Assembly: GCA_976551045.1 (NCBI GenBank)
Contig: CDPCPM010000021.1
Coordinates: 2,976,001 to 3,040,000 of the forward strand
Origin: Glaucostegus cemiculus
Lineage: Eukaryota
DNA: 64,000 bases
Direction of reading: 5' to 3'
Part shown: piece by piece, positions 1 through 64,000 of the stretch
Position numbering within the stretch: position 1 is the first letter of the stretch
How the letters are laid out: each line of letters opens with the position of its first letter
Made by a program: the position numbers and the translations under genes
Notes under the pieces: model-generated
What the model was told of the DNA's origin: nothing
Databases searched by the model: none
What the model saw: the letters and a program-made list of their open reading frames with translations, nothing else

Positions 1-270
1 AGGACAAAAGGTTTAAGGTGCTGGGGAGTAGGTATAGAAGAGATGTCAGGAGTAATGTTTTTTTTTTACTAAGTGTGGTGAGTGTGTGGAATGGGCTGCC
101 AGCAACTGTGGTGGAGGCGGATATGACAGGGTCTTTTAAGAGACTATTGGATAGGTACATGGAGGTGAGAAAAATAGAGGACTATGGGTAAGCCTAGTAA
201 TTTCTAGGGTAGGGACATGTTGGTGGGCCGAAGGGTATGAACTGTGCTGTAGGTTTTTCTATGTTTCTAA
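1..270 (+). mobile_element. CR1 LINE 3' end (young subfamily)
   Basis: Similar to the 3' parts of 1032-1578 and 61383-61960; ends in a TTCTATG-like tail. Confidence 0.8.
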
Positions 271-2495
271 GATGTAGGGTTTGTTTGGTTGGAGATAGAA
301 AATATTAAGGGAAAGCAGTCATTGGAGGAAGTAATTAACAGGCTCACTAACAGTAGCCAGACTGTAGGTTTGTGTGAATCAAGAAATAATACAGGCTTGT
401 AAAAGTACTGTAATATGTTTGAGTAACTTTAACTTTCATGTGGATTGGACAAGTCAAATGGAAAAAGGTAACCTGGAGGATAAATTGAGTGTATTCAAGG
501 CATTTTCTTCAAACAATATACTATGGAACCAGCCACAGTATAGGCTTCTTCACATCTGATTATATAAAAGATTATTTATTGATCTCAAAGTAAAGGGTCC
601 TCTGGGAAACAGTGGTTATGACATGATAGAGTTTCATATTTGATTTGAGACTGAAAAATTGATGAATGAAGCTAGTGTCTTAAATTTAAATAAACATAAT
701 TATAAAAGCATGAACATAGGGTTGACTAAAGTAAAGTGGTAGTAAAGGCAGTAGTAAAGTAGTGGCAGACTTTTAAGTAGATATTATTTCACAATTGCTA
801 ACAATGGTTTATCCAGGAAGACCACAATAAGGATGATCCATCCATGGCTAACAAAGGAAGTTATCAAATTGAAAGAAAAGGTAAACATGCTATTACTAAT
901 TAGTGGATTGGAAAAAAAAATGAAAACCCATAAAGGATGACTAAAAGGGTAGTAAAGAGGTAGACTATGGATGCAAGTGAGCAAGAACCATTAAAATATA
1001 ATTGGAGCTTCTTTAAGTATGTAAGATGAAGTGTACTTGGAGTATTGTGCTCAGTTCTGGTCGCCTCACTACAGGAAAGATGTGGAAGCCATAGAGAGGG
1101 TGCAGAGGAGGTCTACAAGGATGCTGCCCGGAATGCGGACCATGCCTTATGAAAGCAGGTTGCGGGAACTTGGCCCTTTCTCTTTGGAGAGACGGAGGAT
1201 GAGGGAGGACCTGATAGAGGTATATAAGATGATAAGAGGTATTGATCGGGTAGATAGTCAGAGGCTTTTCCCCAGGGCTGAAATGGTGGCCACAAGAGAA
1301 CATAGGTTTAAGGTGCTGGGAGAAAGATATAGAAGTGATGTCAGGGGTAAGTTTTTTTACTCAGAGAGTGGTGAGTGCGTGGAATGGGCTGCCGGAAGCA
1401 GTGGTGGAGGCGGATACGATAGGGTCTTTTAAGAGACTGTTAGATAGGTACATGTAGCTAAGTGAAATAGAGGGCTATGGGAATGCCCAGTAACTTCTAG
1501 TGTAGGGACATGTTCAGCACAGCTTTGTGGGCTGAAGGGTCTGAATTGTGCTGTAGTTTTTCTACGTTCTATGTTCTAAAATGAAAGGGAACAGATAGAG
1601 TAAATGTTGGTCCCTTGGAGGGTGAGATTGAAGCATTAAAATACAATATAATGAAATAGCAAGACATTTCTGAACAAATATTTTGTATCTACATTCATGG
1701 AAGATAATAAAAGTATCCCATTAACAGTAGAAAATCCACAGATGATAGGACGAAGAAATTAGAGGTTAGGGGTATTCACTTGGGCTGCTTCTCATTTGAA
1801 GTTAGAAGAATAAGAATGAATTAACAAACACAAAATCCTGTGGGTGCATATGACAGGTTTGATCAGAGAGGATGCTCTTCTTTGTGAGGGAATTTAGCAA
1901 TTGAAGAGTGCAGAAAAGATCTACAAGGATGTTGCCAGGACTCATGCAACTGAGTTATAGGGAGAGGTTATATGGGGACTCAAGGACTAGAGAGCACAGG
2001 TTTAGGGTGAGAGGGGAAAGATAGGAACTTGAAGGGCAATTTTTTTCATTTCCACAGAGGGTGGTATGTGGGTGGAATGAGCTGTCAGAAGAAGTGGTTG
2101 AGGCAGGTACAATAACAACTTTTAAAAGATAATTGGACAGGTACAAGGTTTAGAAGGTTATAGGTCAAAACGCTGGCAAATGGTACTAGCTCGGATGGGC
2201 ATCTCGGGCTAAAGGGCCTGTCTCTGTGCTGCATGACTCTAATTTGAAGGCATAATTTAAGAATAAATCAACAAGTCAAGTCAGAAATGGGGACAAATTT
2301 CTTCTCTCAGGTCAGTAACAGTTGGAATTCTCTAGCCCAGAATATCATTAAATATATTCAAGTTAGGACAGCTAAATTTTGGAATATCGGGAAATCAAGA
2401 CTTATGGGGAACTGGCGGGAAAATGGGATTGAGGTCAAGATCTGATCAACTGTGATGTTATTGAATGGTTCTGGGCTCCTGTGTCGTATGCTCTT
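271..2495 (+). mobile_element. Old degraded CR1 (endonuclease region onward) interrupted by younger CR1 fragments
   Basis: Remnant NFNFHVDW (GDFN-like endonuclease motif) in ORF 374-559 and CR1-like 3' pieces at ~1900-2240 and ~2240-2495. Confidence 0.6.
1032..1578 (+). mobile_element. CR1 LINE, 5'-truncated, young
   Basis: ORF LEYCAQFWSPHYRKDVEAIERVQRR…FSLERRRMREDLIEVYK is the CR1 RT C-terminus; tail ttctacgttctatgttcta. Confidence 0.9.
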
Positions 2496-2622
2496 GAACA
2501 ACTAATACTGAATTGGGCAACTAAATTATAGGAACATGTAGCGCATACAGCAAAGGAACATTGCATCAAAGAAAATGCAGAGTATTAACTTCAAGCCTTA
2601 AAATATTATTTGTACTATTTAC

Positions 2623-3582
2623 CTTCAGAACAGTTCAATCCAATGTATGGTCTGAAACATTCACATCTGTAGTTGGTCAACAAATCAATACATTGACCCC
2701 TGCTCTGGCACGGGTCCCTCTGGCACCAGCCAGTCTTGCTGCACCCTGGTTTCACATTCAGCGCTGAATCAACCAAAAGAGTGTCCACGTCTATTACTTC
2801 TGACTCCACTGTCACGTCCTGAAGGCAACCGATAAAATGAGGCCAGGTCTGGGGCTGGGTACCACCTGGAAAATTTCCATAGTCATCCTCTATGCCCCCA
2901 AAGAATATGTTTTCAAATGCAGATGCAAGTTGGCCACTCTCCATCCCTACAAACTTCAGGATCGTGCATTCTCCTGAACAAGAATCGTCCAGGAGTTTGA
3001 CAGAAAAGTGACTCCTGAATGTCACTTCCACAGTGTGCCAGTCTCCGTCACTTACATTCTTAAAAATCTCAAGAGCGGCAACCAGTTCATTGCTTATTTG
3101 CAGAGATGCAGATAAATGCCCATTGTGTATTTCCAGTTTCATAAATGTTTCTCTGTTCCCTCTATGGAAAATAAGTGCATTGGACAGCAGAGTTCTACAC
3201 CTTAGGAATATGTGATAAGGAAGTTTATTTGTCGAGTCCTCATTTTTCTTAGTAAGTGATGTTTTAAAATGAAGATAGCCACTGATAGCAAAAGAAAATG
3301 TAGTTGATAGTTGACAGTTCAAACCAATGTAGCCATTAGCACAGCGGCAATGGTGCCTGTGTTGTGAATCTATCAGGTAAGGGATGCATGTTGCTTTGTT
3401 CTGGCATTCATGGTTCTCACATCCAGTCAGAATGTCTGTACAGTTCTGGCCTCCATAAAATATCCCCTGCGCATTGCCTGTTGGGCAGTGACAAACGTAA
3501 CCCTGCAGGGTATTCTGGCATGTTCCTCCATTTTGACAAGGGCTTGAGTCACACTCGTTAATATCCATCTCACAGTGCGAAC
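2623..3582 (-). CDS. CRB1: CRB1 exon 6 (two EGFs, laminin-G domain 1, EGF)
   Basis: Inside ORF 2615-3691. Acceptor tttcttttcaag|GT, donor GAAG|GTAAAT, 960 nt, phase 1-1. Motifs FYGGQNC, SDGDWHTVEV, AFENIFFGG, FIGCLQD and LNVKPGC…PCQSRGQC match CRB1 better than CRB2. Human exon recalled as 957 nt. Confidence 0.95.
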
Positions 3583-4765
3583 CTTGAAAAGAAAGAAAAT
3601 AAATTTTTGTTCTACTAATAGGTAATACGTTAAAAATTTTGTACATTGTGGATATAGTCTGAAGTTTATTGAATTTTTCAGTGACTATCATAAATTACTT
3701 CATTTTTCTCATGAAGCTATTATAGAGTTATATTGTACAGAATGAAAACACTGCAGTTGCTGGAAATCTGAAACAGAAATAGAAAATGCTGGAAACGGAC
3801 AACATGACTCCATTTCTCTTTTCATAGAAGCTGTCTGAACTGTTGAGTGTTTCTAGCACTGTCTTTAAATGGCTTCCCAATCCCCGCCCATGCTATCTCA
3901 GAGATTGTCTCTTCACATCACCTCTCATTTCTTTGCCAACCAGTTTAAATTTGTGCTATTAGCAAACGTTTAGTCTTTTTGTAGTTATTTATCTAGTCAG
4001 GAGTTCTGTCCTAACAACAGATGACACATAGTAATATTTTATATACTGTACATTGGTACCAACTTAATAGGACAGGATAGCCAATAGAATTGTGTTACTT
4101 TTTAAATTACAACGTTCTGTGTGCTGTTTATTATACATTTGTTCCACAGAGCAATGTACAAAATAAGTAAATAGCACTAATTTAAATATGAAATAACTTT
4201 GGGAAAATCAGTTCATAAATACTTAATTGTTTTATAACCCTCTATATTAAAGTGACAGCTGCTCTGTGGATTATGGAGATTAATCTATTATTGGTTAATG
4301 TGCGGAACACAAAAATCTCAGTGACTCTTAATTATGGAATTGCAGCTTAACATGCCTATTTTGGAGAAAAAAGATCAACCAAACTCAAGCAAATTATTGT
4401 CAGTTCAGTAAAACCATAAAGTCATTCCACATTAATTACATTTGAAAAATGCAAAAAGCTAGTTACACTTTTCAAAACATAAACCACGGTAACGATTATA
4501 ATGCTGGTTCCTCTGGATTGGTGCAACACCAATAAAAAAATCTTTGAATTTGAGTTAAGTCTAAATGATGCCCTGATCCTTCACCACACAATATTGACAT
4601 TTAATGACTGCAATGAAGTCAATAGAAGTATATTTGAAAAAACAGCAATTACACAGTGTTTATACATAGTATCATCACCTACTTTTTCCTCCTCCTGAGT
4701 ATTCATGTAACATCAATCTCCACTCTTATGCTCTTACAAAAGAATATTTTTTGAAAAAGATTTAC

Positions 4766-4814
4766 CTGCGACAACCATCATAAAAATGGAAGCCTTAAGA
4801 ACTGATAATACCAT
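4766..4814 (-). CDS. CRB1: Putative alternative first coding exon (CRB1-B / exon 5c-like), signal peptide MVLSVLKASIFMMVVA(G)
   Basis: ggagcaATGG start, 16 mostly hydrophobic codons, then G|GTAAAT donor. 49 nt phase 1, in frame with exon 6. Intron-5 position matches the mammalian CRB1-B first exon. Confidence 0.7.
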
Positions 4815-5660
4815 TGCTCCAAGAGAGATTTAAAAGGATCTGCAGCCAAATTTTTTAAAAACGAAGAAAATCTTCAACAATCCTTTAGTCTTGTGTCAGC
4901 TCAACCCCTGCTGATTGTAGTTCATTTCTCATTGTTAACTTATATCCTAATTGTACGCATTGTTCCTTTGTCTGCCATACCTGCTGACTCAGCTCATTGC
5001 TCAATGTTCTGAAAGCCAGATCAGCAAGGTTAAGCTTAAGAATTAGTCAATTCCTTGCTTACCCAACGGTCTGTCTCTGTGACCCATTTGTGCTACTCCC
5101 CACAACTATAACTAGAGTCACTGAAAAGAATATAAATAAATATTGGATTATAACTGTGGAAGAAAAACAATGTTGGAGCTAGTTCAAAATGTCACTTCTC
5201 TAGCAGTGCATTTTATCTTAAAGGCTATTTATTATTATAATCAGATTAAGTGATGTAATAGATTTTGTTGTATTATTACTTTCATTAAGTTATACATTGG
5301 TTTTAGCTGTTTTCAGTGGATTCATGTGTTCACATTGGTGCCAACCTGATGCTTTTATTTAAACTTTAAAAATGATAGTAACATGACTGCAAATACTGTG
5401 AACCATTACAAAGTTCTTTTGTGTGCTATTTTAATCCCATCACTTAAATAAGTTGGTTAACAAGTGTACAACACAGCAAAAAAGAGACAAAGGCAAAAAA
5501 CTATTCTGTCTCTAAAAGCCTCTGTTACAGATTTAAACAAGCTAAACTCTGACTTTTTAATCAGTTAAAGAAGAAATAGCCTCACTTTTCTCCACAATTT
5601 TTGATTGTTTTTAAAATCAGGAATAAAATGGCACAAAATCTACATTAATTTAGATTAAAA
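4815..5660 (-). promoter_or_regulatory. Putative photoreceptor internal promoter (Maf/NRL element plus CRX/OTX2 sites)
   Basis: TGCTGACTCAGCT at 4982-4994 (12/13 match to T-MARE), TAATCAGATTA at 5238-5248 (perfect K50 homeodomain dimer), GGATTA 5145-5150, TAATCC 5432-5437, TAATCA 5558-5563. TATA-like GATATAAG on the minus strand at 4939-4946. Confidence 0.6.
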
Positions 5661-5734
5661 TGTAGCAAGGTAAGGTTGTGCCAAATTTGGCAATGCTATT
5701 CTATCTAAGTAATTAGGTTCCAACAGTGCCTTTT

Positions 5735-6085
5735 CTCCAAATCAGAGGGTTGTGGATTCCAATTCCATTACAGAGATCTGAGCTCATAATTTAGTTTGGC
5801 ACCTCAGTTCAGCAGTGAAAAAAATGGTACACTGTAGAATGTGCCATCCTTCAGATGGGAGGTTGAATGAGGCCTTGTCTACATGCCTAAGATGATGTTA
5901 ATTTTGGAAAAGAGGTGTCCAGACCAATATTTATTATTGAACCATTATCATTAAACTAAATTATTTGGTTATGACTGTACTGTTTGAGAGAGTTTGGTGA
6001 TGCAAGTAGCTATGTTCCCTGACGACATTACATTGGTTGGTAGTGAAGGGCTTGGGATTATGAAAGGTGGAATAGATGCAAGAAC
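5735..6085 (+). mobile_element. SacSINE1/AmnSINE-like Deu-domain SINE, old
   Basis: Degenerate match to recalled SacSINE1 layout (tcagagggttgtgg…gtgccatccttcagatg…ccaatattt…attggttg…gaaagg); related copies at 26820 and 50410. Confidence 0.6.
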
Positions 6086-6820
6086 TCCCCATATTAAAAA
6101 GGTACCAATCTAACGACATTTCAGTCTGAAGGAGCTGTTGCCTAGAAACTCACTGCCAGTCAGTAAAGCTAAAAAGATTACTGTATATATTAACTCCTGC
6201 AGGCTGCACTCTTGAGTACCTGGCAGAGGCAGAGTATAACACTAACTTACTGCTATGAAGTGTTTTTAGGCATATATCTTTTCCTGGAAATTAATTGCTT
6301 AAAACTATGTGTGGCATGATAGAACCTTGCCCTTATAGGGCTAATGCATAGCCTGGTCACATTATTAGTTGGAATATTAAGAATACAGTGAAACATTACT
6401 ATCCTTGAAATTGCCTTGTGTAACTGGAGAAATCAATTGCAATGACATTTTGTAAATGTGAGCTTCAGATGGGCATTCCCTTTTACTATTGCTAGGAAAA
6501 GTCATGGTGGGGCAGTCATTTCTCTGACATCACGTATCCTGCCCTCCTCCTGCTGGAGGACATTGGAGAAAGGGAGAGCTCTTGGAGTTTTTTTTTTGAT
6601 ATAATGTTTCTTTCAGTAGAAAGAGCCAAAAACATGTTCCTATTCTCTCCATTGAAAATGGCACGTTAACCAGAACCCACCCCAAAAAAAGGTTTGCTTT
6701 CTCAGAGTGTATTTAACATGCTGTGCCAAAGCCACTGACTAAGCTTAAAATGGATGGATATAATCCGGTTAGAAATTTGTTCATCCAACTTCAAACAAAG
6801 TGGTGCGGTGCTACTGGGGT

Positions 6821-7085
6821 GGGGCAGCATGATAGCGCAGCGGTTAGCGCGACGCTGTTACAGCACCAGCGATCCGGGTTCGATTCCCGTCGCTGACTGT
6901 AAGGAGTTTGTACGTTCTCCCGTGTCTGCGTGGGGTTCCTCCGGGTGCTCCGGTTTCCTCCCACATTCTAAAAGACGTACTGGTAGGTTAATTGGGGGGG
7001 GGGGGGGGGTTAAAATGGGCGGCGCGGACTTGTAGGGCTGAAAGGGCCTGTTGCCATGCCGTAAATAAAATTTAGAAATTTAGAT
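6821..7085 (+). mobile_element. HE1-like tRNA-derived V-SINE, full length
   Basis: tRNA-like head with A box and B box (ggttcgattccc), V-domain (gtctgcgtgggg/ttcctccgggtgctccggtttcctcccaca), CR1-like tail (gggctgaaagggcctg) and AT-rich end. Confidence 0.85.
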
Positions 7086-7630
7086 TGACCCAACCTGGAG
7101 TGGAACAATTTTGCTTACAGTCTGGGGTGTCTTGGTGCTCAACAGGAAATTCATATCCTCTGTTTTGGTGAGATCTTTGTTATCCCTAGCCCTATTTTCC
7201 AGCATAAATCCCTCTGAGGATCCAACAGTAGTGCCACTTTAAAATTGTGCATGAAAAATCTCTAAGCCAGTGGTTTCCATTAGTTGATGAATCAAACCAT
7301 GGCAAGAAGCTCAATTCACCTTCAGCAGGCATCTATGTTAAGGACATTATTTCCTTTGTTAATATTTCTAAATTAGAATCTGGTTTCCATGTAACTAGTT
7401 CATTGATTTCTGACCTATACCATATCATTAAAGTGTTTTGCCAGCTGATAACACTTACTTGTAAGGTCAGTATCTAAATTAATTGTAATACCCAGATGAA
7501 AGAAAGGGCAAAATATTTAGCCTCACTTTGGCTCCAAGTACTGGTTTGCTACCAAAGTAAACTGAAATCTCTTCCAACTTCCATGTTATTTTTCAGGAAA
7601 CAAAATGAAAAGTGTAATTTTGAAAGTTAC

Positions 7631-7813
7631 CTGTAAATCCATGCCGACATTTACAGATGTAGCCAGAAGCATGCTCATAGCTGAAGACTACAGGCAATTC
7701 TGTAGTGTTTCCATACATGTTTTGCCAGGAGAGTTCAACACATTCCCCCCCATGTAGACAAGGATTACTGTAGCACTCATTGATATCAGTCTCACACTGT
7801 GCCCCCATAAAAC
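7631..7813 (-). CDS. CRB1: CRB1 exon 5 (EGF with Crumbs-type insert: [60 protein letters not shown])
   Basis: Inside ORF 7593-7850. Acceptor tttatccag|GT, donor ACAG|GTAACT, 183 nt, phase 1-1. The long loop in the EGF (ELS…FSY..ASGY) is typical of Crumbs proteins. Confidence 0.95.
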
Positions 7814-9753
7814 CTGGATAAAGATCACAAAATGCATATGATGACAACATTTATCTTTACTATCTGGACAGCATAATAGAATCAATCAATACTCTCCACC
7901 TGAGAGAGAGAGGGAATGAGGTAGGGAGGGAGCAGGGCGAGGATTGGGGGAGCGGGGGTGTGTGGAAAAAAACAAACACCTTAACTAACTTCTAATTCAA
8001 TACTCAAGTTCTTTAAACATGGTAGAAATTAGTAAATGAAGCAGAATAAAATATTATAACAGCTCTCATCTCTTCCACCTGCCACTTCTGACCTGATCTT
8101 CCACTCCTTCCTTCCTTGATTCAGTTTATTTCCTTTATCCTGCTTTTTTTTTTACACCCCCATTCACTCATCATCCATTCTCCTTTTATCTTTCTTCTTC
8201 CTGGTTTCCTGTTCTATTCTTCAATTCCCCTTACTTTTAGGTGAGCCTTTCCTTTTGTCTGCCACCTCCTTCCTACATTTGTTTCCACCCACCTTCTCCA
8301 CACCAAAGTTAAGAATACCTCAGTCAGCTCCAAGATATGCTGACAATCTGAATCAGAGGAAGGCAAGTACCGACAGCAGATAATGTCCATGGTTATGCAC
8401 AGCTGTCACTGACAATTGTGCCTCATGGAAGCTGCTTTTTCAGTTTGGACTTGACAAACATCTTGTTGGTTTTTTTTTAAAGAATGCAGCATTACTTTAC
8501 ACTTTCCTTGACGGTGTGATGGTAGTATTAGATTTAAACTTAAAAAAATATTCAATTCAAAAGCACTACTCTGCCAAATGTTGCTTTGTAAATGCTCAGC
8601 TATTCTTTGGCAGTCTGAGTTAAGTGAAATTGTCAGGGACCCTCACTGATATATTCATTCAGATTAATACATTGATTGATATTACACAGAATGTCTACAA
8701 GCATCCACAGCAGCTCCTACCCATTAACACTATGAAATATTAGTGATGGTGGAGTTGGTAGAGCAGTTCAAAAAGAATGTACAGCAATGCCTTTACTTTA
8801 TGGTTCTGCAGCAGTCAGTTAATCATGTAAAGGGATAATTTTATTTATTTACCATTACGTATTTAGCTTTGCTTATGTTGGTCCTCATTTTCCAGGTTTC
8901 AGCTTTCTGGAAAATAGTAATTTTAGCTTAATTCTTGACAGAGCTCCATATTCTAAGAACTTGTCACACATTGGGACTCTGAGTTTTTCAGAATCTCTCT
9001 TGACATTCCATACAATATAAATTACCAGTCAAGATACATGGCCATAAACACTTCCTAAAATAAATTTCATGATTTGTTTTCACCTTTTATAATTGCAATT
9101 ATGAACTTCACAGTATATTCTGTGACGTTGGGCAATGCTAGTTGCCATGTTGATTCAAATGACACACTACAAATTATGAGTTATTGTAGTAGACATCGAA
9201 TGACAATGTCATAATGAAGATTTCACACTCAGGCAAAGGAAATAAGTGGATATATAACGTTAGTGTTGTCATCTTGACTTAAAGCACATGTTAAATTACT
9301 TCATCCAATGAAGTACAATAATATCCAACTTCATCCAATAATATCACATTAATCACCAATCAACAGCTCAGTACATACCTGCTGAGCTATCTGCTGACTG
9401 AACCACAAGGGGAAACAAAACAAAATAAAAAGAGGGCAAGACAAAAATCAGTAGGTGGGCATAGCATGGGTATGATCCCATTGACAAAGCTAGCAACTTC
9501 CTCTGACAAGCAGGTACATTGACTGTGTAACTATGTATGTGGTGAGGTAAACCTCATGGGCATGAGTGCAGCAGACAGCACAAAATATTTGCAATCAGCA
9601 CATAAGGCAGGTAAAAACCCTGAATATATATTAAAAATATACATGGCTATATCTTCCCCAAATTAGAGAAATTAATATATATATGTGTAACAAATTTGTG
9701 TTGATTCCTTTAACAAGATTACATGCTTTAGACAAAATGTAAACATAACAAAC

Positions 9754-9893
9754 CTGGCCAACAATGACAAGTGTAATTTCCAGCAATATCCTGGCAGGTG
9801 GCACTATTGAGGCAGGGATGTGAAAGACAACTTGGGACGTAGACGTCACAGTGCAAACCAGTGTATCCACTGTTCACACAGTCACAGTTATAC
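9754..9893 (-). CDS. CRB1: CRB1 exon 4 ([46 protein letters not shown])
   Basis: Hand translation. Acceptor ttattgcag|G, donor CCAG|GTTTGT, 140 nt, phase 2-1. Same size as recalled human exon 4. Confidence 0.95.
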
Positions 9894-10114
9894 CTGCAAT
9901 AAGCAAATTAATAAAATTTAAAAGCAGACTGCCTTTTATGATCAGTGATCTTTCAGAAGAGTTTATAATGAGCAAACCAATGTCTTGTGACAATTAATAA
10001 TTATAGTTATAAGTAAGGATTGCAATATTTAAATTATTTATCTCAAGGACAAAAGTATTTTAAATTACTTATTCTTCAGTTATCCTTGATCTTATGGTCA
10101 CAGTAGAAGTGACT

Positions 10115-10315
10115 GTTTGGGTTTCGCCTGTGCTGTAGTTTCCTCCCGCATCCCAAAGACATGGGTTAATTGGTTACTGTAAATTACCCCTAGTGTCAGT
10201 GAGAAATGAGGAGAATTGGGACAGTTGATGGGTATGAGAGAGACATGGAATAGATGGGATTGCTCCGAGAGTCAACATAGACTAGATGGGCTGAATAGGC
10301 TATGTCATAGATAAA
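10115..10315 (+). mobile_element. V-SINE fragment, old
   Basis: gggtttc…tttcctcccgcatcccaaagac V-domain remnant. Confidence 0.55.
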
Positions 10316-12740
10316 TAAAGAAAGAAATGCCCACATTCACTGGAAATACCGATGGAAATGAGTAGGTTTCATTAACCAAGTTAGTGGCATGCACGTGATT
10401 CTCTAACAAAACAATCAAGTAATCAATAAAATATGTAAATATAGAAAAGTCAATAAGTACACTAATTCAATTTTTCTATCCCTCAAATACAGTAATACTT
10501 GAGCAATGTTTATAGAATATGTTGAAAGTCATGACATCTAACTAAAAAATAGCTGACATTTATTAACATTAATTATTCTCAAGGGATGCAATTAAAATAT
10601 TTTTGCCCTTTTCAGATGCTAAGCTGAGAGAATCCATTCTAATGGCAATCAACCCTTTCATTCTTTGTTCCCTTTCAGAAGCTTATCACAGCAAGCAGGC
10701 TTCTCTTGAGAGGTGATCACAATGCAGCATCCTGAAAGCCACCATCTTCATGGAGAAAAATAAACTGCAGGAAGTACTCAGTGGGTTCAGCAGCCTAAAA
10801 ACAGGCCCTTTGGGCCACCACACTGAGCATCAAGCACTTATTTACGCTAATCGTGTTTTATACTTACCACACTCTCATCAAACACCCCTTAAAGATTCCA
10901 GCACAACCACTTCACTCAGTTACACACTAACTGCAATTTACAGTGGCCACTTAACTTACCACCTTTGGAATGAACAATCTGCTGGAGGAACTCAGTGGGT
11001 CAAACAGGATCTTTGGGAAGAATTGTTAACATTTCATTCTTGATGCAGGGTTTAACCCGAAACATCAATAATTCCTTTCTTCCCACAGATTCTGCCCAGT
11101 CCAGAGTTCTTCCAGCAGGTTGCTTGTTGCTCTAGATGCTAGAATCTACAGTCTCTTGTGTTTCGACTATCTTTGGAATGTGGGAGGAAACCAGAACACT
11201 TGGAGGAGAACGTGCAAAGTCTACCCAGATAGTACCAGACTGCGGACTGAACCTGGTCACTGTACCACCTTTCTTTCCTGTGGTCATAAGGTCACAATAT
11301 ACAGTAACAGTACAAATCAAATCCAGTCCCTGCTGTGTTATTTTCAACTGAGCTTGGGAAAACTGTGCAAAGCTGTCATCAGCCCCAATGTTAAAAAAAG
11401 AAAACAATTTGACAAACAAAATAAGTTTAAATCTTCCCACAGCTCATCTTTCCAGTAAAAGTTTATGCAAGTCAATAAAGTCAGTCAATAGTCTAGTTTC
11501 TTCATTGCATTTCAAGATCTGTAAGGTGCTTGATTCTAGACTTAACAAAAGAATATCGCATCTCTAATTTTGTTATTAAATTCTGCGATTCAAGTGGATG
11601 GCCACAATAAAAAAAAATCTTTGTGACATCCATGTGACAAGTTAGGTATCATTGGCCTAGGTATTTCAGTAAAAATAGCAGTGAGGGTATTATCACACAT
11701 GGTTATTTAAGCTTAACTGTATATTAATGTCTGGCAACCACATGTATGTAGGTGTTAGTGTCCTCATTGCCAAGGTCCTTCATAAGCTGTATAATACCAA
11801 TACCCTGCTGAGAGATTCAGTATTAAAACAGTGTTACTGTACCTAAGAGATAGAACACAAAGCTCCCCAGAAAAAGGATTCCAGTCTTTTAACTACAAAT
11901 TTTGAATAACTCATGAACAACATTTTTGAATGCTGAAAATTAACCTTTAAAGGGTGTGTGGTCTCATTCCCTCAAATGAGAAAGTAAAAAAAAAATCATT
12001 GGTCCAGAACTTGAGACACCACTGTCAGCAGCAATTCTGCCATTCTCGACCTGCTTGCAAGAGCTATCCTGATTCAGAGTATTGCAGTCCCTTGCAGCAA
12101 AAGGACCTTGCACGATGTTATGATGTTACATGGGTGGATCAGAACAACTGAAAACTACTTTGCTACCATGCCCCCAGGCTTTAGTGGACATCAAACCAGA
12201 CATGAATGACTCTGACATATTGAAACATTCAACAAGGAATTAAAATTCAAATTAAACTCCTAAAACATTCTTGAAAATTAAATATTTTTTAAAAAGTGAA
12301 AATACATTTAACTCAATTAATTCAAAAACAATGCTACTTACCTTATACTTGCCATTGACCCTAATACCAATTCCTTTCTGTTTGGGCTACTGTTCACACA
12401 CTGGGTCTAACCTGGAATGAGTGAATTCAGCAGACATTTCCCTCGGTGTGACTGCTGGGCAACTGTAGCTTTCATATTCCATCAGCATACACCAACAAGT
12501 TGTTCAGCATCAGAAAGCAGTCAAAGAGTCAGCAGCAGTGTTTGACTAGTAAGTTCTGCAGCATTGAATTAACTATTCTAATTTACACTTGATGTGTCAC
12601 AATAGGTCCAATTGTTTGTAGAGAGACATATTTGCTGGTCGAATTCGCGCTGTACCCATACCCTATAAAAGGTGCTAATAAAGATTTTCTAATTGCAGCA
12701 ATTGGAGGGAGCATCTAAAATGAATACCCGTTCTCATCCA

Positions 12741-12975
12741 CGCGACGCTGTTACAGTGCCAGCGATTGGGGTTCGATTCCCGTCGCTGACTGTAAAGAGT
12801 TTGTACATTCTCCCATGTCTGCGTGGGTTTCCTCCAGGTGCTCCAGTTTCCTCCCACATTCTAAAGGACGTACGGGTAGGTTAATTTGGGGGTTTAAAAG
12901 GGGCGGCGCGGACTCGTTGGGCCAAAAGGGCCTGTTACCATGCTGTAAAAAGCAAATAAATAAATTAAAAAAATA
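12741..12975 (+). mobile_element. HE1-like V-SINE, 5'-truncated, about 40 bp downstream of the exon 3 donor
   Basis: Highly similar to 6848-7080. Confidence 0.85.
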
Positions 12976-13016
12976 CAGACCAATATCTAGGTGACTTTGT
13001 CATCAGTATTAACTTA

Positions 13017-13241
<225 letters not shown>

Positions 13242-14094
13242 TCATCAATTGAACTTCCTCTATGTTATTTTATAAATTTAATTTAACATCACACTGTGAT
13301 TTGGAAGCCACAAGATCGACAAATTACTAGAGTGTTACACTAGGAATTCCATGCAACACACACAACTGTTCTGCTGTTGACCAGTTTTCCATTTATCCAA
13401 GTAGGAAAGGTAAACTGCAGGAGGAAGTAATTTTTCCATCAAGCAGATGTGATGCCTTGAAGCACTGACCTGCCTAAACTGGAAATTTCAACAACAGGGA
13501 CTAAAGCTTGCAAGCTAATGGTGACACTTTCAAACAAAACTTCAAGTTTTAAGCACGATAGACAGTATTGTCTTCAAGTAACTTGGATGTGCCATCATGC
13601 TACACCAAAGGCAATTAAACATTTTGAAAAAAAAATGCAGATGCTGGAAGTCTAAAAGGTGGACAGAAAATGCTGGAAAAACTCAGCAGGTCAGGCAGCA
13701 GTGAGGAGTAGTTGGCATTTCAGGTTGAGACCCTCCATCAGGTACATCTTCAGTCTGGGATGTTAACTGTATTCTCTTAACTGATGCTGACCGATCTGCT
13801 GAATTCTTTTTCCAGCATTTTCTGTTCATATTTATGCCATACCAAAGGGTTGTCTTTGAAAACAAAGGCTCTGGTAGACTGATTTAGCACCAATGTAATA
13901 GGAAGCATCAATGCCTTCTTTGGCAGAGCTACGTGCCTCCGTAAACTTCACCAGGTATACATACACCCATTGACAGACTTAAGCTTCAATGACATTTGAC
14001 ACTGAGAATATACAACATCAGAATGACAAATTAAAACATCCAACTATTTATCACTCCAACCCAGTCTCATCCTTTCACACCCTAGACTTCCTTT

Positions 14095-14310
14095 CTGTAG
14101 CTGCATGGGTTTCCTCCCAGTGCTCCCATTTCCTCCCACATCCTGAAATGGAATTGTCCCTAGTGTGTAGGTGAGTGGTAGAATCTGGGGTGAGCTGATG
14201 GGAATGTCAGGAGAGTAAAACTGGAATTAATGTAGGAGTAGCACAAGTGGGTGGTTAATGGCTGGTGCAGACTCAATGGACCAAAGGGCCTCTTTCCATG
14301 TTGTATTTCG
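14095..14310 (+). mobile_element. V-SINE fragment, old
   Basis: tgggtttcctcccagtgctcccatttcctcccacatcc V-domain and CR1-like tail. Confidence 0.6.
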
Positions 14311-15214
14311 CTGTGACACCGTGAAGGGAGCAAGTCCAAAATTTACTGACAGATTTGCAAAACCAGATTTGTTGGCTTACTTCATCATCGAACTCCACAT
14401 GAAGCTCAATCTTGCAGAGAGATTCCCCAGTATTTACAACAGGTAAATTGCCTCTCACATCTTGCACATGGTTATACCTGCCTGGGATCAGAGACCCTAT
14501 TGATTTCAGTGGGGACTGTGAGGCTTTGGGTTACAATATCAAGGGGAAGGCATATTACTTTTTAAAAATAATTACTTACCTTTAAATCTGTTTTGATTAT
14601 TTTTATTTTTTAGTTAACTACATTAAAAAATGGAGTATTTTAATAAGTATCAACCACAGGAAGTAATTAAATGTCCCTGAATGCAGAGGTTGAGGTTTTG
14701 ATGATTTTCAATGCTTTCTGAAATGGTTAAGGGGCTTAATCTCCTCATGGCACCACCACAGGTCCTGATGAGACCGAGACCACCATGCTCTTCTCTTAGA
14801 TGAAGAAGCCAGTGGATTTGGGCCCTGTATCTTGATATGGTAAGTGCAGGTGTGTGAAGGACGATGGGCAGAGATTCCAGGTGGGACAGAAGGACAACGA
14901 GCTCCACTCCAATGTCCAACAAAATGTGAGAATAGGAAGTAAATGTAAAATTAGATTGGGATGTGATGTACAACTGAACGCTACTATAGTATCACCTATT
15001 TTACACAAATTAAGTCATAATTACTTCCCATAAGCTGCTGCATGGCCTAATGCACACTCCTCTACCCTATCAGCCCAACTTCAGTATTCTCCTAAAATGC
15101 TTCAGCTCTTCCAATTCTGGCCCCTTGGCCTTCACTGAAGGTAATTTCTTCACCATTAACATCCCTGTCTTCAATCCACACAAACCATCTCCATCCTAAA
15201 CCACAAGCCCCAAG

Positions 15215-15770
15215 ATCTATACAAAATTCTGGTTAGGCCACACTTGGAGGATTGTGTGCAATTCTGGTCGCGCCATTACAGGAAGTATGTGGAAGCTTTG
15301 AAAAGGCAGCAGAAGAGGTTTACTAGGATGCAGCCTGGATTACAGGGCATGAGCCACAAGGAGAGGTTGAACAGACTTGGGTTGTTTTCTCTGGAGCATC
15401 TGATGAAAGTTTCTAAGATTACGAGAGTTACAGATAGGGTGGGCAGTCAGAATGTTTTTCCCCCAGAGTAGAATATGTCATGTACCAGAGGACATGCATT
15501 TGAGGCAAGAGGAGGGTAAAGTTTAAAAGGGGACGTGTGGGGCAAGCTTTATTTTTAAAAAAAGCACAGAGTGGTAGGTGCCTGGGATGGGCTGCTGGGG
15601 AGAGTGGCAAATAAGATAGTGACATTTAAGAGCCTGTTAGATAGACACATGAATATGTAGGGAATGGAGGAATATAGATCATGTACAGGCAGAAGAGAAT
15701 TAGTTTAATTTGGCATAGTGTTCGGCTTAGACATTATGGGCTGAAGGGCCTGTGCTATACTATTCTATCT
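15215..15770 (+). mobile_element. CR1 LINE 3' fragment
   Basis: ORF EDCVQFWSRHYRKYVEALKRQQKRFTRM…LGLFSLE. Confidence 0.85.
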
Positions 15771-15839
15771 CCTATCTCAAATCCCCTCCCAAACATCTCT
15801 CTTGATCTCATCTAACTTTTTTCACCAAGCTTGAGGTCA

Positions 15840-16675
15840 TCTTTCACCAATAACACCACCGTTGTTGGCAGAATCTCAGATGGCAATGAGGAGGCTTACA
15901 CAACTGAGATAGATCAGCTGGTTGAGTGCTGTCACAACAACAACCTCACACTCAACGTCAGCAAGACCAAGGAATTGATTGTGGACTTCAGGAAGGAGGA
16001 GTCGGGAGAACACACACCAGTCCTCATTGACGAGTCAGCGATGGAAAGGGTGAGCAGCTTCAAGTTCCTGGGCGTCAAAATCTCAGAGGATCTATCCTGG
16101 GCCCAATACACTGATGCAATCATGAAGGCAGCATGCCAGTGGTTCTACTTCGTTAGGACTTTGAGGAGATTTGGTAGGTCAAAGATTCTTAAAAATTTCT
16201 GTAGATGTATGATGGAGACCATCCTGACTCATTGCATCACAGCCTGGTATGGAGGCTCCAATGCACAGGATTGCAAGAGGTTGCAGGGGGATATAGACAC
16301 AGCCAGCTCCATCACGGATCCTGCACTCCCACCTTCAAGGACATTTTCAAGAGGCAGTAACCCAATAAGGCGGCAGCTATCATTAAGGACCCTCACCATC
16401 CAGGATATGCCCATTTCTCATACTACCATCAAGCAGGAGGTACAGGAGCCTAAAGACCCAAACTCAATGATTCAGGAGCAGCTTCTTCCCCTCTGCCATT
16501 AGATTTCTGAATGATCCATGAACACGACCCTGACCCCATTATTCCTTTTTGCTTTGCACTATTTAATTTTGTGATTTCTATATTTTTTGTGTCTTTGCAC
16601 TGTACTGCTGCCACAAAACAACAAATTTCACGTCATATATTTCACGTCAGTGATAATAAATTTGATTCTGATCTG
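15840..16675 (+). mobile_element. Rex1/Babar LINE 3' fragment
   Basis: ORF TTVVGRISDGNEEAY…LNVSKTKELIVDFRK…FKFLGV…ETILTHCITAWYGG; tail aataaatttgattctgatctga. Confidence 0.85.
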
Positions 16676-17679
16676 ATCAAAATATGTGGCTGTGTTTGGG
16701 AAAGATCCTGTTCAGAACATCGAGGTGTTTTTGTCAAGGCCTCCATCCTAATGACAATTTTCACTTAAGCAAAATTATTACGGCTGTGCTTCAGGGTTCA
16801 GGGTGACACTCTTGGTTCTTATCAGAAAAATAACAGCATTGAGTAAAGAAAATACAAGCTACTTAGAATTCTGTGTTTTTGCACACAGAAATAGCAAATA
16901 TTGTAAATAATGCAGTGAATAGTTTAGCAAATAGTTTACATGAGGTAATTTCCTATCCATTTAGATTCAGTGACAGATTGAGCGTAAATGTGGCTAATAC
17001 TCTAAATATGCCCATTTTAACAACCGATGCCTTATTTCAATTATATTGGCTTATCTAAACAGTTCTAGTTTCATTGAAATAAACATATTCATTAAACACC
17101 AGCTACATTCTGAGTCTTTGAAACTGATGCACCTGGTTTGCCTTTAGTCACTGTATTATCTTTGCTCCTTGAAGTTTGTATAATTAGTTAGACCTTAAAA
17201 TATGCAACTCTTTTTATGATAATGGGCAAACTTTAGTGAAGTATTCTAGGAGCTTTTTTCAATGTTTGAACAGATTTTAGGAATTAATTTCCGGAAATAT
17301 TTTTTGCTAAGTGGTATAGTTTCTGTGACCACCTGCATTTATATGCTACCTTCAAACAGAGTTAAAATGAAGGACCTTAGTGAATTAGTAAATTGGAATA
17401 AATTATTTATTTCTCTCTCTCATTTTTTTTGAACATATTGGTAAGATATCAGGATAACTGAAGGGATTCTGCATTCCCAATGGAAAACTATGAACACGGG
17501 CTTGGTTATAATTAGAACCACAAGAGTAGAGGCACAGTCTCCACCCTCAGCCCCTTTTCAAGCACAGCTCCACACCAATGACTGAAATTATCCACTGATA
17601 GCATACATTTACTGAGTTGTGCCATGAATATGACATTATTGTATAATTCCAAATGTAGCATTAGTTTCCTTTCCATTTT

Positions 17680-18160
17680 TAGAGTCATTGATTTATACAG
17701 TAGAGAAACAGGCCCTTCGGCCTAACTTGTCCATGCTGACCAAGTTGCCCATATCAGCTGGTCCCATTTGCCTGTGTTTGGCCCAAAACCTTTCCTATCC
17801 ACATCTCTGTCCATTTGTCTTTTAAACACAGTAATTCTAACTGCCTCTACCAGTTCATTCCACATACCCACCATCCCCTGTGAGAGAAAATTACCCCTCA
17901 GGTCCGTTTTAAATCTTTTCCCTCTCACCTTAACTTATGCCCTTTAGGCTTAGGCACCCCTACCCTGGGAAAAAAAAAAGATTATGACCATTCACCTGAT
18001 CTACGCCCCTCGCGATTTTATAAACTTCTATAAAGTCACCCCTCAGCCTCTTATTTTTCAGGGAATTATGCCCCATTTTATCCAGTCTCTCCTTATACCT
18101 CAAGCCCTCCAGTCTGGTAACCTTGTGAATCTTTTTAACACCCTTTACATTATAATGACA
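17680..18160 (-). mobile_element. CR1 LINE 3' fragment
   Basis: Minus ORF RGKRFKTDLRGNFLSQGMVGMWNEL…FKRQMDR. Confidence 0.8.
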
Positions 18161-18858
18161 TCAACTGAACGTCACAAAGTTTTGTATTGCCTTTTAATAC
18201 CTCCTAGCTCTGAACCTTTGATTCCTAAAATGAGCAAATGAGAATGGCAGTTCCTGCACCCAGTTCCTGTTTGAATTAAATAAAAGATTCCGTAACATTC
18301 CAAATGAGAGAGCTTGAATAGAGCTGCAATATCCATAATTTGAGAGATTAAACATGGCATTCTTCATTAAAAATTGATCTTCCATGGTGTTTTAAATATA
18401 TCAAGCCACTAGACTGGGCATTGCTGGAGTAAATGTACTGACTTTTGTAACTATAGAGCTTAATAATTGAATTAAAAGATGCTGTGCTAAAGTTGTAATA
18501 TGATGTGGAATGCTGTGCTTGATAGAATGGTGGAAAAATATTCAATATATTAACTCTGAAAAGGCAATTGGACATACCCTAACATTTTCAGAGGCAAGGA
18601 GAAAGAGCAAGGAAATGGAACCCTATGGACAAGTCGCATAGGAACGATGGACCAAGTAACCACTTTCTGTTCTATATGATAATAACAACCATTTTGATAA
18701 TTAAGATAATATAGAGATCTTCAATTTATAGGCAAAAAAAAGATGAACACTGAATGGGTTTGTTTGTGATTTGAATCCTTCTGACTGTTCATTGCAAAAT
18801 TCCCCTACAGAAGGTTTCCCCAAGTGATGCTCAGGCAAACTCGGAACGTGCTTTTTAC

Positions 18859-19443
18859 CTGTCAAACCGGGTGGGCAGATGCAGACATACTTATCAATTT
18901 TGTTCACACAGGTGGATTCATTTCTGCAGGGTTCCGAAGCACACTCATCCACTTCAATCTCGCAGAGTCTGCCCTGGTAGCCAGGCACACAGAAGCAGGA
19001 AAATCCATTGAGCTTATCCTTGCACACAGCACCATTTTCACATGGGTTTGATGCACACTCATTCCTGTTGGTTCCGCAGTCAGTGCCAGTGTAACCTAAA
19101 GGGCAGACACAGCTATAGCCAGTGGCATTGTCCAGGCAGGTGGCACCGTTCAAGCAGGGAATGCTGGCACACTTGTTGATGTAAATTTCACAGCTGGTGC
19201 CAGCATGACCAGGAGGGCAATCACAAGAGAAGTCAGCTGTGCCCAAAGTGCTCTTGCATGTTGTGTTGTGCTGGCAGGGATGCGATTCGCAAACATCAAG
19301 CAGTTCCTCACAGTTCTTCCCCATGAAAGCCACAGGTATTTTTGGACAGTGGCAAATATAGTCATCGATAAGGTCCTCGCAGGTTGCATTGTTTTTGCAA
19401 GGGTTGGAGAAGCACTTGTTAAGAATTGCAGCAAAACATGAAC
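18859..19443 (-). CDS. CRB1: CRB1 exon 2 (EGF repeats, SCFAAILNKCFSNPC…YVCICPPGLT)
   Basis: Inside ORF 18701-19552. Acceptor ttcacttcttcag|GT, donor ACAG|GTAAAA, 585 nt, phase 1-1. Five EGF/cbEGF repeats. Human exon 2 recalled as 582 nt. Confidence 0.95.
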
Positions 19444-19619
19444 CTGAAGAAGTGAACAAAAGAAAGACCAAGTTAATCTTCAAGTATGACCACAAGTTAC
19501 AGCAAAGCAAGCAAGCCCTCTGGTTTGGAACCTCATCAGAATTACAGTTCACTTAAAATTATGCATGATTTTAGGAAGTAATGTTTGGATAATTTAGTCT
19601 GTGCCTCGATATACCATGC

Positions 19620-20200
19620 TAATCTTCTTCATAAGCAGTCCCTTGGGATCAAAGACAACTTGCTTCCCCTTGGGTTCTGAGGTGTCTGATCAGATTAATG
19701 TGGGACCACAGGTGGGGCAGAAGATGGCTAGTTTGTGAGATGATGCAATTCTTCCAGTGTTTATGAAAGGTTTCTGTGTGCTCCTCATGCTTGATCTCTA
19801 TGTTCTCAATACCATCCCAAGAGGACCTTCTCCACTTAAAGTGATCATGGGCTAGGAGTCAGGTGGGATGTTGGAACTTTTGAAGGAAGCTTTGGACCAC
19901 ATCCTCGAACCTTTTCCTCTGTCTGCCTGCTCATCTCCTCACATGACAGAGAAGGGAAAGGAATACAGTGTCCGTTTTGGGAGTCTGGTGTCAGACATGG
20001 AAATGACATGGCCTGTCCAACACAGCAGACTGAGGGTAACTAGGGCCTCAGTACAGGACGTGTTGGCCAGGGCGAGGATACTCACATTAGTTTGCTTATC
20101 CTTCCAGTGAATTTCGAGGATTTTGTGCAGACAGAATTATTGGTATCTTCCCAGTGCCTTGTGGTGCCCACTGTTTGTAGTCTTGGCTCAGAAATATATA
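19620..20200 (-). mobile_element. RTE-type LINE 3' fragment
   Basis: Minus strand reads GRQRKRFEDVV (RTE C-terminal GxQxKRxKD motif) with upstream RWxGHV-like remnants. Confidence 0.55.
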
Positions 20201-21744
20201 GGAGTGCTATAATCCATAGCCAGGCTTTGGCACGACTTTCAGGACAATGACAGCCCTTGATTAAGGGCTGCAAAGCTAACTGCTACATAAAAGCCTTTAT
20301 GTTTGCAGTCAACACAGGAGGTCTCTGTCGCAGTGCACATTTGTATCAGTCTGGTCACTGACACAGTAATGATCAAAGAATGCTTGGAAAGCAGCCTACA
20401 ACATAAAAGAGACCATCAATTCTTATGTGCAACCAGGATTCCCAGTTTGTCGCTTTCTCTGGACGAAGCTCAAGTGATCATGTGTGCCAATATCCCAGCA
20501 ACAAATCTGTTCCTTAAGAGAAATATTTGCCACCTCAAAACCATATGGTAGACCCAAGGTAAACAGGGCAGAATCATATACCTAATGCTCAATATTTGGG
20601 AGTTTCCATAAAAAACTTTTAAGATGCACAAATGACTGAGTATCAAAATACATTGCAGCCACAACTGGTAACAGTTCATGGAGATAAACAATATAGAAAT
20701 GGGTCCTTTGGCCCATTGCGTCTGAGCTGACCATCAAACACCCATCCTTTTCTTTTATTGAAGACCATTCTCCTCACATTCCCCTCAAGTCTCCCCAGAT
20801 TATACCTACATACAAGTAATTTACGGTAGCTAATTCGCCTACCAACAAACACATTTGAGATGTGGGAGGAAATCAGGACACTTGAAACAAATAAAGGCAT
20901 TGCAGACATCAACACTTAACTTGACCAAGCACTCTAAGGAGCCAGTATTGCCCACTGTCACAGTCACGCTGAATACTGTCATCTCTGGTGTTGAGCAGCT
21001 AGGAGGTGGAGAATGATATTTTTGATTTCTTTTAATAGATCATCATGGCAAGAGACTATAGTTTTTGGCTGCAATATTTGCAAGTCATGGAAGAAAGAAA
21101 GAAATATGTAGATAAAAATGAAAAGCATACAAAAATTAAATTGACGATAGGCTCATTCTCAACATCAACTATGCCGACAATCTCCACTGCCCTCAATTTC
21201 AGAGTTCAGAATCATATCTATGTACCATCCTCCTGCCTGTAGAGGTTGCCTCTGGTTAAGTGCAGCCTTCTCTTGCAGGTAACTATAGAATAAGCATTTA
21301 CCATAAAGAGAAATGTTAGTAATAGATGTCAACACATTGCCTCTGCTCCTGGCCTGGAAATGTGTAAGGTTCAGATAGCTCAAAAGGACAACATAACTGG
21401 AACTTATTCTTGCCACGTTTGAGTGTTTATGCAGATAACAGATTGTTATGGTAATGGGGACCAATTCTCAGGAACATTGTGATCACCCACCCACTTGAGA
21501 TCAATGGCACAGCACAGTTCATCAACCCTCTGAACCAGGTTTAGAATGAAGCAGACTTGATATATTGTTGACAATATTGTTAGATGAAGCCATAGCAACA
21601 CATTCAATTTCCAGCCTTCAAGTATCTTTGTCATATTGCCGCAGATGAGGCGCTATTTACTCATTCTGCTCCCTCCTTCTGCTGCTCAATGGGTTAATTC
21701 TTATCATAAAGAGTTTCACATTCTCTGAAGAACCTCAAGCAGAG

Positions 21745-22232
21745 ACATATAGATAGGTTAAGTGAGTGGGCAAAGGTCTGACAGATGGAGTACAATGTTG
21801 GTAAATGCAAGGTCATCCACTTTGGAAGGGAAAATGGAAGATCAGATTATTATTTTAAAATGGTGAAAGATTGCAGCACGCTGTTGCGCAGAGGGACTTG
21901 GGAGTGCTTGTGCATGAATTGCAAAAGGTTGGTTTGCAGGTGCAACAGGTTATCAAAGCGGCAAATGGAATGTTGGCCTTCATTGCTCGAGGGATTGAAT
22001 TTAAGAGCAGGGAGGTTATGCTGCAACAGTACAGGGTACTGGGGAGGCCACACCTGGAGTACTGCATGCAGTTCTGGTCTTATTACTTTAGAAAATATAT
22101 ACTGGCTTTGTTGGTGGTGCAGAGGAGGCTCACCTTGTTGATTCCAGGAATGAGGGGATTAGTCTTTGAGGAGAGATTGAGTCGCCTGGGACTATACTTG
22201 CTGGAATTCAGAGAAATGAGAGGGGATCTTAT
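21745..22232 (+). mobile_element. CR1 LINE RT fragment
   Basis: ORFs MEYNVGKCKVIHFG and QRDLGVLVHE…RPHLEYCMQFWS…RGDLI. Confidence 0.9.
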
Positions 22233-22925
22233 AGGCAGGTGTGGGAGAGGAGGGAAGAGCAGATCCACCCTGGGGGGGGGGGGGGGGGGGCAGTGAAATG
22301 GATCAGAAAGTAAGGAGGGAAAAAAGGGGGTAGAAAAAAAAGAGATAGGCTAGGAAAGGGAAGAAAAGAAGAGGCACGGTTGGGGGACATTGTGGGGATT
22401 ACTTAAAGTGGGAGAATTCAAAGTTCATGCCGTTCGGCTGAAAGGATCAGAGATGGAAATTCCAAGCGCAAACTGGAGGATCAGCACCTCATTTTCCACC
22501 TTGGAACCTTGCAGCCTAATGGCATGAACACTGAATTCTCCCACTTTAAGTAATCCCCATAACCCTGTCCGGCCCCCACACCCCCCGCAACAACCATGTC
22601 TCTTCTTTTCTTCCCTTTCCTAGCCTCTCTCTCTTTTCTTACTCCCTTTTTTCCATCCTTACCTTTGACCCATCCCCTGTGGATCTGCTCTTCCCTCCTC
22701 TCCTAGCACCTGCCTATCACCATCTCTTACCTGCCCTTATCTTGTGCCCACCCTGCCTCCTCTCTTTTGTCCACCTATTACTGCTCTGTTTTTCACTCCT
22801 ATACATATTGGACTTCCCCTTTTCCTATCTTCAGTCCTGAAGCAAAGTCCTGACCCAAAACATTGACCACCTGCTTTTCTCCATGGATGCTGCCTGGCCT
22901 GCTGAGTACCTCCAGCATCATTGGC
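22231..22925 (+). mobile_element. Penelope-like element 3' end with inverted partial pLTR
   Basis: 22471-22550 encodes LEDQHLIFHLGTLQPNGMNTEFS (Penelope GIY-YIG C-terminus). 22231-22445 is an inverted copy of ~22508-22717. Confidence 0.8.
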
Positions 22926-25654
22926 TTTGAGGGTGAATAGCAGTGTTTTTAAAATCTCCTGGCTCCCTATGGTTGTGGGGCTGCCAGCATGTTCTGAGCT
23001 GTAATCTGAAATTGGCAAGTGCCTATTATAATGAGTTGACCTTACACTAGAGTCCAGGTCAGAAGCAAGCATCACAGTCATGCAAAATGCTCTAAAAGCA
23101 ACAGTACTGGCAGGGTTGAAGCAGTACCATTATCTGCTCCTGGTCATTTTCGTGTATATTAATCAGCATTCTCTGTGAATAATCTGCAAATAAACGATGA
23201 GTAGTCCAACAAAATCATTGAAGAGAGTTTTACGATTGCATTCAATTTGTAGAAATTACTTAATTTGAAATTTGTGCATGTAGATGAAAAAATATCAGGG
23301 CCAGAGATCAGAAAATTAGAGATTATATATCAAACACAAGTTGGGTATAAACCCTTTATAAAGGGATAATTGAAGTGTTACTATAAATGTTTTAAATAAA
23401 CTTTAAACATTTTTAGTTCACCAAGCACCTTCAGTAAAAACTGTCTTACATTCCAATTTAAAAGAAAATTGCAATCCAGTCTGTGGAAAAAATGTTTAAT
23501 ATCCATTTTTACTATGCTGATGAAATGGGAAAAAAATGAATGTGCAATGAGAACTGAAGGTTGGAGGGGCACTCTGCACTTAAACTTGAGTTGGTGATTG
23601 AAATTTCTTTTGAAATGCAAAAATAATGAGCTGGACTGGTGCCAGGTCACAGCAAGGCCAGTGTGAAGTGACTGTGCCTGCATAGAGTCGTGCTAGGAGA
23701 TTTAGCATGCATGCTCTTCATACTCTGGCGATGCACACATTTCAGCTTTCTTCAGCTGCACTCACAGCTCAAAATCTAATGCAATACTCTTGTGCTATTT
23801 CACATCATCAATGCGGCAGTTTTACTTGCAGGTTCACAATCAAATTGCCATATTTCTTATTCTGAATTTGATTAATCCTCTTAGTGTATTAACACAGGGG
23901 TAAAAAAAAATCCTTTTTGCTTTTCAGGCAAGGTTTTTTTTCCACATGGATTTTTTCATGTTAAATTACATAAAACTAATCTGACATGTCAGATAATCCA
24001 GAAGGAAAAAACAATTAAATGGTAGATCTGCGACTTTGTCAAATTATTCTTGACAAAAATCGAGCATGAGGATATCATTAGTGGACACTCAAATCATTTT
24101 TTGATGACGGGTTTATTTGTTGGCTTTCCTTGAAAACCAGGAGCATGACAACAGCTGTAACTGTCCATCCATTGACATAACTTTGGAAAGAAATCCTAAT
24201 TATTTGAGGACAGCCAAGCAGGGTGGGGGTAATTTTTAAAATGAGGATTAAAAATGAATCCAAATTGATGCTGTGTCCAGGAAATCTACTAGATGTCCAA
24301 AATAGGATTTTGTACCAAGCTAAAGTTATCTTTCACAGACTGAAAATTAATTCAATGCAGTGGGCACAAAGTACCTTAGATGATCTCACAAAACTTAATT
24401 AATACTACAAATTAATCTGATGAAAAGCATCTTCAGCTTTGTACCGATACCAAATTGACTCTTAACTAAAGGTTTGTGTCCATTCAACAAGGAATCTCCT
24501 ACCTGTTTGTTCAGAGTTAACAACTGTAAGAAATAACTAAAGCTTATTTGACTAAACCATGTCTTTCTATCTATTCCTTTGATTGATTATGCACATTGAA
24601 ATATTTAATTAAAACACATGCAAACATATATTAATAATGTTAAGTTTTACAATTATGTATTTGCTTGCTTTCAGTAAATGCCTAATTAGATCAATTTAGC
24701 ACTTTAGAATCTGAAAACAAGTAGGGTGATACTTTGCAGGATGATGCCTCTGGATGGATTAAAGATTGCCAAAGATGCCTTGCCCAGTTAGCCTAGAAAT
24801 CATATGGTTAGTGTTCTACCTGATAAGAGTTCAGGAGAGGGGTCCCATGGCTCACCCGTGGAGTCAACAGTCTGAGAAACTAATAAACACGCACAGGTGA
24901 TGGAAAGCTTAAAATGGAAGTTAAGGGAAGGGAAGTTCCAATGTCATTAATGTATTTTTCTTTGTGTCTCTGATTGTTTTTAATGTGACCAGCACCTTGA
25001 TCTGTGAAGTACAGTATTTCATTCCCATGCATGCTCAATTTGTATATGGAATTGACAATAAATTGATTGGTTGAGAATTTAAGGCTAGCATTAAAACTAG
25101 GAGCAAAAATAGAAGATGTCGGAAAAATTCAGCAAGTCAGGGAGCATCTGTGGAAAGAGAAACCTTTAACATTTTGGATCTGCAACCCCTCATCAGAACT
25201 GGGAAAGAGAGATGAAGGTAGATTTTCATTGGGAGAGCAAAGCGTAAAACAAAAGGAGTGTCTGTAATAGGATCAGTCAAAATGGCTTAATGGGGACAGA
25301 TACCAGCATATTAAGCTGCTATTTTCTGTGTAATAAGTTGGTAATAGGAAGGTGGTGGGATTTTGTTTCAGATTTCCAGCATCTGCAGTTTGATTTTCAT
25401 CTAAACCAGGAGTCTGCATTGTATTTATGTTCCCTCCGCAACTGATCAGCTAAGAAGGTGGATGCAGGCAGTTAATTTAATGATTAACACCAGGGTTTAC
25501 CACTCCTTAAATGGAAACGACAACCAAGTTTCAAAGAATGAAGAAAAAAAATGGAAGATGACAGACAAATCATCCTTCGGGTACAACCACTGAGGCAGTC
25601 CAAAAGCATTACATGACTGCTGAACCTTCTGCTAAGTGCCAGGAATATACACGC

Positions 25655-26630
25655 AGAATCGTACAGTATGAAAACAAGCCATTCAGCCCAACTCATCCAT
25701 GCCAACCAGTGGGCACCTTCCTTATTAATCCCATCCCCCAGCACTTAGTCCATTGCCCTCTATACCTAGGCAATTTAAGTGCTCATTTGGACACTTCTTA
25801 AATGGTATGAGTGAACCAGCTTCAACCACTCTTTCAGACAGTGTATTCCAGGTACTTAGCATTCTCTAGGTGAAGAAGGTCACCTTTATATCCCCTCCAG
25901 ATTTCTTCCTTTTTACCTTAAATCCATGTCCTCTAGTTTTATCTACCGCTGATATGGGGAAATGTTTCCTGCAGTCTGTCTATACCCTTCATAACTTTAT
26001 ACATCTTGGTCATGTCCCATCTTAACCGCCTCTACTCTAGGAAGAACAGACCTAGCATCTCCAATCTCTCCTCATAACTGAGTTGCTCCATCCAGGCAAC
26101 ATCCTGGCTAATCTCCTCGGCACCTTCTCCAGTGCTATCACATCCTTCCTATACTTTTGGTGACCAGAACTACATGCAGTACTCCAGCTGAGGTCTGATC
26201 AAGGTTTTATAACCTCCCTTGTTATATATTCAACACTCCAACTAATGAAGGTCAGTATCTCCAATGCCTTCCTAACCATGTTATCCACCTCCATTGCCCC
26301 CTACAAGGTTTATGTCTAGCCTCATTCGTGCTCCCAAAACACATCACCTCACATTTAAATTTATAAATTTAAAATTTACAGAGTGGTAACAGGCCCTTTC
26401 GGCCCAACGAGTCCGCGCCGCCCATTTTAAATTTGTATGGATTAAACTCCATCTGCCATTTTTCATCCCATTTCACTAACACATATCTCCCTACAGTCTA
26501 AGACAACCTTCCACACTATCACCAAATCTGTGTCATCTGTGAAATTACTGATCTTGCATCCTACATCCAAGTAATTCATGTACATTTTAGGCAGCAAAGG
26601 TCCCAGCACCAATCCTTGTGGAACACTAGT
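25655..26630 (-). mobile_element. CR1 LINE fragment with nested V-SINE 3' tail (26355-26432)
   Basis: Reverse complement has ctggagtactgcatgtagttctggtcacc (LEYC..FWSP) and FxDDT remnants. The insert matches the SINE tail at 12895-12965. Confidence 0.75.
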
Positions 26631-26819
26631 AACACTCATGTACTACAAGTACTTTTCTAATGCAATTTTTCAATAATATTGCACACTTAAATCTTAATTC
26701 AGTGAGGTTTGCTGTTAACCAGAATGATGCTGCAGTTGAATCCTGAAAGAAGCCTATACACCTGACACCATATTTTGGATTTTATTTAAAAAAAGACTGC
26801 TGCAAGTATAGTGATTGTC

Positions 26820-27185
26820 ATAGCCTTGACACATGGCAAGGTGCCTTTCACTTTTATCATAGTATCACTGTTGTAATATAGGAAATGCAACAAAATATTG
26901 TGTGCCCAGCAAGCTCTCACAAATATGACACAAGATTTGTTTCAATAATGTTCAATGAGAGACAGATATTGGCCAGCAATTCCTAGTATGGTACCTAGAG
27001 ATGTATTATATTTGCAACTGAGTGAGCAGACTAAACCTCAAGCTTAACCTTTAAACTGAAAGATGCCACCCAAGGTTACGGTACTGGAGAGCCAGTATAA
27101 ATTGTGCTCAAATGCCTGGTGCAGAACTCTAAACTACAATCTTCCATTGTAGGTGGGGCTGCTAACATGAACGACAGCTAACACC
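26820..27185 (-). mobile_element. SacSINE1-like Deu-SINE, old
   Basis: Reverse complement resembles 5735-6085 and 50410-50805 (ggccaatat, gcttgctgggcacaca…tttcctatattacaacagtga). Confidence 0.6.
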
Positions 27186-29189
27186 TTATACTAAAAAATG
27201 TTCAGTGATGCTAAAACTAAATCGTGAATAAAGAATTAGCATGCCTGGGAGGATGGCCTATCCAGGATCAATTTACTTTCTAACATTTCGATAGTCTCTT
27301 GCAACAAGCATCATTCATACCATAACTATTAAACAGTCAAACAATCCAAATGCTAGTTATCGTTCTTGTGACATCCATAACACTTCAGTCCCTAAATGTT
27401 TAATAGAGCTATAAATTTTATTCATAAGAGGTTATTAAAGACTAAATTAATATGACAGAAATTGTAGTCAAAAGCCTTAGAACAAAGTAATTTTTTCTTT
27501 TGTTGGTCCGAATACGAAGGGAATGTAATCGTCCATGAAAAGGCTCAGCTATGTTCGTTGTTTATAAATGCAGAACCAAAGAGACCTATTCTTAATTAAG
27601 TGAAACATTTGATTAGCTTTTACACCAGGCACATTCAACATTTTTGTCCTATATATCCTGATCTGGAGGAAGAGAAGAAAATTGGTATTGTACTTTTTTT
27701 CAGCACACAATACAGCTCTTTCTTCCACCTGTTTCAAATCTTCGAACAGGAAAAGATGGGACCCCTTCACTTGTGCCCCTCAGATACATCAACAAGCACC
27801 TCAGGCAAATGGTTACCATGGAAGTTTAACTTGTGGGCTGGGGGGGGGAGTGGGGGGGGGGGGGGTAGGTGCATGGAGGTTGCTACAATCTTATTCCCAG
27901 GATTTCATCTAAAACAGAATTAGTATTTCAAGTTCCATTTTCCAAGCAGGATTTCTGGCTATTGTTCTCCAAAAAGCTTCCCTTTTTATCATCTCCAAAT
28001 TAAACAAAATGAGCAGCTGCAGACAACAGCATTTTCCATTTAATACCGTGCATTATATCAGCAATATTTGACGCTGCTCTTTTCATTTAATACAAGAAAT
28101 GCTCTGCTTTTGCTCCTCAGTATTTCTCAGGACTTACCCTGTTAATTTAAATTAGCTGTTTCTTTTGGTTACATTTTGTCGGGGAAATGGTCAAAGTAAA
28201 ACGTTTTATGCACGACTAAAATGACGTCACAGGTCCCCAAGGTTATACGAAGATAAGGAGGAACAAAGCAACTGAGAAATTGGAAAGGTTTAAATAAAAC
28301 AGGCAGGGGAAAAAAACTAAAAGAGCTGAAATGGATTAGATAAAAGACAAAGAAATGGTTGATTTATTATGTCCTTTCTGCCAGGATGGGTACAGTTTGC
28401 TCTCAGATAATGTGATGTATTACCATCAAACGCTATTCGCAACAGTACAAAAAGAAAGAAATAATGGCTTACTACCCAGCTGAACATCACAGAAGTCAGA
28501 CTTTTTTTTTAAAATGATGCCTTGGGATGATTAATGTGTGAAAGAGCACTTCAAAGAGGATATCATTAAAGCGTCACTTTTGCAACATAACTCAGCTGAC
28601 ACTGTGAAACTGCTTATCGCCCTGGCGTACTAACCAGACGGTATGTTAGCTTTGTTTTTCTCTCTCTCCACAGATGCTGCTTGACCTGCTGAGTGTTTCC
28701 AGCAGTTTCTGCTTTTTTGAGATTCGTAAGCAGTTGCTTAGGCTGTTTACCCTTGCTTGGTCTTGAATTCTTTAACTTAATCTCACGGAAGATATGGAAG
28801 TCCCAAATTTATCTGCGCCCAGTCAGCCAATTTCCAGCTGCACTGCATCACAGGGCTTCCAACATGGTGGAGGAGGAGGAGATTGCTGAGTCTCCCCAGC
28901 ACTTACAGTGGGGAATGTGGACTTGAAGGATCCAAAAACCAGTTCATCTGAAAGGGGATTGTAGGCTTTTGAGGAAGATAAGAAGGAATCAGTTACAATT
29001 TCAAGAGTGTTTAGATCATGAGCCTCATCAAAACTTCTTAATTATTTTCATTTTTAATTATTTAATTAAAAGTTTTTAAATGCCCTTGACATTCATAAAT
29101 ATCGAAAACAGTAAAAAAAAATCTTTGATAGAGGGCAAAGTTGGAAGTATCACTTTGAAGCACTTTCATGTTCATCCATGTCAACCCAT

Positions 29190-30845
29190 TACATTGGCTT
29201 ACATGCTATAATGGACTACAAAACTAAGTCAGGCAACATCACCAACATCAGAGCATCCCTTCCCAATGAGCTTAATGGATTCTGTGCGCATTTTGAACAG
29301 AAGGGGATTGGTATGTCATCACCTATTAACTGGCACGCATTAACTCCAGTCTCCCAGAAGACATCGACCCACCACAATTCGCTTACTGCCAAAATGGGTC
29401 TACGGCGAATGCCATCTTCCTGGCACTGCACTCATCTCTGGAGCATCTGGACAGTAAAGACACATACAATAAACTATTGTTTATTGATTGCAGCTCCACT
29501 TTCAATACTCTAATTCCAGCAAAATCATCTCCAAGCTCTTAGACTCAACACCTCCTCTGCAACTGGATCCTTGACTTCCTGACCAACAGACTGCAATCAG
29601 TAAGGATAGGCAGCAACACCTCTGGCACGATTATTCTTACTGGTGTCCCACAAGGCTGCATCTTCAGCTCCCTATACACTCATGACTGCATGGCCAGACT
29701 CTACTCTAACACCATCTACAAGTTTGCAGATGATACTACTGTAGTGAGCTGTATCACAAATAATAATGAGTAGGAATACAGGAAGGAGACAAAGCTCAGT
29801 GATATTGTATCATAACCTTTCCCTCAATGTCAGCAAAACAAAAGAGCTGGTTATTGACTTCAGGGAGTGGGACAGTGCACATGCTCCTGTCTGTATCAAT
29901 GGTGCTGAGGTCAAGAGTTGTGAGCTTCAAATTCCTAGGAGTGAATGTCACCAATTGCCTGTCCTGGTCCAAACATGTAGATGCCACGGCCAAGTCTGTC
30001 TGTAAGGAGTTGTCTGTAAGGAGTTTGTATGTTCTCCCGTGTCTGCGTGGGTTTCCTCCGGGTGCTTCGGTTTCCTCCCACATTCTGAAAGACGTATGGG
30101 TAGGTTAATTTGGGGGTTAAAAAATGGGCGGCGTGGACTCGGAGGGCCGAAAGGGCCTGTTACCACGTTGTAAATAAAATTTAAAATTAAAAAATTTAAT
30201 TTAAGAAAGCTCCCCAGCACCTCTACTTCGTCAGGCGGTTAAAGAAATTTGGCATATCCCCTCTGACACTCACCAACTTTTAATCAATACACCATAGAAA
30301 GCATCCTACCTGATGCATCATGTGGCTTGTTATGGCCTTGGTACGGCAACTGCTCTGCCCAGGACCACAAGAAACTGCAAAGAGTTGTGGACACAGCTCA
30401 GCACATCACAGACACCAGCCTTCCCTCCAAGGACTCTGTCTATACTTTTTGCTGCCTTGGTAGAGTAGCCAGCATAACCAAAGACCCCACCCACCCCAGA
30501 CATTCTCGCTTCTCCCCTCTCCCATGGGCAGAAGATACAAAAGTCTGAAAAAACATACCACTAGGCTCAAGGACAGCTTCTATCCTGTTGTTACAAGACT
30601 ATTGAACAATCTCCTCGTATGATAAGATGGACTCTTGACCTCTCAATCTATCTTGTTATGACCTTTCACCTTATTGTCTACATGCACTGCACTTCCTCTG
30701 TAACGGTGACATCTTATTTTGCATTCTGTATTGTTTTACCTTATACTATCTCAATGCACTGTGTAATGAATTGATCTATGAAAGGTATGCGGGTTAAGTT
30801 TATCCACTGTACCCCAGTATAAGTGACAATAATAAACCAATTCCA
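29190..30845 (+). mobile_element. Rex1/Babar LINE, degraded, with nested V-SINE at ~29995-30203
   Basis: RT remnants ([25 protein letters not shown]); 3' end gtgacaataataaaccaattcc shared with 47375-47400. Confidence 0.85.
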
Positions 30846-30849
30846 CATT

Positions 30850-32170
30850 GACTGTGGCCCTGCCCCACTTAGCGGCTTGCTGCTCAGCTCTAGGACAATC
30901 TGGACCAGTGGAAGTGACCTAGGCACTAGAAACCATAGTGGCAAAAACTGCCTTGTTGACCCTGTAAAGTTCTCCTTACCAACATCTGGGAGCTTGTGCC
31001 AAATTTGGGAGCACTGTCTCAGACATGTCAAGCAACAGCCTGACACAGTCATACTCACAGAATCATACCCAACAGTCAACACCCCAGACACCACCATCTG
31101 CACCCAGGGTATATTCTGTCCCACTAGCTGGACAAACCCAGCACAGGCAGTAGCACAGTGGTATAGTCAGGAGGGAACTGCCCTAGGAGTCCTTAACACT
31201 GATCACATGAAATCACATGGCATCAAGTTAAACTTAGGCAAGCAAATCTTCGACTGATTACTACCTACTCCCCTCCAACCCCCCCCCCCCCCTCCAAACT
31301 GATGAATCAATAATTCTCCATTTAGAACACCCTTGGAGGAAGCACTGAGAGTGGCAAAAGAGCAGAATGTACTCTGGGTGGGGGACTTCAACCAAGAATG
31401 GCTTGATAGCACCACTACTGACTGAGCACTAGGAGACTGCTGATTGACCCTGTGGCAGATGGTGAGAGAACCATCAAGAGGGAAAAATCTATTTATCTCG
31501 TCCTCCCCAATCTATCTGTTGTAGTGTCAGTAGGAGTGTCCATCAGACAGTCGTTGTGGAGGAGAAATCCCATCTTCACAGTGAAAATACACCACGTCAT
31601 GTGGCACTACCACCATGCTAAATGCGGCAGATTGTGAACAGATCAAGCAACTCAGCATCCATGAGGCACTGTGGGCCATCAGCATCAAGAAAGTTGTACT
31701 CACCCACAATCTGCAACCTCATAGCCTGGCATATACCCACTCCACAATCAATCGAGGGGATCAACCCTTGTTCAACGAAGTGTGCAGGACATGCCAGGAT
31801 CGGCACCAGGCATAGCTTAGAATGAGGAATCAACCTGGTGATGCTACAAGACAGGACTACTTGCATGCCAAGCAATACAAACAGAATGCAATAGACAGAG
31901 CTAAGCGCTCCCACAACAGATCAGATTGAAGCTCTGCCGTCCTACCACATCCAGTCGTGAATGGTGGTGGACAATTAAACAACTCACTGGAGGAGCAGGC
32001 TCCACAAATATCCCCATTCTCAACAATGGGGGAGCCCAGCACATCAGTGCAAAAGAGAAAGCTGAAGCATTTGCAAGAATCATCACCCAGAAGTGCTGAG
32101 TGGATGATCCATCTCGACCTTCTTCAGTGGTCCCCAGCGGGATAAATGACAGCCTCGGTCAAATTCGATT
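30850..32170 (+). mobile_element. Old APE-endonuclease LINE fragment (CR1/L2-group); likely related 3' piece at ~33600-33960
   Basis: QQPDTVILTES, WVGDFN and WWWTIKQLTGG…IPIL remnants; subfamily not determinable by eye. Confidence 0.55.
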
Positions 32171-32360
32171 CAGATTTGGGTCTGCTCTAAATACCTTCTG
32201 GGATTCAGTAATATTAATCAATCCCTGTCACTTGCACTCCAAAGATCACACAATGCATGCATATTTGACATATTATTGAATGAATTTTTTTTTGGAGAAG
32301 GCAACTTTGAAATCTTGCCTTTTGTACCACTGGTATTGCAATTTCCTATAGGGTGCAATA

Positions 32361-32406
32361 TGTTTGTAACTCCAAAGGAGTATTGTTTGTAGCTCCAAAG
32401 GAGTAT
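32361..32406 (+). repeat. 23-bp tandem duplication
   Basis: tgtttgtaactccaaaggagtat / tgtttgtagctccaaaggagtat. Confidence 0.85.
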
Positions 32407-32781
32407 GACAGGCTTAAACAATTTATACAATGCTTAACCTACAATAGGCAATCTCTTACAGAAAACCTTTCCAATCGGCTACTCTAAAAGCAAAATGAAT
32501 GAAGTGAGAAAATCCTGTGAATTTAAGTTGTTCATAGTAAAATACATTAATGCAAGTTTCATTAGATTCCATCAATTTTGTTGGACAAAGTAAACCTTAA
32601 TGGATCAGTTTCTGTACCCTAATGATTTTTTTTTACAACATCCTTGGAGTTTATCTAAAGCTACTTACTGGAAATTTGTAAGATATTATGGACTTTAGTG
32701 ATTCAGGAGTTATGGAATTATGTGGGTATAGCAGGCATCAATACAAACGAGAACCAGTCTTCATGAAAACCTGTTCTAATG

Positions 32782-32821
32782 TAAGTTACTAACAGTAATC
32801 ATAAGTTACTAACAGTAATCA
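32782..32821 (+). repeat. Perfect 20-bp tandem duplication
   Basis: taagttactaacagtaatca twice. Confidence 0.9.
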
Positions 32822-34411
32822 GTATGAAATTAAAAGGACAGCTTAGTAAACAAACAGTGCTGTCTACAAAGTATTGGCCCACAGCAGAAGGCTGCTCAAG
32901 AGATATGTTTTGGAACCTGATATAATCATAAGATATTCTTATATGCATCAGACACGATAATGGGGCTATGTTAATTGGCCTGCATCAAACCATTACTGAG
33001 GACATCAAACTTGGTTTTAAGCATATTTGCTCTGTCTATCCATATCTGGGATGTTTGTGTACCCAGAGAGCCAGGTCTCACAACACTAATTTTGGGTGCC
33101 TGGGTTCTGTGTCCTCAGAAGCTTTAAGACCACCCTTGTGAATGACTGTCTCAGAAAAGGCGTTTGAACATTCCTTGGTGGCTTGTCAATTGCAGTGTGC
33201 TCCCATTGATAAAAAAAAGTAATTCAATGGTCCATTAACAAAGAAAACAATGCCATTGTATTGAATCACCTGCTGTTATCTTTGTTCTTGAGCATATAAA
33301 AACCTGATGTACTTAGAGTTCAGGGAGATTCCACCAAGAGGGGATCCAGGAGAATGCCTGCTTGTCATGATGAATAAAATACCTTTTACATCCATCAGCT
33401 TCACCTCCAGTGGCTTATTCACCATCACAACAGCATTACCCATGCTGAAAATCCTACCATTAAAATCTTGGGAGTTATCACAACTAAAACCTTAACCAGG
33501 CCAGCTAAATAAATACAGCATCCTAAAAGTAGTTTAGATGAATGGTACCCTGTATGGAACTTTAACTCCGAGTCTTTCCACATCTAAGAAACTGCATGAT
33601 GAAATTTTCTGCAATTTATTGGAAGAATGCAGCATCAACAACACAAAGTCATCACCATCCAGAAGAAACAAGGCCACTTTATTGGCACCCTGTTCCCCAG
33701 CTTAAACATTCACTCCTTCCACCAAATGATGAGGCCACAGTGTGTACGATTTACAAGGTGTAATGTAGTGACTCACCAAGTCTTCTTTGACTGCATCTCC
33801 CACACCTGCATCCCTCGTGTCTCAAAAGGACAAAGCTAGCAGGGACTGTAAACATCTCCAACTTGCCCTCCTTATCATACATTCCCAGCTTGGAAGTATA
33901 TCACCATTCCCACACTACAAAAGAGCATATTACTGCTCCCTTCCAGGAGAGGTGACACATGCACTCAGAATAAATGGCTTCTTCCTGTGCTGCAAAAATC
34001 CTTACAATTCTATACAAACAGATCTACAATCATTAAGTACCGAAGCCTTATGTCAGTACTAACATTCTGACATAGTTCTCTAGAATCTGCAAATGATGAT
34101 CTGTTGGAAGAAAAGCAGCAGATGCATGCATCTTCATGGACAGAGAGGCCAGTCATCATTCGCACACTGATTGCACTTCTTTAATTGCGTCCATTCCCAA
34201 CATGCAGTCAGTTACCATATTCAAAATTGTGCTACTAATTCATTCTTTTAACTATGCTACCTTAGCAACAACATACTTCCTTAAAGATGAAAGAAACTGT
34301 GTTAATTTAGTCTTATTAGCAATATCATAGCACACTGCACAACTACACTCTCTATTCTTCTAAACTGATCTAGTTCTGTCATTACCATGACAACCAACAA
34401 GCATGATTATT

Positions 34412-35075
34412 AAAACAGAGACACAAGAAATTCTACAGATGCTGAAATCTGGAGCAATACATGAAAAAAAAGTGCTGGAGGAACTCAGAAGGTCAGACAG
34501 CATCCATGGAGGGAAATAAACCGTTGATGTTTCGGGCTGAGACCCTTCATCAAGGCTAGAAAGGAAGTGGGAAGAAGCCAAATTGGAGGAGGGGGAGGAG
34601 TACATGCAGGCAGGGAATAGGTGAGTTCATGTGACAGGCGAGTCTAGATGAGAAGGGGAAGGTAGTGGCTGGGGTAGGGGGAGAAGATGGAAGAAACTGA
34701 GAGGCAATAGATAGAAGAGGCAAAGGGCTGAAGAAGGAGGAATCCAGTAGGAAAGGGCAGTGGACCATAGAATAAAGGATGGGGAAGTGGAGGAGAGGAG
34801 GTGGACTGGTTATCAAGGCAGGGGAAGGAATCCATAGGAATAAGGGAAGACAAAGGAGTTGGGGAGGGGGTAGGGGGAAATTAAAAAGGGGTGGGGTTAC
34901 CAGAAGTTAGAAAAATTGATGTTAAGACCATCAGGTTGGAGACTCCCAAGGCAGAATAGGAGGTGTTGTTCCTCCATCCTGCATCTGGCCTCAATGTGGC
35001 AGTAAAGGAGGCTATGGGTAGACATGTCAGTATGGGAGTGGGATGTGGAATTGAAGTGGGTGGCCACCAGGAGGT
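34412..35075 (-). mobile_element. Penelope-like element 3' end / pLTR
   Basis: Minus ORF VATHFNSTSHSHTDM…RMEEQHLLFCLGSLQPDGLNINFSNF (GIY-YIG end), pyrimidine-rich UTR and hammerhead-like TTGATGAAGGGTCTCAGCCCGAAAC. Confidence 0.85.
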
Positions 35076-35773
35076 CCTGAAGGACTTTGTGCGCTTGATT
35101 ATTAAAACTGTACTTCTGAATCAACATAAACCTACATGTCGACAGAACAAAATTTATGACATTGTAATTGAGTATTGCTATCTGTTCATAAGCATTCAAT
35201 GCTGCTGCATATTGTTCAATGTCATGACCTTTTATTTCTACTTTAGTATGAACATTGAACCTTTGTGGAAAATACTTTTCAGATGTCATGAAAAGATACA
35301 TATAGGTCCTTCCCAGGTTATGGCATGGTTCCTTTTCTGTGAACTGTATTAACAGTTTTAAAAGTAATGAAGTTGCTCCAATAATGAAAAGATTAGACCA
35401 ATTTAGCTCTCAGTATTTTTGGACTATAATGATGGGAAGCCTGAACAAAAATTGCTGACTCTTGCATAGCTTTTCCTTATGTAAAGAAAACCAAAAATAA
35501 AGTGAAGCAATAAATTATTACTCTCCCTGAACATATTCATGCTGCTTCTGAAAGGAGGGCTGAGGTACTGCACAAGTTTACTTAAACTGTATTTTGGCCA
35601 TTAAATCAGAGCAGTGTTAACCTGCCCTGTAATATTTCATGAAATGAAAGATGCTTCATGGTTCCTAAGCAAATGTAAGGTTATTAAAGAAAGGTACCAC
35701 AAAGTACCTTTCTAATTGAATTCCAGAAGATAAATGCTTACAGTATTTGTAGCTTCTCTAACATTTAATAGGA

Positions 35774-36229
35774 CAGTGGTTTTCAACCTTTTTCATGCTG
35801 CGGCCCCCCCAGAACATGTCCTTGTTAGATGGCAGACCCCCAAACCCCACAAAATCATTTAACAGTGACGTCACTGTGGCGTAAATGCACGGTAAGTAAG
35901 CAATATTATTAAGGCACACCAGCAATGTCACTCAGTCTCGCTAACACTACAGTGCACAACAGAATAGTAGTGAGTAGTGAACGCTACTGACTACATAAAT
36001 CAAATATTAAGCAGCAGCTTACCAGAAAGGAACACTGTCTAAGTCTCTAAGATTATCGCCTATAACAGCGAGAATAGATATGGCCAATTTTCTGAACAGT
36101 GGAAAACTGAAGCAAACAAGTAAGCTACGTGTTTGTAACAGGTCGCTTTTCCAATTTTTTCTTGGCTTGTTCGCGGACCCCCGGCAACCCACCGTGGACT
36201 GTCCACAGACTACAGGGTGAAAACCTCTG
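35774..36229. mobile_element. hAT-superfamily non-autonomous DNA transposon (MITE), 456 bp
   Basis: TIRs CAGTGGTTTTCAACCT … AGGGTGAAAACCTCTG; perfect 8-bp TSD TAATAGGA at 35766-35773 and 36230-36237. Confidence 0.9.
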
Positions 36230-36766
36230 TAATAGGAGGCAAACATTTGTGTTACGAGTTTTGAAAAATATTAAGTGTAAAGACGTTAAGCACGTGTTGT
36301 CTATAAGATTAAAGCTTATACATTAATAGATGAATGGAAGACCTGATAGAAGTAACCTCAGGAATAACAGCAGGATATACTGATGAATTCCTCCTGTTCT
36401 AACAACATCAAAGTGGCAGAACAAATTGGAACAGATTAATAGAAGTTAATGGCTGGTACAAGGCATAGCCATGAAAGCAGAGCACAAATAGGCCACTGTG
36501 GCTACAGTTTTCTAGTAAGCTACAGTCTCAGCCCTAGTGTCCACACTGACAAATCTAGCAATATTTAGTCGTGCATGCTTCCATTTGCAGGAAGCTCTTT
36601 CCCATACTTAGAGCACTGAAGAGCATCTCTAAAGGTGTTTCATTCTATGTGCATTGAGAAGTATAATTTATTTTTGATTTACCATTTTCAGGTTTGAATT
36701 CCAAGAAGTATCTCACTATCACAACATAGCTAATTTTGTCAACCGTCCAGAATTGTCATAAGTATT

Positions 36767-38190
36767 TAGAATCAGAATCAGTTTTATTGTCACAACCATA
36801 TACATACATGGTACGCATAGGAGCGAGATACCGTCCTCCACAGGAACACGTCTCATAAAAAAGAATAACATAACAACCAACAGAGAGACACATACACACT
36901 TGGCAGAATACACAGTACAAAACATTACCCATTAGTTCTTACATAAATAGATCTTAAAGTGAACGGGCTGGTGTCGGGCATTTAAAGTGCTGGTGCATTT
37001 CTGTGCACCTAGCATCTCCTAGTGTTAACAAAGGAAGATGGAGGGATGAGAGAGTTTGCAGTTCTTATGGCTTGCGGAAAGAAGCTATTGTTCAGCCTGG
37101 ACGTTCTTGCCCTGATACATTTAAGCCTCCTCCCTGATGGCAAAATTGTGAAGAGGTGGTGGGAGGGGTGAGAGGGGTCGGCCATTATGCTTTTGGTCTT
37201 CCTCACACAACGGTCTTTGTATATGTCTGCGAGGGATGGAAGCGAGACACCTATGATCCACTCCGCAGCCTTAACTATCTTCTGGAGGGACTTCCGCCCA
37301 GCAGCTGAGCAGCTTCCAAACCAAACAGGGATACATTGAGTTAGGATGCTCTCAATGGTCCCCCTGTAGAAGGATTTCATGACTGAGGGGTGTGGGTACG
37401 CTTTCCTCAGTCTCCGCAGGAAGTAGAGGCGTTTCTGAGCCTTCTTCGTGAGGGCCGTAATGTTAGTGGACCAGGTCAGGTCGTCGGTGATGTGCACCCC
37501 CAGGAACTTGGTGCTGCGTACTTGTTCCACAGCAGACCCGTTGATGGTCAGCGGAGCGTGCACATGATGACCCCTCCTAAAATCCACTATCATCTCCTTG
37601 GTTTTATCCACATTCAAGGAGAGGTTGTTGTCATGGCACCACACGGCTAGTTGGTTCACCTCCTCTCTATAGTCCGACTCATCGTCATTCGTAACAAGAC
37701 CCACCACTGTCGTGTCATCGGCAAATTTAACAATGCGGTTGGAGCTGAATCTGGCCTCACAGTCGTGGGTCAACAAGGTGAACAGGAGCGGACTGAGCAC
37801 ACAACCCTGAGGGGAGCCAGTGCTCAGTGTGATGGTGCTTGAGGTGTTTTCACCAATTTTGACTGACTGCGGCCTGCCAGTTAGAAAATCCAGTATCCAG
37901 TTGCAGAGAGGAGTGTTGATGCCCAGAGCGCTCAACTTCCTGATAAGCTGTTGTGGGATGATGGTATTGAAAGCGGAGCTGAAGTCAATGAATAGCAGCC
38001 GGCAGTATGAGTCCTTCTTCTCTAAGTGATGTAGTGCAGAGTGCATGGCAGAGGAGACTGCATCATCGGTGGACCTGTTTGCCCGATAAGCATACTGATG
38101 AGGATCCAAGGATGGGGGGAGGGAGGCTCTAATGTGCTTCACAACTAGCCTCTCAAAGCATTTCATAACAATCGGTGTTAGGGCTATAGC
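36767..38190 (-). mobile_element. Rex1/Babar LINE, young, 5'-truncated, RT frame intact
   Basis: Uninterrupted ORF 37009-38211 ([41 protein letters not shown]); 3' tail caataaaactgattctgattct. Confidence 0.93.
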
Positions 38191-38419
38191 TCCCTTGTCA
38201 GTTTTGAACATTAATTTAGGGATTAATGTTCAACCTCCAGGGTAAGAGTGTAGGTAACGCAAAAGGAAAATCAATAGATGGTTTCTTGGGGGGAGTGTAG
38301 AGGGTAGACAGGCACTTATGTGGCAGTTGACATTAATTCAAGGTGGTATATTGCCTTCCTCGTGTCAGGGTCAAGGATGTCACTATGGATCATCTTGAAG
38401 AGTTGAAGTACCAGAAGCT

Positions 38420-38680
38420 GTAGTCCACATTGAGTCAAAGTTGAGTTTATTGTCATATGCACAAGTACATGTATGCATTGGTGCAATGACAAACTTGCAG
38501 CAGCATCACAGGCACATAGCATTGTTTAAGCAGCATTCACAAGACAAATATAAATTAAACACATTTTTTTTTAAATGAGAAAAACAAAAATTAGAACGAG
38601 AGAAAAAAAATGAAGTCCATTTTAGTGCAAATTGATCAGATCGGTCATAGTGTTGCAGGTAGGGGCAGGGTTGAGGCCCT
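38420..38680 (-). mobile_element. Rex1-like LINE 3' UTR fragment
   Basis: Minus strand ends gtgcatatgacaataaactcaactttgac, similar in layout to other Rex1 tails. Confidence 0.5.
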
Positions 38681-38689
38681 GCAAACAGA

Positions 38690-40600
38690 TTTTGAGATAG
38701 GAAGGTTTAAAAAGCAGGATCTCAAGGTTATTTACACTGCCACATGCTGATAAGTACAAAGATAGAACGATGGAATAAATAAATGAATGGTTAGAGAAGC
38801 ACTGCTGAAGTGTGGGCTTTGTGGTCATTTCTAGGGCAGTTGGGACCTGCACAACTCAGACAGGTTACACCTTAATAGGACCACAAATTGGGAAGGGGGG
38901 CAGGAAATGGGAGTTGCTTTTGGGAGACGTTAAACTAGTTTGGCAGGTGAATGGGAACCCATGAGGAAAGTCAGGAGGGAAAAAAAGAAAGCTGGAAGTG
39001 GAAGTTAGAAATGTAGTAAGCCAACTAAATACACAGTGGAAACAACAGGAAGCAGCAAGTAAGACTGTGTTTTGGAACAATGTTAAAAAGCCAAACTTAA
39101 AGGCATGCTGCACTTTTAACAAGATGGATAAATTAACAGCACAGATAGTCGTATATGCATATGGTCTAATTGCCAGAGAAGCATGGCTGCATGATGATCA
39201 AAATTGGGAACTAAATATTCCATGGTGTTCAACATTCAGAGAGGCAAAAAGGAGGTGGAGTAGCAGTGCCAAGAAATGTATGACATCAGGACTATGGTTA
39301 GAGAGGATCTTCACTTGGCAAAACATGGTTTAGAATTAAGAATAAGTCTGGCTGGAAGTAAGAAACAGCAGGGGCAGTAAACATTGGTGGAAGTTAGTTA
39401 TAGATCTCGAAATCAAAGTTGTATAGGGCAGAGTGTGGGTAAGAAAATTAGAGATACACCGGTAACACTGTGATCAGGGGGAACTTTAAACTACATACAG
39501 ACTATGCAAATAAAATTTGTACTAATAATATAGAACATAGAACACCTACAGCACAATTCAGGCCCTTCGGCCCACAAAGCTGTGCCGAACATGTCCCTAC
39601 ACTAGAAACTACTAGGCTTACCCATAGCCCTTTTGCTCCATGTACCTATCCAACAGTCTCTTGAAAGATCCTATTATATCCACATATAGATGATGATTTC
39701 CAGATCCATATGTTGATGAACTGACAAGAGAGCTGGCTATTATAGATCTGGCACCGTAAAAAAGGATTAATTAATACTATTGTAGTGCAGAGGCCCATAG
39801 GGAAGAATGATCACAATATGATAAAATTCTACATCATTCAAAAGTGTTGCAGTTTTGAAACCAGTGTTTTCAGATAAAATAAAGGAAACTACAAAGGTCT
39901 GAGGGGCAGTTTAGCTGTGGTAGATTGGGAAACTACATTAAAGTGCATGACAGTAAATAGGCAATGGCTAGCATTTAGAGAGGTAATACATGATTTCCCT
40001 AAAGGCACAAAGACAAAACAGGAAAAGCAGTTCATTACAGATTACAGAAGAAATTAAGAATGTCATTAAACCTATAGAAAAGTTTTATGAAATTTCCCCC
40101 CAAAAATGCAGTAAGCCTGAGGATTGGAAGCATTTTAGAATTAGCAAAGGATGATAAATATATTGATAAAGAAAAGGAAAGCAGAATACAAGAGTAAACT
40201 GGCAAGAAGCATGAAAATGAATTAAAGGAGTTTTGTGAGTATGTAAAAATTATAAGACTAGTGAGGGTAAATGTAGGTTCCTTACAGACAGAAGCGAATA
40301 TTAATAAAGAGGAATAAGGAAATGGCAGACAAACACTGTGTCTGTCTTGAATGAAGAAACGCGGCATCTCTCAGAAATACCCGAGAACCAAGGGTCCAGT
40401 GCAAGTGAGTGAAACAAGTATTAGTGAAAGTGTACTGAGAAGTTAACTAGACTGAACACGTAAATCCTGATGATCGAGATGCCAGAGTTTTGAAAGAGAT
40501 GGCTGTTGAGAATGTGGGAGTTCAGATAATCTTGAAATTCTACAGACTGTGGAATGCTTACTGCATCTTGGAGAGTAGTAAATGTTACCTCATTAAAATA
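38690..40600 (+). mobile_element. Old CR1 (ORF1/endonuclease region) with nested young CR1 3' end on the minus strand at ~39530-39682
   Basis: Remnants EAWL…WELNIP, GNFKLH; the nested piece is the reverse complement of the tail type at 140-270. Confidence 0.6.
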
Positions 40601-41454
40601 TGCACTTCTTTTCCTTCTTCTAAACTGAAGACTTTTCAGTTGAGTATTTATAAAAGAGGTAGAGAAAGGATGAAAAGCTGTTTGGCTTGGAAAGACAGAA
40701 TAACTTGTTAGACGTATTTCTGATGTTATCATCACAAGAGTTGGCAACTATGTGCATTCAAATAAGTTTATCACAAACAAGAAAGCCATACTTTCTGGAG
40801 TGCACTTCCCCAACCATTCAACAGATGATATTAACTGTGCTGACTGGAATAAACGACATGTTAGATATCTTTTCCTTGCAGAGAGACTGGGAGAATGTAA
40901 ACAAGTGCTAAGTCCATCCACACTCTTTGGATTAGCTCCTGATGACTGACTCAAGAGTGTCACTGAAAAAGCCCCTTATGTGAAAAATGATATGAATAAA
41001 TTCTAGTGACCTGATGAGGAAAATAGGAAACGAAATGATATACAAAGAAGAAAGTTTCCTGATACAACACATTGACCAGAAAAGTCCTCAATGAATATCT
41101 AACTTGTTATAAAAAATATTTATTTTGAGCCATGTTCCAGGAGCATCTAATAACTTCACAGATTACAAGGCTTGCCATGAACCAAACTATTTTAATGGGA
41201 AAGGAAAAGCAGAAGTGATGTTAATGTACCCAATGTGATATTATAACATGCTAAATAGCTGTGCTTATGTTGAACTGATACTGTATTGTTGCACTTGTTT
41301 CAGTTTAGGTTTGGATTAGGTTGTATTACGAATCCATTGTAAAAAGAAGTTACAAATTAAAATAGAAAACTTTTCATTGATAATAACAGCAAAATAGTAA
41401 AAGTTTGCATGCAATTGGATGATCCAGTAAAAGTGTAAAAGTACGGTTGGTCAA

Positions 41455-42862
41455 TGTCAACTTGACTGAGGTTTTTTGTTGAGGAGTTGATGAAGGTGAT
41501 TGATAAGGGTAGGGCAGTGGATGTTGTCTATATGGAACTTAACAAGGCTTTTGACAAGCTGATACAGAAGATAAAGATGCATGGGATTTGTGGTGACCTG
41601 ATAGTTTGGATTCAGAATTGGCTTGCCCATAGAAGTCAGAGGGTAGTGGTGGAAGGGTGTTATTCTGGTTGAAGGTACGTGACCAGTGTTGTTCTGCAGG
41701 GAATGTTGCTGAGACCTCAATATGTTTGATATGTATGATTTGGATGAAAATGTAGATGGGCGAGTCTGTAAATTTGCAGATGACACAGAAGAATGGTGGA
41801 GATGTGGACAGCGTAGATGACTCCACGATTCTTCTGTGTCATCTGCAAAGGATACTACAGGATATAGATCAGTTACAGATATGAGCACAGAAATGGAGAC
41901 ACAAGAGACTGCAGATGCTGTAATTTGGAGCAACAAACAATCTTGGAGAAACTCAGCCAGTCAAACAGTATCTGTGGGAGGAAAGGAATCATTGACATTT
42001 CAGGTTGAAAGGTTGATAATTCCTTTTCTCCCTCAGATGCTGCTTGACCTGTTGAGTTCCTCCAATGGATTATTTGTTGGGGACAGAAATGACAGATGGA
42101 GTTTAATCCAAGTGTGAGGTGTTGCATGTCAAATGTAAGGGGAAAATATTCATTTAACAGCAGGACCCTTAAAAGCACATGTGCAGAGGGATCGTGGGGC
42201 CCAAGTCCATAGCTCCCTGAAAGTGGCCATACAAGAAGATAGGATGGTAAAAGTGGCATAAGGCATGCTTGCCTTCATAGGACAGGGCAGTGAATACAAG
42301 AGTAAGGAAGTCATGTTGCAGCTATATAGAACTTTGGCCACAGTTGGAGCATTGTATGCATTTCTGGTTGCCTCATTACAGGAAGGAGATGGAGGCTTTG
42401 GGAAGGGTACAAAAGAGGTTTACCAGTATGTTGTCTGGATTAGAGGATGGAGCTATAAGGAGAGGTTGGACAAACTTGGTCTTGTTTTCTCTGGAGCATC
42501 AGAGACTGAAGGGAGATCTAAAATTATGAGACACCCCAATATAGTAGACAGACAGAATCTTTTCTCCCCAGGGTAGAAACGTTGAATACTACAGGACATG
42601 AGAGGGGGAAAGTTTAATGGTGGTGTGCAGAGGAAGTTTTTGCTTTTACACAGAATGGAAGGTGCCTGGAACAGACTGACAGGGGTAGTGGTGGAATCAA
42701 ATACCATTGTGGTGTTTAAGAGGCTGTTGGATAGACATTTGAATATGCAGGGAATGGAGGGACATGGACCACATACAGGTAAAGAGATTTAGTTTAATTT
42801 GGCACCATGTTAGGTGCAGACAGCATGATCTGAAGGGCATACTCCTGTTGCTGTACTGTTCA
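41455..42862 (+). mobile_element. CR1 LINE RT region, with Penelope-derived hairpin insert at ~41895-42075
   Basis: ORFs DKGRAVDVVYM…KAFDK…WIQNWLAHRSQRVVVEG, KFADDT, LEHCMHFWLPHYRK. Confidence 0.85.
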
Positions 42863-43046
42863 AAACATGTTTATTATTAATTCCTATTATTCTATACTGT
42901 AACATTATTCTTGGCAACTCTTAAATTATATGCCAGTTTAATGTAGCATTAATTTGTAAATAAATTAGTTATTCTTTATCTAAACTGTCTTTTCCTGAAC
43001 TTAGAAAATGCATTCCATCTGTTTTTGGTGTGCTAAACCACAGAAG

Positions 43047-43310
43047 TATTGGTTTATTATTGTCACATGTACTGAGATACAGGGAAAAGCTTTTGTTTGT
43101 GTGCCATCCAGACAGATCACTCCACATACAAGTACATAGAGGTAGTTAAAAGGAAAACAGAATGCAAAATAAAGTGTTAAAGTTACAGTGCAGGTAGCAA
43201 ATAAAGTGCAAGGATCACAATAAGATAGATTGGGAGATTAAGAATTCAATTTTTCCAAGGCATGAGAGGTCTGTTCAAGAGTCTGATAACAGCAGGATAG
43301 AATCTGGATA
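43047..43310 (-). mobile_element. Rex1 LINE 3' end; second partial copy at ~43715-43810
   Basis: Reverse complement of the tail type at 30600-30845 and 47100-47400. Confidence 0.65.
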
Positions 43311-43819
43311 AACTTTTAAAACAATAAATAAAATCGCAAAATTGTTCAAAAGAAATGTTAAAGCGGCAGTAGGGTAGTTCATCAGGGCAAGTTTCAGCTC
43401 AGTTGCCAATCCTTTGCTTGGCGCCAGTCATGGTAGGACATCAGCCATCCCCTTGGCAGCAACATACTCTATGGCTGCCAGCAAGGAGGGAGAACTCCCA
43501 GGAGGTCCTGATGAATACAATATATGCCAGGATGGAGAGACTGTGGTCCAGGGATGCCTGGAGATCTGCCAAAGCCACCAAGAGTGGCTGGAGTTGGTTC
43601 TTCCAGGAGTCAGAATCCCCAGACACTGGAGCAACATGTTAGCCCAGCTCATTAAGGCAAGCATCTTGTTAAAAAAAAGAGATAATCTTTTTCCCCTGAT
43701 GAAAGGTGTCAAAAATGAAAAGCTTTTGTTTGTGCGCCATCCAGACAGATCATTCCACACACAAGTACACAGAAGTAGTTGAAAGGAAAACAGAATGCAA
43801 AATAAAGCGTTCCAGTTAA

Positions 43820-44105
43820 TTTTAAGGTCAGAGGGAGGAGTTTCAAGGAGATTTGAGAGGAAAGCTTTTTATTCCACGCTCCCCCCCTCCACCCCACAGA
43901 GTGTGCTTGCTATCTGGAACTCACTGCAAGACGTGGTGGAGTCAGATACAATCACTGCATTTAGGAGAAATTTAGACAGGCACTGGAATAGGCACGGCAT
44001 AGAAGGATAGTGCAGGCAAATGGGATTAGTGTAAATGGACAAAAAGGATGGCATTGTCATAGTGGACCAAAGGACCCACTTCTGTGCTGTACAACTCTAT
44101 GAATA
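43820..44105 (+). mobile_element. CR1 3' fragment
   Basis: ORF VLAIWNSLQDVVESDTITAFRRNLDRH. Confidence 0.7.
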
Positions 44106-44519
44106 TAACATTGCAAGAAATTTCATGATGTCCTAAGAGACATTAAAGTGAACTGCACACTGCTAAAGACATTGCTCCTCACACACACAAACTGTTGCTT
44201 CATGCACTCTCCCAAATATCCCACCCTCTCAGCCCACAATTAAACTTCAAACCTGAGAGGTCACCTTGTCTGCAGGTTTGACCTGTTGGGGTGCCCGTCA
44301 CTGACACCAGGGCCTCTCCAGATTGGAAGCCCAACCCTACGGAGCACCTGGGATCAAGTCCAGATGCGAAGGGTCCCCTTGAGCCCCTACTTACCTGAAG
44401 TAGCCTACTCCTTTTCAGGACCTTTCGATCTGTATGGGAACAATTTACCTCACAGGCCAGTTGAATCCACTCCAGGTCTGTCCTTAAACAATCACTTACC
44501 TTCCAGTCCAGGTGGCTCC

Positions 44520-47400
44520 ACTCCAGGACCAACAAGTCACAGCCACTTATCTCGGAAACATGGAAAAAGGGCTGGGCTGTAGGTGAGACTGAAACAGCGT
44601 GGGTTCAAGACACCCCATTCCCAAGCATACTACTAGCTAACAGCCAGGCCATTGAGAACAAAGTTGATGAAGTAAGGGCAAGACTGACCTACCAAAAAGA
44701 ACTGAGGGAGTGTTGTGTGTTATGTCTCACCAAAACATGGCTTACATCTACTTCACCTGACTGCGCCACACAGAGGGCTTCTCAATTCACCGGATGGACT
44801 ATACAGTATCCTTGGGCAAAGTCAGAGGCAGAGGGGTCTGCTTCTTAATCAATAACTCGTGGTGCTCAGATATGACAGTCCTGGTGAGTTCCTGCTCACC
44901 CAGCTTGAAATATCTAACGGTGAAGTGCTGCCCATTACTACCTGCTACAGGACTTCACATCAGCTATTCTGACGGCAAAATACATCCTACCCCAGACAGA
45001 CATGAAGCCTGCACTCAATGAACTACAATCTGTGGTCAACAGCCTTGAAATAGGGTACCCCAAGGCCCTCTTCATCATTACAGGTGACTTCAACCAGGCC
45101 AACTTCAAGAATGAACCCAACCACCCTAGCCCATTGCTATGCAACCAAAGATGCCTACTGAGCCACCCCCCATCCTCACTTTGGTAAATCAGACCACCAG
45201 GCTGTGCTCTTTCTCCCTGCATACAAGCAGAAGCTGTAACAGGAGGATCCAGTACAGAAAGTCATACAGTGCTGGTCTAATGAAATAGATGAGATTCTAC
45301 ACGACTGTGTTGAGTCACTGACTCAAAGACTCAGCTATCAGCCTAGATGAGTATGTCACCACCATCATGGACTTTAATCAGCAAATGTGTCGATTACTGT
45401 GTACCAAAGAGGACAATCTGGGTGTTCCCAAACCGGAAACCATGGATGAACCAGGAGATCTACTTCCAACTGAAGTCTAAGACTGCAGTATTCAAATCAG
45501 GTGATGCTGACCTTTACAAGAAATCGAGATACAACCTCCGTAAAGCTATTAGAGATGCCAAGTGACAAAACTAGTCCAAAATCGAGTCCCAGACCAGCCG
45601 TCAGTTGTGGCGGTGCTTACGTGCTATAATGGGCCACAGAATGAAGTCAAGCAGCGTCGCCGACAACAGCACATCCCTTCCCAAGTGCATTCTATACACA
45701 TTTTGAACAGAAGGGGATTGGTTTGTCACCACCCACCCTGACAAACTCCAATGAACCTGAACCCACGGTCACTGTTGAGGACGCAAGATCAGTCTTCTGG
45801 AGAGTGAACCCGCAGAAAGCATCTAACCTGGACAGTGTCCCTGGCTGTGTCCTCAGATCCTGTGCAGATCAGCTGGTGTGGGTATTTGTGGGCATTTTCA
45901 ACCTCTTCCTACTTCAAATCAGAGGTTCCCACCTGCTTAAAGACCACTATCATCCCAGTACCCAAGAAAAACAAGGTAATGTGCCTTAATGACTATGGCC
46001 CGATGGCTCTGACATCCACCATCATGAAGTGCTTTGAGACACTAGTCATAGCACTCATTAATTCCAGCCTCCCAGAAAACCTCGACCCACTGCAATTCAC
46101 CTACTGTCGAAACAAGTCTACGGCAGATGCCATCTTCTTGGCCTTGCCCTCATCTCTGGAGCATCTAGGCAGTAAACACACCTACGTTACACTATTGTTT
46201 ATTGACTACAGCTCTTCCTTCAATCCTCTAATTCCAAGCAAACTTCAAGACCTGGGACTCAACACCTCCTCTACGACTGGATCCTTGACTTCCCGACCAA
46301 CAGACCACAATCAGTAAGGATAGGCAGCAACAGCATGATTATTCTCAACACTGGTGCCCCACAAGGCTGCGCCCTCAGCCCCCTAATCTACTGCCTATAC
46401 ACTCATGATAGCATGGCCATCTTCTGCACTAGCGCCATCTACAAGTTTCCAGATGATGCCACCTTAGTGGACTGTATTGCAAATAACAATGAGTCAGAGC
46501 ACAAGAGGAGATAGAAAGCATAGTGATATGGTGTCACGACAACAACCTTTCCCTCCCTGTCAGCAAAACAAAAGAGCTGGTCGTTGACTTCAGGAAAGGG
46601 GGCAGTGTACATGCTCCTGTCTGCATCAATGGGTCTGAGGTAGAGAGCTTCAACTTCCAGGAAGTGAACATCATTATTCTGGTCCAACAATGTGGATGCC
46701 ATGGCCAAGAAAGCTCACCAGCAACATTACTTCCTCAGGATGCTAAAGAAATTTGGCATATCCCCTCTGACTCTCACCAATTTTTATTGATGCACTATTG
46801 AAAGCATCCTATCTGGATGCATCACAGCCATACTAAGCTGTGATGCATCCAGATAGGATGCTTTCAATAGTGCATCAATAAAAAATTTGCTCTGCCCAGG
46901 ACTGCAAGAAACTGTAGAGAGTTGCAGACGCAGCTCAGCACATCACGTAAACCAGCCTCCCCTCCATGGACTCTGTCTATACTTCTTGCTGCCTCAGTAA
47001 ATCAGCCAGCATTTTCAAAGATCCCATCCACCTGGGACATTCTCTCATCTCCCCTCTCCCATCAGGCAGAAAATACAAAACCCAAAAAGCATGTACCACG
47101 AGGCTCAAGGACAGCTTCTGTCCCACTGTTATAAGACTATTGAATGGTTCCCTAGTATGCTAAGATGGACTGTTAACCTCACAAGCTACCTCGTTATGAC
47201 TGTCTACCTTACTGACTGACTATCTTACTGTCTACCTGCACTGCACTCTCTGTTGCTGTAACATTTTATTCTGCATTCTGTATTGTTTTACCTTGTACTA
47301 CCTCAATGCACTGTGTAATGAATTGATCTGTATGAAAGGTATGCAAGGCAAGTTTTTCCACTGTACCTCAGTACAAGTGACAATAATAAACCAATTCCAA
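44520..47400 (+). mobile_element. Rex1/Babar LINE, near full-length, degraded (endonuclease + RT)
   Basis: Remnants LLAN..AIENKVDE…[52 protein letters not shown]…TTRLKDSF. Confidence 0.88.
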
Positions 47401-48714
47401 AAATGTGATGATCCCCCTCACCAGGGCACCAATGTACCTGGCACACTTCAAGTTCACCACAGTCAAACATCCCATAGTGCCTCTGCGACTGGTCCTGGGC
47501 AATAGTCTGAAGGTGGCCTATCTAGAGCAAGAGCTTTCCGTGGGTTATCAAGGACATTTGTGCAAACACTAAGGAAATGGAGAAAACTTTCCCACAGTCA
47601 GTTTGAAAATACAGTCAAGATACTACAACATCATCTCATGGGTGGGTTTTGATCTTCCATCACCATCATATGAGAAAGGTACCAGAGTGTGAAACTTTAA
47701 AAAGCACATAATGATGAGTTACCACATATAGATTATTTAACATTGCTTTCTTATGAATTATTCTCAAGATACTAGCATTGTGCAAATGTGTTCTCAGTTC
47801 ATCACAGATTTTGAACCAACTTGTTTCCCTCTCCACAGATACTATCCAACCTGCCAAGTACAGTATCTCTAGCATTTTCTGTTTTTATTTGTTTCCACTA
47901 TCTGCAGTATTTTGCTTTTGGAACATTACAAGGAGTTAATTGAAATTGAATTTGTACAAATGATCTTTAGACTAATGACTATTTTAATACAAGTTGGTTC
48001 CAAAGGCACATACAGGAATTTAAATTTGTTGGCTTTTAGAGGGTCACATCACGTGTCCTTACTGATGTGGGATGATTTTTTTAAAAAAAGAATCACCCCT
48101 CCCTACCCCCATGCACATCCCTTTGATATGCATTTTGATATGCAGTTTGCCAAGTCAACCTTTTGACATGGCAGTTAAAAATGTGTCTGTTCCTAAAAGT
48201 GTGGTGTTATCCACAAGCATTACAATTCATTTACTCTACCTTTTGTAATGATTTATGTGCACAAGTTTAATAGTTCCTGATTTTTACTTTGTAAGTTTCA
48301 CTATGCTACACAACAGTCCAGAAGCCTCTGAGGTAGCATTATGTATTTTGATTGTTTGCAGTATATTACACAGATAGAAATTGTGAAGGGGAGTCAAACA
48401 AGACCATTGCTTTGGGGAAAGTTATTTGTAATGTTGCTATCAAAGATCTTGAAATGTCATTTTCTAATTTAGTCAGATAATATTTCAAAGCAGGCTGTGT
48501 TTCAAGTATAGACTTTTTAATTTTCATTTTAATAATATGCTGATTTTTAGAGAATAATTCTACAAAATTTTGTATATTTAAATAGATTTATGAGTCCCAA
48601 TAATATGGAAAACAGCTAATTTGATGTAAAATAACAGAAAAATCTAGTCCAATAAGTATTTAAAATTAATGATTCTAATAAATGCTTTTATTTCCTGGCC
48701 CATGCAAATGGAGC

Positions 48715-48897
48715 ATCCTCTGGGTGCTCTGGTTTCCTCCCACATTCTAAAGATGTACGGGTTAGGAAGCTGTGGGCATGCTACGTTGGTGCCAGAAGCG
48801 TGGCGACACTTGCAGACTGCCCCCAGAACACTATACGCAAAAGATGTATTTCACTGTGTGTTTCGATGTACATGTGACTAATAAAAGATATCTTATT
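48715..48897 (+). mobile_element. V-SINE fragment (second tail type)
   Basis: V-domain followed by a tail …gtgactaataaa shared with 57350-57620. Confidence 0.75.
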
Positions 48898-49696
48898 TAT
48901 CTTCACAGTTCAGATTAATCAATCAATAGACAATTTCACTCTTCATAAATCTCCAACAATTACTTTAAGCCTTCTTTCAATGTCATTGAAATATGCTGAA
49001 GTCAAAAATATTTGAAGTACTTTGTGCAAAATGAAATATTCTGCGAAAGTACATTTTTTCTTGGTCTAGTTTAATAATACGTTTAATATTTTTTAAGTTA
49101 TGGAACTAACAACAAATAAATACACTAAAAATCTGTTTTTAAAATGTTTAGAAAACAAAGTGTCAAAATGTTCGTGAAAATCAGTCCTACAATAAAGACA
49201 GATTGACTGGCTTCGGTCCCAAAAATGTTCCAGCAATGGGTTCTCAAGTTTTTCCGACTGTAACATTGGAAGTCGAGCCTGACATTTCAAGCACCATTTC
49301 CTTAAAACAGCCTGATTAGCTTTTTAAATGGTATTTGCAATGCAGGTTTAGAGATCCTGAACTAGGGAGATGCCAGCAAAGCCAGATCCCGAAAACAAGT
49401 GTGGAGAAAGCAAACAAAAAAAAAGAAATCTGCCGCCTCATTGCAGTTGAGGTGGAAATGAAGGGTCAACAGAAGGAGATGTGCCAGAGGAAAAGGAACA
49501 AATACTGATGATAATTAAGAACTAGTAAGGTTACTCGGAGTGGGGGGGGGGGAAGGGTATGGGGGGTGGGGGGTGGAGGGGAAAACAAAGGAAAATGAAA
49601 AATAAAAAAATCAGGGTTAAAGTAACATTTTCCAGAATTAAACGATAAAAGGGTCTCATCTGATTTCTTTCAAGAAATTGCAAATGACAAGCGTTT

Positions 49697-50322
49697 TCCC
49701 TCAGTTATGAAAACTTTCTATAGAGGGACCATTGAGAGCATCTTAACCCAATGTATCACTGTCTGTTTTGGAGGTTTCTCAGCTGCTGGACGGAAGTCCC
49801 TCCAGAGGATAGTTTGGGCTGCGGAAAGGATCATAGGTGTCTCTCTTCCATCCATTGCAGACATATACAAGGACCGTTGTTTTAGGAAGACCAAGTATAT
49901 AATGGCGGATCCTTCTCACCCCTCCCATCATCTCTTTACAATTTTGCCATCTGGAAGGAGGCTCAAATGTATCGGGGCCAGAACGACCAGGCTGTGCAAT
50001 AGCTTCTTTCCGCAAGCCATCAGAACTGTGAACTCTCTCATTCTTCCAGCTACTTTGTTAACACTAAGGGATGCTAGGTGCACAGAAATGCACCAGCACT
50101 TTAAATGCCCACCACCAGCTCGTTCACTTTAAAACTATTTATTTAACCTGCCATATTTAATTTAAACTTCCGCAGTTTTAATTTTTTTTTTGTTCAGTGT
50201 GTCTCTTCTGTTTGTTATTTATTGGGACGTGCACCTGAGGAGGACGGTATCGCGCTCCTATGCATACTATGCCTGTATATGGTTGTGACGATAAAACTGA
50301 GTCTGATTCCGGATTCTGATTC
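49697..50322 (+). mobile_element. Rex1/Babar LINE 3' fragment, same young family as 36767-38190
   Basis: [20 protein letters not shown]…SFFPQAIRT is near-identical to the C-terminus of ORF 37009-38211; tail ataaaactgagtctgattc…ctgattct. Confidence 0.9.
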
Positions 50323-50409
50323 TCGGGTTTTATTTTAAAGATTCTCTTGCTCCGACTGAACCTTACATGAATACTGCTGGTTTGTCTTCAGCTGCAGGCA
50401 TGTGCTCCA

Positions 50410-50805
50410 AATTAGATGATTTGCGGGTTCAAGACCCATTCTTGAAGCTTGAACACAACGGGTCTATCATAGTGATAGAGTGCATGTTGCATTAACATAC
50501 TGCTATGTTTGGGAGGACGTTAAAATCAGGTACTAGTAGTAAAAGATCCCATAGTATTATTTAAAAGACAAGAGAGTTCGCGTTCGTTTCCTCTTCCCTA
50601 ATCCTTCTCACGTGCCCTGTCTAATATTTACATCTCAGACATCATCATGAGAAAGAGTTCCTGTCAGTATCATATTGCTGCTCGTGAGACGACGCTGTAC
50701 AAAAATTAGTTCCCCATTTCCCTACAAAATAACAGTGACAACATTTCAAACCTACTTCATTGGTTTAAAAATGCTATTTAAAATGCTTCTGGGGCTGTCA
50801 AAGGG
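50410..50805 (+). mobile_element. SacSINE1-like Deu-SINE, old
   Basis: gggttcaagacccat…gtaaaagatcccat…tttcctacaaaataacagtgac…tacttcattgg match the recalled consensus layout. Confidence 0.65.
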
Positions 50806-52052
50806 AGAAGGCTTTTAGTTCTAGGTTTTCGAGTTCCAAAAAGTTATGTTAGAATCATAGGCTCCAATTAAACAAAAATCTTATGTCTGCTACTTCCCTG
50901 ATTTTGCAAAGGCTCTTAAATCAACAAACTCTGCAACAGCTGCTTTAAGTGCAATTACTTTGCACACAAAGGGGCGGGACAACGTTTAACGGAACTTTCC
51001 GCAATTTTGAAGAATCAGTTAACCAGTCATTACATTGGACGCAAGCTTAGGGTTCCGAGATTCAGTAGGTCTATAAATGCATTAATATGTTCGCCTAATT
51101 TTCAGTATGTGAAGATTAGAAAATAAGGCAGCAATGTGGTTATTTTCGCAGGCCACTCAATTGCAAGTGAACATATTTACAAATCCAGAATGCACATTAT
51201 TTCTGTATTGAACTGTATTCTGCATATTATTTCTTCATCGCATTTGACAAATCGGTCAGAATTTATTTTTTGAAACATTGCCCGTAATACTAAACTGCTG
51301 GAAGGCAGCAAGTTCAGATAACCAAAGTCACATTATTGTGTAAATGAAGTAAACGAACAGTCCAATATCTTCAGAGGCGTTCATTTTGTTTTGTACAATT
51401 AGTCTTCTCGGGGTAGAAAGGGCAAGGATAAAGCTAATACTGGATTTCTGTTTGGAAGCATCTCCTTGATCTGGGCAGCATAAGGTGACCCAGATAAGAC
51501 AACACTGTAGACAGAACTCCCGCCGAATCCCAGTCTAAGAACAGCTGTCTCGTTAACTGCCTCCAAAGCGACACTCAGATAAATCTGGTAAAAATTCAAA
51601 CTCTTTATGGCCAAGCTACGACCTATATAGATTCAACCTGAACAATCGTTTTGATTCAAACTCTCGAAAGGGTTCAGAAGACTATTTTACAGTCCCCGGG
51701 ATACAAAATGACCCCTTTCTCTAATCTATTGTTGCCTCTCTCCATTGATCCGGCACGTTTCCATCCGCTTCTAGCTAAGATTTTAAATCAAATCTAATCC
51801 ACACGCAAAAACATTTCAAGAACATAGTCTTTGTACACCTGAAATTAACTTGTTTGGTCAATTGATGGTAATCAAGTGATCTGGTGAGCTTGAAAGAACG
51901 TTTTGTTTCACATTGTACGATATTGCAAAGAAATGATGAAAAGCTGGCCCGAAATTAGCATTTCATGTCTCATTAACCTGTATACACAAATTGTGGAAAG
52001 GTGATGCTGAATATTAGAAGTACAACAGTCGATATTACAGCGGGGAACTTAC

Positions 52053-52131
52053 TTTGGGTGACGACGAAGAGCAACAGGCGCAGGGAAAGGGTGGGCTTTG
52101 AGGCCACTCTTGAAGTGTTACACAAAGCCAT
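52053..52131 (-). CDS. CRB1: CRB1 coding exon 1 (signal peptide, MALCNTSRVASKPTLSLRLLLFVVTQ + phase-1 base)
   Basis: Minus strand reads aaaatcATGG (good Kozak), 26 codons with a hydrophobic LSLRLLLFVV core, then A|GTAAGT consensus donor. The 79 nt phase-1 exon joins exon 2 in frame (…TQ-S-SCFAAILNKC). It lies in a CpG-richer region and starts MAL like mammalian CRB1. Confidence 0.85.
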
Positions 52132-52625
52132 GATTTTGAAGAGAAACCATTCTGCAGCTCTGATATATGTGCGAGATTTTCTTTCCGTGCTGAGTATTTA
52201 CCACACCTGCGGACGCTGCAACGCTTCTAAGGCAAAGCACTTGCCAAGTGACATCTGCACGCAGTTCTTTCAGGAGCCAAGTGTTGTGGGGCTTTCATCC
52301 CAGAGGCGGCAATCACTACCTTCTCAGAGTTCACTCCAAGGGCTCGGGCGATTCTCCAAACCCGCTACAGATCTGAATGCTAATCGGATTGGAGTTCGCT
52401 CCGGCCAGCGCTGTCTTTTCATCTTCCATTGTCAAAGTATGGCCAGGAAAAGCTCCCTTATTTCTCCACAGCGCAACATTAATGCGACGGCACGTCAAAT
52501 GATATACGTATAACTTGTTGCTGTATCACATGAATCAGAAAACGTGTTACTCTTTAACCCCGAAAGAGCTAATGAATAAGATTGCTTTCTTGTTTCAAAC
52601 TTTTTATTGGCGGACGCGAATTCTC
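52132..52625 (-). promoter_or_regulatory. CRB1 (full-length isoform) 5' UTR / proximal promoter
   Basis: Unique, CpG-enriched sequence directly upstream of exon 1. CCAAT boxes on the minus strand near 52388-52392 and 52606-52610, and TAATCGGATTG (10/11 K50 dimer) at 52381-52391. TSS cannot be determined. Confidence 0.5.
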
Positions 52626-53505
52626 CACAGTCAGGTAAAAAAGTTTCTAAAATACATTAAAAAAGGAATATTATCAATATTTTGAAAACATCAAATAAAA
52701 ACTGAAAAATCTGTAAACTCTGAGTCAGGCGGCATCTGTGGAAAAGTTCAAAGGTCTTCAACCTGAAACGTTAACTCTTTCTCCTTCCATAGATGCTGCC
52801 TGGTTTGTTGAGTGCTTCCGGCTTTTTCAATTATATTTTTTTACAGATTTCCAGCATCTGCAGTTTTTATTTATCTTGTTTACCTTTTAAAACCCTTAGT
52901 TGATCTGGCGTGACTTTGGTATGAATTATCCAAAAGCTGTTCAGTAGATAGACTCTCATTGCCTCAGCAAACTAACCTATCATCGCTGGAAAAGGGGTAA
53001 TGCGGATTTTCCCACCACAATCAAAAATAAAGATATCATACTATTAGTATCAAAATAAAAGACAGTTGAGAGATTGGCGACCAATCTCAATTTTGATGTT
53101 TGGTCATTAGTCAAAGATTTAAAGTTGTTTCTGCAAATTACAGACAAAAAACATTCAATTTAGCTGAATCAAGTCACACTGAGAGACCATAACATCTGAT
53201 CAATGCAATCTCTTGAGTGATTTCCCAAAGTTTTGCCTTAACCTGATAGTTACTGTTAAAATGAAGCTCTTTGTTTGAAGAATTATTTCCTGAAAATAGT
53301 CCTAAAATGACCATTTGCCATTCTGAACGTGTGTCTCAGTTGTTAAAATGTCCTCAGTTAATCACTCTCGGATAACCACTATTTTCCACAATTATTTACG
53401 AAGTACAGTAGTTTACAAGTTTTGCATATGTTCTATGATGGTTTGCAGTAAATATAGAATGAGCGACAAGGTGTTACTAAATAGATTACTAAAAATTACA
53501 AAATA

Positions 53506-55215
53506 TAATGCCCTAAATGGGTACACCTTGAGTATCAAACAACACTTGAATTTTCGTTATTCTCTATTTTAGGAGCTTCACTCCCTTTTGCACTTACCAA
53601 ATTAAGTAAATATATGACTAACCCAATCAATAAGCATACATTACGAATATGGTTTCAATTTTGTAAATTCTTTGGATTGACTAAATTTGTTTTGTCAAGT
53701 CCTATACAATCTAATTTTTTTTCAACCATCTAGACTAGATACAGCTTTTTCCTTATGGAAAAGGAAGGGAATAGTATGCTTTCATGATCTATTCATTGGT
53801 AACTGTTTAGCATCTCCACGGCTGTTCCTCAAATTTCCTCTGTCGCCTGCCGGTGAGGTGAAGAGGCTTCCCTCGAGATCCAGCTGTCACCCCGGGCACA
53901 GTCAGAGGAAACTCGAGCCGTTTCTTCATCTGTTGCCTCACTGGGTTGAATTGTTGGAACACCCTTCCCAGCTGTGCGGTTGGAAACCTGTTCAGGAGCC
54001 CGAAGACCCCGCGGTCCAGCTTTTGAACAGCTAATAAATATAATTTACCTAGATCACATTTTTTTCGATATTTGCAGATTAGAAATTTTTTAAAAGCTGT
54101 TATACCCTCCTTTCCATTTATTATAAAGACGAAATCATTGATAAAATTTTAGGTTTTAATCCCCATCAGAAGGGCTCGACAGCAATAATTTATGATTTAA
54201 TTATGAAAATACGGTCAGATTCACTGGACAAAATTAAAAATGATTGGGAAAGTGAACTCCAGATTTCTATATCTATAGAGACTTGGAAGAAAATTCTTCA
54301 TTCAGATAATACATCCTCAATGTGTGACAGACACTCATTGATACAGTTTAAAGTTGTGCACAGGGCCTATATGTCCAAAGATAAGCTAGCTCGTTTTTAT
54401 GACCGTATAAAACCTATATGTGACAGATGTAAATCGAACGTGGCTTCTTTGTCGCATATGTTCTGGTCCCGTCCTTATTTGGAAAAATATTGGAAAGACA
54501 TTTTTAATATTATTTCAGATGTATTGAAGATCGATTTACAACCTCACCCTATTACTGCAATTTTTGGATTACCATGGATAAAGTCTGGCCATTTACCTGC
54601 TTCTGCTAACCGTATGATTGCTTTTGTTACATTAGTGGCCAAACGAAAACAAACCATTCTGCTTAAATGGAAGGATCCAATACCCCCTACCACCTTTCAA
54701 TGGTTCTCTCAAACTTTATCATGTCTTAATTTGGAAAAAATTAGGAGCGGTACTGTTGATTCTTTGCTTAAATTTGAAGCTATTTGGAGTCCATTTATTC
54801 AATACTTTCATATGATGTAGTTTCCCCTTCTATAACTTTTTTTTAAATTCAGAGAAAGGGAGCTGACAACATCATATTGTTCTATTTCTATTGAAAATTT
54901 TACCCCAGTTTTTTTTTCCATGTTTTTTTTAAAATTCATTTTTGGTTTAATTTACTCTATATTATTATGATTTTTTAAATTGATTTGGTTTTTTTTTTCT
55001 AATTATATAACAAATCTTTTTCTTTTCTATCTTTTACATTACACTTATGAACCGAGAGATTGTTGGAACTTTCTTTTATATATGTCATACTTTATTGCTT
55101 TTTTTATGATTACCTACGATTGTTACTTGATATTTCTATAATACATGTGTAAACATTGTTGTTATATATCTTAACCTGTATTGATTTGTTATCAATAAAA
55201 GATTGAAAAAGAAAA
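53506..55215 (+). mobile_element. L1/Tx1-type LINE, 5'-truncated, with poly(A) and 15-bp TSD
   Basis: ORF2 C-terminus (WESEL…IQFKVVHR…CDRCK…SHMFWS zinc knuckle), T-rich 3' UTR, AATAAA at ~55194, A tail, TSD AAAAATTACAAAATA at 53491-53505 and 55216-55230. Confidence 0.9.
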
Positions 55216-56339
55216 AAAAATTACAAAATAATTGTGCTACATATTTTGGTACTGATTCTTAAACATTCTTTCAAACAATGGCACTTCAATAGCATTGTGT
55301 GAATTATTGTCAAAATTTTAAGTGCAAGATTTCAATTGGATTGTAGAATGGAAAATTAGCTCCATGTAATGAGAGCATTTGAACAAGACCATATAATAAT
55401 TAAGTTGTTGAACATTACCTCGTTATATTTGGCCAAATGCTTGACAACAATGATATACACTGAATAACTCTCATCTATATAACAATTTTAAGTTCATTGA
55501 AAGAATATTACGGCAAGGGAAGTAATTTTGTAATATAGTCATTGTTGAAGAATGAAGAATTTCTTAATTGTATATGCATAATCTTTTACAAAAAGTTTCC
55601 TTTAAAATCTAAAATGTAAAGAAAATGTGGAGAAATATGAGCATCTGCAGAATATTGCAGTAGAATCTGTTAACATTTTACTATTTGACGAAGTAGCTTA
55701 TTAAACAGATGCAAGTTAACAACTGGATTCTTACCAAAATGTACATTGTTTCTGCGATGCTTAGTAGCCATAGAATCTGTTTGCTCTCCTTTGGCTTTGC
55801 ATATGTCACTCGAGATAATGCCTGGTATTATATCCGAACTGGCAGATGGCTCAGAAATTACCAACTCTTTAAATGCTTGTACGCTGGACTTCTTGCTGCT
55901 AGGAGCGATGAAAGCACTCCAGCAATTGAGGAAGAGTCCAACCCAGGTTTTATGTTCTGCCTTCCCCCCCCCCCACCCCTACCCCCACCTTGAATAATCA
56001 ATGACACAACCAGCAGACCTTTTAAAGTGTGAGTTATTCAAAAGGTTTTGCATGGGGAATATTTTAATATTAGCAATTTTTCATTATATGTCGGGAAAAC
56101 CAGGCTGCTGAAGAGAGAACCTCAAAAAAAAAGTTCTACACCTCACCAATCTTTGAAAGCAATAGAGCAACTGATTAACCTTATGACAATATCAATGGGT
56201 GACAGACATAAAGGAAGAATTAGCATTGGTACTGAGATTTCTGGCTAGGAAGTGCAGCAATGCAAGGAAATTGGACCACATTTCTGTTGTTCTTCAATGA
56301 GACAAAGAGCTTCACAAATTGACCAGAAGAAGAAATCAG

Positions 56340-57330
56340 TCACCTCAGTGGAGTACTACATGCATTTCTTGTCACTGTACAATAGGAAAGATGTAATGAG
56401 CTGGAGAAGGTGCAGAGGAGATCCAGTAAGATGTTGCCTGGGTTGGAGCATTTCCATTTTGAGGAGAGATTGGTGAAGCTGGGTCTGTTCTCCCCGGAGT
56501 GGAGAAGGTTAAGAGGGAACATGGTTGAGGTATACAAAATTATGAGAGGTGTTGATAGGGTAGACTGCAGGAGCTCTTCCCCACATCAGAGGTAGATAAA
56601 ACTAGAGGACATTGACTTATGCTAAGGGGGAAGAGATCTGGAGGGGATCTGATGAGGAAGTGAAGGGTTAAAAACTGTAACCATACCTATAGCTGATAGA
56701 AAAAATACCTCAGCAAGCAGGAGCATGCAAGCTGCGGACTCAGTGGATGAGGTGTTAATTATTATGTCCGGAACCTTGGTTTCATTCCCGTTATGCTAGA
56801 CAATAGGGGTACTGGGTGCAATAAACAATGAGTGGGAAGCTTCAATAAGGGGTGATAACTGTCTTTGAATTTCTTGATTATAACTCAATTATGCTGGAAA
56901 ATAGGTGCGATATCTGTCTCAGGATCTCTGTGGCTTGACGGAAACTCATGGCACCGCATGCATTAAATGGGAGTGACAATATCTGTATAAATTTCTGTCT
57001 GCTCCTTTGTACAGGGAGACCTCGGGAAGCGACTCTTAACAAGTGCTGAGGAGACCTCTCCTTAGTGGTGCACTGCTAATAAACACGTTTTATCGAATCA
57101 ACCTCGTGGCACTGTGTTACTTTACAGCAGACGGAAGTGAGAACTTAATTTCGAGATTACACTGAGGGGGAACTTTTTCACCCAGAAGGTGGTGAGTAGC
57201 TGGAATACACTGTCTGAGAGTTTTGGAAAAAGTCACTGACAGCATTTGAGAAAGATCTAAAGGAGCACTTGAATCATTTAGGCGTAGAAGGCAATTGGCT
57301 GAGTGCAAAAAGTGGGGATTGGTATGGGTG
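56340..57330 (+). mobile_element. CR1 3' fragment interrupted by a solo LTR
   Basis: ORF MLPGLEHFHFEERLVKLGLFSPEWRRLRGNMVEVYK; the CR1 resumes at 57162 (ctgagggggaactttttcacccaga). Confidence 0.85.
56653..57161 (+). mobile_element. Solo LTR (ERV or Gypsy type), 509 bp
   Basis: TG…CA ends, 4-bp TSD CTGA (56649-56652, 57162-57165), TATAAA 56986-56991, AATAAA 57078-57083. Confidence 0.85.
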
Positions 57331-57349
57331 GCGCAGATATAAATAAAAT

Positions 57350-57625
57350 TTTATTTATTAGTCACATGCACATCGAAACACATAGTGAAATACATCTTTT
57401 CATATAGAGTCTTCTGGGGGCGGCCTGCAAACGTTGCCACGCTTCCAGTGCCAACATCACGTGCCCACAACTTCCTAATCTGTATGCCTTTGGAATGTGG
57501 GAGGAGACCAGAGTACCCAGAGGAAACCCACGCAGACACAGGGACAACATACAAACTCCTTACAGACAGCAGCTGGAATTGAACCTGAGTCACTGGTGCT
57601 GTAAAGTTTTACACTAACACTAACT
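57350..57625 (-). mobile_element. V-SINE
   Basis: Reverse complement has B box (caggttcaattcc), V-domain and the tail type of 48715-48897. Confidence 0.8.
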
Positions 57626-58299
57626 TAACCCGTGCCTGGGCTGAATGGCATGTTTCCATGGTGTATGAAACTATATATCCATGCTCAACAAATTGGCTAA
57701 GAATGGAAATAATTTGGTATCCAAATTGGAAAAAAAAACAGCAGTAAAAAGGAATTCTGAGGTCTGCTAGTCTATGTCTGCAGACAATGAGAGTGAAAGT
57801 AAAAAGCAAAGAGACTGCAGATATTGGAAAAATAAAATAGCAACAGAAAATGCTGGAAATACTCAGGAGGTCAGGCAGCACCTGTGAAGAGAGAAACAGA
57901 GGTAACATTTCAGATTGATAACTTTTCAGAAGAACAAGGAGATATTTGAAATCAAAGTTCATCCTAAAATGAAACTGGATTGTTAAGACGGGTACTGGAG
58001 CCTATAGCTCATTCCTTCATTGTACCTAACTCAAGTCAGCAACATTTGATAAATATCTATGGTCCCTGTAGCTCAAAATCACTGAGTAACCTGCTATAAT
58101 ACCTTGGGTGAACAAGAATCGATTTAATTAGCAACAGGTAACTCATTAAGAAAATCACAATCAATGAATTGATTTTTTGTGTGCAATAATGCTGTATGAT
58201 TCTAATTATTTCTTCACAATATTTCTAAAGATGCTACCTGATCTGTTGAATATTTCCAGCACTTGCTGTCATATGATAGATATATATCAACAGGGAAAT

Positions 58300-58830
58300 A
58301 GAAAGAAAGAAATCAAAAAATCCCCATAATCTGAAATATAAACAGAATATGCTAGAAATGCTCAGCAGGTTTGGCAGCATCTGTGGAAAAAGAAACAATT
58401 AATGTTTCAGGAGCAAGATCCTTTATCAAAATGGGGAAAGAGAGAAAACATTAGTTTTCAGTAGGAGAGGTGGGAGGGGGATGGGTAGAACAAAGGGACT
58501 ATCTCTGATATGGTGAGGCCAAATGAGTTACTGTAACATTTAGGATCAGATTATGCTTCGTCTCTGTAATATGCTGCTAATAGCAAGGCTGTGGGATATG
58601 TCTTGTAGGTCAGAATATACTTACAGAAGAAAAACTGAGCCAAATGTTGACAGGGAGAAATGGCTAGCTTTTGTATAGATAGAAAGAAAGAGTGAGTTAC
58701 CTGCAGTTGAAAGATTTGATAATGAGTCCAGAGGACTGCAAAATGCCCACAGAAAAGCTGAGGTTTTGTTCGTTAACTTATTGTAAAGGTGCAGGAGGCC
58801 AAAATTAGTCCACTGCAAGTGTGATGTGGA
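58300..58830 (-). mobile_element. Old Penelope-like 3' end
   Basis: Same layout as 34412-35075 (cagaatatgctagaaatgctcagcagg head; ttgataatgagtccagaggactgcaa GIY-YIG end), heavily diverged. Confidence 0.55.
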
Positions 58831-61382
58831 CAAGCAGAATCATTAGCTGAATTTTGTGAACTCATACCAGTTGTTCCTTAAAAACAGAAAATGCTGAAAA
58901 CATTCAGTTGGTCAGGCAGTATCTGTGAAAAGTGAAACAGACTTAATGTTTCAGGCTGAAGATCCTTTCTCAGAACCCTTATTTGACCTGAAATGTTAAC
59001 TCTGTTTCTCTCTCCACAAATGTTGACTGACCCGCTGGGTGTTTACAGCATTTTCTGTTTTCATTTCAGATTTCCAGCATCTGTAATTTTCTGATTTTCC
59101 TTCATGAGGATTTTCTTAATGATCAACTTCAATCAATCACTTTTAGAGTAGAGAGTTACATTAGATATTAACAAAATTCCATCAAAGACCAGCTGGGAAT
59201 GTATGAGGGATCAATCTGCTGAAGCTGTAATGAATATATGGGTGCCAAAATAGGAGTACCAAATCAGGAATGCCCAAGTGTGTTGAAACACATGAGACTA
59301 GCAGGATAGCCAAAACAGGAGTGCTGATACAGCACTTCCCAAAACAGTTATATTCAGTCAAGGGTGCTGAAATATGACAGTCAAAACAGGAGTTCCACAA
59401 CAAGACAGCCCTAAAAGGAGTGTTCAAAATGTATCGGCAAATGGCATTATCCAGAAGACTGTCCTACAGGCTTGCTGAAATGTGAGTATAGGAATGTGTA
59501 CACACAGAACAGAAACGGGTGCTGAAATTGGATCACTCAAAAAGCAGTGTCCACACAGAACAGAAACAAGAACATCTAAACAGAAGTATCCAATCAACAG
59601 TGCTGAAACAGGAGAGCAGAAACTGAAGGACTGCAGAATCTAGAGTACCTAAAGTGTTTTGGTTTTGTTCATTGGTGGTTGTTAATACTCATGATCTTGG
59701 ATCTCCGATGTTATCCAAGCATTATGGTACAAAATCCCATTGGCATAGCTTGAATCAACATTTGTCTGAAATAAAAGAAACTTGCTGAAATGCAGACACA
59801 GAAGTCATTTTAAATGTAATACCATGGGGAGTGAAAGACAAATATTGAGTTCAGTGATGTTGTACACAGAGAAGGCATGAAGACGTGAACTTCTGTAAAT
59901 AGTTTATCAAAGAAAGCGCACGGAAATCCTATCCACCGATCCCCTTGCAAAACACTTTTCTGTGGGAATCTTTATTTCATGTGATCCAGAAGCTTTTTGG
60001 ATTAATTCTCCCTGTAAATGAAGTTAATATTCCTGCTGCTTGTTATATGGCATTTGCCTCTATTTAGATTACTCTAAAACTCAAATTTTAGACCTTATCC
60101 ACTAAATGAAACCATATATCTATTAATGTTTTAACAAGTGTTAAAAAAGAAATTTGAACATCACTTGACAAAGGCAAAGACAATGGCTGCAGCCTACTGG
60201 TCAGTAGGTATGTCCTGATAGTGCAATGGAGAGATGCAGTACTGAGATGTTGATTAATTCTTGTAAAATCCTACATCTCTAAATCTGAAACATTTCTACA
60301 TCTCAATATCCTGCTGTGAGGAAAAAAATTCAAAAGACTGATGTAAGAAGGGATAACCTTACACAGCAAATCAAACTACAACATATTGTAGTAGCTCATC
60401 ATATGCTTCAGTTACCTAAAAACCTAAATTAATGTAACATGCTACTGTACTGTTATTACGATTTTCATTATAATAATACTAGCTACAATTAAAAGGCAGT
60501 TTCAGTTCTGCACATCTGATCATTGTGTTGACTTGTTAATCAGATCATTTATTGCCAGGTGAAGCAAAATGCAGTGTCATTTTATTAAAATTATTCAAAT
60601 ATTATATAAAATATTATATTCATTTAATATATTTCAAGTGACAGCTATTAGTGGAATAATATACCAATTCTGAAACAGCCATGATTTGTATTACCAATGT
60701 TATTTACTTAAGATTGTAACAATCCCCATATCCCCTAAAATCAGGAAACAAACTATACTTGAAATAGTGTTGATAGTATAAAATAATAATGTATATTTTA
60801 TGAGATTAGAAATGACTGCAGTATCAAAGTTATTTAATCTGTACATTTTAATAATATTAAATCAGGTCACTTATAGTCTTGTTTCACTGTTTCATACATA
60901 TTGGTAAAGAACCTTGATCTTTGCAAATAAATATGCATTAGGTGGAACCATTTGACTGACAATTTGTATGACCACTTGAGTTTTTTCAGCTGGATAGTGC
61001 AAGGTCAGAACCTACTAAAAATCTCCATATCGTCTGCAGTGAGATGTACACAACCAGCAAAGGATCACTGTTCTCAAAATAGGATGAACCTCCACAATGC
61101 ACATTGCTTCCTCTTTATGGTTGAAGGATAACGGCTGAGAAGAAAATAATATTGTTAAGTTGCACTTATTTTTCATGTAAAGATCATGATTCCAGTGTTT
61201 AAAGTTGTGACACACATTAATATAGGCTAAAAAGATTCAATTGTAATACCGTCAGGCAGAATAATCAAATAATTGAAAACCTTAAATTAAAAAATCACCT
61301 CCTGAAGCCCAATTAATTTGATAAATTATGCAGTGTTATAGTGATTGGCTATTAGTGATCAGGTTTTCTATTTATATCAAGC

Positions 61383-61960
61383 AAAGCCGGGAGGTATTGC
61401 TTCAGTTATATAGGTCCCTGGTCAGACCCCACTTGGAGTATTGTGCCCAGTTCTGGTCGCCTCACTACAGGAAAGATGTGGAAGCCATTGAGAGGGTGCA
61501 GAGGAGGTTTACGAGGATGCTGCCTGGAATGCGGAGCATGCCTTATGAGAGCAGGTTGTGGGAACTCAACCTTTTCCCCTTGGAGAGGAGGATGAGGGGG
61601 GACCTGATAGAGGTATATAAGATGCTGAGAGGTATTGATTGGGTAGATAGTCAGAGGCTTTTCCCCAGGGCTGAAATGGTGGCCACAAGAGGATATAGGT
61701 TTAAGGTGTTGGGGAGTAGATATAGAGGAGATGTCGGGAAAGTTTTTTACTCAGAGTGGTGAGGGTGTGGAATGGGCTGCCGGAAGCAGTGGTGGAGGCG
61801 GATACGATGGGGTCTTTCAAAAGACTGTTAGATAGGTACATGGAGCTAAGTAAGATAGAGGGCTATAGGAATGCCCAGTAATTTCTAGTGTAGGGACATG
61901 TTCGGCACAGCTTTGTGGGCCAAAGGGCCTGAATTGTGCTGTGGTTTTTCTATGTTTCTA
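61383..61960 (+). mobile_element. CR1 LINE, 5'-truncated, young
   Basis: ORF SREVLLQLYRSLVRPHLEYCAQFWSPHYRKD…; highly similar to 1032-1578. Confidence 0.9.
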
Positions 61961-62096
61961 AACGTATTCCCCAAAGTTAATAAATTTTGGGATTACCATA
62001 TTACATGCTCTCTGACCTCTGACATTCATTTCACCCTACCCAGCTTGATAGTATGTTGAGAATTTTTTTTAATGGAATACACACAGAGAAATAAAT

Positions 62097-62548
62097 AAAC
62101 GTATGATGAGCATCTGTCAGCACTTGGACTGTACTCGCTGGAGTACAGAAGAATGAGAGGGGACTTGATAGAAACATTCAAAATGTTGAAAGAACTGGAC
62201 AGAGTAGATGTGGCCAAGCTGTTTCCCTTGGTGGGGGAGTCCAGGACCAGAGGGAAAAAACTTAGAATTAGAGGGTACAGATTTAAAACAAAGATGATGA
62301 GAAATTTCTTTAGCCAGAGGGTGGTGAATTTATGGAATTCGTTGCCACAGAAAGCAGTGGGGGCCAGATCATTGGAGATATTCAAGAAGGAGATAGATAG
62401 ATATCTAATTGGTCAAGGTATCAAGGAATATGGAGATAAGGCTGGAATTTGGGGTTAGAATAAGTTTCTCCCCCACCCGCTTCCCTTTGGAGCAGACTCG
62501 ATGGGCTAAATGGCCTACTTCTGCTCCCTTGTCTTGTGATCTTGTGAT
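62097..62548 (+). mobile_element. CR1 LINE 3' fragment (different subfamily)
   Basis: ORF MRGDLIETFKMLK…FFSQRVVNLWNSLP; tail cttgtgatcttgtgat. Confidence 0.88.
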
Positions 62549-64000
62549 AACTCACAAAATTAGCATGATGCGGTCAGCCAAAGGAGAGGGTAGGAATTCC
62601 AAATTTGTGAATAAAATTCAATAAATATTTTAAACAATTAAGTATATAATATAAATGTTTAAAAAAATAATTTTCCTTTACAAATATTGCCAATAAAAAC
62701 AAATAATTGATCTGAATTACTATATGGAATGTTTGTACTTTTTCCTGACCATAAGTCATGCATGTCAGCTACAGTCAGGCTTTGGATAGGTTAAAAAATA
62801 AGCTTCTTCAAGATGGAGGTATGTCTTTAATACCAACATCAAAAGTGCACATATGCTTGCTGAGTCTTCTGACCTCCACGTGCAACCAATGAGACCAGTG
62901 GGATTTGTTGGAAGGGTGACATGAGCTCTGTTGGGAGCTTGGTAGAAGCTGCAAGGGATTGCTGAGTAGTGCAAATAATGGCTGCGACTGGGAAGTAACT
63001 GGGTGATGAATGGCAGATTGGGCATTCCAGCCCTTTGGGATTTCGACAGAAAAGGAAAGGGTCAGAGCTGAAGTGTAGGAGATGGGACAGATTGGACCAA
63101 GACCCAACCAATGGAATTGGAGAGGAATGTTCAACTGGGGAAAAAGAAAGAAATATCAGAAGCACTGGTGTGGAATATGACACCATCAGTATAGAGGTAA
63201 TTGAAATAGAGCCTTACGGCAATATACTTTTTCACACTTAATCTCCAGTCTTCCATCTATTTTAGGCCTCCCCTTTTGTTCAGTTGTCTCGTTCTGTTAA
63301 GTTTCTTGACTATATAGTCACTTAAAATCAATCTCACCTTCAACTTTCTCAGATCAAACAAAATATTATCAACCTTTCTCTCTCCTCTGAGGCTACCTGA
63401 CCTCTGAATATTTCCAGTATTTTCTGTTATTTTTATCTTTAACTTTTACATAACCTTTCCTTCGTTCTAAAATCTGCTTCTTCAGATCCATCAATTTGCT
63501 TTCACTTCCAAAATATGTACATTTGTGAAAACTAGCTGATCTTATTGTCAAACAGCATACTTTTTTATTCCCTTGGTTTTGCAAAGCGTGATCGCTGTTC
63601 CATCTATTTAATTCTGGATCAAATGAAGGAAAACTAATCACATGATCATGCCCAGATGTCAGCCACTTTAAACAGATGCATGCTTAAGATTTATAAAGAT
63701 CAAATTTTAATTAATTGGCAAAGGCTAGGCTCCTTGCCACTGTTAATCCCTTGTCTTCTCAACAAGGGCACACACAAAGATGTTCATCATTCACTCAGAC
63801 TGTGTGACCCCACTCTTCTAGGTGGCTTTAGGAACCTGGTACCCAGACACTAATGGATCTCAGTAAGACAAAGTAATCAATATGTTGTTGAATCTATTCC
63901 AAACAATTACTAAATGTTTTTATGTGGTCAAAGGAAAATGACAACAAATTTACATATTTTAATATGTCAAGAAGAGTCACTCCAGTTTAGATTGACTACT

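Follow-up and report, generated by a model that had tools for sequence, protein, structure and literature searches.

A candidate first exon for a CRB1-B form in intron 5 of the CRB1 gene of the ray Glaucostegus cemiculus

Intron 5 of the CRB1 gene of a ray contains a short coding stretch that, by analogy with the known CRB1-B forms, is probably the first coding exon of a ray CRB1-B, transcribed from a photoreceptor promoter within the intron and spliced to exon 6. An ATG in good context, a hydrophobic leader of 16 residues, a strong phase-1 donor, CRX- and MAF-type motifs within 440 nt upstream, open exons 6-11 and the alternative tail are directly seen in the DNA. CRB1 is a blindness gene, and CRB1-B, its main isoform in the retina, is a candidate for gene therapy. 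If the reading is correct, the intact B system of the ray would date CRB1-B at least to the ancestor of jawed vertebrates.

The host gene

The stretch of DNA analysed, here called the window, is 64 kb long (C21:2976001-3040000). Exon mapping and background scans covered the window plus 200 kb of adjacent DNA (264 kb in total). The host gene is the CRB1 of a ray: in sequence comparison its exon 6 is 81% identical to that of Hypanus sabinus CRB1, 78% to that of Narcine and 60-73% to CRB1 of sharks, skate and chimaera. CRB2 was found separately, on contig C52 of the same genome, CRB1 being on contig C21. All exons of CRB1 were mapped in order (12/12), 1A and 2-6 within the window and 7-12 past its low end. 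Intron 5 extends from 7630 to 3583 and comprises 4,048 nt. The exons in the window, including the candidate, are:

52053..52131, minus strand: CRB1-A exon 1, coding part (canonical; signal peptide, phase 1)
18859..19443, minus strand: CRB1 exon 2, 585 nt
13018..13213, minus strand: CRB1 exon 3, 196 nt
9754..9893, minus strand: CRB1 exon 4, 140 nt
7631..7813, minus strand: CRB1 exon 5, 183 nt
4766..4814, minus strand: candidate CRB1-B first exon, coding part (5c equivalent); 16 codons plus 1 nt, predicted signal peptide, donor CAG/GTAAAT
2623..3582, minus strand: CRB1 exon 6, 960 nt, encoding EGF repeats and the first laminin G domain; common to the A and the predicted B forms

Introns 1 and 2 also harbour LINE-like open frames (37012-38229 on the minus strand; 15816-16499, 45808-46314, 49626-50129 and 54083-54817 on the plus strand), which look like remnants of LINE reverse transcriptases.

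The candidate exon

On the minus strand, positions 4814..4766 read ATG, 15 codons and a G, i.e., MVLSVLKASIFMMVVA-G, followed by GTAAAT. An earlier note on this DNA had described a 49-nt, ATG-initiated, hydrophobic phase-1 exon with a G/GTAAAT donor 1.18 kb before exon 6, and that description is exact. The acceptor of exon 6 (ttttcaag/GT at 3582) lies 1,183 nt downstream. Conceptual splicing of the candidate to exon 6 joins G and GT, and the frame continues as Gly-Ser-His-Cys-Glu-Met-Asp. The start context, gcaATGG, offers a purine at -3 and a G at +4, which are both Kozak positions. The donor agrees with the consensus at 8/9 positions, and its intronic hexamer is the same as that of the exon 6 donor. 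The hydrophobic core of the leader scores 2.56, and small residues occupy, as judged by eye, positions -3 and -1 of the predicted cleavage site.

Of course, a short ATG..GT stretch could arise by chance in AT-rich intron DNA. The B tail described below would then be used with exon 1A only, and there would be no internal promoter here. We consider this unlikely. The 264 kb contain, on both strands, 1627 stop-free ATG..GT phase-1 mini-exons of 14-20 codons. Four of them pass a filter that demands a donor with at least 8/9 consensus positions and a hydrophobic 8-residue stretch of at least 2.0, the thresholds having been fixed with the candidate already known. Three other stretches in 528 kb pass the same filter, a point for chance; against chance, only about 0.02 are expected in an intron of 4,048 nt such as intron 5. 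Five of the 1627 lie in this intron, and only the one starting at 4814 passes the filter; it is also the only one of the five that combines such a donor and core with both Kozak positions. A repeat origin of the exon was considered and rejected: the segment 4700-5400 finds a single match in this genome, and therefore no repeat is detected.

The upstream region as a candidate promoter

Upstream of the candidate exon the following motifs are found:

4982..4994, unstranded: MAF-type palindrome, 12/13 positions agree with TGCTGANTCAGCA; it lies roughly 180 nt upstream of the ATG (consensus from PMC5335693)
5021..5038, unstranded: overlapping TAAGCT pair adjoining a TGCTGA half-site
5080..5085, minus strand: GGGTCA nuclear-receptor half-site, not a full RORE
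5145..5150, minus strand: TAATCC K50 homeodomain (CRX/OTX2) site
5238..5248, unstranded: paired homeodomain dimer site TAAT-N3-ATTA (motif from PMC5335693)

In the available part of PMC5335693, the TAAT-N3-ATTA form is described as repressive in reporter assays. The MAF palindrome was first spotted by eye; 12/13 matches of this type occur twice in the 64-kb window, versus 0.38 expected, and three times in 264 kb. The TAAGCT hexamer is a variant of the CRX motif. A full RORE, a MEF2 site and a forward TATA box were not found upstream of the candidate exon.

When tiles were ranked by clusters of such motifs, i.e., by sequence and not by activity, the 500 nt upstream of the candidate exon came first among 527, and fourth (4/527) when the MAF class was omitted. 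The motif classes were those named in the accessible text of PMC5335693. This cluster sits directly upstream of the exon and is independent of the exon's own features, which argues against a chance origin. The 500 nt upstream of the canonical exon 1A are devoid of a CRX motif. The two rhodopsin-family matches of the genome served as opsin controls: the rhodopsin-type gene displayed two TAATCC and one TGCTGA, and in the second, a green-type gene, no motif scored.

Which factor would bind the palindrome may be guessed from a relative. According to the available text of bioRxiv 10.1101/2025.07.30.667746, the little skate assembly is without a distinct nrl, and mafb is expressed in the retina. Another large Maf is, therefore, a likelier binder than NRL.

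Two side observations may be added. The second 12/13 MAF-type match of the window (59322-59334) lies among five TGCTGA half-sites, some 7 kb upstream of exon 1A; this cluster is possibly an enhancer or a repeat. Further, five short blocks (TGACT, TTAAGC, CTGATC, GCTT and AGA) at 5050-5010 on the minus strand follow each other, as seen by eye, in the order known from the mouse Crb1-B 5' exon; their distance to the ATG is about 170 nt in the mouse versus about 225 nt in the ray.

Six upstream ATGs are found within 280 nt, one of them, at 4978, in strong context; all of them open short frames that end before the main ATG. They could suppress translation, as might be expected of a decayed or minor remnant, i.e., a homolog of exon 5c that is no longer the main retinal start in rays. 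That parts of the B system can decay is suggested by the CRB2 gene of the same genome, where a copy of the B tail is frameshifted (see below). Yet the ATG, its Kozak context, the donor, the almost perfect MAF palindrome and the tail of CRB1 are all intact, and we therefore regard such a remnant as quite improbable. Hardly probable at all is a real exon in another layout. It could be a poison cassette behind exon 5 (74 nt, acceptor at 4839, with a frameshift) or a second exon behind a non-coding first exon that ends at CAG/GTATGG near 4980, thereby skipping four upstream ATGs. An AG at 4840 and a 7/9 donor-like site at 4980 are present, but the 4839 acceptor has 8/17 pyrimidines, as compared with 16 at the acceptor of exon 6; each of the 11 upstream YAG options, read on from exon 5, runs into a stop within 20 codons; and the mouse B transcript has 7 exons. 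An in-frame internal cassette was rejected as well.

The B tail and the predicted product

An exon 11b-like 3' end, for which the earlier note had pointed downstream, indeed exists and is intact. Some 25 kb downstream, the frame of exon 11 runs on past the donor into a tail of 36 residues (C21:2956059-2955949), with AATAAA 23 and 268 nt past the stop. The tail is identical to that of man in 29/36 residues, to that of the coelacanth in 32/36 and to that of the thorny skate in 36/36. Exon 6, in contrast, is only 43.5% identical between ray and man. The B tail is far more constrained (81% to human) than the ectodomain (44%), a difference in sequence conservation that points to a conserved partner of the tail. 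The tail reaches a moderate hydropathy (1.62 as the best mean over 19 residues). A membrane span of the tail therefore rests on the prediction and the membrane fractionation given in the available part of PMC7335077.

The predicted B open reading frame comprises seven exons of 49, 960, 551, 166, 901, 123 and 238 nt, is stop-free and encodes 995 residues; some of its exon boundaries were placed where they agreed best with a devil-ray model.

Transcription, splicing, cleavage, cell type and a role at junctions we infer for the ray CRB1-B from the mouse. CRX/OTX2 together with a large Maf would open the intron 5 promoter, the latter being MafB or MafA rather than NRL if the ray resembles the little skate. 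In photoreceptors the transcript would start at this promoter, and its first exon would be spliced to exon 6. The leader would act as a signal peptide and be cleaved near Ala16/Gly17. The resulting 995-residue product would be devoid of the nine N-terminal EGF repeats and would carry the B tail in place of the ERLI tail that binds FERM and PDZ domains. By analogy with the mouse, it may be a cell-surface protein that supports the junctions that photoreceptors form with Muller cells.

Leaders of bony vertebrates

A protein search limited to 363-1157 residues yielded 72 proteins. Many of the 72 are teleost "crumbs homolog 1-like" models with a length of about 1010 residues, in which a short leader is joined to the EGF of exon 6; the same holds for models from sturgeon (P0158), macaque (P0259) and rattlesnake (P0355). 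The B tail ends 19 of the 29 teleost B-form models checked.

Thirty bony-vertebrate B-type leaders were picked by hand, models with doubtful starts being dropped. The set consists of 28 teleost entries, one sturgeon and one macaque, and its leaders are therefore not independent. There are 16 residues before the junction in 23/30, a Gly at the junction in 26/30 and an Ala preceding it in 24/30. The ray leader has all three, and this agreement in length and in the terminal Ala-Gly speaks against chance. Its hydrophobicity (2.56) falls within the range of 1.59-3.59 spanned by the 30.

At the level of individual residues, however, no similarity of the ray leader to other B leaders emerges from the profiles, which is a point for chance. 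Its rank among the 1627 mini-exons is 52 with one profile and 229 with another, and 28% and 53%, respectively, of its shuffles score equally well against the B leaders. The macaque control would rank 476 on the teleost profile; the power of the test is therefore low.

In many teleosts a "crumbs homolog 1-like" model represents nothing but the B form (P0178-P0217, P0300-P0313), and in several of these B-only models the orphan cysteine that follows the leader has been lost. Such models could represent a genome-duplication copy that kept the B isoform alone.

Gene models of cartilaginous fishes

The gene models, too, can be cited in favour of chance. A B-type leader starts none of the 45 cartilaginous-fish CRB1 models among the matches listed (0/45), these being drawn from several searches, of which the main one contributed 120 of its 525 matches, and from clusters, one of them represented by 15 of its 19 members. 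In 43/45 exon 6 is reached at residue 330 or later; 2/45 gave no exon 6 alignment. The shark and ray models among the matches listed thus seem to lack the candidate exon. Five of the 45 carry the B tail joined to a long N-terminus, and the tail therefore does not need the candidate exon. Such a combination of A-type start and B tail also exists in human P82279-2, as the chance explanation would have it.

Other searches contributed little. A metagenome scan gave 69 loci, two of which match exon 6 strongly, with 731 nt (L022) and 100 nt (L023) of upstream DNA; the 731 nt at L022 are free of a B-like leader. A search for short relatives produced nine matches, the sole CRB1 match being a skate exon-6 fragment without a leader. 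A B-tail search with an EGF-containing query was swamped by multi-EGF proteins, and 2/149 new matches end in a B tail, both nearer to CRB1. Many shark CRB1 models end in a CRB2/3-type tail.

Among the titles listed from the openly accessible literature, none refers to CRB1-B in cartilaginous fish or to a B-tail copy in CRB2; the alignment in Fig. 7b of PMC7335077 could include a shark. The available portion of the main text of bioRxiv 10.64898/2026.08.05.743134 mentions neither shark nor zebrafish nor evolution.

CRB2 and the age of the B layout

In the CRB2 gene of the ray, a B-tail copy lies within the intron that follows the last EGF exon (C52:6210392-6210273, minus strand; L097). It starts with 11/15 identical residues, shifts by one base in or near a T run and continues with 9/15. 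The score of the intron-only DNA was reached by 0/1000 shuffles. The shift may be either a true frameshift or an assembly error.

Both CRB1 and CRB2 end in a tandem pair of transmembrane-ERLI last exons (C21:2920290-2919640 and C52:6200970-6199578, minus strand), which come in the same order in both genes: first the CRB2/3-type, then the CRB1-type. The B-tail copy in CRB2 and the same twin last exons imply that the 3' modules predate the duplication that gave rise to CRB1 and CRB2. This duplication belongs to the early genome duplications of the vertebrates. The findings point to an origin of the B system before it. A CRB1-type tail is found at the end of five bird CRB2-like models and of one partial model.

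The mini-exon filter was run on CRB2 as an intended negative control, and the result was positive. The intron before its EGF-plus-laminin-G exon contains a hydrophobic ATG..G/GTGAGT phase-1 mini-exon (C52:6233930-6233873, minus strand); about 0.08 such mini-exons are expected by chance in this intron of 13.5 kb, as calculated by hand from the rate of the CRB1 scan. There is no strong motif cluster at this mini-exon. Preceding the equivalent exon in CRB2 are 11 EGF repeats (66-67 Cys), the number missing from zebrafish Crb2b-sf. The mini-exon is a candidate for a Crb2-sf first exon. Behind this positive result there may be a shared feature of greater age or else a higher rate of false positives.

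The whole B layout could be older than CRB1 itself: a crumbs gene before the duplication would have possessed an internal first exon ahead of the laminin-G exon, a membrane tail formed by read-through of the last EGF exon and two tandem ERLI last exons. We consider the arguments for and against this proposal evenly balanced. Its 3' part is visible in the ray genome; the ancestral internal first exon is a reconstruction. If true, mammalian CRB1-A and CRB1-B, zebrafish Crb2b-sf, CRB2 and CRB3 would be subsets of one ancestral modular gene, which rays would still display almost whole. The tail copy in CRB2 makes B-like CRB2 ends worth seeking in other vertebrates.

A CRB3-like unit of 118 residues is nested in intron 11 of CRB1, its first exon at C21:2936131 and its last at 2920072. 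Two sharks (P0148, P0153) have it under the annotation crb3-like, and in some RefSeq CRB1 models it is merged with CRB1. Unnamed Logan proteins (P0344-P0346) match the unit and lie on contigs of 1.4-1.5 kb, which points to a spliced mRNA.

Comparison with known short forms of CRB1 and CRB2

The identification as CRB1-B proposed in the earlier note is supported by position, phase, length, hydrophobicity, the photoreceptor motifs upstream and the intact exon-11b-type tail. Its novelty had been overrated. Crb1-B is present in the zebrafish retina according to Ray et al. 2020 (PMC7335077, available part), and teleost, sturgeon, snake and macaque models carry the leader; cartilaginous fish are therefore one node deeper. 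On sequence grounds, the ray candidate would likely extend CRB1-B, known from mammals and zebrafish, to the cartilaginous fishes. As to the dating to the jawed-vertebrate ancestor, an intact B system in a ray would fit at least that age, but the date may be too young, CRB2 having a paralogous B tail.

The closest parallel is CRB1-B of mouse and man (exons 5c-11b), which shares with the predicted ray form an internal first exon before exon 6, a short leader ending in a split-codon Gly, seven exons, a length of about 1000 residues and the intron-11 read-through tail (29/36 human identity). The available part of Supplementary Data 1 of PMC7335077 gives for mouse Crb1-B a leader of 17 residues plus Gly and a 7-exon reading frame of 1003 residues. 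The mouse leader, at 17 residues versus 16, exhibits no significant residue similarity to that of the ray, and the ray tail ends 5 residues earlier than that of mouse and man. Human CRB1 isoform 2 (P82279-2, P0247, 1376 residues) has the same intron-11 read-through tail; unlike the predicted ray form, it begins with exon 1A and retains every N-terminal EGF repeat.

The teleost "protein crumbs homolog 1-like" B models (e.g., P0178, P0181, P0184) resemble the ray in their modal leader of 16 residues plus Gly with an Ala before it. They usually have a Trp-x-x-Leu-Leu core, which the ray leader lacks. In sturgeon P0158 the leader is joined to the exon-6 EGF, as in the ray candidate, but the tail is of the A type.

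Finally, zebrafish Crb2b-sf is, as far as the available texts go, without 11 EGF repeats (PMC12510390, PMC11129452), otherwise identical to the long form, and started in "intron 7" (PMC7044448, PMC12510390, PMC11129452). As in the predicted ray CRB1-B, an internal start drops the N-terminal EGF array. In contrast to the latter, it belongs to the paralogous gene and, since it is said to differ from the long form in nothing else, retains the ERLI tail. The Crb2b-sf start in "intron 7" compares with an equivalent intron in the ray CRB2 that follows the sixth exon, the unmapped exon 1 being counted.

What the first reader, a model, noticed from the sequence alone, without database searches (positions are those of the whole stretch)
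4939..5660. Rod-type cis-regulatory code (NRL/Maf + CRX dimer) directly upstream of the alternative exon
Seen: TGCTGACTCAGCT (4982-4994) about 170 bp upstream of the ATG, perfect palindrome TAATCAGATTA (5238-5248), more TAATCC/TAATCA monomers and a TATA-like box, in non-repetitive DNA. Known: CRX/OTX2 bind TAATCC and TAATCNGATTA, and NRL binds MARE and synergises with CRX on rod genes. Inference: a rod-biased internal promoter, which independently supports the alternative exon and bears on how old Maf-dependent rod regulation is.
Basis: partly seen in the sequence, partly recalled or inferred. Interest (0 to 1): 0.72.

Follow-up and report, generated by a model that had tools for sequence, protein, structure and literature searches.

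The report
Ray CRB1-B photoreceptor promoter, not rod-specific
This stretch of a ray's CRB1 gene looks like the internal promoter of the photoreceptor form CRB1-B, until now described in bony vertebrates; its eye-type binding sites are real, but the matching mouse and zebrafish genes are active in cones too, so it is weak evidence for an ancient rod-only switch.

Summary
The two main motifs are real and rare. A 12/13 Maf element (4982-4994) and an exact K50 homeodomain dimer site (5238-5248) are each the only one in 64 kb; 0 of 20,000 shuffles held both. The TATA-like box is at chance level and the monomers are only modestly enriched.

The locus is intron 5 of a batoid CRB1 gene (minus strand). 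The downstream mini-exon (4814-4766) fits the first exon of CRB1-B by position, phase, length and hydrophobicity; no RNA evidence was obtained.

The mouse counterpart is a promoter-marked, CRX-, NRL- and MEF2D-bound element with a degenerate Maf core 184 nt before the ATG (ray: 180 nt; counted by eye, suggestive).

'Rod-type' is not supported. The mouse promoter is open in rods and cones, Crb1 keeps about 76% of its level without Nrl, and zebrafish crb1 is cone-biased. The dimer motif is a photoreceptor-class mark. Two preprints find no NRL in cartilaginous fishes, so MafB is the likely binder.

Verdict: probable pan-photoreceptor CRB1-B promoter with a Maf input; a new member of a known kind that would extend CRB1-B to cartilaginous fishes.

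The parts
4982..4994 (.). Maf-recognition element (T-MARE, 12 of 13), also an exact ARE-type core and an AP-1-type core
   Evidence: consensus TGCTGANTCAGCA quoted in PMC5335693; ARE label recalled
5238..5248 (.). K50 homeodomain dimer site TAATCAGATTA (P3 spacing), 424 nt above the ATG; candidate Crx/Otx5 or Otx2 site
   Evidence: consensus in PMC6169884
   Evidence: TAAG variants enriched in photoreceptor chromatin
5145..5150 (-). TAATCC monomer
5432..5437 (+). TAATCC monomer
5558..5563 (+). TAATCA low-affinity monomer
5652..5657 (-). TAATCT low-affinity monomer
4939..4944 (-). TATA-like TATAAG; chance level, probably inside the 5' leader if the start zone is as in mouse
4815..5070 (-). inferred 5' leader and start zone of the CRB1-B-type transcript (upper limit by analogy with mouse; not mapped)
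   Evidence: inference
4766..4814 (-). coding part of the candidate CRB1-B first exon: 16 codons plus 1 base, strong Kozak context, phase-1 donor CAG|GTAAAT, hydrophobic leader
2623..3582 (-). CRB1 exon 6 (960 nt, EGF-LamG-EGF), acceptor for the alternative exon 1183 nt upstream
7631..7813 (-). CRB1 exon 5 (183 nt), upper boundary of the host intron
9754..9893 (-). CRB1 exon 4 (140 nt)
13018..13213 (-). CRB1 exon 3 (196 nt)
18859..19443 (-). CRB1 exon 2 (585 nt)

Best explanation
The region is the internal promoter and 5' leader of the photoreceptor isoform CRB1-B in a ray (batoid). Shown in the sequence: host gene, host intron, a B-type mini-exon and the two rare motifs. Inferred: Crx/Otx5 (or Otx2) binds the dimer site and the proximal TAAGC/TAATC sites and opens the promoter in photoreceptors as a class. 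A large Maf, most likely MafB because NRL appears absent from this lineage, binds the element at 4982-4994 in or next to the start zone and adds a quantitative boost. Transcripts start near or above the Maf element, splice from 4766 to exon 6 and give a short Crumbs protein with its own signal peptide. The promoter is probably active in rods and cones; any rod bias is a matter of degree.
For: Gene and intron identity: exon sizes 585/196/140/183/960 (my count), 81% to Hypanus CRB1, batoid CRB1 clade 100/100. Exon: of 616 ATG-to-phase-1-GT mini-exons in the window it ranks 2nd in hydropathy and is 1 of 2 with a donor of at least 8/9; best of 7 in intron 5 on a B-leader profile. Its length matches B leaders of teleosts, sturgeon and macaque. 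Its last 25 bases match the mouse B exon at 15 positions without gaps (by eye; binomial 0.0005, or 0.003 without the donor AG; length chosen afterwards). B-type membrane segment and tail in 5 of 44 chondrichthyan CRB1 models. Mouse counterpart chr1:139255686-139255850: CRX-, NRL- and MEF2D-bound, ATAC peak in rods and cones, promoter marks, 2.06x basal activity falling to 1.31x when CRX sites are mutated, q 0.002. Pan-photoreceptor behaviour of orthologues. MafB candidacy.
Against: No transcript, start site or chromatin data for this species. None of 44 chondrichthyan CRB1 models begins with a B-type leader. Peptide similarity to known B leaders is weak: 0.5 bits and rank 8 of 282 on the profile, against 10 bits or more for the training leaders; global rank 212 of 616 against macaque and 290 of 616 against one teleost group. 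The visible mouse sequence has no TAAT-N3-ATTA dimer and only a degenerate Maf core (predicted NRL occupancy 0.11), and its CRX sites lie downstream of that core whereas the ray's lie upstream. The ray's much better Maf site could make it more rod-biased than mouse. The dimer is 244 nt from the Maf site, outside the mouse stretch I could see. Up to five upstream ATGs would lie in the leader.
Confidence: 0.62

Rival explanations
1. One reading: the same promoter but rod-restricted or strongly rod-biased in this lineage, because a near-perfect Maf element makes it depend on the rod large Maf (MafB in place of NRL) acting with Crx.
For: 12/13 Maf element unique in the window; MAF motifs are enriched in rod-specific open chromatin in mouse; the mouse counterpart is NRL-bound and Crb1 is 1.3-fold higher in rods; mafb rises with rod genes in skate retina.
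Against: Mouse promoter open in rods and both cone samples, one of which is Nrl-null; about 76% of Crb1 signal remains without Nrl; zebrafish crb1 17.1 in rods against 30-41 in five cone clusters; NRL site counts did not correlate with reporter activity in one large assay; the embedded TGANTCA core is cone-enriched in mouse.
Confidence: 0.2
2. It is a photoreceptor promoter driven by the homeodomain sites, but the bZIP element is read by small-Maf/CNC (NRF2, BACH1) or AP-1 dimers as a stress or light-damage input, not by a rod-determining large Maf.
For: The site contains the only exact TGA(C/G)TCAGCA in the window (ARE label recalled) and a TGACTCA core; BACH1 and ATF4 share promoters with NRL in mouse retina and BACH1 represses NRL-driven activity; zebrafish Crb1 loss raises light damage (review passage).
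Against: Both arms carry the Maf-type GC extension, which suits a Maf homodimer; the mouse counterpart overlaps an NRL peak.
Confidence: 0.1
3. The motifs are chance matches or part of an ordinary intronic enhancer of the canonical CRB1-A promoter, and the mini-exon is not used in this species.
For: No RNA evidence; weak peptide similarity; motif set chosen after the fact; TAAT-N3-ATTA sites were repressive in one reporter set.
Against: Both unique motifs fall within 430 nt of an exon candidate located independently by intron, phase, length, donor and hydropathy; B-type tails exist in rays and sharks.
Confidence: 0.08

Closest known systems
Mouse and human CRB1-B promoter and first exon (Ray et al. 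2020, PMC7335077; element chr1-139255686-139255850 in Friedman et al. 2021, PMC8492058)
   Same: Same intron, short hydrophobic leader ending in a split Gly codon, homeodomain sites and a Maf-type core at nearly the same distance from the ATG (180 nt here, 184 nt in mouse by eye).
   Different: Cartilaginous fish; near-complete Maf element and an exact K50 dimer instead of a degenerate core with TAAG/TGAT monomers; order of proximal sites reversed; leader peptide barely similar; no expression data.
CRX + NRL rod elements such as the rhodopsin promoter
   Same: K50 homeodomain sites plus a Maf element upstream of a photoreceptor gene; NRL and CRX act synergistically on the rhodopsin promoter.
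   Different: Orthologues of this promoter are not rod-restricted; NRL is reported missing in this lineage; the dimer and Maf sites are 244 nt apart.
Conserved photoreceptor K50 dimer motif PH_13 (bioRxiv 10.1101/2024.11.13.623372)
   Same: Dimeric K50 site, the most enriched conserved photoreceptor motif from lamprey to human.
   Different: That study pooled photoreceptors as a class and had no cartilaginous fish among its six species; the motif does not separate rods from cones.
ARE / CNC-small Maf and AP-1 elements (label recalled)
   Same: Exact TGA(C/G)TCAGCA core.
   Different: Second Maf-type arm present; photoreceptor homeodomain context.

Membership tests
CRB1-B first exon and promoter | lies in CRB1 intron 5, upstream of exon 6 | tested here: met
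   (1183 nt from exon 6)
CRB1-B first exon and promoter | about 16-17 codons plus one base, phase-1 donor, Gly at the junction, hydrophobic leader | tested here: met
CRB1-B first exon and promoter | sequence similarity to known B leaders | tested here: inconclusive
   profile 0.5 bits, rank 8 of 282; donor-anchored summed rank 2-16 of 556 by length used; 15 of 25 bases to mouse by eye
CRB1-B first exon and promoter | spliced to exon 6 and expressed in photoreceptors | not testable with these tools
   no RNA holder listed; no B-leader protein among 44 chondrichthyan models
CRB1-B first exon and promoter | used together with the B-type last exon | not testable with these tools
   the 3' part of the gene is outside the window; B-type tail in 5 of 44 related models
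Rod-specific NRL/CRX element | Maf motif together with K50 homeodomain motifs | tested here: met
Rod-specific NRL/CRX element | orthologous element rod-restricted and NRL-dependent | tested here: not met
   published data read here: mouse; zebrafish (gene-level values)
Rod-specific NRL/CRX element | an NRL gene exists in the lineage | not testable with these tools
   no genome held; two preprints report none in little skate or cartilaginous fishes
T-MARE (large Maf site) | 13-bp TGCTGANTCAGCA | tested here: met
   12 of 13 at 4982-4994
T-MARE (large Maf site) | bound by a large Maf in vivo | not testable with these tools
   only the mouse counterpart has NRL ChIP overlap
K50 homeodomain P3 dimer site | TAATCNGATTA, 3-bp spacer | tested here: met
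   definition
TATA-box core promoter | TATA motif above chance, about 30 nt before the start | tested here: inconclusive
   64% of shuffles hold one; mouse 5' ends map at and above the Maf core, which would put it in the leader

The most novel reading that the evidence does not exclude
The Maf element at the CRB1-B start zone is one homologous site kept since rays and mammals split. It is near-perfect in an NRL-less lineage and has decayed in mouse, so in rays MafB drives a rod-biased CRB1-B. This would be a named, directly testable MafB target showing that Maf-plus-Crx wiring of a photoreceptor structural gene predates NRL's role, with rod/cone bias retuned per lineage by the quality of one site.
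Probability: 0.18. Interest if true: 0.65.

Novelty: new member of a known kind. Interest (0 to 1): 0.42.

Why it matters
[quoted passage not shown] It is reported in mouse, human, cow, rat and zebrafish. A B-type exon with a photoreceptor promoter in a ray would date the isoform and its promoter to the ancestor of jawed vertebrates. The sites that drive the B promoter were not named in the passages I read: 'CRX' has 0 hits in the main text of both CRB1-B papers. The ray sequence, with cleaner motifs than mouse, points to sites worth mutating and gives a candidate MafB target for a lineage without NRL, where skate retinal electroporation now exists. It does not by itself date rod-specific Maf regulation.

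Tried and rejected
No RNA holder was listed for 2600-5700, so no reads were laid; this is no evidence either way. No whole genome is held for the window, so genome-wide motif background, NRL presence and the 3' exon could not be checked. A scan of metagenome contigs for exon 6 relatives gave 5 loci from 137 candidate stretches; all were distant EGF-repeat genes with no alignable promoter DNA. Searches for a chondrichthyan protein with a B-type start found none (one cluster showed 15 of 19 members); the one close short hit reads through the exon 6 donor, so it is genomic. The HMMER search of representatives was swamped by EGF repeats and not used further. The catshark retina atlas had no crb1 or maf mention in text or in its one held supplement. 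The Hughes 2017 supplements gave no ATAC row for the mouse coordinates. Earlier scan findings: nothing. I first read the mouse reporter sequence as the plus strand and placed its core 201 nt from the donor; one search showed it is printed in transcript orientation, and all distances here are the corrected ones. Rejected: the TATA-like box as evidence; 'NRL' as the binder; the dimer as a rod mark; exact MEF2 and long ROR-type consensus strings (recalled), which had no match in 4700-5700. For the leader profile I kept 53 leaders and dropped 4 that looked like mis-predicted starts; 51 of the 53 are teleost, which biases it. Supplements of the bioRxiv preprints (cis-regulatory code study, skate study, CRB1-B rescue study) were not seen and may bear on Maf motifs in photoreceptors and on crb1 levels in skate.

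Full report
WHAT THE LOCUS IS. The window holds part of a CRB1 gene on the minus strand. Five exons were found by translation and splice boundaries: 19443-18859, 13213-13018, 9893-9754, 7813-7631 and 3582-2623 (sizes 585, 196, 140, 183 and 960 nt by my count; that these match human exons 2-6 is recalled). The last encodes EGF and laminin G domains and is 81% identical to Hypanus sabinus CRB1, 78% to Narcine and 68% to the skate Rhinoraja. A tree of 23 exon 6 peptides puts it in the batoid CRB1 clade (100/100), outside the stingray-devil ray trio and unresolved against Narcine and Rhinoraja. The finding lies in intron 5.

THE OBSERVATION. The Maf-type element at 4982-4994 matches the 13-bp consensus at 12 positions and is the only such match in 64,000 bases; TAATCAGATTA at 5238-5248 is the only exact K50 dimer site. 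Expected counts per 64 kb are 0.04-0.21 and 0.06-0.22 over five Markov backgrounds. In 20,000 shuffles of the 722-bp region 0.11% held the first, 0.14% the second and none both. The motifs were picked after the fact, so this overstates the surprise, but the pair remains above chance. The monomers add little: 6 TAATC[C/A/T] sites with the dimer halves (0.9% of shuffles), 4 without (11%), and another tile at 23711 ties it among 87. The TATA-like TATAAG at 4944-4939 is matched by 64% of shuffles. The region shares no repeat with the rest of the window.

THE EXON. An ATG at 4814 in strong Kozak context opens 16 codons plus one base before the donor CAG|GTAAAT, in phase with exon 6, 1183 nt further on. 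This is the layout of the first exon of CRB1-B, the photoreceptor isoform described by Ray et al. 2020. B-type leaders of the same length, ending in Gly at the junction, are present in sturgeon (P0158), macaque (P0313) and many teleost proteins. Among 616 ATG-to-phase-1-GT mini-exons in the window this one is 2nd in hydropathy and 1 of 2 with a donor of at least 8 of 9 consensus positions. It is the best of 7 in intron 5 on a profile of 53 leaders. Against this, similarity is weak: 0.5 bits on that profile (rank 8 of 282), global rank 7 of 616 against sturgeon but 212 against macaque, donor-anchored summed rank 2 to 16 of 556 depending on length. By eye its last 25 bases match the mouse exon at 15 positions without gaps (binomial 0.0005, or 0.003 without the terminal AG; length chosen afterwards). 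None of 44 chondrichthyan CRB1 models starts with a B leader, but 5 of 44 (Mobula, Narcine twice, Mustelus, Amblyraja) carry the B-type membrane segment. No RNA evidence for this species was obtained.

THE MOUSE COUNTERPART. The mouse B first exon ends at chr1:139255551; the eight listed 5' ends lie at 139255760 (twice), 766, 768, 769, 773, 788 and 860. The 310-nt form makes up 72% of Crb1 long reads. The reporter library of Friedman et al. 2021 holds 164 nt of this exon's 5' part. It is labelled as a CRX peak with an ATAC peak in both rods and cones and promoter histone marks, and it overlaps CRX, NRL and MEF2D peaks. It is a weak enhancer (2.06x basal), falls to 1.31x when CRX sites are mutated (q 0.002) and has no autonomous activity. 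Predicted occupancy is 2.26 for CRX and 0.11 for NRL. Counting by eye, a core AGCTGA-C-TC starts 184 nt before the mouse ATG and 236 nt before the donor. The ray element, read on the sense strand as AGCTGA-G-TCAGCA, starts 180 and 229 nt before the same landmarks. Both share the same first-base departure from consensus; the mouse lacks the right arm. The chance of an exact shared 8-mer is about 0.002 within 5 nt and 0.05 anywhere in 310 nt under independent bases, and about twice that at the window's own rate (20 other hits in 64 kb). As plain identity (8 of 13) it is 0.05-0.12. This is suggestive, not proof. The mouse CRX sites are TAAG and TGAT variants downstream of the core, whereas the ray's lie upstream, and the place where a dimer would fall is outside the mouse sequence I could see. 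Since mouse 5' ends surround the core, the ray's TATA-like box may sit in the leader. Five upstream ATGs lie at 4997-4925; the mouse leader also has upstream ATGs (by eye).

IS IT ROD-TYPE? Probably not. Ray et al. report the B promoter open in rods and both cone samples and Crb1-B expressed in rods and cones; one cone sample is Nrl-null photoreceptors. In sorted cells Crb1 counts are 9861, 11220 and 10687 in rods and 8365, 7998 and 7652 in Nrl-null cells, log2 change 0.40, not called differential. In zebrafish crb1 averages 17.1 in rods and 30-41 in five cone clusters, log2 change -1.56; a review places Crb1 in cones and not rods, and B exceeds A in zebrafish retina. These are gene-level values, not isoform counts. 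The dimer is the most enriched conserved motif of photoreceptors as a class from lamprey to human. It acted as a stronger enhancer than monomers in one assay and as a repressor in another. In favour of rod bias: MAF motifs are enriched in rod-specific mouse chromatin, the mouse element overlaps an NRL peak, rods have 1.3-fold more Crb1, and the ray site is far closer to consensus than the mouse site. On the binder: one preprint finds no nrl in little skate and mafb as the highest large Maf; another finds no NRL in cartilaginous fishes, moderate to high MAFB there, and a large Maf in lamprey rod-like cells. The site also fits small-Maf/CNC or AP-1 dimers (label recalled), and BACH1 and ATF4 share promoters with NRL in mouse retina.

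MECHANISM AND RIVALS. Best (0.62): a pan-photoreceptor CRB1-B promoter opened by Crx/Otx5 through the dimer and proximal sites, with a MafB boost at the start zone. Gene, intron, exon layout and motifs are shown; binding, start site, splicing and cell type are inferred. Rivals: rod-restricted and MafB-dependent in rays (0.20); bZIP site read by stress factors (0.10); chance or intronic enhancer with an unused exon (0.08).

NOVELTY. CRB1-B and its promoter are known. A search for 'CRB1-B' with 'shark' found 0 papers, and none of the 14 papers or the 4 deals with cartilaginous fishes by title or abstract start. The library lacks most subscription journals and I did not search 'ray' or 'skate' with CRB1-B. 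I rate it a new member of a known kind, interest 0.42. The boldest reading not excluded is a single Maf site conserved between ray and mouse that makes ray CRB1-B a rod-biased MafB target (0.18; interest 0.65).

WHAT I SAW OF EACH PAPER. PMC7335077: outline, passages, supplement rows (files 1, 5, 6; file 6 cut when stored, file 3 unreadable). 10.64898/2026.08.05.743134: passages. PMC8492058: passages, the section describing files, supplement rows. PMC5335693: passages, one supplement row. PMC6169884, PMC10979960, PMC13249099, PMC11129452: passages. 10.1101/2024.11.13.623372: passages and the first part of section 7. 10.1101/2025.07.30.667746: passages. PMC11806052: passages and a supplement search without hits. 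PMC8405809: passages and one supplement row (2 of 6 occurrences shown). PMC13622825: abstract, outline, passages. All other papers: search listings only. Figures were not visible. Four of these (the CRB1-B rescue, cis-regulatory code, skate and MAF evolution studies) and PMC10979960 were read as preprints.

Noticed in passing
window 4983-4975 and 4850-4840 (minus strand): A donor-like CAG|GTATGG (7 of 9) directly follows the Maf element, and an acceptor-like pyrimidine run ending in CAG lies about 140 nt downstream; such an intron would remove four upstream ATGs. Donors of this quality occur 135 times on the minus strand, so chance is likely.
   Followed up: partly
window 4850-4815 (minus strand): The 36 bases before the ATG match the mouse leader at 16 positions without gaps, with 7 of 8 at -36 (by eye; binomial 0.018, start chosen afterwards).
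   Followed up: partly
window 5246-5255 and 5438-5447: A 10-bp inverted repeat whose two arms each abut a K50 site (by eye); a repeat of this length is not rare by chance in AT-rich DNA.
   Followed up: no
window 4909-4914, 5021-5026, 4895-4900: Further Maf half-sites flank the full element; 3 TGCTGA in the 500 nt above the ATG against a window mean of 0.57.
   Followed up: partly
window 23711-24432: A second tile with six TAATC[C/A/T] sites and a one-mismatch dimer at 24413, upstream of exon 2; possible enhancer or chance.
   Followed up: no
window 19444-64000: No CRB1 exon 1 was looked for; the stretch is rich in retroelement-like reverse transcriptase fragments (for example 37009-38229 and 54083-54820; label by eye).
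   Followed up: no
proteins P0122-P0155, P0148, P0153, P0377, P0378: 20 of 44 chondrichthyan CRB1 models end in a CRB3-like tail, and 118-aa 'crumbs homolog 3-like' proteins are listed on contigs of the same length as CRB1 in two sharks: probably a neighbouring crb3-like gene fused to CRB1 by annotation or read-through.
   Followed up: partly
proteins P0202/P0250, P0208/P0292 and other teleost hits: Teleosts show two distinct sets of B-type leaders within one species; one set is annotated as stand-alone proteins of about 1020 aa ('crumbs homolog 1-like'), possibly a duplicate that keeps only the B form.
   Followed up: no
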